The translations under genes were made by a program, and so were the position numbers. 32,000 bases of DNA from an uncultured Siphonobacter sp. (GTDB lineage Bacteria; Bacteroidota; Bacteroidia; Cytophagales; Spirosomataceae): NCBI GenBank assembly GCA_913775095.1, contig CAJYIW010000007.1, positions 1 through 32,000 on the forward strand, in the 5' to 3' direction. Positions within the stretch are counted from its first letter, which is position 1, and each line of letters opens with the position of its first letter. Positions 1-32,000 of this stretch are shown one piece after another. The notes under the pieces were generated by a model. It made no database searches and had not been told where the DNA came from. It worked only from the letters and a program-made list of their open reading frames with translations.

Positions 1-98
1 GTTGGTTGTTGGTTGTTGGTTGTTGGTTGTTGGTTGTTGGTTGTTGGTTGTTGGTTGTTGGTTGTTGGTTGTTGGTTGTTGGTTGTTGGTTGTTGGTT
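1..98 (+). repeat. Perfect heptanucleotide microsatellite (GTTGGTT) x14, truncated by the window edge
   Basis: Direct reading: 14 perfect units in phase from position 1, followed by GGAAAGG. Confidence 0.99.
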
Positions 99-135
99 GG
101 AAAGGCAGAACCAGTAAAGGTAGGCAAGCCGGTTG

Positions 136-545
136 GAATTGAACATATAACCCCAAAAAGGTTCATTCTGGCTAGCCCCAGGTGATATCCCGGGGTAATG
201 GGTTACATTCGCTCTACCGTGGCTGGTGTCTCACCAGCCAGTTGTAAAGGAAGTGGTTGGTGAGGACACCAACCACGGTGGATGAGGAGGGGTTCAGCAT
301 GGGTAGCCCGGGATGATAATCCGGGTTAATAATCGGGGTTGCCCTCCGCTTGTGCTAGTGTCTTATCCGCTCTACCTTGGCTGGTGTCTCACCAGCCAGC
401 TGGAAAAGGAAGTGGTTGGTGTCGTCACCAACCACGGTGGATGAGGAAGGGTTCAGCATAGATAGCCCGGGATGACAATCCGGGGTAGGGGGTAATAATT
501 GATGAACCTGGGTTTTCCCGCCATGCCTGGTGTCTTCACCAGCCG
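136..545 (+). repeat. Tandem array A of the ~160-bp multi-hairpin unit (A1 136-290, A2 291-449, A3 450-545 degenerate/truncated)
   Basis: Shared blocks with array B: TAGCCC(C)GG..., GGCTGGTGTCTCACCAGCC, GTGGTTGGTGnnnnCACCAACCAC, CGG(T/C)GG. Confidence 0.95.
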
Positions 546-803
546 TTATGATAAGGCCATGAAGCACAGTGGACGAGTAAACAAAACCTGCAAAGGAAAT
601 CTCCCGGCCATGGCTGAGTACATTCACAGAAGAGAAATCCGTAGACATTACTGATAAATAGAAAAACGACCTTAGAAGCTATTACCTTTACAAAGTCTTT
701 AACGGCAAGAACAAATTACCCCATTTTTGGAGTTGAGCTTGGGTAAGCCTTCGTGAATCTTACGAATCACTGAAACAGGCCGTAGCAAACGCTAAACTCA
801 TCC

Positions 804-811
804 TATCTTTG
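804..811 (+). promoter_or_regulatory. Candidate Bacteroidota -7 promoter element for metH
   Basis: TATCTTTG matches TAnnTTTG, 73 nt upstream of the ATG. No clear -33 TTG. Confidence 0.35.
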
Positions 812-883
812 CATGTTTTTTCATTCTATACTTTCAATTTCTGGACACAACGCCGACTCCAATCCGGCATCGTTTCGTGACTT

Positions 884-3800
884 ATGACGACGACTACGAT
901 TCAAAAACCCGACATCCGTACTCTTCTTAAACATCGTATTCTAATCCTTGATGGAGCCATGGGTACGATGATTCAGCGGTATAAGCTGGAAGAAGAAGAC
1001 TATCGGGGCTATCGCTTTGCCGACTGGCCCCATCCGCTCAAGGGTAACAACGATTTACTCGTGTTAACCCGTCCCGATATCATCAAAACCATTCACGGTG
1101 AATACTACGAAGCCGGGGCTGATATTGTAGAAACGAACTCTTTCTCAGGTACGTGGATTGCCATGGCCGATTACGGCATGGAGGAGTTAGTGTACGAACT
1201 GAATTATGAATCGGCCCGCATTGCCCGTGAGGTGGCGGATGAATATACGGCTCGTAATCCCCAAAAACCGCGTTACGTAGCCGGTTCCATGGGCCCTACT
1301 AACCGGACAGCCAGCCTTTCGCCGGACGTGAATAACCCCGGCTACCGGGCCATCACGTTCGATCAGCTCGTTGGTGCGTATTACGAACAGACGAAGGCTC
1401 TGGTAGAAGGCGGCAGCGATATTCTGTTGGTCGAAACCATTTTCGATACCCTGAATGCCAAAGCAGCTCTTTTCGCGATTGATACCTATTATCAGGATGT
1501 AACCAGCGGCAAACTTCCCTGGCCGGAGCATATTCCCCAGGCGGAGAAGCTTGAAGTGCCCATCATGGTCTCGGGAACGATTACCGATGCGTCGGGCCGG
1601 ACGCTTTCGGGCCAGACGACTGAGGCATTCCTGACCTCGGTTTCGCATTTGCCCTTACTTTCCGTTGGGTTAAACTGTGCCCTGGGAGCTGATTTGATGC
1701 GTCCTTATGTGCAGACCCTGGCGGATAAATCGCCCTTCTTTACCTCGGCTCACCCCAACGCAGGTCTGCCGAATGAAATGGGTGAATACGACGAAACGCC
1801 CGAACAAATGGGCGAAACCATCAACGGATTCCTGCAAGATGGGTTGATTAACATCATTGGGGGCTGTTGTGGAACAACGCCGGGTCATATTCGTCGCATC
1901 GCTGAAATTGCGGAAAAACATCAGCCCCGAACGCTTCCTGAAGAGGAGCCCGTGCTGAAACTTTCCGGACTGGAACCCATCGAAGTCACCAAAGAGAAAG
2001 TCCTGTTCCTGAACATTGGTGAACGCTGTAACGTAACGGGATCGAAGAAATTTGCCCGGCTGATTCGGGAAAATAAATACGATGAAGCCCTGGTCGTAGC
2101 CCGGGAGCAGGTGGAGAGCGGAGCTCAGGTCATTGATGTAAATATGGATGAAGGGATGATTGACGGTGCCGCCGCCATGACGACCTTCATGAACCTGATT
2201 GCCTCGGAGCCTGACATTTCGAAAGTCCCTATTATGATTGACTCTTCCAAGTGGGAGGTCATCGAAGCGGGCCTGAAGTGCGTGCAGGGCAAGGCCATTG
2301 TGAACTCGATTTCGCTGAAAGAAGGCGAAGAGAAATTCAGGGAATACGCCCGAACGGTTAAACGATACGGAGCTGCTGCCGTGGTGATGGCTTTTGACGA
2401 AAACGGTCAGGCTGATAACTACGAACGCCGGATTCAGATTTGTGAACGAGCGTACCGGATTCTGGTGGATGAAGTGGGTTTTGCTCCGCAGGATATCATT
2501 TTTGATCCCAACATTCTGACCGTTGCGACGGGTATTGACGAACACAATAATTACGCCGTAGACTTTATTAACGCCACTCGCTGGATCAAGGAAAACCTCC
2601 CCCACGCGAAAGTTTCGGGCGGAGTGTCCAACGTGTCGTTCAGTTTCCGGGGTAACGAACCCGTTCGGGAAGCCATTCACTCGGTCTTTCTCTATTATGC
2701 CATCAAAGCGGGGATGGACATGGGAATCGTGAACGCCGGTCAGCTGACGATTTACGATGAAATTCCCAAAGACTTTCTGGAACTGGTAGAAGACGTATTA
2801 CTGAACCGTCGTCCCGATTCTACCGAACGCCTGGTCGCATTTGCCGAAACGGTAAAATCGAAAGGCAAAACCGATACCGGCCCGGATTATTCCTGGCGGC
2901 AGTTACCCGTCAAAGAACGCCTATCGCACGCCCTGGTAAAAGGTATTGCGGACTTCATCGATGAAGACGTAGAAGAATGCCGTCAGGGTTTTGAGCGTCC
3001 CATTGAAGTCATTGAAGGCCCCCTGATGGACGGTATGAACATCGTCGGCGACTTGTTCGGCGAAGGTAAAATGTTCCTGCCTCAGGTAGTAAAATCGGCC
3101 CGGGTTATGAAGAAAGCCGTAGCTTACCTGCAACCTTTTATTGAAGCCAGTAAGGAAGCGGGTTCAACAGCCGGGCGTATTTTGCTGGCCACCGTGAAAG
3201 GAGACGTGCACGACATCGGTAAGAACATCGTGGGCGTAGTGCTGGGTTGTAATAACTATGAAATCGTCGATTTAGGCGTGATGGTCCCCACGGATAAAAT
3301 CCTTGAAGCGGCTAAAACGCATAACGTGGATATCATCGGATTATCCGGCCTGATTACTCCCAGTCTGGATGAAATGGTAGGCGTGGCGAAGGAAATGGAG
3401 CGTCAGGGCATGACCATGCCTCTGCTCATTGGAGGTGCAACCACGTCCCGGATTCACACGGCGGTGAAAATTGACCCTCAGTATTCCGGTCCGGTTATTC
3501 ACGTGCTGGATGCCTCGCGTTCGGTTCCGGTGGCCGGTCGGTTAACACAGAACAAGCAAACCTTAACGGAAATACATAGCGAAATCAAGCAACAGTACGC
3601 CAAGCTTCGGGAAGATCACGCCAAGCGTAAATCGGACAAAAACTTTGTGACGATTGAGGCCGCTCGACTGAATAAGGTAAAAATCGACTGGGGTAATTTC
3701 AAGGCCTATAAACCCAGCTTCCTGGGAACCAGGGTGTTTGAGGATTACTCGCTGGCGGAAATTGCGAAATACATCGACTGGACCCCCTTCTTCCAGACCT

Positions 3801-4720
3801 GGCAGCTACACGGCAAATACCCGGCCATTTTTGAAGATAAAGTGGTAGGGAGTGAAGCAAAGAAACTGTACGAAGATGCGAATAATCTCCTGTTAGAGAT
3901 TATCCACGATCAGTCGCTGAAGGCCAAAGCAGTCATTGGGTTCTGGCCCGCGAATAGTCACGAAGACGACATTATTCTGCATCCTTTCGAGGAAGTAACG
4001 AAGGAAGTAGCCTGTGAACGTCACGGTTCTCATACGCACATTGAATACAAAATCAGTCGGGCTTCTCAGGAGGGTAAGATCGACGAAACCGAAGTAATCG
4101 CTACGCCCGCGTTAGCCACCTTACATCAGTTACGTCAGCAGAGCCTGAAAGCAGCGAACCTTCCCAATTACTCGCTGGCCGACTTTATTGCTCCGGTGGA
4201 AAGTGCTCACACGGATTACATCGGTGGTTTTGCGGTAACGGCTGGTATCGGTATTGAAGCCCTGATTGAAAAATACGAAAAGGATCATGATGATTATGGA
4301 AGCATCATGGTAAAGGCCATTGCCGACCGTCTGGCAGAAGCCTTCGCGGAGCTAATGCACGCCCGCGTTCGGAAAGAGTTCTGGGGATATGCCTCCGATG
4401 AAAAGCTGGATAACGAGTCCCTGATTGATGAAAAATACCAAGGTATTCGCCCCGCACCAGGGTATCCGGCCTGCCCCGAACATACCGAAAAACGGACCAT
4501 GTTCGATCTGTTGGGAGCCGAAGAACTGGGCATTACCCTGACGGAAAGCTTTGCAATGTATCCGGCCAGTTCCGTAAGTGGCTGGTATTTCAGTCACCCT
4601 GACAGCCGTTACTTTACGATTGGCAAGATTCAGAAAGATCAGGTGGAAGATTACGCCAGACGCAAAGGCATGACGCTCGAGGAAGCCGAAAAATGGCTGG
4701 CTCCAACGCTGGCTTACTGA
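884..4720 (+). CDS. metH: Cobalamin-dependent methionine synthase, full-length four-module MetH
   Basis: 1278-aa ORF collinear with E. coli MetH. Hcy-binding module with the GGCCGTTP Zn-ligand motif, pterin-binding barrel, B12 domain with DxHxxG ([11 protein letters not shown]), and AdoMet reactivation domain ([24 protein letters not shown]). Confidence 0.97.
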
Positions 4721-4744
4721 GCATTTTGCCGAATTAGTTAACGT

Positions 4745-4791
4745 AAAAACGCTTTCAATTCTCTTCTGAGTTGAAAGCGTTTTTCATTTTT
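4745..4791 (+). terminator. Rho-independent terminator after metH
   Basis: AAAAACGCTTTCAA (4745-4758) pairs with TTGAAAGCGTTTTT (4771-4784), followed by a T-rich tail. Confidence 0.85.
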
Positions 4792-4879
4792 GATGGGTCT
4801 TCGTAAGCGGCATCATAAAATTCAAAAAAAAGTATAAACTTTGTGGAAGTTTAACCTGACCTGAAATCCATAAAGGACT

Positions 4880-6316
4880 ATGCTTTTCAATAGCTATAGT
4901 TTTGTAATACTGGTATTCATTACCTTTATTCTGTATTACCTGCCTACCCGCCGGGTGCAAAATACATCCTGGCAAATTATTGTATTAATACTGGCCAGTC
5001 TGTTTTTTTACGGCTATCATCAGCCTGAGTTACTGGTTTTGCTGCTGGCTTCAGTGGCGGTTAATATTGCGGCCAGTTACCTCATTATTCATGGAAAGCA
5101 CGGATTCGAAAAGCTGGCTGCCTTTGGGGGAGTGACGCTGAACCTGAGTATCTTATTGTTTTTTAAATACAGTCCCTTAGTTGCCCGAACTTTTCTTTTG
5201 CCTGATCTGGATGCCGGTTCTTTTTTAATGAATTTGCCCTTACCTATCGGGATTTCTTTCTTTACCTTTCAGGGGATAAGCCTGATTGTCGATACGTACA
5301 GAAACCTGAATAACGAAGCCTACCGTGAACTTATTCCGGCTTCGCTAGCCGAGCATAGCAAACGGGTGTTGTTCTTTAAAGCTTTTTTTCCACAGCTTGT
5401 TTCCGGACCTATTGTCAAGGCCTATTACTTTCTTCCGCAAATCACTTACAAAGCTTTCAGAGCGATTAACTGGTCGTATTGTTTCAGAAATTTAACGCTG
5501 GGTTATTTTTTTAAAATGGTAATCGCGGATAACCTAAAAGACGTTACCTCTACCATTACATTTCCCTATTTTGAAGCCGAATCAACGCTTACGTTACTGG
5601 TCGTTCTGTTTGGGTATTCGATGCAGATATTTGCCGATTTTGCCGGGTATTCGCTGATTGCTTTAGGGTTCGCCGCCTTATTCGGATACCAGTTTCCCAT
5701 TAACTTCAATTTTCCTTACATCAGTACTTCGTTTTCGGAATTCTGGCGGCGTTGGCACATTTCTCTGTCGAGTTTTTTAAGAGAATACCTGTATATCCCC
5801 CTGGGAGGCAACCGGAAGGGAGCGTTTCGTACCAACGCTAACCTCCTGTTAACCATGGTGCTGGGAGGTCTCTGGCACGGAGCAGCCTGGAGTTATGCCA
5901 TTTGGGGACTTGTGCACGGACTGGCTCTGGTCCTGGAAAGAATGGCGGGATGGAATACGCATACCCGCTCGCACTGGCTCGTACAATGCCTGAAAGGAGT
6001 CTTTGTTTTTACCTTCGTTACCTTTGCCTGGCTGCTCTTTAAGCTACCTGATTTTGGTCACGTACTTGCCTTCGGTAAAGCGTTACTTCACAACTACAAT
6101 CGCCCCCTGAATACGCTTCCCGTTACGCTTACTGTATTGTTTTCTATTCCTGTCCTTGCGTATCACGCCTGGTATCTGGCAGGCTCGGTCATTCCTTCGC
6201 ACGAAGTTCTGAAGATTCGGTTATTGAAAACAGAGCCTTATGTATTGGGAATTATGCTGTTTATGATTGTTACTAATAGTGGTTCCAGTACTGACTTTAT
6301 TTATTTCCAATTCTAA
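4880..6316 (+). CDS. MBOAT-family membrane O-acyltransferase (AlgI/DltB/PatA-like)
   Basis: 478-aa polytopic ORF with the MBOAT signature around the conserved His (FWRRWHISLSSFLREYLYIPLGGNRKG, GGLWHGAAW). Confidence 0.9.
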   Translation: MLFNSYSFVILVFITFILYYLPTRRVQNTSWQIIVLILASLFFYGYHQPELLVLLLASVAVNIAASYLIIHGKHGFEKLAAFGGVTLNLSILLFFKYSPLVARTFLLPDLDAGSFLMNLPLPIGISFFTFQGISLIVDTYRNLNNEAYRELIPASLAEHSKRVLFFKAFFPQLVSGPIVKAYYFLPQITYKAFRAINWSYCFRNLTLGYFFKMVIADNLKDVTSTITFPYFEAESTLTLLVVLFGYSMQIFADFAGYSLIALGFAALFGYQFPINFNFPYISTSFSEFWRRWHISLSSFLREYLYIPLGGNRKGAFRTNANLLLTMVLGGLWHGAAWSYAIWGLVHGLALVLERMAGWNTHTRSHWLVQCLKGVFVFTFVTFAWLLFKLPDFGHVLAFGKALLHNYNRPLNTLPVTLTVLFSIPVLAYHAWYLAGSVIPSHEVLKIRLLKTEPYVLGIMLFMIVTNSGSSTDFIYFQF

Positions 6317-6320
6317 GCGG

Positions 6321-7187
6321 ATGATCAGAAAATCTTTACTCACGGCTTTTATCCTGCTCGTTTTATATTGGGCTTTTATACTTATTAATGCTGATCGTAT
6401 TACCCGTACGGGACAGAATCAGTACGCTCGTAATCTGGTAAGTGCTGAAGAATATTTATACGAAAATGGTCAGAAAGCCCATACGTTAATTTTGGGCTCG
6501 TCCATGAGTAGCCGTCTCGTTATGGATTCCTTACCTAAAGGATTTTATAACCTGAGTATGTCGGGTTTAAGCGTGCATGACGGCTTGCAATTGCTGGAAA
6601 AGGCAAAGCAGAAACCCCGGGTGGTAATGATTGAAATGAATATAGTGCTAAGGGAGGCAAACCAGAGTTTTGATGAAGACGTTTTACATCCCATTTTATA
6701 TCATGTTCGTGAGTACATCCCACTGATTCGGAAAAAGTATCAGCCGCTGGGGGTTTTGAAAGCTCTGTATCGGGATCGGATGTCGGTTAGTCAGGATTAT
6801 ACCTTATTTACGCTGCCTAAAGAAGTGTATGAAAGTGAAGTTAAACGTTTAATCAACGAATTTTCCTCAGCAGAACAGATTCCTAAAATTAAACCGAGAT
6901 TTCTGGCTTTAAAACAGGCGGTACAACGCTTACGGGCCTCGGGTGTGCAGGTGATATTTTTCGAAATGCCCTTTCACCAGGCCGCAACGCAGTTGAAAAT
7001 TCCCCGTCTGATTCGGTCCAATTTCTCCCTTTTGTTTCCTTCCCGGGAATATACCTACGTCAATAGGCCATCGGAGGTCTATCAGACTACGGATGGGGTT
7101 CATCTGGCAGGAGTAGAAGCCCGGCGGTATACCTGTTATCTGAGAAACGAGTTGAGGAAGAAAAAGCCTGAACTTTGCATGGAGTGA
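6321..7187 (+). CDS. Membrane-anchored SGNH/DltD-like protein, probable acyl-transfer partner of the MBOAT
   Basis: ATG at 6321 lies 5 nt after the MBOAT stop; the track start at 6267 overlaps the MBOAT gene. N-terminal TM helix (LLTAFILLVLYWAFILI). SGNH block I-like LILGSSMSS and block V-like TTDGVHL (DxxH) near the C-terminus. Confidence 0.6.
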   Translation: MIRKSLLTAFILLVLYWAFILINADRITRTGQNQYARNLVSAEEYLYENGQKAHTLILGSSMSSRLVMDSLPKGFYNLSMSGLSVHDGLQLLEKAKQKPRVVMIEMNIVLREANQSFDEDVLHPILYHVREYIPLIRKKYQPLGVLKALYRDRMSVSQDYTLFTLPKEVYESEVKRLINEFSSAEQIPKIKPRFLALKQAVQRLRASGVQVIFFEMPFHQAATQLKIPRLIRSNFSLLFPSREYTYVNRPSEVYQTTDGVHLAGVEARRYTCYLRNELRKKKPELCME

Positions 7188-7190
7188 AAA

Positions 7191-8546
7191 TCAGGATTTT
7201 TTGATCAATACGGTAATGGCCTTCTCCGGTTTCCGAAGGCGAATGGCGAGCCAGCTTTGTACGTTGGGGATTAATCGGCCATCGGGCTTTGCCATCAATA
7301 AGACGCATACGGTCTGCTCTTCGTTATTGGTTGTGACGTGCGTACCGATGGAAACGGTTGTGATTTCCGGGTATAAAGCCTTTAGTTCCTGAGCAATTTG
7401 AGGGATCTGCGTCTCCGGCTGGGCATTTTTTCGCAGGGAGTCCATTTCCATTCGCTGCGTTAGCAGCAGCTTTTCCGTTTCCGTCAGTACACTTCGCGAA
7501 GTTTCCGCCAGAATGGTATCATCAAAGCCATAGCGGAAGGTTAACTCGGTGTTGAACAACTGATACCGGGGCAACTGACGTTTGAGGGAGTCCAACTCCT
7601 GACGGCTAATCCGCTGACCAACGATCAGCAACTCCACTTTTCTGCCTCCAGCCGTGGGCAATACCGACTGCTGAATAACGTAATGGTTGTGACTCCTGAT
7701 TTTTTCATCAATGAAAATTTTCAGGTTTCTTCGGTAAATGGAATCCACCACGAGCTGATAAGCCAGGTAAATGCTGGGAAGAAGCGTCAGAACCATCAGC
7801 CAGGTCATCGTCCGGCGGACCCAGGCCTGCGTTTCTTTTTCAACGTATTGATAGGGCTGAAAGTTGAGATAACGAACAACCAGGTAAGTGGAAAAGGCAA
7901 TGCAGATGCCATTAATTGCAAATAAATAAAAGGCTCCGGCTACAAACGACCAGTTTTGGTTGGCAATGCCATAACCCGCGGTGCAAAGCGGCAGCATCAT
8001 TCCGGTAGCAATGGCTACGCCGGTAACGATGGTCCCCTTGCGGGCTCGGGACGCTCCCACAATTCCGGCAACGCCGCCAATCAGGGCCACCAGTACATCC
8101 CAGACGCTGGGGTTGGTATAGACAATCATTTCTGATTGTGCCTCTTTCAGGGGGCTTAACCAGAAATAAAGCGTGGAACTGCAAAGACTAAACAGGACAA
8201 AAACCAGCAGATTGCGAAGGGCAGTTTTGAAGAAAGCAAAATCATAGGTGGCCAGACTTAAGCCAATGCCGTAAATAGGTCCCATGAGCGGGGAGATCAG
8301 CATCGCTCCAATGATGACTGCAATGGAGTTGATATTTAAGCCAATGGACGCAATGAAAACGGCAGCTACCAGTACCCAGAGATTCGTTCCCCAGAGAACA
8401 GCTCCTTTTTTAATGGATTGTACGATTTCCTGTTCGTGGTCCTTATCTTCTTCGAGACTTATTAAACGGCCGAGTACTGAGCGAAATTTACTTACTTGCA
8501 TAGGCTCTTCATCCAGATCAGGTTGGTAAGCAGGAGACACATTCAA
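7191..8546 (-). CDS. DUF389-family integral membrane protein
   Basis: 451-aa ORF with multiple TM helices and the motif GAMLISPLMGPIYG, which I recall as typical of DUF389/TIGR00341. About 190 aa of soluble C-terminal extension. An alternative start is the Met at 8501. Confidence 0.6.
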   Translation of the reverse strand: MNVSPAYQPDLDEEPMQVSKFRSVLGRLISLEEDKDHEQEIVQSIKKGAVLWGTNLWVLVAAVFIASIGLNINSIAVIIGAMLISPLMGPIYGIGLSLATYDFAFFKTALRNLLVFVLFSLCSSTLYFWLSPLKEAQSEMIVYTNPSVWDVLVALIGGVAGIVGASRARKGTIVTGVAIATGMMLPLCTAGYGIANQNWSFVAGAFYLFAINGICIAFSTYLVVRYLNFQPYQYVEKETQAWVRRTMTWLMVLTLLPSIYLAYQLVVDSIYRRNLKIFIDEKIRSHNHYVIQQSVLPTAGGRKVELLIVGQRISRQELDSLKRQLPRYQLFNTELTFRYGFDDTILAETSRSVLTETEKLLLTQRMEMDSLRKNAQPETQIPQIAQELKALYPEITTVSIGTHVTTNNEEQTVCVLLMAKPDGRLIPNVQSWLAIRLRKPEKAITVLIKKS

Positions 8547-8580
8547 GAGCGAAATAAGAAGGAAACGCAGGAAAAACGAT

Positions 8581-9477
8581 ATGATACGTTATTTTTTAGT
8601 CGCTGGTTTACTGTTTTTCAGCCTGTTCCGTACAACTTCGGCACAGCAGAAAATTGTAGTTTTTCAATCGGATTTCGGGTTGAAAGACGGAGCCGTTTCT
8701 GCCATGAAAGGAGTAGCTATAGGCGTTTCTACGGAGCTGAAATTATTCGATTTGACGCACGAAATTCCCGCCTATCACATTTGGGAAGCCGCGTATCGGC
8801 TGGAGCAAACGGTACCGTACTGGCCCCGGGGAACGGTGTTCGTGTCCGTGGTAGATCCGGGCGTGGGAACTGAACGGAAGTCGGTAGTACTGAAAACCAA
8901 CGCCGGGCATTACATCGTAACGCCGGACAACGGAACCCTGACATTACTGGCTGAATCGGAAGGCATTGAGGAAATTCGAGAGATCAACGAAGCCATCAAT
9001 CGCCGGAAGGATTCGGGGAAGTCGTACACTTTCCACGGTCGTGATGTATACGCCTATACCGCCGCCCGACTAGCGGCCGGAACCATCACTTTCGAAGAAG
9101 TGGGAGGGGTGTTACCCCGGCAGGTCGTAACGATTCCTTACCAGAAAGCCCGTAAACAGAGTTCGGTGCTGGAAGGTACTATTTCCATTCTGGATGTTCA
9201 GTACGGAAACGTCTGGACCAACATTCCGTCCGGATTATTTGAGGAATTACATGCGAAAAGAGGGCAGCTCTTAACGGTTCGCATTTATCAGAATCAGCAA
9301 AAGAAATACGAAGGAAAAGTGCCTTACGTTCAGACGTTTGGAGATGTAGCGGAAGGAACTCCTCTGTTGTATTTAAATAGCCTGTTGCAGGTTTCGCTCG
9401 CCTTGAACCAGGGTAACTTCGCCGAAAAATTTAAGATTGAAAGCGGAAACGAATGGAAGATTGAAATCAGTAGATAG
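8581..9477 (+). CDS. SAM hydroxide adenosyltransferase family protein (DUF62, fluorinase/chlorinase superfamily) with N-terminal signal peptide
   Basis: DUF62 hallmarks: FQSDFGLKDGAVSAMKGV, VVDPGVGTERK, TPDNGTLT, FHGRDVYAY (Asp/Arg/His catalytic residues present). Preceded by MIRYFLVAGLLFFSLFRTTSAQQ. Confidence 0.85.
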   Translation: MIRYFLVAGLLFFSLFRTTSAQQKIVVFQSDFGLKDGAVSAMKGVAIGVSTELKLFDLTHEIPAYHIWEAAYRLEQTVPYWPRGTVFVSVVDPGVGTERKSVVLKTNAGHYIVTPDNGTLTLLAESEGIEEIREINEAINRRKDSGKSYTFHGRDVYAYTAARLAAGTITFEEVGGVLPRQVVTIPYQKARKQSSVLEGTISILDVQYGNVWTNIPSGLFEELHAKRGQLLTVRIYQNQQKKYEGKVPYVQTFGDVAEGTPLLYLNSLLQVSLALNQGNFAEKFKIESGNEWKIEISR

Positions 9478-9516
9478 TTTGAATGTTTGAATGTTTGAAT
9501 GTTTGAATGTTTGAAT
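9477..9516 (+). repeat. Octanucleotide microsatellite (GTTTGAAT) x5 starting at the last base of the stop codon of the DUF62 gene
   Basis: Direct reading. An inverted TTTCAAAC lies at 9553-9560, so the region can fold between the convergent genes. Confidence 0.97.
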
Positions 9517-9574
9517 ATTGTTGCTTTCAATGCTATTATTTTTCTCAATCAGTTTCAAACACCCACTTGCCTCA

Positions 9575-10672
9575 CTATTCTTCGCTGTAAATGGGTGCTT
9601 TCCGATTCCGGAGCTGCCCGCCTTCACGGTGCGAAAAGACAGTCCTGATTTCTGCCAGAATGGATAAGTCGATTTCCTCGGGCGTGGCTGCTCCGGTATC
9701 AAGTCCGGCGGGGCTGTAGGTTCGCTGAAACTGTTCCGGCGAAAGCGTAGTTCCTTCTTCATCCAGTCGCTGAATCATCTTCTCAAAACGCTTTCTGGGG
9801 CCCAGTAATCCGATGTAAGGAACCTGCGTAGAAGTTACGTAACGCTGGTAATTTTGAAAATCCGTTTCCAGATCATGGGCCATCAGCACCACCGCCGTAA
9901 AATCATCGGGTTCAATCTGAGTATCTTTCGGTACCACGGCATCGGCCCAATTGAACAATGACTTATTAATTTTCTGAGGATTGCAGAAGACGGTGCTTAG
10001 CCAGCCTAATTCCTTCGCCTGCCGAACCAGCGGGAAGATGTCATAATTACCGCCATGAATGAACAAATGAATGGGCGGCGGAATAATTTCCAGTAACAGA
10101 GTAATGCTTCCAAATTCTCCCGAAAGCGTTTGCAAAGTCGATTTTTCGTTGGTTAAGCAAGTATGGATGCAATCAATTACTTCCGCTCTCGCTACTGGAA
10201 ATTCGAAACCTTTCGGTGATTCAAAACGGTGAACGGAACCCTGAGGTAACTCTTCCAGTAAACTTTCGGTTACGGTGATGACTACAGAAGGCTGACGGCG
10301 GGAAATCAGCGGCTGTAACTGCAAAACGGCATTATGAGCATCATTAGGGTCTAGCGGACTGAGCAAAACGTCAATAATCCCATTACAACCGAGCCCAACC
10401 CCAATCTGATAGGGGTCATCATCAGTAGTATCATACGTAACAATAGAAGCCTTACCCGTTGACATCGCCAGCCGGGCTCGTTTCAGAGCATCGCCTTCCA
10501 GACATCCGCCGGAGATGCCTCCAATCCACTGACCGTCTTCCGTAACCAGCATTCGTGCTCCGACCCGGCGATAGGAGGAGCCTTCTACCCGTACGACGGT
10601 AGCCAGTGCGGCCCGCGTGTTCGAAAAATCAATCGTCAGGTAATGTTCGAGTATAGACTTTATTTCTTTCAT
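9575..10672 (-). CDS. XdhC/CoxF-family molybdenum-cofactor insertion/sulfuration chaperone
   Basis: 365-aa ORF. N-terminal XdhC_CoxI-type motif (ALATVVRVEGSSYRRVGARMLV...GGISGGCLE) plus a C-terminal Rossmann-like XdhC_C region. Confidence 0.85.
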   Translation of the reverse strand: MKEIKSILEHYLTIDFSNTRAALATVVRVEGSSYRRVGARMLVTEDGQWIGGISGGCLEGDALKRARLAMSTGKASIVTYDTTDDDPYQIGVGLGCNGIIDVLLSPLDPNDAHNAVLQLQPLISRRQPSVVITVTESLLEELPQGSVHRFESPKGFEFPVARAEVIDCIHTCLTNEKSTLQTLSGEFGSITLLLEIIPPPIHLFIHGGNYDIFPLVRQAKELGWLSTVFCNPQKINKSLFNWADAVVPKDTQIEPDDFTAVVLMAHDLETDFQNYQRYVTSTQVPYIGLLGPRKRFEKMIQRLDEEGTTLSPEQFQRTYSPAGLDTGAATPEEIDLSILAEIRTVFSHREGGQLRNRKAPIYSEE

Positions 10673-10722
10673 TTTACTTGTTTTCAGTCTTCTGTTTTAA
10701 GCGGCTGCGGCTGCGGTTTTGA

Positions 10723-10813
10723 GTTCTCAGTTCTCAGTTCTCAGTTCTCAGTTCTCAGTTCTCAGTTCTCAGTTCTCAGTTCTCAGTTCTCAGTTCTCAG
10801 TTCTCAGTTCTCA
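10723..10813 (+). repeat. Perfect heptanucleotide microsatellite (GTTCTCA) x13
   Basis: Direct reading: 13 perfect units followed by GTTGGAAAG. Lies 50 bp upstream of the xdhC-family start codon on the opposite strand. Confidence 0.99.
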
Positions 10814-10853
10814 GTTGGAAAGTAAAAACCCATAAAGGTAGGGAAGACGTTTG

Positions 10854-11345
10854 GAACTGAACCTAAGAACCCCAGCGGGGTTCAATGTGGGTAGCCCCGG
10901 ATGCTAATCCGGGGTGACAGCCGGGGTAATAATTGGGGTTCACATTTACTCTGCCCTGGCTGGTGTCTCACCAGCCAGTTGTAAGGAAGTGGTTGGTGAG
11001 GACACCAACCACGGCGGGGAACTGAACCTAAGAACCCCAGCGGGTTCAATGTGGGTAGCCCCGGATGCTAATCCGGGGTGACAGCCGGGGTAATAATTGG
11101 GGTTCACATTTGCTCTGCCCTGGCTGGTGTCTCACCAGCCAGTTGTTAAGGAAGTGGTTGGTGAGGACACCAACCACGGCGGGGCAATGTTTGAAACTGA
11201 ACGCAAGAACCCCGGCGGGGTTCAATCTGCGTAGCCCCGGGTGATGACCCGGGGTAATAATCGGGGTTCACATTTGCTCTGCCCTGGCTGGTGTCTCACC
11301 AGCCAGTTGTAAGGAAGTGGTTGGTGGGGACACCAACCACGGCGG
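10854..11345 (+). repeat. Tandem array B of the ~165-bp multi-hairpin unit (B1 10854-11019, B2 11020-11184, B3 11185-11345)
   Basis: Three near-identical direct copies. Each has GAACCCC-nnn-GGGGTTC, an 8-bp CCCCGGnT stem, GGCTGGTG-TCT-CACCAGCC, and GTGGTTGGTG-nnnn-CACCAACCAC. Confidence 0.97.
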
Positions 11346-11405
11346 AGCTCAGGATAAACATCCGGCTTCGTCTCTGATTGTAAACCGAAAAGGGTCAACA
11401 GAAAA

Positions 11406-13439
11406 CTAACGTATTCTTACTTTCACGCCGCCAAAAAAGGCCCGGTTTGTCGCGGGTTCAAAGTATCGCCCACCCGCGGCGTTGATTTGCACGTTCGCAA
11501 AATAGGTCTGGTTCAGCAGGTTATTAATTCCACCGAAAGGCTCCAGCGACCAGTTGTTCCACTTGATCTGCCAGCCGAAGCGTAAATTCAGCAGACTAAA
11601 GGCTTCAGTTTTTACCTGATTGGCGTCGTCAGCATAAAACGTGCCATTTCTGCGAAACTGAATAATGCCATAAAACCCTTTTGGACGGAAATAACGCAGT
11701 TCGCCATAACCAAAGTGGGGAGGAATCCCCGGTAACTGGTTTTTGTCAAAAGTCCCGGAGGTCGTGGTATAATTCAGGTAGGTAAAGTCAGAATAAGTAT
11801 AATTCGCATAGGCCGTTAAGCCTTCCACGAGCTGAGCGGTTATGCCCAGTTCAACGCCCCGACGGCGGGAGTTACCCGCATTTCTGTAAAACGTACGTCC
11901 CGGAAATTCAGTAAGCTGATACGGTACAATCTCTCCCCGGACGTTGACCTGAAAGACCGCCAGATCAACTTTTACTTTAGTAAAGGTCGCTTTGGTGCCG
12001 ACTTCAAAATTCTGAGCCCGCATCGGCCCCAATTCCGGATTGAAGCCACCAAGGTTGCTCGGATTGGTGCCCAGTTCGGTCAGAGCAGGAGTTTCAAAGC
12101 TGGTGGAAAAATTGGCATAAACGCTGCGTTCGGGCTGGTATTCCCAGTTGAATCCGGCCGTTGGACTAAACCGATGATAGTTCCGGGTTCCCGACTGATC
12201 GCCATCACTCAAAAACTGATCATCCACGTTCAAACGAATGGCATCGTAACGCGTGCCGATCGTTAACAACGTGTTTTTCAGGAAGCCAAATTCCTGCAAC
12301 GCATACGCTCCGATGGTTCGGAAGGTTTCCACCTGCTCGAGCGATAAAGGGCCCTGCTGACCGTCGAGGTTGTTGTATCGCTTACGGTTATCCTGTTGAT
12401 TTTCAATATCAACGCCGGTTTTTAATCGATAGGAAACCGAACCCAGCTGATCGGTAAACTGATAGCTAACACCGCCGCCAATGTAGTTGCGGAGGAATTG
12501 TACATTCCCGCCCGCCTGAAAAGCCAGGCGATTTTCAAAGTCGCGATTGGTCCAGAAGGTTCGGGCCTGGAACTGGTGTTTTTTACCAATGGTGTGATCG
12601 TAAATAGCGGCTATGCGTTGCTGCGTAGCTCCCGAAAAAGCCTGGAACTGCACATTTTGGGGACGAGCCATGCGACGGTTTTCTTCCACTTGCTGGAGGG
12701 TCAATCCGCCGGGATCTTCGGCCGTATTTTTTGATAAATTATACAAAATGGTTAGCTTATTTGAAGCGGTAAATTCATGCTGAAATTTCAGGTTCAGTAA
12801 CCAGTTATTCATGGAGGCATACGTCCGGTATCCATCCTGAAGGTTACGACTGGCATTGAGTAACAGGCTCGAACGTTTCCATTTCTGTCCCACTTTCAGT
12901 TGATACCGCTGAAACCCGTAACTTCCGGCCACGGCCTGGGCTTCGGCAAAGTTGTATTCGGGCGTTTCGGTGGTGTAGGATAAAATGCCCCCCGAAGCGT
13001 TTCCGTACAGGGCCGACGAGGCTCCCCGGATCACTTCCAGTTGTCCCAGACTTCCCACATCGAAATTATTCACCTTGGCCTGACCATCCGGCGTGGATTC
13101 AGGAATACCGTCGAGCAATACTTTTAAACCCCGGATGCCAAAAGAAGAACGGGCTCCGAAACCACGGATCGAGATGCGAAGATCCTGAGCAAAGTTGTCA
13201 GGATTTTGCGAAAACACCCCAGGAATGGCACCCATGGCATCAAAAAGGGAAAGCTGAGGCTGCCCAATCTGAAGGCGGGACTGATTAAGTACCGAAACTG
13301 AAAAAGGACTGCGGTTTTCGGCGAGCTGTAAACGGGTAGACTGAATCTCAACGGGTTTCAGGTCGCGGGTTCGGAGACTGTCCTGAGCCTGAGCAACCAG
13401 GGGTATACCAATAACAAGTAGAACGATCCGGAGATACAT
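11406..13439 (-). CDS. TonB-dependent outer-membrane receptor (siderophore/metal type, not SusC type)
   Basis: 677 aa. Signal peptide MYLRIVLLVIGIPLVAQAQ, plug motifs (IRGFGARSSFGIRGLKVLLDGIPESTPDG, EVIRGASSALYGN), and a long beta-barrel region. No SusD-like neighbour. Confidence 0.9.
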   Translation of the reverse strand: MYLRIVLLVIGIPLVAQAQDSLRTRDLKPVEIQSTRLQLAENRSPFSVSVLNQSRLQIGQPQLSLFDAMGAIPGVFSQNPDNFAQDLRISIRGFGARSSFGIRGLKVLLDGIPESTPDGQAKVNNFDVGSLGQLEVIRGASSALYGNASGGILSYTTETPEYNFAEAQAVAGSYGFQRYQLKVGQKWKRSSLLLNASRNLQDGYRTYASMNNWLLNLKFQHEFTASNKLTILYNLSKNTAEDPGGLTLQQVEENRRMARPQNVQFQAFSGATQQRIAAIYDHTIGKKHQFQARTFWTNRDFENRLAFQAGGNVQFLRNYIGGGVSYQFTDQLGSVSYRLKTGVDIENQQDNRKRYNNLDGQQGPLSLEQVETFRTIGAYALQEFGFLKNTLLTIGTRYDAIRLNVDDQFLSDGDQSGTRNYHRFSPTAGFNWEYQPERSVYANFSTSFETPALTELGTNPSNLGGFNPELGPMRAQNFEVGTKATFTKVKVDLAVFQVNVRGEIVPYQLTEFPGRTFYRNAGNSRRRGVELGITAQLVEGLTAYANYTYSDFTYLNYTTTSGTFDKNQLPGIPPHFGYGELRYFRPKGFYGIIQFRRNGTFYADDANQVKTEAFSLLNLRFGWQIKWNNWSLEPFGGINNLLNQTYFANVQINAAGGRYFEPATNRAFFGGVKVRIR

Positions 13440-13565
13440 ATAGTGGCTTTAATGTTGAATGAGCGAAGAAATGAATAATAGAATGGCAGGAGAAAAGAAT
13501 TCATAAAACTCTGAGCCATCGAACCGAGATCAAAACTCTATACGTAAACTATCTAACTCCAGACG

Positions 13566-13609
13566 CTTAAGTATAACTTTTCCATGAGTCAAATCGTTTT
13601 ATACTTAAG
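13566..13609. promoter_or_regulatory. Perfect 11-bp inverted repeat (CTTAAGTATAA-N22-TTATACTTAAG) in the receptor/AraC divergent region; candidate operator
   Basis: Direct reading; the arms are exact reverse complements. Confidence 0.4.
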
Positions 13610-13646
13610 GTAGAATAAATTGTATATTAGGGGTAAATTGTCAGTC

Positions 13647-13667
13647 TTCAGAAGAAATACTTCTGAA
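13647..13667. promoter_or_regulatory. 8-bp inverted repeat TTCAGAAG-AAATA-CTTCTGAA, 22 nt upstream of the AraC start; candidate autoregulatory site or 5-prime UTR hairpin
   Basis: Direct reading. TGTCAG...CAGAAG also recurs as a direct repeat at 13639-13654 and 13670-13678. Confidence 0.3.
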
Positions 13668-13689
13668 CCTGTCAGAAGATGGTAATGCT

Positions 13690-14604
13690 ATGAAATCGGA
13701 TTCTTTGTTTGATATCAGAAGTCATTTGAGAAATCGCCGGTTAGAGCAGGTCGTTGAAAATCGAACGGCTTATACGCTGGATACCGCTGAACTGAATATT
13801 TACGAAACGCATTCGCAGGCCGAAGCAGTGGAATTAACCTTTCATAGTCCGGTATTGACGAGTATGATTCGGGGCAAAAAAGTAATGCACCTGGAAGATA
13901 CACCGGATTTTGATTATCACCCCGGCGAATCCGTGCTGGTGCCCGGTAACCGAACTATGCGGATTGATTTTCCGGAAGCTAGTTTTTCCACTCCCACGCA
14001 ATGTCTGGCTTTGGCCATTAGTCAGGATCAGATTGCGAAGTACACGGATTTGCTGAACGAGAATATCCCCCTCGTCGATTCTCCCTCGGGGTGGCGGTGG
14101 TCGGACAATAGTTTTTACTTTACCAATTCCTCAACGGTGAATAGCCTGATTAGTCGGCTGATTGACATTTTCACGGAAAACAATCCGGCAAAAGAACTCT
14201 TTGCCGATCTGGTTATGAAGGAGTTAACCATGCGATTGGTACAGACCCAGGCTCGTCGCTTGTTAATCGAAAATAGTCAGCAGCACAGTACCAGCAATCG
14301 ATTGGCTTTTATTACGCAATATATCAAAGAGCACCTGCACGAAACGTTCAACGTCAGGCAGCTGGCGGATAAGGCCTGCATGAGCGAACCTAGTTTCTAC
14401 CGTCAGTTTAAAGCCCAGTTCGGCTTATCACCCCTGGAATTTATTAATCAGCAGCGGATTCAGCTGGCTCAGCGATTATTGAAAACGACGAACCGAAGCG
14501 TTGGTGATATCAGCGTAGCCTGCGGGTTTAATAACCTGAATCATTTTCTGAAACTTTTTAAACGGTACACTCAGCATACGCCGGTTCAGTATCGGTTCAA
14601 TTAG
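13690..14604 (+). CDS. AraC-family transcriptional regulator, divergent from the TonB-dependent receptor
   Basis: C-terminal double HTH (LADKACMSEPSFYRQFKAQFGLSPLEFINQQRIQLAQRLL...VGDISVACGFNNLNHFLKLFKRYTQHTPVQYR). N-terminal cupin-like sensor region. Confidence 0.9.
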   Translation: MKSDSLFDIRSHLRNRRLEQVVENRTAYTLDTAELNIYETHSQAEAVELTFHSPVLTSMIRGKKVMHLEDTPDFDYHPGESVLVPGNRTMRIDFPEASFSTPTQCLALAISQDQIAKYTDLLNENIPLVDSPSGWRWSDNSFYFTNSSTVNSLISRLIDIFTENNPAKELFADLVMKELTMRLVQTQARRLLIENSQQHSTSNRLAFITQYIKEHLHETFNVRQLADKACMSEPSFYRQFKAQFGLSPLEFINQQRIQLAQRLLKTTNRSVGDISVACGFNNLNHFLKLFKRYTQHTPVQYRFN

Positions 14605-14633
14605 TGGATAGTTGTAAATGATGGGTGACTGGA

Positions 14634-14662
14634 AAGGCCGGCAATTTTGCCGGCCTTGTTTA
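14634..14662 (+). terminator. Rho-independent terminator after the AraC gene
   Basis: Perfect 11-bp arms AAGGCCGGCAA / TTGCCGGCCTT followed by GTTTAT. Confidence 0.75.
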
Positions 14663-14673
14663 TGAGTCACTAC

Positions 14674-14914
14674 CCGCTTTTCCGCTGGCAGCCTCTGTTA
14701 AGAGATTAAAAGTCATTGCAATTCAGAGTACAACTAACTCATGCTACCAGCGAAAAAACTGGTAGCGGAAGGTTAACATTGTTGCCTTAAAACCTGTTTT
14801 CTGAGCCGCTGCCAGCTTTTCCGCTGGCAGCCTTACTTGAAGGATGGGTATACTGAAATTCAGATTAGTACTAACTCATGTTACCAGCGAAAAAGCTGGT
14901 AGCGGAGGGTTCAC
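14674..14914 (+). repeat. Two direct copies (14674-14777 and 14812-14914) of a ~100-nt two-hairpin element upstream of aldB
   Basis: Conserved blocks GCTTTTCCGCTGGCAGCC, AATTCAGA, TAACTCATG, TACCAGCGAAAAA, CTGGTAGCGGA, separated by a non-conserved linker. Hairpins are GCTGCCAGC/GCTGGCAGC and GCTACCAG/CTGGTAGC. Confidence 0.9.
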
Positions 14915-15037
14915 GGTCAATTTCTATTACCAAAATCAGATTGATAGAATCGATACCTTCTTTTGATAGGATCAATCCAATAATAAATAGACTAATTCCT
15001 GACCTTTGTCGAAGTAAACCTCTTAAACAATTGGAAT

Positions 15038-16561
15038 ATGGAAGCGACACTCGAAGCTCCGGTACGGGCAGACCGTCCGACCTTTAAAGATCGATACGAA
15101 AACTACATTGGTGGACAATGGGTAGCTCCGGCTCGCGGTCAGTATTTTGATAACATTTCCCCCGTCGATGGGAAAGTATTCTGTCAGGTAGCCCGTTCGA
15201 CTGCCGAAGATATAGACAAGGCACTGGATGCAGCCCACGCGGCTTTTCCGAAATGGTCCAAAACATCGGTGGCCAACCGCAGTAATGTGCTGCTGAAAAT
15301 TGCCGACCGTATTGAGCAAAATCTGGAGTACCTTGCCCGGGTAGAAACCATTGATAACGGCAAGCCCCTCCGGGAAACGCTGGCCGCCGATTTACCGCTG
15401 GTCGTTGACCATTTCCGGTATTATGCGGGTGTGATTCGGGCGGAAGAAAGCTCAGTGGCCGAGTTAGATGAAAATACGGTTTCCCTCAATATTCACGAAC
15501 CCATTGGGGTCGTAGGTCAGATCATTCCCTGGAATTTTCCCTTACTGATGGCAACCTGGAAAGTAGCCCCGGCACTGGCGGCAGGCTGTACGATTGTCCT
15601 GAAACCCGCCGAGCAAACTCCAACGAGTATTCTGGTATTACTGGAATTAATTGGTGATTTGTTACCGGAGGGCGTACTAAACGTGGTCAATGGTTTCGGC
15701 CTGGAGGCTGGAAAACCACTGGCTTCCTCAAATCGGGTGGCAAAAGTGGCCTTCACGGGAGAAACGACCACAGGACGCTTAATTCTCCAATACGCAGCTG
15801 AGAACCTGATTCCGGCGACGATGGAGTTAGGGGGTAAATCTCCTAATATCATCTTCCCCAGCGTGATGGATAAAGATGATGAATTCCTGGATAAAGCCAT
15901 TGAAGGAGCCGTATTGTTTGCCCTGAATCAGGGGGAAATTTGTACCTGTCCTTCCCGATTATTAGTCCATGAATCCATTTATGAGAAATTCATCGAGAAA
16001 GTAATTGCCCGGACGAAAGCCATTAAGATGGGAAGTCCGCTGGCCAACGACACCATGTTGGGAGCCCAGGCTTCGAAAGATCAGTACGAAAAAATTCTGT
16101 CGTACATCGAAATCGGTAAGCAGGAAGGGGCCGAGGTATTAACCGGCGGAGCCGCTTTCCATCAGAACAGCGGGCTGGAGAATGGCTATTACATTCAGCC
16201 AACTATCCTGAAAGGGCATAACAAAATGCGGATTTTTCAGGAAGAGATTTTCGGACCGGTGTTATCGGTAACCACATTCAAGGATACCGAAGAAGCCATT
16301 GCCATCGCCAATGATACCCTTTATGGGTTGGGAGCGGGAGTCTGGACGCGGGATGCTCACGAATTGTACACCGTACCGCGGGCCATTCAGGCGGGACGTG
16401 TGTGGGTGAACTGCTACCACGCTTACCCTGCCCATGCACCCTTTGGAGGGTATAAGAAATCAGGGTTTGGCCGCGAAACGCACAAAATGATGCTAAGTCA
16501 TTACCGCCAGACCAAAAACATGCTGATTTCTTACGATAAGAATAAGCTGGGATTCTTTTAA
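15038..16561 (+). CDS. aldB: NAD(P)-dependent aldehyde dehydrogenase, AldB-like
   Basis: 507 aa, near-collinear with E. coli AldB. Motifs [19 protein letters not shown], catalytic Cys region [18 protein letters not shown], and a C-terminal [27 protein letters not shown]. Confidence 0.92.
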
Positions 16562-16564
16562 TGG

Positions 16565-16648
16565 GTTTGGAGTTTAGAGTTCTGAGTTGAGAGTTGGTAA
16601 CTAGCCCATTAACTCAAAACCCTAAACCACAAACTCAAAACCTAAACT
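16565..16648 (+). repeat. Degenerate heptamer run (GTTTGGA GTTTAGA GTTCTGA GTTGAGA GTTGGTA) followed by an AC-rich imperfect complement
   Basis: Direct reading of the aldB-DUF779 spacer. The GT-rich left arm and AC-rich right arm (CTCAAAACCCTAAACCACAAACTCAAAACCTAAAC) can form a long imperfect hairpin. Confidence 0.75.
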
Positions 16649-16651
16649 GTT

Positions 16652-17032
16652 ATGGTATTTCGTGTATTGGTGACTGATGCGGCTAAAGCCATTATTGATC
16701 AGTTGAGAGAAGAGCATGGTGAATTGCTTTTTCATCAAAGCGGAGGTTGCTGCGACGGGTCTTCACCCATGTGTTTTCCCGTGGGCGACTTTAAAATCGG
16801 TAGCCATGATGTGTTGCTGGGCACTGTACACGGCTGCCATTTCTGGATGAGTGATTTTCAGTTTGAGTACTGGAAGCATACCCAACTAACACTCGATGTA
16901 GTACCGGGAAGAGGAGCCAGTTTTTCGGCAGAAATTCCCTTAGGGGTACGTTTCCTCATACGCTCAAGGTTGTTTACGGAAGAGGAATTAAATCAGCTGG
17001 AACCCGTGACCGTTGGCGAAAGACCTGATTGA
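16652..17032 (+). CDS. DUF779-family protein (usual partner of AldB-type aldehyde dehydrogenases)
   Basis: 126 aa with the FHQSGGCCDGSSPMCF motif. Sits downstream of aldB, the recurrent genomic context for DUF779. Confidence 0.8.
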   Translation: MVFRVLVTDAAKAIIDQLREEHGELLFHQSGGCCDGSSPMCFPVGDFKIGSHDVLLGTVHGCHFWMSDFQFEYWKHTQLTLDVVPGRGASFSAEIPLGVRFLIRSRLFTEEELNQLEPVTVGERPD

Positions 17033-17072
17033 GTTGTGTTTGAGTAGGTTCAGATTACAGGTTTACAGGTAA

Positions 17073-17105
17073 AGCTACCCGAATCGTTTTTCGGGTAGCT
17101 TTTTG
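17073..17105 (+). terminator. Rho-independent terminator after the aldB-DUF779 unit
   Basis: AGCTACCCGAA-TCGTTT-TTCGGGTAGCT followed by TTTT. Confidence 0.85.
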
Positions 17106-17108
17106 TCT

Positions 17109-17149
17109 TTCTAACTTTCCGAAAGTTTTAAACTTTCGAAAAGTTAGAA
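17109..17149 (-). terminator. AT-rich near-perfect palindrome directly after the fdhD stop, possible terminator
   Basis: TTCTAACTTTCCGAAAGTTT / AAACTTTCGAAAAGTTAGAA. No clear T-run on the minus strand. Confidence 0.4.
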
Positions 17150-17992
17150 CTAAGCCAACCGCTCAGCACCGCAATACACATTTGCGTGCGAATCCCGTAG
17201 AAAGCCGATTAAGGTAAGGTTATGTTCCCGAGCCAGTGAAACGGCCAGACTGGAAGGAGCTCCAATGGCGGCAATGAACGGAATTCCGGCCATCACGGCC
17301 TTCTGAACCAGCTCGAAGCTGATACGTCCACTCAGGAGTAAGATGTTGTGGCTCAGGGGTAAGTCGTTAGTGTTGAGCGAATACCCTATGATTTTGTCCA
17401 GGGCATTATGACGACCTACGTCTTCCCGAAGTACCTGTAAGTTACCCTGAACATCAAACAAACCGGAGGCGTGTAAGCCGCCAGTTTGGTCAAAAGTGGC
17501 CTGAGCTTTCCGTAAGGTTTGGGGTAATTGATAAAGCGTTTCCTGGGAAAGGATTGGAGTTTCCCCGGGAATGGCGTAACGAGTCTTCTGCTGAACCGCT
17601 TCCAGCGAAGCCTTTCCGCAAACGCCGCAACTGGAAGTCGTATAGAAATGACGTTGCAAGCGTTCCGAACGCTCGGCTACGATAGGAAATACTTCCACGT
17701 AGACTTTATTAATTAAAGGACTAACCCGCACGTTCTGAACCTCAGAACGATTCAGGAGTAAGCCTTCTGAAAACAGAAAACCCAGGGCCAGTTCTTCATC
17801 GTGGCCGGGCGTTCGCATGGTTACGGACAGGCTTTTCTGCTGCCATTTTTCCGCCTCTCTCCAGACTAAAACGATCTCAAGCGGCTTTTCTGTGGCTACT
17901 ACGTCGGCAGTAACCAGAGCGGATTTATTCAGACTGATTTTCTGAATCGTAAGGGAGTGGACCGAAGAAATTTCGTCGAAATCGGAAGTCAC
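17150..17992 (-). CDS. fdhD: Formate dehydrogenase accessory sulfurtransferase FdhD
   Basis: 280 aa with the SSCGVCGK Cys pair and GRHNALDKIIG. Its GTG start overlaps the upstream NUDIX stop (GTGA). Confidence 0.9.
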   Translation of the reverse strand: MTSDFDEISSVHSLTIQKISLNKSALVTADVVATEKPLEIVLVWREAEKWQQKSLSVTMRTPGHDEELALGFLFSEGLLLNRSEVQNVRVSPLINKVYVEVFPIVAERSERLQRHFYTTSSCGVCGKASLEAVQQKTRYAIPGETPILSQETLYQLPQTLRKAQATFDQTGGLHASGLFDVQGNLQVLREDVGRHNALDKIIGYSLNTNDLPLSHNILLLSGRISFELVQKAVMAGIPFIAAIGAPSSLAVSLAREHNLTLIGFLRDSHANVYCGAERLA

Positions 17993-18546
17993 AGTTGTGG
18001 GAGTAGAGTAGTTTCAATTCGATCCATAATGCTTAAAAAAACGGATTCCATCGGTATGAAGGGAAGGCCAGAGCCAGGATTCTCCAGCATCTGCCGGACT
18101 TCGGTTAGAGCAACGTATTTCAAGGCTGAAATCTCTTCCGGCTGAGGCGTAAAAGCGGCTGGTTCCAAGGCAGTTTTCCATACAAAAACGCCCGTAAATT
18201 CCCGATCAAAAGATTGACTGACGGCATCAAAGCCGTTCATCGTCCAGACATCCACGAAGTGTAAAGCTGAGGAGTGTACTTTAATGCCCAGTTCTTCCTG
18301 CACCTCCCGAAGGGCTGCGGTGCGGTAATTCTCACCCGGCATTAAATGTCCGGCCACGCAGACATCCCAGAGGTTGGCAAACAGGTCTTTATCCGGGTGA
18401 CGGAGGTTCAGTAATAACTCCTGATTTTCGTTGATAACCCAGACTTCCGTGCTGCGGTGCCAGTCGCCGTCGCGGTGCACATCTGAGCGGACTTTGGTTT
18501 GCCAGAAGGGGAGATTGTACTCGTTGTATAACTCAAAAAGCTCCAT
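17989..18546 (-). CDS. NUDIX hydrolase (Idi/YfcD-like subfamily, substrate unknown)
   Basis: Nudix box GHLMPGENYRTAALREVQEELGI. Overall similarity to COG1443-type proteins, but the Idi catalytic Cys position is not conserved (DVCVAGH versus NSVCGH). Confidence 0.8.
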   Translation of the reverse strand: MELFELYNEYNLPFWQTKVRSDVHRDGDWHRSTEVWVINENQELLLNLRHPDKDLFANLWDVCVAGHLMPGENYRTAALREVQEELGIKVHSSALHFVDVWTMNGFDAVSQSFDREFTGVFVWKTALEPAAFTPQPEEISALKYVALTEVRQMLENPGSGLPFIPMESVFLSIMDRIETTLLPQL

Positions 18547-18549
18547 GGC

Positions 18550-19737
18550 TTAAGAAAGGCTTATGAAGTTGGCCCGGGTGCTGGCCACGGTTTCGGTAAC
18601 GTACTGAATCGCCTGAGTAATGTCTTCAGCCGTTGTAAATCGGCCCAGACTGAACCGTACGGAAGCATGAGCCAGCTCATCGCTCAAACCCATCGCTTTC
18701 AATACGTGTGAAGGATAAACGGAAGCAGACGTACAGGCCGAACCATTGGAAACCGCAATGTTCGTCAGATTCAGTAACAAAGCTTCGCCATCAACGGCCC
18801 CAAACGCCAGGTTACTCACGTGGGGTAAGCGATGGGTAACCGAACCGTTCACCCGAACGTCAGGGATGAATTCCAGAATCGTTCGTTCCAGGTAATCGCG
18901 TAAATCGGACAGCCGTTTGCTTTCCGCAGGTAACTCCTGAAGACTCAACTCGCAGGCTTTGCCTAAACCAATGATTCCGGGAACGTTCAGGGTTCCGGAT
19001 CGCCGGCCCCGTTCGTGACCACCGCCGTGCATTTGAATGGCCAGGGGTATTTTTTTACGAACGTATAAAGCCCCGGACCCTTTGGGGCCGTAGAGTTTAT
19101 GGGCCGAAAGGCTGAGTAAATCAACAAAATCAGCTTCTACGTACAGGGGAATTTTACCCACGGCCTGAGTCGCATCGGTATGAAACAAAACACCTGCCTT
19201 TTGACAAATCTGACCGATGGCCCGGATCGGCTGAAGTACGCCCGTTTCGTTATTCGCCCACATGACCGAGACTAGTAAGGTATCCTCACGAATGGCTTCC
19301 TGCACCTGCTGGGGTGTAATTAGACCCTGAGCATCGGGTTTCAGATAGGTAACTTTCGCCCCCTGTTTTTCCAGGTACTGGCAAACGTCAAGAACAGCTT
19401 TGTGTTCCGTCTGAACGGTAACGAGGTGTTTTTTGCCGGGAGAAGCTTCGAAAATTCCCAGCAAAGCCAGGTTATTGGACTCCGTGGCTCCACTGGTAAA
19501 AACAATCTCCTTCTCCTGGGCTCCCAGCAGGCGGGCGACCTGACGCCGGGCGTTCTCGACGGCCTCGGCGGCTTCCCAGCCAAACAGGTGCGTACGGCTG
19601 GCGGCATTACCAAATTGCTCCGAAAACCAGGGTAACATCGTCTCCAGCACCCGCGGATCTACGGGCGTGGTGGCGTTATAGTCCAGATAAATCGGTCGGT
19701 TCATCATGGGAGTCTGAGCGTTTGATACAGAAGTCAA
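18550..19737 (-). CDS. Class I (NifS/IscS-like) cysteine desulfurase
   Basis: PLP lysine motif SLSAHKLYGPKGSGALYV and catalytic Cys loop SNGSACTS. No iscU or iscA nearby. Confidence 0.92.
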   Translation of the reverse strand: MTSVSNAQTPMMNRPIYLDYNATTPVDPRVLETMLPWFSEQFGNAASRTHLFGWEAAEAVENARRQVARLLGAQEKEIVFTSGATESNNLALLGIFEASPGKKHLVTVQTEHKAVLDVCQYLEKQGAKVTYLKPDAQGLITPQQVQEAIREDTLLVSVMWANNETGVLQPIRAIGQICQKAGVLFHTDATQAVGKIPLYVEADFVDLLSLSAHKLYGPKGSGALYVRKKIPLAIQMHGGGHERGRRSGTLNVPGIIGLGKACELSLQELPAESKRLSDLRDYLERTILEFIPDVRVNGSVTHRLPHVSNLAFGAVDGEALLLNLTNIAVSNGSACTSASVYPSHVLKAMGLSDELAHASVRFSLGRFTTAEDITQAIQYVTETVASTRANFISLS

Positions 19738-19750
19738 ATTCCTTTCTAAT

Positions 19751-19782
19751 AAAATCGCCCCGATGGCTACCGGGGCGATTTT
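19751..19782 (-). terminator. Rho-independent terminator directly after the hemH stop
   Basis: AAAATCGCCCCG-ATGGCTAC-CGGGGCGATTTT. The minus strand reads stem then TTTTATTA. It separates hemH from the cysteine desulfurase operon. Confidence 0.8.
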
Positions 19783-20841
19783 CTAATTCTTTGTGTTGAT
19801 TAAATCAATGATTAAGTCAACGTATAAAGGACTGTTATTCAGACTTTCCACCAGTTGCCAGTGCTGACCGCCGTGTTCTTCGAATAACTCTTTGTACTCT
19901 TCGCCTACTTCAATCGTCGTTTCCAGACAGTCTGCTACGAATGCTGGACTAAAGGCTAACACGCTTTTCTTACCCTGTTTCGCCAGTTCGACAATTACAT
20001 CGTCTGTATAAGGCTTAATCCAGGGCGTTTTTCCCAGACGACTCTGGAAACTGGTGGTATAAGTTCCTTCCTTTAGTCCTAACTCTTTTACCAGCAGTCG
20101 GGTCGTGGCGAAGCACTGAGCCCGGTAGCAGTACTGATTATCCTTGTGCAGATGGTCACAACAGCTGCCAAATTTACACGTATTCCCCGTGTGATCGCCT
20201 TTGGTAATCTGGCGTTCGGGCAGACCGTGATAGCTGAACAGGAAGAAGTCGTACTCGTGTTCACGCATGTACTTGCGGGCCGTTTCCGCAAAATGTTCAA
20301 TGAACTTGGGGTGATCGTAAAAGGTATTCGTAAAAGAAATTTCAGGAATAACTTGCCATTTGCCCACGATTTCCATCACCTTTTCGTATACGGAGCCCGT
20401 GGAGGCAGAAGCGTACTGAGGGAAAAAAGGCACGACGACAATCTTCTTGAGACCCAGCTTCTGAAAACGGTCCAGCCCAGCCTGAATACTGGGGTTCTGG
20501 TAACGCATGGCCAGCTCCACTTCATAGTCTTCACCTAGCCGCTGTTGAACCAGTGCCTTGATATCTTCGCCGTAAAACTTAAGCGGAGAGCCGCGTTCTT
20601 CCCACAATTCCCGATAAACCTTCGCGGATTTAGGAGCCCGGAAGGGAGCGATAATGAGGTTGATTAAGGCCCAGCGATTCATGAAAGGAATATCAATGAC
20701 GCGGCCATCCATCAAAAATTCCTGTAAATATTTGCGTACGTCCGGTACACTGGGGCTGTCGGGCGTACCCAGGTTAACCAGCAAAATACCCGTTTTCAGT
20801 TGTTGAGTCGTGCGAGTGGACGCTAATTCTGTGACCTGCAT
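19783..20841 (-). CDS. hemH: Ferrochelatase with Cys-rich internal insertion
   Basis: LLVNLGTPDSP...VRKYLQEFLMDGRVIDIP, FSYHGLPER, and the SPAFVADCLETxxE C-terminal motif. Confidence 0.93.
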   Translation of the reverse strand: MQVTELASTRTTQQLKTGILLVNLGTPDSPSVPDVRKYLQEFLMDGRVIDIPFMNRWALINLIIAPFRAPKSAKVYRELWEERGSPLKFYGEDIKALVQQRLGEDYEVELAMRYQNPSIQAGLDRFQKLGLKKIVVVPFFPQYASASTGSVYEKVMEIVGKWQVIPEISFTNTFYDHPKFIEHFAETARKYMREHEYDFFLFSYHGLPERQITKGDHTGNTCKFGSCCDHLHKDNQYCYRAQCFATTRLLVKELGLKEGTYTTSFQSRLGKTPWIKPYTDDVIVELAKQGKKSVLAFSPAFVADCLETTIEVGEEYKELFEEHGGQHWQLVESLNNSPLYVDLIIDLINTKN

Positions 20842-20953
20842 GCTTGGAGGGTTACCTGAAAGCAGTAACCTTAAAATACGTTCTGTCTATGTCTTATTCG
20901 CTCGTGGCGTTTCAGGGGGCAAAGGTCGGAAATCTTTGCCGTTCTACATATAA

Positions 20954-20979
20954 AAACCTTCCCTGGACGAGGAAGGTTT
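20954..20979 (-). terminator. Compact hairpin downstream of catalase and of the long GTTTGA hairpin
   Basis: AAACCTTCC-CTGGACGA-GGAAGGTTT, followed on the minus strand by TTATATG. Confidence 0.4.
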
Positions 20980-21150
20980 GAAGTTTGATGAAGTTTGAGG
21001 GGGTTTGATTCAGATTTGATAAGGTTTGAGATCGTTTGACTTGGTTAGAAACGGTTTGAGAGGTTACATGGACCTGGCCTTACTCTACTGGATGGCAAGT
21101 AACCTTTCAAACCTGAATCAAACTTCAAACGATCTCAAACTCAATCAGAC
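20975..21150. repeat. GTTTGA/TCAAAC repeat region forming a long hairpin (perfect 16-bp arms 21024-21039 / 21125-21140; inner 15-bp arms 21053-21067 / 21099-21113)
   Basis: GTTTGA-like hexamers recur about every 10 bp on the left side. TCAAAC occurs four times on the right side. GTTTGAGATCGTTTGA is the exact reverse complement of TCAAACGATCTCAAAC. Confidence 0.9.
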
Positions 21151-22646
21151 TAGTTAACCTCATGCTTTTTAGGCATCGCGTTTTCGACATTCACGCCTAA
21201 GCCCTGAGCCACCCGCATCCCCAGGCCAATATCAGCCCGGAAGAAGTGGCACAACTGGCGATTGATGATTTCGTCGCGTTTCGGACCCGTAACCCCGCCC
21301 AGTGCTCCTACGATGGTTTCTACCAGGTGACTTTTCTGTTCATCATCCAGAACGTTCCGGTACAGGTTGCCGGGTTGCGTGTAGTGATCGTTCTCGCCCT
21401 CAGCGTTGCGGTCGTACCAGCCAGCTACGTTCGAATCCAGTTCCCAGGCGGGTTCCTGATAGCTTTGATCGGCCACGATGTTATCGAAAGAATTGGGGAA
21501 ATAATTTGGATGACGACCGCCGTTTCCATCCACCCGCATTTGTCCATCCCGCTGGTAATTATTCGTAGCGAACGGACAACGGTTGACGGGAATCTGTTCG
21601 TAATTTCCACCCAGACGATACCGCTGAGCATCGGGATACGAAAGCAGACGGCCCTGTAACATTTTGTCGGGAGAATACCCAATGCCATCTACCACGTGAG
21701 CGGGAGCGAAAGCCGCCTGTTCTACGTCCTGGAAGTAATTATCCGGATTACGGTTTAACTCAATTTCTCCGACTTCAATCAGCGGATAATCCGAGTGAGG
21801 CCATACTTTCGTTAAATCGAACGGATTGATGTGGTACGTCCGGGCTTCGGCTTCGGGCATGATCTGAACCTGCATCGACCATTTCGGGAAATCGCCATTT
21901 TCGATGTGTTCCAGCAGATCACGCTGAGCGAAATCGAGGTCTTTCGACTTCATTTCATCGGCTTCTTTACCAGTGAAATTTTTAATGCCCTGCTTGGTCA
22001 GGAAGTGGAATTTGACGTAAAAACGCTCGTTGTCTTTATTAATGAACGAAAACGTGTGACTGCCAAATCCGTGCATATGACGGTAGCCATAGGGTGTGCC
22101 CCGATCCGACATCAGAATCAGCACCTGATGCAGCGATTCAGGATTCAGCGACCAGAAATCCCAGATCATCGTGGGGGATTTCAGGTTTGTAAACGGATCG
22201 CGTTTCTGGGTATGAATGAAATCACCGAACTTCTTAGGATCTTTCACAAAGAAGACGGGCGTATTATTACCCACCAAGTCCCAGTTACCGTCTTCCGTAT
22301 AAAACTTCAGAGCAAAACCGCGGGGATCACGCTCGGTATCAGCCGAGCCTTTCTCACCACCTACGGTAGAAAACCGCAGGAACAGCGGAGTCTGCTTACC
22401 GACTTCACTGAAGACTTTCGCCCGGGAATATTTCGTAATGTCATTGGTAATGGTCAGCGTACCGAAGGCACCTGAACCTTTGGCGTGCACCACCCGCTCG
22501 GGAATCCGTTCGCGGTTAAAGTGAGCCATTTTTTCGTGTAAGATATAGTCCTGAAGCAATAAAGGACCTCGGGGGCCTACGCTTTGTGAGTTTTCATTTT
22601 CGGCATAAGGCCGTCCAGAGGCTGTTGTTAGCTTTTGCTGATCCAT
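21150..22646 (-). CDS. Monofunctional heme catalase (small-subunit type)
   Basis: 498 aa. RERIPERVVHAKGSGAFG (distal His), FSTVGGEKGSADTERDPRGFALKFYT, and the proximal Tyr region RLLSYPDAQRYRLG. Confidence 0.95.
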   Translation of the reverse strand: MDQQKLTTASGRPYAENENSQSVGPRGPLLLQDYILHEKMAHFNRERIPERVVHAKGSGAFGTLTITNDITKYSRAKVFSEVGKQTPLFLRFSTVGGEKGSADTERDPRGFALKFYTEDGNWDLVGNNTPVFFVKDPKKFGDFIHTQKRDPFTNLKSPTMIWDFWSLNPESLHQVLILMSDRGTPYGYRHMHGFGSHTFSFINKDNERFYVKFHFLTKQGIKNFTGKEADEMKSKDLDFAQRDLLEHIENGDFPKWSMQVQIMPEAEARTYHINPFDLTKVWPHSDYPLIEVGEIELNRNPDNYFQDVEQAAFAPAHVVDGIGYSPDKMLQGRLLSYPDAQRYRLGGNYEQIPVNRCPFATNNYQRDGQMRVDGNGGRHPNYFPNSFDNIVADQSYQEPAWELDSNVAGWYDRNAEGENDHYTQPGNLYRNVLDDEQKSHLVETIVGALGGVTGPKRDEIINRQLCHFFRADIGLGMRVAQGLGVNVENAMPKKHEVN

Positions 22647-22678
22647 TGTTTGCTTAGCTTTTGAAGTAAGAACTGCGA

Positions 22679-22686
22679 CAAAAGTA
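22679..22686 (-). promoter_or_regulatory. Candidate -7 promoter element for catalase
   Basis: Minus strand TACTTTTG, 33 nt upstream of the ATG. AT-rich TTATATA repeats lie just upstream. Confidence 0.4.
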
Positions 22687-22734
22687 TACGAACAGTTTAT
22701 ATAAGCAAAATCGATTATATTGATGAGTGTATAA

Positions 22735-22771
22735 TAAAATACAATGATCGCCCTTGGCAGGAGCGATCATT
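22735..22771 (-). terminator. Rho-independent terminator after nuoH
   Basis: AATGATCGC / GCGATCATT 9-bp arms, followed on the minus strand by GTATTTTATT. Confidence 0.7.
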
Positions 22772-22795
22772 AAAACAAAGGCTATCGTATCCGTT

Positions 22796-23881
22796 TTATA
22801 CCATTAATAAACGCCAGATTCCGGACAGGATTACCATCACCAAGGCCATCGGAGTTAACACTTTCCAGCCCAGGTACATGAGCTGATCCACGCGGAGACG
22901 GGGATACGTCCAGCGAACCCAGATTTGAACCAGAATCAACAGGGCCGCTTTACCCAATAGCCAGAACATGCCCGAGAGGTTACCCAGAAGAGTGCCTGGG
23001 TCGCCGGAAGTCCAGTCGGCCAGTCTTACCGGGCCAATGTTAGGTAAGGGCGTGTTCCAGCTTCCCAGAAAAAGAACAACCCCCAGCATACTCACAAGCA
23101 TCATCATGGCGTATTCGCTTAGGAATACCAGTGCCCAGCGGAAACCGGAATACTCCGTGTGGAAACCACCCACCAGCTCGGATTCAGCTTCGGGTAAATC
23201 GAAGGGAGCCCGGTTGCATTCGGCCAGCGAGGCAATGAAGTAGATAATGAAGGCAATAAAGAAAAGCGGCATCCGAAAGATGTTCCAGCTCAGAAAACCA
23301 CCGTTGGCCGTTACATCCAGTCCCCAACTTTTAATCCCGAAAAAGTAGATCTTTTCCTGGGAGTAAATGCCCTGCTGAAAACTGATTTCCTGTAAATCAA
23401 GGCTCTGGCAGATCATGGCTACGCACAGGACCGAAAGCCCCAGCGGGATTTCATAACTCACAATCTGGGCAACCGAACGAATGGCTCCGAACAGGGAATA
23501 TTTGTTGTTGGAAGCCCAGCCCGCAATGATGATGCCCAGCACGTCGAGCGAGACAATAGCCATGAGCCAGAAAACGCCAAGGGAAGTAGCCGAACCAACC
23601 CAGTCAGGACCCAGGGGAATAACAGCATAACCCAGAAAGATTGCCACAAAAATCAGGCAGGGAGCCACCAGATACATCCAGCGATCGGCCAGTTTGGGAA
23701 CGATGTCTTCTTTTTGGAGTAACTTCAATAAATCGGCAAATAACTGGAGCAGACCATAGGGACCTACTTCGGTAGGACCGAGGCGATCCTGAATAAAGCC
23801 CGAGATTTTTCGTTCAGCGTATACGCCCACTACAACCGTAGCGAGAGTAAGGGCGAGGCATATCAGTAAAGCAGGAAGCAA
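22796..23881 (-). CDS. nuoH: NADH-quinone oxidoreductase subunit H (ND1 homologue), solitary
   Basis: 361 aa with YAERKISGFIQDRLGPTEVGPYGLLQLFADLLKLLQKE, NRAPFDLPEAESELVGGFHTEYSG, and 8 TM helices. TTG start immediately preceded by an in-frame TGA. Confidence 0.9.
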   Translation of the reverse strand: MLPALLICLALTLATVVVGVYAERKISGFIQDRLGPTEVGPYGLLQLFADLLKLLQKEDIVPKLADRWMYLVAPCLIFVAIFLGYAVIPLGPDWVGSATSLGVFWLMAIVSLDVLGIIIAGWASNNKYSLFGAIRSVAQIVSYEIPLGLSVLCVAMICQSLDLQEISFQQGIYSQEKIYFFGIKSWGLDVTANGGFLSWNIFRMPLFFIAFIIYFIASLAECNRAPFDLPEAESELVGGFHTEYSGFRWALVFLSEYAMMMLVSMLGVVLFLGSWNTPLPNIGPVRLADWTSGDPGTLLGNLSGMFWLLGKAALLILVQIWVRWTYPRLRVDQLMYLGWKVLTPMALVMVILSGIWRLLMV

Positions 23882-23918
23882 ATCAGTACACGTTTACGGG
23901 TTTGGGAATTTCCCGATG

Positions 23919-23926
23919 CAAATCTA
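23919..23926 (-). promoter_or_regulatory. Candidate -7 promoter element for nuoH
   Basis: Minus strand TAGATTTG, 38 nt upstream of the TTG start and downstream of the asnS terminator. Confidence 0.4.
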
Positions 23927-23958
23927 AGCTGATGCCCGGATTAATTTAGAACGGAACT

Positions 23959-23990
23959 AAAAAAGACCGCTTCTCGCCGAGAAACGGTCT
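23959..23990 (-). terminator. Rho-independent terminator after asnS
   Basis: 13-nt arms at 23964-23976 and 23978-23990. The single mismatch is a G-U wobble only on the minus-strand transcript. The minus strand continues with TTTTTT. Confidence 0.85.
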
Positions 23991-24012
23991 TTAAGAAAGT
24001 ATAAGATGAGGA

Positions 24013-25467
24013 CTAGAATTCGGCAGACTTGGGGAAACGGGGGAAAGGAATCACATCGCGGATGTTAGTCATTCCCGTAACAAACAAAATCAGTCGCTCG
24101 AAACCTAAACCAAAACCCGAGTGCGGAGCTGAACCGAATCGACGGGTATCGAGGAACCAGTCCATGCTTTCGGGTTCGATGCCTACTTCTTCCATCCGAG
24201 CCACGAGTTTCTCGAGGTTATCTTCCCGCTGACTTCCGCCAATCATCTCACCGATACCGGGGAATAAAACGTCCATCGCCCGCACCGTTGGTCCTTTGTC
24301 TTCGGGACGTTCTACTTCCTGCTTCATGTAGAAAGCCTTGATCTCGCGGGGGTAATGCGTCAGGATTACGGGTTTCTTGAAGTGTTTTTCAACCAGGTAA
24401 CGCTCGTGCTCACTCTGAAGGTCGATACCCCATTCCACAGGATACTGGAATTTTTTCTCCTTGTGGGGTTTCGACTGAAGCAGAATTTCGATAGCCTTCG
24501 TATACGTCAAACGCTCGAACTCGTTGTCCACCACAAACTGGAGTTTTTCCAGCAGCGGCATGGGGCTGCGTTCGTTCTGAGGTTTGTTTTTTTCTTCTTC
24601 AATCAAGCGTTTTTCCAGGAATGCCAGATCGTCCTGGCAGTTGTCCAGAGCGTATTTGATGACATACTGGACGAAGTCCTCGGCCAGAGCCATGTTATCT
24701 TCCAGTTCGAAGAAGGCCATTTCCGGCTCAATCATCCAGAACTCGGCCAGGTGGCGAGTCGTGTTTGAGTTTTCGGCCCGGAAGGTAGGTCCGAAGGTAT
24801 AAATCTTCCCTAAACCCAGAGCGGCTAATTCGCCTTCCAGCTGGCCCGATACGGTCAGGTTGGTTTCTTTTCCGAAAAAGTCTTCTTTATAGTTAACGGA
24901 ACCGTCTTCGTTCAGGGGTGGATTTTTGGGGTCCAGCGTTGTAACGCGAAACATCTCACCCGCCCCTTCGGCGTCCGATCCGGTGATGATGGGCGAGTTC
25001 CAGTAGAAAAACCCGTTATCACTGAAATACTTGTGAACGGCAAACGCCAGGGCATGACGCACCCGGAAAACCGTGGCAAACGTATTCGTACGCGAGCGTA
25101 AGTGACCGTTCTCCCGTAGAAACTCCAGCGAGTGACGCTTGGGTTGCAGGGGATACAGATCGGGATCGGCCGTGCCGTATACTTCGATGGACTCAACTTT
25201 TAATTCAACTGACTGGCCCGCTCCCTGCGAATCGACCAGTACCCCGGTAGCCGCAATGGCAGAGCCGGTCGTTACGAGTTTGAGAATATCGTCCGAAATC
25301 ACGCCCGCTTCAGCCACAACTTGCAGGTTATTGATGGTCGAGCCGTCATTCAGAGCGATGAAATTGACATTCTTGCTCTCTCGTTTGGTTCGAACCCACC
25401 CCTGAACCGTTAGGGTCTGACCCACGAAACCGTGGTGACGGAGGTAATCTTTAATTTGATATTTCAT
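24013..25467 (-). CDS. asnS: Asparagine--tRNA ligase
   Basis: 484 aa. N-terminal OB fold ([21 protein letters not shown]) and class II motifs ([36 protein letters not shown]). Confidence 0.95.
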
Positions 25468-25514
25468 GATGAACTTCGATCAGCGACGGAACACTCGTCC
25501 GCCTGTAATGGTCG

Positions 25515-25522
25515 CAAAATTA
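25515..25522 (-). promoter_or_regulatory. Candidate -7 promoter element for asnS
   Basis: Minus strand TAATTTTG, 48 nt upstream of the ATG. Confidence 0.45.
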
Positions 25523-25609
25523 GCTACTTCCTGCAATCAGAGAAAAAAAATCCAGTAATGAACCAACCTTTCTGCGTCTTCGCGGCTCTTTTGAACAGAA
25601 ATTGCCTCT

Positions 25610-26131
25610 ATGGACGACCTGTCAGCCCTTATTGAAGCCTGTATCCGGCACGATCGCATTGCTCAGCGTAAGCTGTATGATCGGTATAAAAAAGCCATGT
25701 TTTCACTGGCTTACCGCATGACGGGCGACTTTGACCTGGCTCATGATGTCCTGCAGGAAGCCTTTATTGAAATGTTTCGTCACCTTGAGGATTTCAGAAA
25801 AGAAGCTTCTTTCGGACGATGGCTGAAAACAATTGTGATTCGAAAGGCCTACCGATACATGGAAAAAGCTAAGCTCTGGATATCTGAAGTCCCGGAAGAA
25901 CTGATTTCGGACACGGGTTATGCTCAGGCAGAATCGGCTCATCTGGAAAAGGCTATCCTGAGTTTACCCGATGGATGCCGGGCTGTTTTTCTGATGATCG
26001 AGGTAGAAGGATACACCCATCGGGAAGTAAGCGAGTTACTGGGTATCTCCGAGGGTACCTCAAAGTCGCAGCTTCATGCCGCTAAACGGAAGCTGCGGGA
26101 CATTTTAAAATCACCTGCCTTAATCAGCTAG
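25610..26131 (+). CDS. ECF-type RNA polymerase sigma-70 family factor
   Basis: 173 aa. Region 2 (LYDRYKKAMFSLAYRMTGDFDLAHDVLQEAFIEMF) and region 4 HTH (YTHREVSELLGISEGTSKSQLHAAKRKL). Confidence 0.92.
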   Translation: MDDLSALIEACIRHDRIAQRKLYDRYKKAMFSLAYRMTGDFDLAHDVLQEAFIEMFRHLEDFRKEASFGRWLKTIVIRKAYRYMEKAKLWISEVPEELISDTGYAQAESAHLEKAILSLPDGCRAVFLMIEVEGYTHREVSELLGISEGTSKSQLHAAKRKLRDILKSPALIS

Positions 26132-26136
26132 AGACC

Positions 26137-26655
26137 ATGAAAATGCCAGCTTTACCCGAATATGAGCCAGATGAAGAGTTATGGCGAAAAATCGAGAATC
26201 AACTTCAATGGCAACAGCTTCCCGACTATGAGCCCGCTGAGGAGGCCTGGGAGAAGATAGAATTACACTTACCCCGGAAAAATAAATTTCCGCGAAGCTG
26301 GGCCCGTGGCCTGGCTGCCGGATTGGTTCTGTTGACCGGACTCTCTTTCTGGCTGGTTACGCAGCAAAAGAAGGTAAGGGTTAGCAGCGAACCGATGGAA
26401 TGGGCAGTGATGGGGGAGTCTTCCCTGGATGAGCAGCAGAAACGGCTGGAATTGATGTGTGAAAAAGAGATCGTTACCTGTCAGCAACCGGAAGTTCGGG
26501 AAATCAGAACGGAACTGGCCCGCCTCAGAGAAGCCAGTGAACGACTGCATCAACAGACCGGGATGTATCATAATGACCCTCAGGTAATGACCTGGGAAAG
26601 CCAGCTGGATGACCAGAGGGCCGAATTATTAAAGCGTCTGGCCCAACTCATATAG
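26137..26655 (+). CDS. Putative single-pass anti-sigma factor (non-ZAS)
   Basis: Starts 5 nt after the sigma stop. Duplicated cytoplasmic motif LPEYEPDEELWRKIENQL / LPDYEPAEEAWEKIELHL, one TM helix (GLAAGLVLLTGLSFWLV), and a coiled-coil-like C-terminus. No HxxxCxxC motif. Confidence 0.55.
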   Translation: MKMPALPEYEPDEELWRKIENQLQWQQLPDYEPAEEAWEKIELHLPRKNKFPRSWARGLAAGLVLLTGLSFWLVTQQKKVRVSSEPMEWAVMGESSLDEQQKRLELMCEKEIVTCQQPEVREIRTELARLREASERLHQQTGMYHNDPQVMTWESQLDDQRAELLKRLAQLI

Positions 26656-26661
26656 AAAAAG

Positions 26662-27543
26662 ATGAAAACAATTATTCAACAGGTAGGCCTATGGGGCATT
26701 GGCTGGCTGTTCAGCCTCTCGGGTTATGCCCAAACCACACTTCAGGTGGTAAGCCGATCTATAGAGCAGCATTACGAAGGAATAAAAGGTTTAAATATTG
26801 TTGCTGACCGAGCTGACGTAGAAGTTCGGGCCTGGGATAAACCCCACATACAGGTGCAGGTGAATTTATCAGCCCGTCATCCGGATGGCAGCGTAGCTCG
26901 TCGGGAACTGGAATCCCTTCAGTTCGTTGGTGAGCGTTCCGGCAAACAATTATTCCTCAGAAATCTGATTGTTACTCCCGCTTCCGGAAAATTATCATCT
27001 TCCTTCAAAACAAACCTGGTGATCTGGCTTCCTGCGGCTTGTGGTTTAACGATCAAACAAAATTTCGGGTTGCTGAGACTAGAGGGACTTCGGGCGAATG
27101 TTCAGGCCTCCACGGAGTTCTCAAACATGAGTATTCATCAGATTCAGGGAAATGTTGAAGTCAAAAGCCAGTACGGAAATCTGGAAGCCTCACGTATTAC
27201 GGGAAAAATCAGAGTAAACTCCGAATATACGAAACTGAAAGTGGAAGAGCTCAGAGGGATCTGTTCCGTCTACGCTCAGGGTGGAAGGGCTCAGATAAAA
27301 GTGAGCAGGCAACTTATGAAACTGGAAGTGAGGGCTCAGAAGACGGACGTTCTGGTGTTAAAAGAAGATGATACGCCTTTCAATTATCAGCTTCAGGCTT
27401 CACATGGCAATCTGGACTTACCCCACAAACTCAACTTTATCTGGGAACAAAATACACCTGCCGAGCGAAAAGCATTCCTGAAATCTAAAAAAGGTGGCCT
27501 GATCGACATCCAAACCTCTTTTGCTACCGTCAGCCTTCAATAA
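26662..27543 (+). CDS. Secreted beta-strand-repeat protein (DUF4097/adhesin-like)
   Basis: Signal peptide (LWGIGWLFSLSGYAQ) followed by repetitive short beta-strand segments (GNVEVKSQYGNLEASRITGKIRVNSEYTKLKVEELRG). Family assignment is from memory only. Confidence 0.5.
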   Translation: MKTIIQQVGLWGIGWLFSLSGYAQTTLQVVSRSIEQHYEGIKGLNIVADRADVEVRAWDKPHIQVQVNLSARHPDGSVARRELESLQFVGERSGKQLFLRNLIVTPASGKLSSSFKTNLVIWLPAACGLTIKQNFGLLRLEGLRANVQASTEFSNMSIHQIQGNVEVKSQYGNLEASRITGKIRVNSEYTKLKVEELRGICSVYAQGGRAQIKVSRQLMKLEVRAQKTDVLVLKEDDTPFNYQLQASHGNLDLPHKLNFIWEQNTPAERKAFLKSKKGGLIDIQTSFATVSLQ

Positions 27544-27548
27544 CATCT

Positions 27549-29012
27549 ATGAAAAAAAGTCTATTAGTGCTGCTTTTATCCGGATTAACCCAGCTCCTTT
27601 ATGCTCAGAATGATAGTATCAGTGTTGAGTACACTACCGAAATTGATACTTCATTCGTGGTGAAAAAACGATTGCTGGATACTTACGGAGATGTATTTCA
27701 AAGTCAGGTTCCCACCCGAAGTATATTCAAGGTAGTATTACCCCTGGGAACAGCCAAAAATAATTTCCCCCCTCTGATGCTCATTCCTGATGCTTTTGAA
27801 AATCGCACCCTTCAGCGAGTAGGATTTATTCGTCTGGCCTATGAACGAAAGTTTAGTCCGGCCTGGTCCATTAATACTGAACTGGCTATTCCGTCCGGTA
27901 TAGCAGGTAATGTGGTTAATTCGTTACGGTTTATGATTCAGCCTCGCTGGTATTATCGCATGAACGAACGAATACGAACGGGGAAAAGCGTCGATAATGT
28001 TTCCGAGAACTACGTAGGTCTTTCGCTGGAATCTTCCTTTCGTTTTATGCTTAATCGTTATGTAAATAATCCCGGTTTGGGTTACAGTAATCAGGATATT
28101 GCTGTAGTATATGGCATTCAGCGACGATTCAGGAAACGGGGATTAATTGATTTTTCGGTTCGTGGGGGAGTCAATTTTAATCGGTATAATGATTATCTTA
28201 ATTCTAGTTTAATTAATTCGGGGCGGTATAACTGGTTCCTGGAGACCAGAACTTTAGTAGGCTTAGGTTTCACCAAATATTCCCAAAAAGCGTCTTCCAA
28301 TTGCGAAATACTAAGCTGTTTTGATCCCATCCAATCCCTCTGGAAGATTGATTTAAATAACCCAATCCGTTTTTCTAACAATGATAACTATTTCAGAACC
28401 TCAGTAGCTTATGAGCGAAAACTAGGCTCTAGTCCTTTTTCTCTTCAACTCGAAAGTAGCCTTTACGGTCGTAATTTTCAGTTTACTAGCGGGTACGCTC
28501 ACTCAGACCTGGTTAATCGCAGTGAAGTTATGTCCCGAATGGGACAAGTCAGCTTAGCCCTGGAGAGTCGATATTACTACAATATGAATAAACGAATACG
28601 GCGAGGGAAACAGTCGGATAATTTATCGGGTAATTTTTTTACGATAGGTTATATGAGGGAAAGGCTCTGGGGTAAAACTACGAATAACAACAGTTCAATA
28701 AGCATCGTCGCGTCCGAACAATACCTCAGCCTTCAGAAATCAAAACACACTTATGGAGACGCTTATCTGGCCTGGGGAGCACAGCGACGTTTGTTTATCA
28801 ATGGGTTTCTGGAATTGAAGGCAGGGTTAAGAATGCCAGTATGGCAGTCGGCCATTAATAACTATTATACAACACACATAAAAAATGGACAGGTAGAAGA
28901 AGGTAATCGTGAAGGGTTGGGGCTGTATGATAAACGACGTAACCACAGGGTAGGGGGCGTGTATCCCTTCGTAGATCTCAAAATTGGTCTGGCCTGGGCT
29001 AAACACAAATAA
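27549..29012 (+). CDS. Secreted/outer-membrane hypothetical protein with a two-fold internal duplication
   Basis: Signal peptide MKKSLLVLLLSGLTQLLYAQ. Two ~200-aa halves share AYERK(F/L), (W/Y)YY.MN.RIR.GK..DN.S.N(Y/F) and G.QRR(F/L) motifs. No family recognised. Confidence 0.6.
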   Translation: MKKSLLVLLLSGLTQLLYAQNDSISVEYTTEIDTSFVVKKRLLDTYGDVFQSQVPTRSIFKVVLPLGTAKNNFPPLMLIPDAFENRTLQRVGFIRLAYERKFSPAWSINTELAIPSGIAGNVVNSLRFMIQPRWYYRMNERIRTGKSVDNVSENYVGLSLESSFRFMLNRYVNNPGLGYSNQDIAVVYGIQRRFRKRGLIDFSVRGGVNFNRYNDYLNSSLINSGRYNWFLETRTLVGLGFTKYSQKASSNCEILSCFDPIQSLWKIDLNNPIRFSNNDNYFRTSVAYERKLGSSPFSLQLESSLYGRNFQFTSGYAHSDLVNRSEVMSRMGQVSLALESRYYYNMNKRIRRGKQSDNLSGNFFTIGYMRERLWGKTTNNNSSISIVASEQYLSLQKSKHTYGDAYLAWGAQRRLFINGFLELKAGLRMPVWQSAINNYYTTHIKNGQVEEGNREGLGLYDKRRNHRVGGVYPFVDLKIGLAWAKHK

Positions 29013-29057
29013 ATCCTGAGGAAAGCATTAAAAAAAACCAGAGACAGGCGTTGTCCT

Positions 29058-29789
29058 TTGGTGAAGGGCGGCTGGAAAAGTACCTTTGCGAAGATTGATC
29101 CAAATAAAACCAGTCGCTACCTCTTGAATACCGCTCTTGCTCGTTTTCTTTCGCTCGTATTGCATCCCTTACTGATTCCAACGCTTTTGTTCGGAATCAT
29201 TTTTTATGCAGCCCCGATGGTTGTTGAGAATCTGGAAGTTTTCAATGAGCAGCAATCCGTCGATTTTTTTGGCCTGAAGCTATCGTTCAAAGCGGGGCTG
29301 TTATTGCTGGTCTTTTTCTTTACTTTTTTGATACCCAGTTATTTACTTTACGTTCTGTACCGGCTGAAGGTGATCAAAAGCCTGACGATGGAAAACCTGC
29401 AGGACCGGCGGTTGCCTTACCTGATGATTGTCGTTCTGTACACCATTTTTTCCTACGCTTCTTTCCGGTACATGACGCTCCTGCCTGAGGTCACGGTAAT
29501 CATGACCAGCATTACTTTCTCCATTTCCTGCGTAGCTTTCATTAGTTTGTACTGGCAGATTTCAGCCCACGCTACCGGAATGGGAGGGGTCATTGGCAGT
29601 TTACTGGCTCTGACGCTCAAGTTAGAACTGGGTGGTTTGCTGGCACCAGTGCTGGCCGTTATTGTGCTGACCGGTTTCTTAATGAGTGCCCGCCTGTATC
29701 TGAATGCTCACACGCCCCGTCAGATTATGGTGGGACTGTTGCTGGGTGCCGTCATTTGTAGCACCACCCTGTTTGTATTTATCCAGTAA
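29058..29789 (+). CDS. Polytopic membrane protein, divergent PAP2-like
   Basis: Six predicted TM helices. ISAHATGMGG resembles PAP2 motif C2 (PSGH). SARLYLNAHTPRQIMVG resembles C3 (SRxxxxxHxxxD) but with Q in place of D. The start is uncertain (TTG 29058 or GTG 29061; no upstream ATG). Confidence 0.5.
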   Translation: MVKGGWKSTFAKIDPNKTSRYLLNTALARFLSLVLHPLLIPTLLFGIIFYAAPMVVENLEVFNEQQSVDFFGLKLSFKAGLLLLVFFFTFLIPSYLLYVLYRLKVIKSLTMENLQDRRLPYLMIVVLYTIFSYASFRYMTLLPEVTVIMTSITFSISCVAFISLYWQISAHATGMGGVIGSLLALTLKLELGGLLAPVLAVIVLTGFLMSARLYLNAHTPRQIMVGLLLGAVICSTTLFVFIQ

Positions 29790-29805
29790 ACCAGAGCGAT
29801 ACAAA

Positions 29806-29838
29806 ATGCAAAAAGCCATCCCCGTCAAAAGGATGGCT
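29806..29838 (-). terminator. Rho-independent terminator after rpsU (also abuts the convergent PAP2-like gene)
   Basis: AGCCATCC-CCGTCAAAA-GGATGGCT, with TTTTT following on the minus strand. Confidence 0.8.
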
Positions 29839-29877
29839 AGATATGCCGTCGTAAAGAATCTTACTTCCTTACTGCAA

Positions 29878-30072
29878 CTATTGTTGCTCGCTTTCCTGCA
29901 TCTTCTGACGGTAAGCCGCCTTGATGACCTGGTGACGACGAGTGATTGAGGGCTTCGTAAACGCCATGCGAGAACGTAGTTCACGCATTACGCCCGTTTT
30001 TTCGAATTTCTTCTTGAAACGCTTGAGAGCCTTGTCAATGCTTTCGTTTTCTTTAACTTGAACGATAATCAT
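29878..30072 (-). CDS. rpsU: 30S ribosomal protein bS21
   Basis: 64-aa basic protein MIIVQVKENESIDKALKRFKKKFEKTGVMRELRSRMAFTKPS, a typical bS21 sequence. Confidence 0.95.
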   Translation of the reverse strand: MIIVQVKENESIDKALKRFKKKFEKTGVMRELRSRMAFTKPSITRRHQVIKAAYRQKMQESEQQ

Positions 30073-30118
30073 GTGTGTTATTCAGCAATTTGAATGGTTC
30101 AACTCCAAAACAGGATTG

Positions 30119-30126
30119 CAAATATA
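30119..30126 (-). promoter_or_regulatory. Candidate -7 promoter element for rpsU
   Basis: Minus strand TATATTTG, 47 nt upstream of the ATG. Confidence 0.45.
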
Positions 30127-30267
30127 CGCTTCTATTTCAAAATTTCAATAGTTTATTAACAACTTTGGCGAACGGTTTCCAAGGAAAGAAATCATTTCGA
30201 AGGGATTCCGGTAACTCCCGGTCCCTTTTTCTCCATTTAAATTAGCCAGGAGCCTCAGGCTCAGGGT

Positions 30268-31221
30268 ATGTGTCATATGAAACGTCAGGCAATCATCGAT
30301 CTGGGTACGAATACTTTTCAGTTAATGGTAGCTGAAATTCACGAAGGAAATTTCAAAATACTACACGATTCAAGTTCGCCCGCTAAAATTGGTGAAGGTG
30401 GAATTTCCGAAGGACGAATTTCCGAAGCGGCACTGGAGCGGGCCATTCATGTGCTGAAAGAGTTCCGCCAGATTACGGATGAATATGCTATCGCACCCGA
30501 TCAGATCACGGCTTTGGGAACCAGTGCCGTTCGTAATGCCTCCAATCAGGAGGAATTCTGCCAGCGGGTTTTAGTAGAAACAGGCATTGCCGTTACCATC
30601 GTGAAAGGCGAAGACGAGGCCAATCTGATCTACGAAGGCGTAAAAACCGGAATGAAGCTTAAAAAAGAAACCTCACTGATTGTCGATATTGGCGGGGGAA
30701 GCGTGGAGTTTATTCTGTGCAACGAAGACAAACTTTTCTGGAAACAAAGCTTTGAAATCGGTGGGCAGCGGCTGATGGATCGCTTCACTCAAACCGACCC
30801 GATTTTGCCCGATTCGGTCAGTAAACTGAACGAATTTCTGGAGCAGCAACTGGTGCCCTTAACCAATGCGGTTCATCAGTATGAAGCCCATGAACTGATT
30901 GGTTCGGCGGGTTCTTTCGAAACGCTGCTGGATATAGAATCCATTCGAAAAACGGGAGAATGGCCTGATCCTGAACTGACCAGTGCCGATTTGCCCCTGG
31001 CTTCCTTTATTGAATCTTACGAAACCTTCCTTACGTCTGACCGCGAAGAGCGACTGGCTATTCCCGGAATGAAGGCCTACCGGGCTGATATGATCGTGGT
31101 GGCTAGCTGCCTGATTGCGTTCCTGATTCGCAAATATCGCCTCCAGCAGATTCGAGTGTCGATGTTTGCCATGAAAGAGGGAATGCTGACCCGGATGAGC
31201 AGGGAAGCTGAAAATCGTTAA
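30268..31221 (+). CDS. Ppx/GppA-family phosphatase (short form, no HD domain)
   Basis: Actin-like ATPase motifs IDLGTNTFQLMV and VDIGGGSVEF. An alternative start is the ATG at 30277 (MKRQAIIDLG). Confidence 0.88.
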   Translation: MCHMKRQAIIDLGTNTFQLMVAEIHEGNFKILHDSSSPAKIGEGGISEGRISEAALERAIHVLKEFRQITDEYAIAPDQITALGTSAVRNASNQEEFCQRVLVETGIAVTIVKGEDEANLIYEGVKTGMKLKKETSLIVDIGGGSVEFILCNEDKLFWKQSFEIGGQRLMDRFTQTDPILPDSVSKLNEFLEQQLVPLTNAVHQYEAHELIGSAGSFETLLDIESIRKTGEWPDPELTSADLPLASFIESYETFLTSDREERLAIPGMKAYRADMIVVASCLIAFLIRKYRLQQIRVSMFAMKEGMLTRMSREAENR

Positions 31222-31409
31222 AAAAACTCAACGCCGCACGATCCAGAAGTCTTTTGCGTATCTTTTTAAACAAGTGCTTGGTTTAAAAGGTAAATAATAA
31301 GATTTTGGAAGCAGGGAAAGATTCATCAAGTGAAAGTCAAGCCAGAAGGCGATAAGCCCTATGGATTACTTCTGAATCACCTCTGCATTAATTCGGATTG
31401 ATTTGCGTA

Positions 31410-31871
31410 ATGGAAAGAAGACAATTCCTTCAGTTTTTTTTGGCTACCTCATTACTTGGCCCTGTACTCACGCAGGGGCAGGACAGACGATATCTGGTTG
31501 AAAAGACGGATTCCGAATGGAAACGGATTCTTACGCCGGAGCAATACTTTGTTACCCGTCAGAAGGGAACGGAGCGGGCTTTTTCCGGCAAATTCTGGAA
31601 TAACCGCGAGAAAGGTACCTATCGGTGCGTATGCTGTAGTGCAGAGTTGTTTCGGTCTGATGCTCAGGTTGATAACGGTAGTGGCTGGCCTACGTTTACC
31701 AAAGTAGCCAATCCCCGGAATGTGGAGGAACGGGAAACCCAGACGGGCCGGGGAAAAGAGCTGTCATGCAGTCGCTGCGGAGCGTACCTGGGGCAGCTTA
31801 CTCAGGATGGTTCAGCCCGATTGAAGTACACGATTAATTCAGCCGCCTTAAATTTTGAACGCGGTAAATAA
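31410..31871 (+). CDS. MsrB/SelR-domain protein with Tat-type signal peptide and substituted catalytic residues
   Basis: ERRQFLQFF twin-arginine motif. SelR-fold motifs TPEQYFVTRQKGTERAFSG and GWPTF, and both CxxC Zn pairs. RYCxNS is replaced by KYTINS and HLGHVF by YLGQLT. The track start at 31398 is TTG; the ATG at 31410 is preferred. Confidence 0.8.
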   Translation: MERRQFLQFFLATSLLGPVLTQGQDRRYLVEKTDSEWKRILTPEQYFVTRQKGTERAFSGKFWNNREKGTYRCVCCSAELFRSDAQVDNGSGWPTFTKVANPRNVEERETQTGRGKELSCSRCGAYLGQLTQDGSARLKYTINSAALNFERGK

Positions 31872-31880
31872 ATTGAACGG

Positions 31881-31909
31881 GGCCGATAGTTGACTATCGG
31901 CCTTTTTTT
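31881..31909 (+). terminator. Rho-independent terminator after the MsrB-like gene
   Basis: GGCCGATAGT-TG-ACTATCGGCC followed by TTTTTTT. Confidence 0.88.
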
Positions 31910-32000
31910 GTACTTTTCCAACCTGAGAGCCAGATGTCAAGCCTTATTTTTAATAGATAATTCGGTATAAAATTTGGTTTATTTATTGTGGAGTTCTATT

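Follow-up and report, generated by a model that had tools for sequence, protein, structure and literature searches.

A window of 32,000 nucleotides from an uncultured Siphonobacter sp. (contig CAJYIW010000007.1) contains a 733-bp spacer (10673-11405) with an XdhC-family ORF (9575-10672) on one side and a TonB-dependent receptor (11406-13439) on the other, both genes being encoded on the minus strand. A sequence-only reading had described this stretch between the TonB receptor and the xdhC-family gene as a heptamer microsatellite followed by a linker and three ~165-bp units, and both the extent and the composition of the spacer hold up. Tandem Repeats Finder reported a tract at 10722-10816 with a period of 7, 13.6 copies, and 100% matches (unit AGTTCTC, equivalent to GTTCTCA) and an array at 10853-11347 with a period of 164, 3.0 copies, and 88% matches. 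On the plus strand the tract is a perfect (GTTCTCA)x13.6, which the minus strand reads as (GAACTGA)n. It is followed on the same strand by an A-rich, conserved linker, referred to here as the head (10817-10866, GGAAAGTAAAAACCCATAAAGGTAGGGAAGACGTTTGGAACTGAAC...), for which no fold was found. Unit B1 (10853-11017) then carries the hairpins H1 (10867-10883), H2 (10891-10915), H3 (10956-10978), and H4 (10989-11012) and ends in a GGCGG tail. The same four hairpins recur on the plus strand in unit B2 (11018-11192) at 11032-11047, 11055-11079, 11120-11142, and 11154-11177 and in unit B3 (11193-11347) at 11207-11223, 11231-11255, 11284-11306, and 11317-11340. B2 is 99% identical to B1 over 105 nt. The right end of B3 reads ...CCACGGCGGAG, and the flank beyond it, GCTCAGGA..CATCCGGCTT, is similar to the empty site of a related Siphonobacter locus, L053, which is discussed below. 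The whole module is antisense to both neighboring genes, and the start of xdhC lies ~50 nt from the heptamer tract, with the tract on its upstream side. Open reading frames across the repeats are short, and the head of a syntenic module (L050) carries an indel that breaks every reading frame; a coding role was dropped on these grounds.

One further piece at this locus had been missed by the sequence-only reading. A short GC-rich hairpin with a T-run, AGCGGCTGCGGCTGCGGTTTTGA, occupies 10697-10721 on the plus strand at the 5′ edge of the heptamer tract. It was the sole feature found when the module was scanned for sigma-70 promoters and terminators, and it scored there as terminator-like. Homologues (AGCGGCCGCCGCTGCGGTTTGGA and similar) precede the microsatellite in L050 and at two loci elsewhere, L023 and L048, and the hairpin is missing from the L051 module at the TonB-xdhC locus.

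The hairpins themselves are the most informative part of the module. H1 is GAACCCCnnnGGGGTTC, H2 is GTAGCCCCGG..CCGGGG, H3 is CTGGCTGGTG-TCT-CACCAGCCAG, and H4 is GTGGTTGGTG-AGGA-CACCAACCAC followed by GGCGG. Folded as DNA, the four give energies of -5.7 to -11.9 kcal/mol with z values of -3.7 to -6.1; the sequence-only reading had counted four to five strong hairpins per unit, and the count here is four. REPs are imperfect palindromes of 20-40 nt that form stable hairpins, and H1-H4 agree with that description. The entire array folds with a z value of about -11 whichever strand is taken; no structure is seen in the ~45-nt linker or in the microsatellite. A 19-mer from H3 occurs exactly five times in the window, where 0.01 occurrences would be expected, and all five copies of H4 in the window read GTGG-TTGGTG-AGGA-CACCAA-CCAC. 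H2 has a GTAG foot in each of the three units of the TonB/xdhC module and G-C pairs at the base of its stem. H3 (loop TCT) and H4 (loop AG(G)A) are inverse forms of one archetype, and a profile built from H3-H4 matches both strands. In the consensus fold of an alignment of nine modules (A1), H3 pairs with H4 through an outer stem that carries two compensatory GC-to-AU changes, and 94.7% of the cells are paired versus 31-49% when the partners are slid. H3 and H4 are in this sense an inverted REP pair able to form a longer hairpin, as in BIMEs and REPINs. Mismatches in the stem are balanced between G:U (9 cells) and A:C (10 cells). Because neither kind prevails, neither strand is favored, and palindromes in the DNA are therefore a better fit than a single-stranded transcript.

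A connection to described REPs comes from the slot beside the H3/H4 pair. In sister genomes the position of H2 is occupied by a hairpin, GTAGAGACGCGA..TCGCGTCT, that is nearly identical to the REP of a subclass 2.4 RAYT from Flavobacterium branchiophilum (PMC6006769, Table S1) and also close to the REPs of Emticicia and Runella (PMC6006769). 'Double-foot' REPs with a 5′ GT[AG]G and a 3′ C[TC]AC have been reported for RAYT subclass 2.4, a subclass that occurs in large numbers among Cyanobacteria and Bacteroidetes (Quentin et al. 2018, PMC6006769). Judged by sequence, H4 is a REP of the 'double-foot' type, H2 is a GTAG-tagged hairpin, and H3/H4 form an inverted REPIN-like pair.

The window holds a second module of the same kind at 1-560, between a Mur-ligase gene and metH. 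A second copy with the same order and orientation and a different heptamer had been claimed there, with a linker about three-quarters identical to the first, and both statements are accurate. A perfect (GTTGGTT)x14.1 tract on the plus strand (1-99 by Tandem Repeats Finder, clipped by the start of the window) is followed by a head (99-148) and by about three units (149-560), the last of which is degenerate. H3 lies at 219-241 and 377-399, H4 at 253-276 and 412-435, and a partial pair at 518-556, all on the plus strand. The linkers of the two modules are 78% identical and their H3-H4 parts 94% identical. The genuine upstream region of metH (window ~640-883) is more conserved than the second module.

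Comparison with syntenic loci was used to trace the history of the spacer. The XdhC protein of the window is 90% identical to one from 'unclassified Siphonobacter', and its identity to the XdhC of two other Siphonobacter assemblies is 76% and 70%, which places the window in Siphonobacter (Cytophagales, Bacteroidota). The syntenic loci compared are L050, L051/L052, L053 (the 76% XdhC relative), and L055 (the 70% relative). L050 and L051 share 98% DNA identity with one another, and each shares 80-86% with the window. The TonB-xdhC spacer is 733 bp in the window (13.6 heptads, head, and three units), 314 bp in L050 (the diverged heptads GTTTTCA GTTTGGG GTTTTCA, head, and one unit), and 382 bp in L051/L052, which are like L050 except that H3 and H4 are each duplicated. 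L053 and L055, with spacers of 44 bp and 21 bp, are both without the module. The Mur-ligase/metH locus behaves in the same way. There the window has a tract of (GTTGGTT)14+, L050 one of (GTTTTCA)2(GTTTTGA)7, and L051 one of (GTTGTCA)13, each followed by a head of identical kind, and L055 has a 227-bp spacer without the module. Even the 98%-identical L050 and L051 thus differ in heptamer unit, heptad copy number, and unit number. BIMEs and REPINs are likewise reiterated in tandem to varying extents, and the series here runs from one unit (L050) through duplicated H3 and H4 (L051) to three units (window). Since the spacers of congeners lack the module and close strains differ in it, the module is a lineage-specific insertion that later grew and changed fast, and on these sequence comparisons it is not a conserved regulatory sequence. 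In H3-H4, the paralogous modules of the window are 94% identical, compared with 72-73% between orthologous modules. That paralogues are closer than orthologues is concerted evolution like that of REP families.

The hairpin pair, the head, and the heptads also occur well beyond these two loci. A scan with the H3 19-mer, using one genome per species, returned 41 loci, of which ~35 are in Bacteroidota (Siphonobacter sp. SORGH_AS_0500 and a number each of Chitinophagaceae and Pedobacter); the six matches in other phyla are close to the four or so expected by chance. The exact 19-mer is common to three orders of Bacteroidota. In SORGH_AS_0500 the H3/H4 pair lies within ~176-bp tandem units, with the GTAGAGACGCGA..TCGCGTCT hairpin at the H2 position, and L023 from the same strain has the complete architecture: (GTTTGGA)x13, a head, and then H1-H4. 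A metagenome scan with the head pattern added three further modules, and two other matches (L045 and L049) were discarded as chance. The first of the three, L046, also from Siphonobacter, consists of (GTTGTTT)4.5, a head, and H1 only; the second, L047, is cut at the head by the contig end; and the third, L048, has degenerate heptads, a head, and one unit. The genes next to the modules are unrelated (FixG-like, permease, RluA). Downstream of RluA, the heptads of L046 are bordered on their 3′ edge by a head and H1, L056 (RluA 91% identical) has diverged heptads and their inverse complement with no head or H1, and L057 has a spacer of 18 bp. Altogether, the Siphonobacter sequence examined has modules or pairs at no fewer than 13 distinct loci, all outside called or Pfam-supported genes. 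Their orientation relative to genes is variable, and most modules begin directly where a same-strand gene has its stop codon. A blastn search of the module against plasmid and phage collections gave no match, no viral contig scanned contained the H3 19-mer, and a full-text literature search on the hairpin sequences and Siphonobacter repeats returned nothing relevant.

How tightly the parts belong together is a separate question. In alignment A1, which comprises nine modules, the head has ~26 invariant positions among the first 50 columns and a mean pairwise identity of 73%, and it is conserved as well as the hairpins are. It always adjoins the 3′ edge of a GTTNNNA heptad tract, and NGTT stands directly 5′ of it in all eight modules whose left junction is in the sequence (L047 being cut at the head). 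The order heptads-head-hairpins recurs at constant polarity at six or more different loci, which bears out one half of the earlier proposal of a dedicated module with a leader-like linker. The other half does not stand: among the pairs detected by the H3-H4 profile, those at about five independent loci have a head and those at about eight lack one, and heptads without a head occur as well. The sequence-only reading had held that copies outside the microsatellite-linker context, if not conserved in related species, would mean a simple selfish repeat, and because both H3/H4 and heptads are found without the head, a selfish repeat is what is indicated. The head may nevertheless have a function of its own, as is hinted by the fact that it is conserved like the hairpins and is without an obvious counterpart in the linkers of classical BIMEs. 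Bacteroidetes are already known to have REPs and RAYTs, and heptamer arrays are known too; the head itself, and the constant order in which it joins heptads to a REP array, seem to be undescribed.

Siphonobacter spacers are rich in GTTNNNA-type heptads and in related 8- and 10-mers. Many of the tracts start just behind a stop codon, with their own inverse complement coming next. The usual heptad is AAACTSA when read on the opposite strand, and the tract in the spacer is (GAACTGA)n. Cyanobacterial intergenic heptamer arrays are known as STRR. TAACTGA repeats, in turn, have been reported from Beggiatoaceae, Cyanobacteria, and five Bacteroidetes, where they lie upstream of start codons, and their mechanism was left without explanation (MacGregor 2015, PMC4679880). 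AAACTSA and GAACTGA each differ from TAACTGA by one base, a relation that is one of sequence resemblance only. The Siphonobacter tracts share with STRR and with the TAACTGA arrays (PMC4679880) that they are perfect intergenic tandem heptamers whose length changes between strains in 7-nt steps and that relatives have shorter, repeat-free spacers. They differ in that the Siphonobacter tract is joined at fixed polarity to a head and a REP array and that its unit sequence varies by locus and strain. Some tracts have a block structure, as in (GTTTTCA)2(GTTTTGA)7 and (GATTGAAT)6(GTTTGAAT)11, a pattern that fits ordinary mutate-and-expand slippage. The idea that the head templates the heptads in a telomerase-like manner was rejected because the units vary by locus while the head is constant and because the blocks fit such slippage.

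Taken together, the spacer probably contains a BIME-like mosaic of REP-type DNA palindromes, a member of a dispersed non-coding Siphonobacter family that is putatively mobilized by a RAYT and has expanded in place. The module is best read as a Bacteroidota counterpart of the enterobacterial BIME or REPIN and not as a new RNA gene. The sequence-only reading had left a choice among an array of structured ncRNAs, a site for protein binding or recombination, and a REP/BIME-like selfish element; the last is favored because of the REP hallmarks (GT[AG]G feet and the inverted pair), the strain-variable copies, the absence in congeners, and the greater similarity of paralogues than of orthologues, and the ncRNA array is not. 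Like the BIMEs and REPINs of Enterobacteria and Pseudomonas, the module is an extragenic cluster of short palindromes in alternating orientation, with conserved linkers between the palindromes, tandem reiteration, strain-variable copies, and homogeneity within the genome. A further trait of BIMEs is that IHF, DNA gyrase, or DNA polymerase I binds them. Unlike the BIMEs and REPINs of those groups, it is found in Bacteroidota, has a ~164-bp unit with four hairpins of three sequence types, and possesses one conserved unstructured ~45-nt head per array and a constant heptamer neighbor. Relative to the REPs of RAYT subclass 2.4, the likeness lies in the GTGG/CCAC feet of H4, the GTAG foot and G-C-rich stem base of H2, and the match of the sister-genome GTAGAGACGCGA..TCGCGTCT hairpin to the F. 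branchiophilum REP (PMC6006769). Several differences tell against the BIME-like reading. The foot of H2 is frequently ATAG or CTAG in copies elsewhere (ATGG is also seen), the foot of H3 is CTGG, and the H3 19-mer spans three orders when REPs are usually species-specific.

Two other classes of repeat invite comparison. BOX elements of Streptococcus pneumoniae are modular non-coding repeats that combine a unique module at the end with internal hairpin modules repeated in tandem a varying number of times. The Siphonobacter module likewise has a unique end and a variable number of tandem hairpin units, but its sequence is unrelated, BOX has boxA and boxC ends and no microsatellite, and the host phylum is another. 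PATEs are non-autonomous derivatives of IS200/IS605 that have no terminal inverted repeats (TIRs) or target-site duplications (TSDs), unlike ends, and subterminal hairpins. The Siphonobacter module resembles them in lacking TIRs and TSDs, in having unlike ends with a subterminal hairpin, and in having its left end at a short conserved flank, NGTT; in contrast, its left hairpin lies ~50 nt from the junction, farther than in IS608, its internal tandem units are atypical of PATEs, and a search for a TnpA gave none. Likenesses to integron attC sites, IHF sites, and CsrA sites were rejected, the required motifs not being conserved across copies.

A plausible course of events can be laid out for the BIME-like reading. 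The basic dispersed piece is the inverted REPIN-like pair of H3 and H4, with H2, H1, and the ~45-nt head lying 5′ of it in this module. The comparison of orthologous spacers shows that the element entered a 21-44-bp spacer of the TonB-receptor/xdhC operon in the ancestor of the clade that comprises the window, L050, and L051. It then grew in place, the 164-bp unit going from one copy to three and the heptad becoming a perfect 13.6-copy tract, likely through replication slippage or unequal recombination between the direct repeats. The uniformity of H3/H4 within the genome could be maintained by gene conversion or repeated turnover. Dispersal most likely occurred in trans through a putative RAYT-type (TnpA_REP, subclass 2.4-like) HUH tyrosine transposase, which would act on single-stranded DNA hairpins and insert them beside the short target NGTT. 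A search of six-frame translations of the window and 58 loci for RAYT or other Y1 transposase genes with an HUH...Y regular expression found none, a result that counts against the BIME-like reading, and none of the ORFs lying between REPs in L037 and L051 is a transposase. A cognate RAYT gene flanked by the same REPs is known as a REPtron. Effects on the host, if any, would probably be secondary: the ~12 strong hairpins may attenuate or stabilize the TonB-receptor/xdhC transcript, and a hypermutable tract is placed 50 nt upstream of xdhC.

The alternative with the best claim to attention, to which we would still give only a small chance, is that heptads, GC hairpin with T-run, head, and array together make up a selected signal at gene 3′ ends, such as a terminator, an insulator, or an mRNA stabilizer. 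The placement of modules after same-strand stop codons would also suit such a gene-boundary role, and heptad tracts directly follow same-strand stops in L046, L048, the L050/L051 locus A, and at window positions 9477 and 16565. The terminator-like GC hairpin with its T-run stands 5′ of the tract, the head is kept across loci, and a heptad/inverse-heptad hairpin at an aldehyde dehydrogenase/DUF779 boundary has kept its position across the genus, including L053. Yet the module in the TonB/xdhC spacer is antisense to both of its neighbors, and congeners without it have genes that work with 21-44 bp between them. Strains that are 98% identical differ in both copy number and unit sequence, and the closer identity of paralogues than of orthologues also counts against a selected boundary signal.

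A structured ncRNA array or cis-regulatory RNA, in which one strand would be transcribed and the linker would be its leader or promoter, is improbable. The stability of the fold (z of about -11) is what such an array would show, the plus strand folds at -285 kcal/mol versus -245 kcal/mol for the minus strand, and a few changes in the stems are compensatory. The promoter -7 box of Bacteroidetes is TAnnTTTG, and TACCTTTA, which the minus strand of the head reads at 10840-10833, is a sequence that we take to resemble it. No conserved -33 element accompanies TACCTTTA, however, and the balance of G:U and A:C in the stems, the occurrence of the H3-H4 profile on both strands, the variable orientation to neighboring genes, the absence from congeners, and the changing unit number among close strains all speak against an RNA read from one strand. 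A comparison with Rfam, which the sequence-only reading had suggested as a check, was run on both modules and matched no family: covariance models gave no hit in the window at the gathering score, only miRNA-type noise at E<=10, and none in 1-900 at E<=0.1.

It is still harder to credit a phase-variable switch in which the tract 50 nt upstream of xdhC slips and thereby toggles xdhC, the hairpins being incidental. The tract is perfect and hypervariable between strains, and read along the xdhC sense strand it is (GAACTGA)n, which differs at a single base from the TAACTGA units that occur upstream of start codons elsewhere (PMC4679880). However, most other tracts are antisense to genes or located where genes have their 3′ ends, contingency genes do not typically include XdhC-family maturation factors, and at the TonB-xdhC site L050 and L051 have three diverged heptads only.

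Least credible is that a DDE transposase moved the module as a MITE or IS remnant, an origin that is largely refuted at the TonB-xdhC locus even though, in Chitinophagaceae bacterium SJ21, an H4-like/H3 pair lies inside a 110-bp element with 21-bp TIRs and 8-9-bp TSDs, since the Siphonobacter modules have neither TIRs nor TSDs, have two unlike ends, vary in unit number through tandem duplication, and have no transposase nearby. The best end-to-end inverted match of the module scores 9, where shuffles average 9.8; its flanks have no direct repeat that reaches 6 nt, and the window contains no transposase. A CRISPR array was rejected as well, the 164-bp copies being contiguous and without unique spacers. 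The sequence-only reading was correct on all three counts, having noted no TIRs, no transposase, and no likeness to CRISPR.

Beyond the BIME-like reading itself lies a bolder version of it, which we put forward as a long shot: heptads, head, and REP/REPIN array might form a single undescribed mobile unit of Cytophagales, with an HUH machinery like that of RAYT subclass 2.4 targeting or seeding GTTNNNA heptads. Cyanobacteria and Bacteroidetes, which have heptamer arrays, are the two phyla from which RAYT subclasses 2.4 and 1.2 are reported in abundance (PMC6006769). If the proposal were true, the STRR and TAACTGA arrays of Cyanobacteria, Beggiatoaceae, and Bacteroidota would be by-products or landing pads of REP/RAYT activity, and the head would be the recognition site of an HUH-type enzyme.

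REP and BIME biology is known almost wholly from Proteobacteria, and the spacer between the TonB receptor and xdhC provides a clear example from Bacteroidota in which the comparative states can be resolved, from an empty site through one unit and duplicated hairpins to three units. For the genomes that carry them, these modules have practical consequences: they inflate operon spacers from ~30 bp to more than 700 bp, give rise to spurious ORF calls, and break short-read assemblies, with contigs L001-L003 and L047 ending inside a module. Heptamer tracts and REP arrays are two kinds of hypervariable non-coding DNA, and here they are joined in a constant order. If this coupling of heptads and REPs is mechanistic, it would offer a testable origin for heptamer arrays, which have been unexplained for decades.

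Several spacers other than those of the main and second modules carry repeats of their own. The spacer between the AraC-family and aldehyde dehydrogenase genes contains a BIME-like tandem array unrelated to the main module (window 14654-14914), with two units of 139 bp. The hairpins GCTGCCAGCTTTTCCGCTGGCAGC and GCTACCAGCGAAAAAACTGGTAGC of this array form an inverted pair. Copy number varies at this site, with 2 units in the window, approximately 3 in L051 and approximately 5 in L050, two syntenic relatives that are 98% identical in DNA to each other. At L053, the locus from a more distant Siphonobacter, GTTTGA-type decamer arrays are present in place of the 139-bp units, and they fill the spacer and resemble an array found in the window between the ferrochelatase and catalase genes (20976-21147). 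That window array consists of GTTTGA motifs at a spacing of about 10 nt followed by inverse TCAAAC motifs, which jointly form one 186-nt hairpin (-31 kcal/mol, z -5.1). Between the aldehyde dehydrogenase stop and the DUF779 start (window 16565-16641) lie diverged heptads (GTTTGGA GTTTAGA GTTCTGA GTTGAGA GTTGGTA) followed by their own inverse complement, an arrangement with a weak fold (z -1.4). Its sequence drifts among L050, L051 and even L053, but its position is kept. Between convergent genes at window 9477-9516 is (GTTTGAAT)x5, which starts immediately past the SAM hydroxide adenosyltransferase stop codon. The corresponding site reads (GATTGAAT)6(GTTTGAAT)11 in L050 versus (GATTGAAT)4 in L051, and in L053 the same two genes abut without a spacer.

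Hairpins of the main module also occur outside of it. The FdhD-DUF779 spacer, which is just 118 bp in the window, contains an inverted doublet of hairpins H1 and H2 of approximately 107 bp in L051 (~3290-3420) that is absent from the 98%-identical L050. The doublet is arranged tail-to-tail with CTAC...ATAG inside, and the H2 hairpin CCCCGGATTTTATCCGGGG bounds it on each side in two identical copies. The difference between the two loci stems from a gain or else from a deletion between the direct H2 copies. Between metH and DUF389, the window carries an MBOAT gene together with a 306-aa ORF (4880-7187). L050 and L051 lack both and have a REP-rich spacer of approximately 1 kb, in which hairpins of the GTAGAGAC type occur as well as H3/H4 pairs. 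The Bacteroidetes -7 promoter box is TAnnTTTG, and TATCTTTG at window 804-811, about 75 nt upstream of metH, matches it perfectly. It is conserved in L050 and L051, so the metH promoter is probably located downstream of the second module and independent of it.

These repeats also affect the sequence record. Short-read contigs (L001-L003 and L047) terminate within heptamer tracts or at the head, the conserved stretch that precedes the hairpin units, and thus these elements disrupt assembly. Small spurious ORFs that cross the repeats also turn up in gene calls and ORF lists (L051 18931-19089; window 355-648).

The H3 hairpin reaches well beyond Siphonobacter. In Chitinophagaceae bacterium SJ21, a 110-bp MITE (L005 7782-7891; also L013, L020, L027, L034 and L040) ends in 21-bp terminal inverted repeats (GGGTGCATTCCAAATTGTCGC) and is flanked by 8-9-bp target-site duplications; its interior houses an H4-like hairpin (GTGGGCAGTGAAGACACTGCCCAC) along with the exact H3 hairpin. 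In a scan of one genome per species (loci L004-L044), the exact 19-mer GGCTGGTGTCTCACCAGCC of H3 was common to Cytophagales, Chitinophagales and Sphingobacteriales (Pedobacter) in differing flanking contexts, with approximately 35 of the 41 matches in Bacteroidota against a chance expectation of about 4. REPs are normally species-specific, which makes the sharing of GGCTGGTGTCTCACCAGCC across three orders unusual and suggests horizontal spread or a conserved binding protein.
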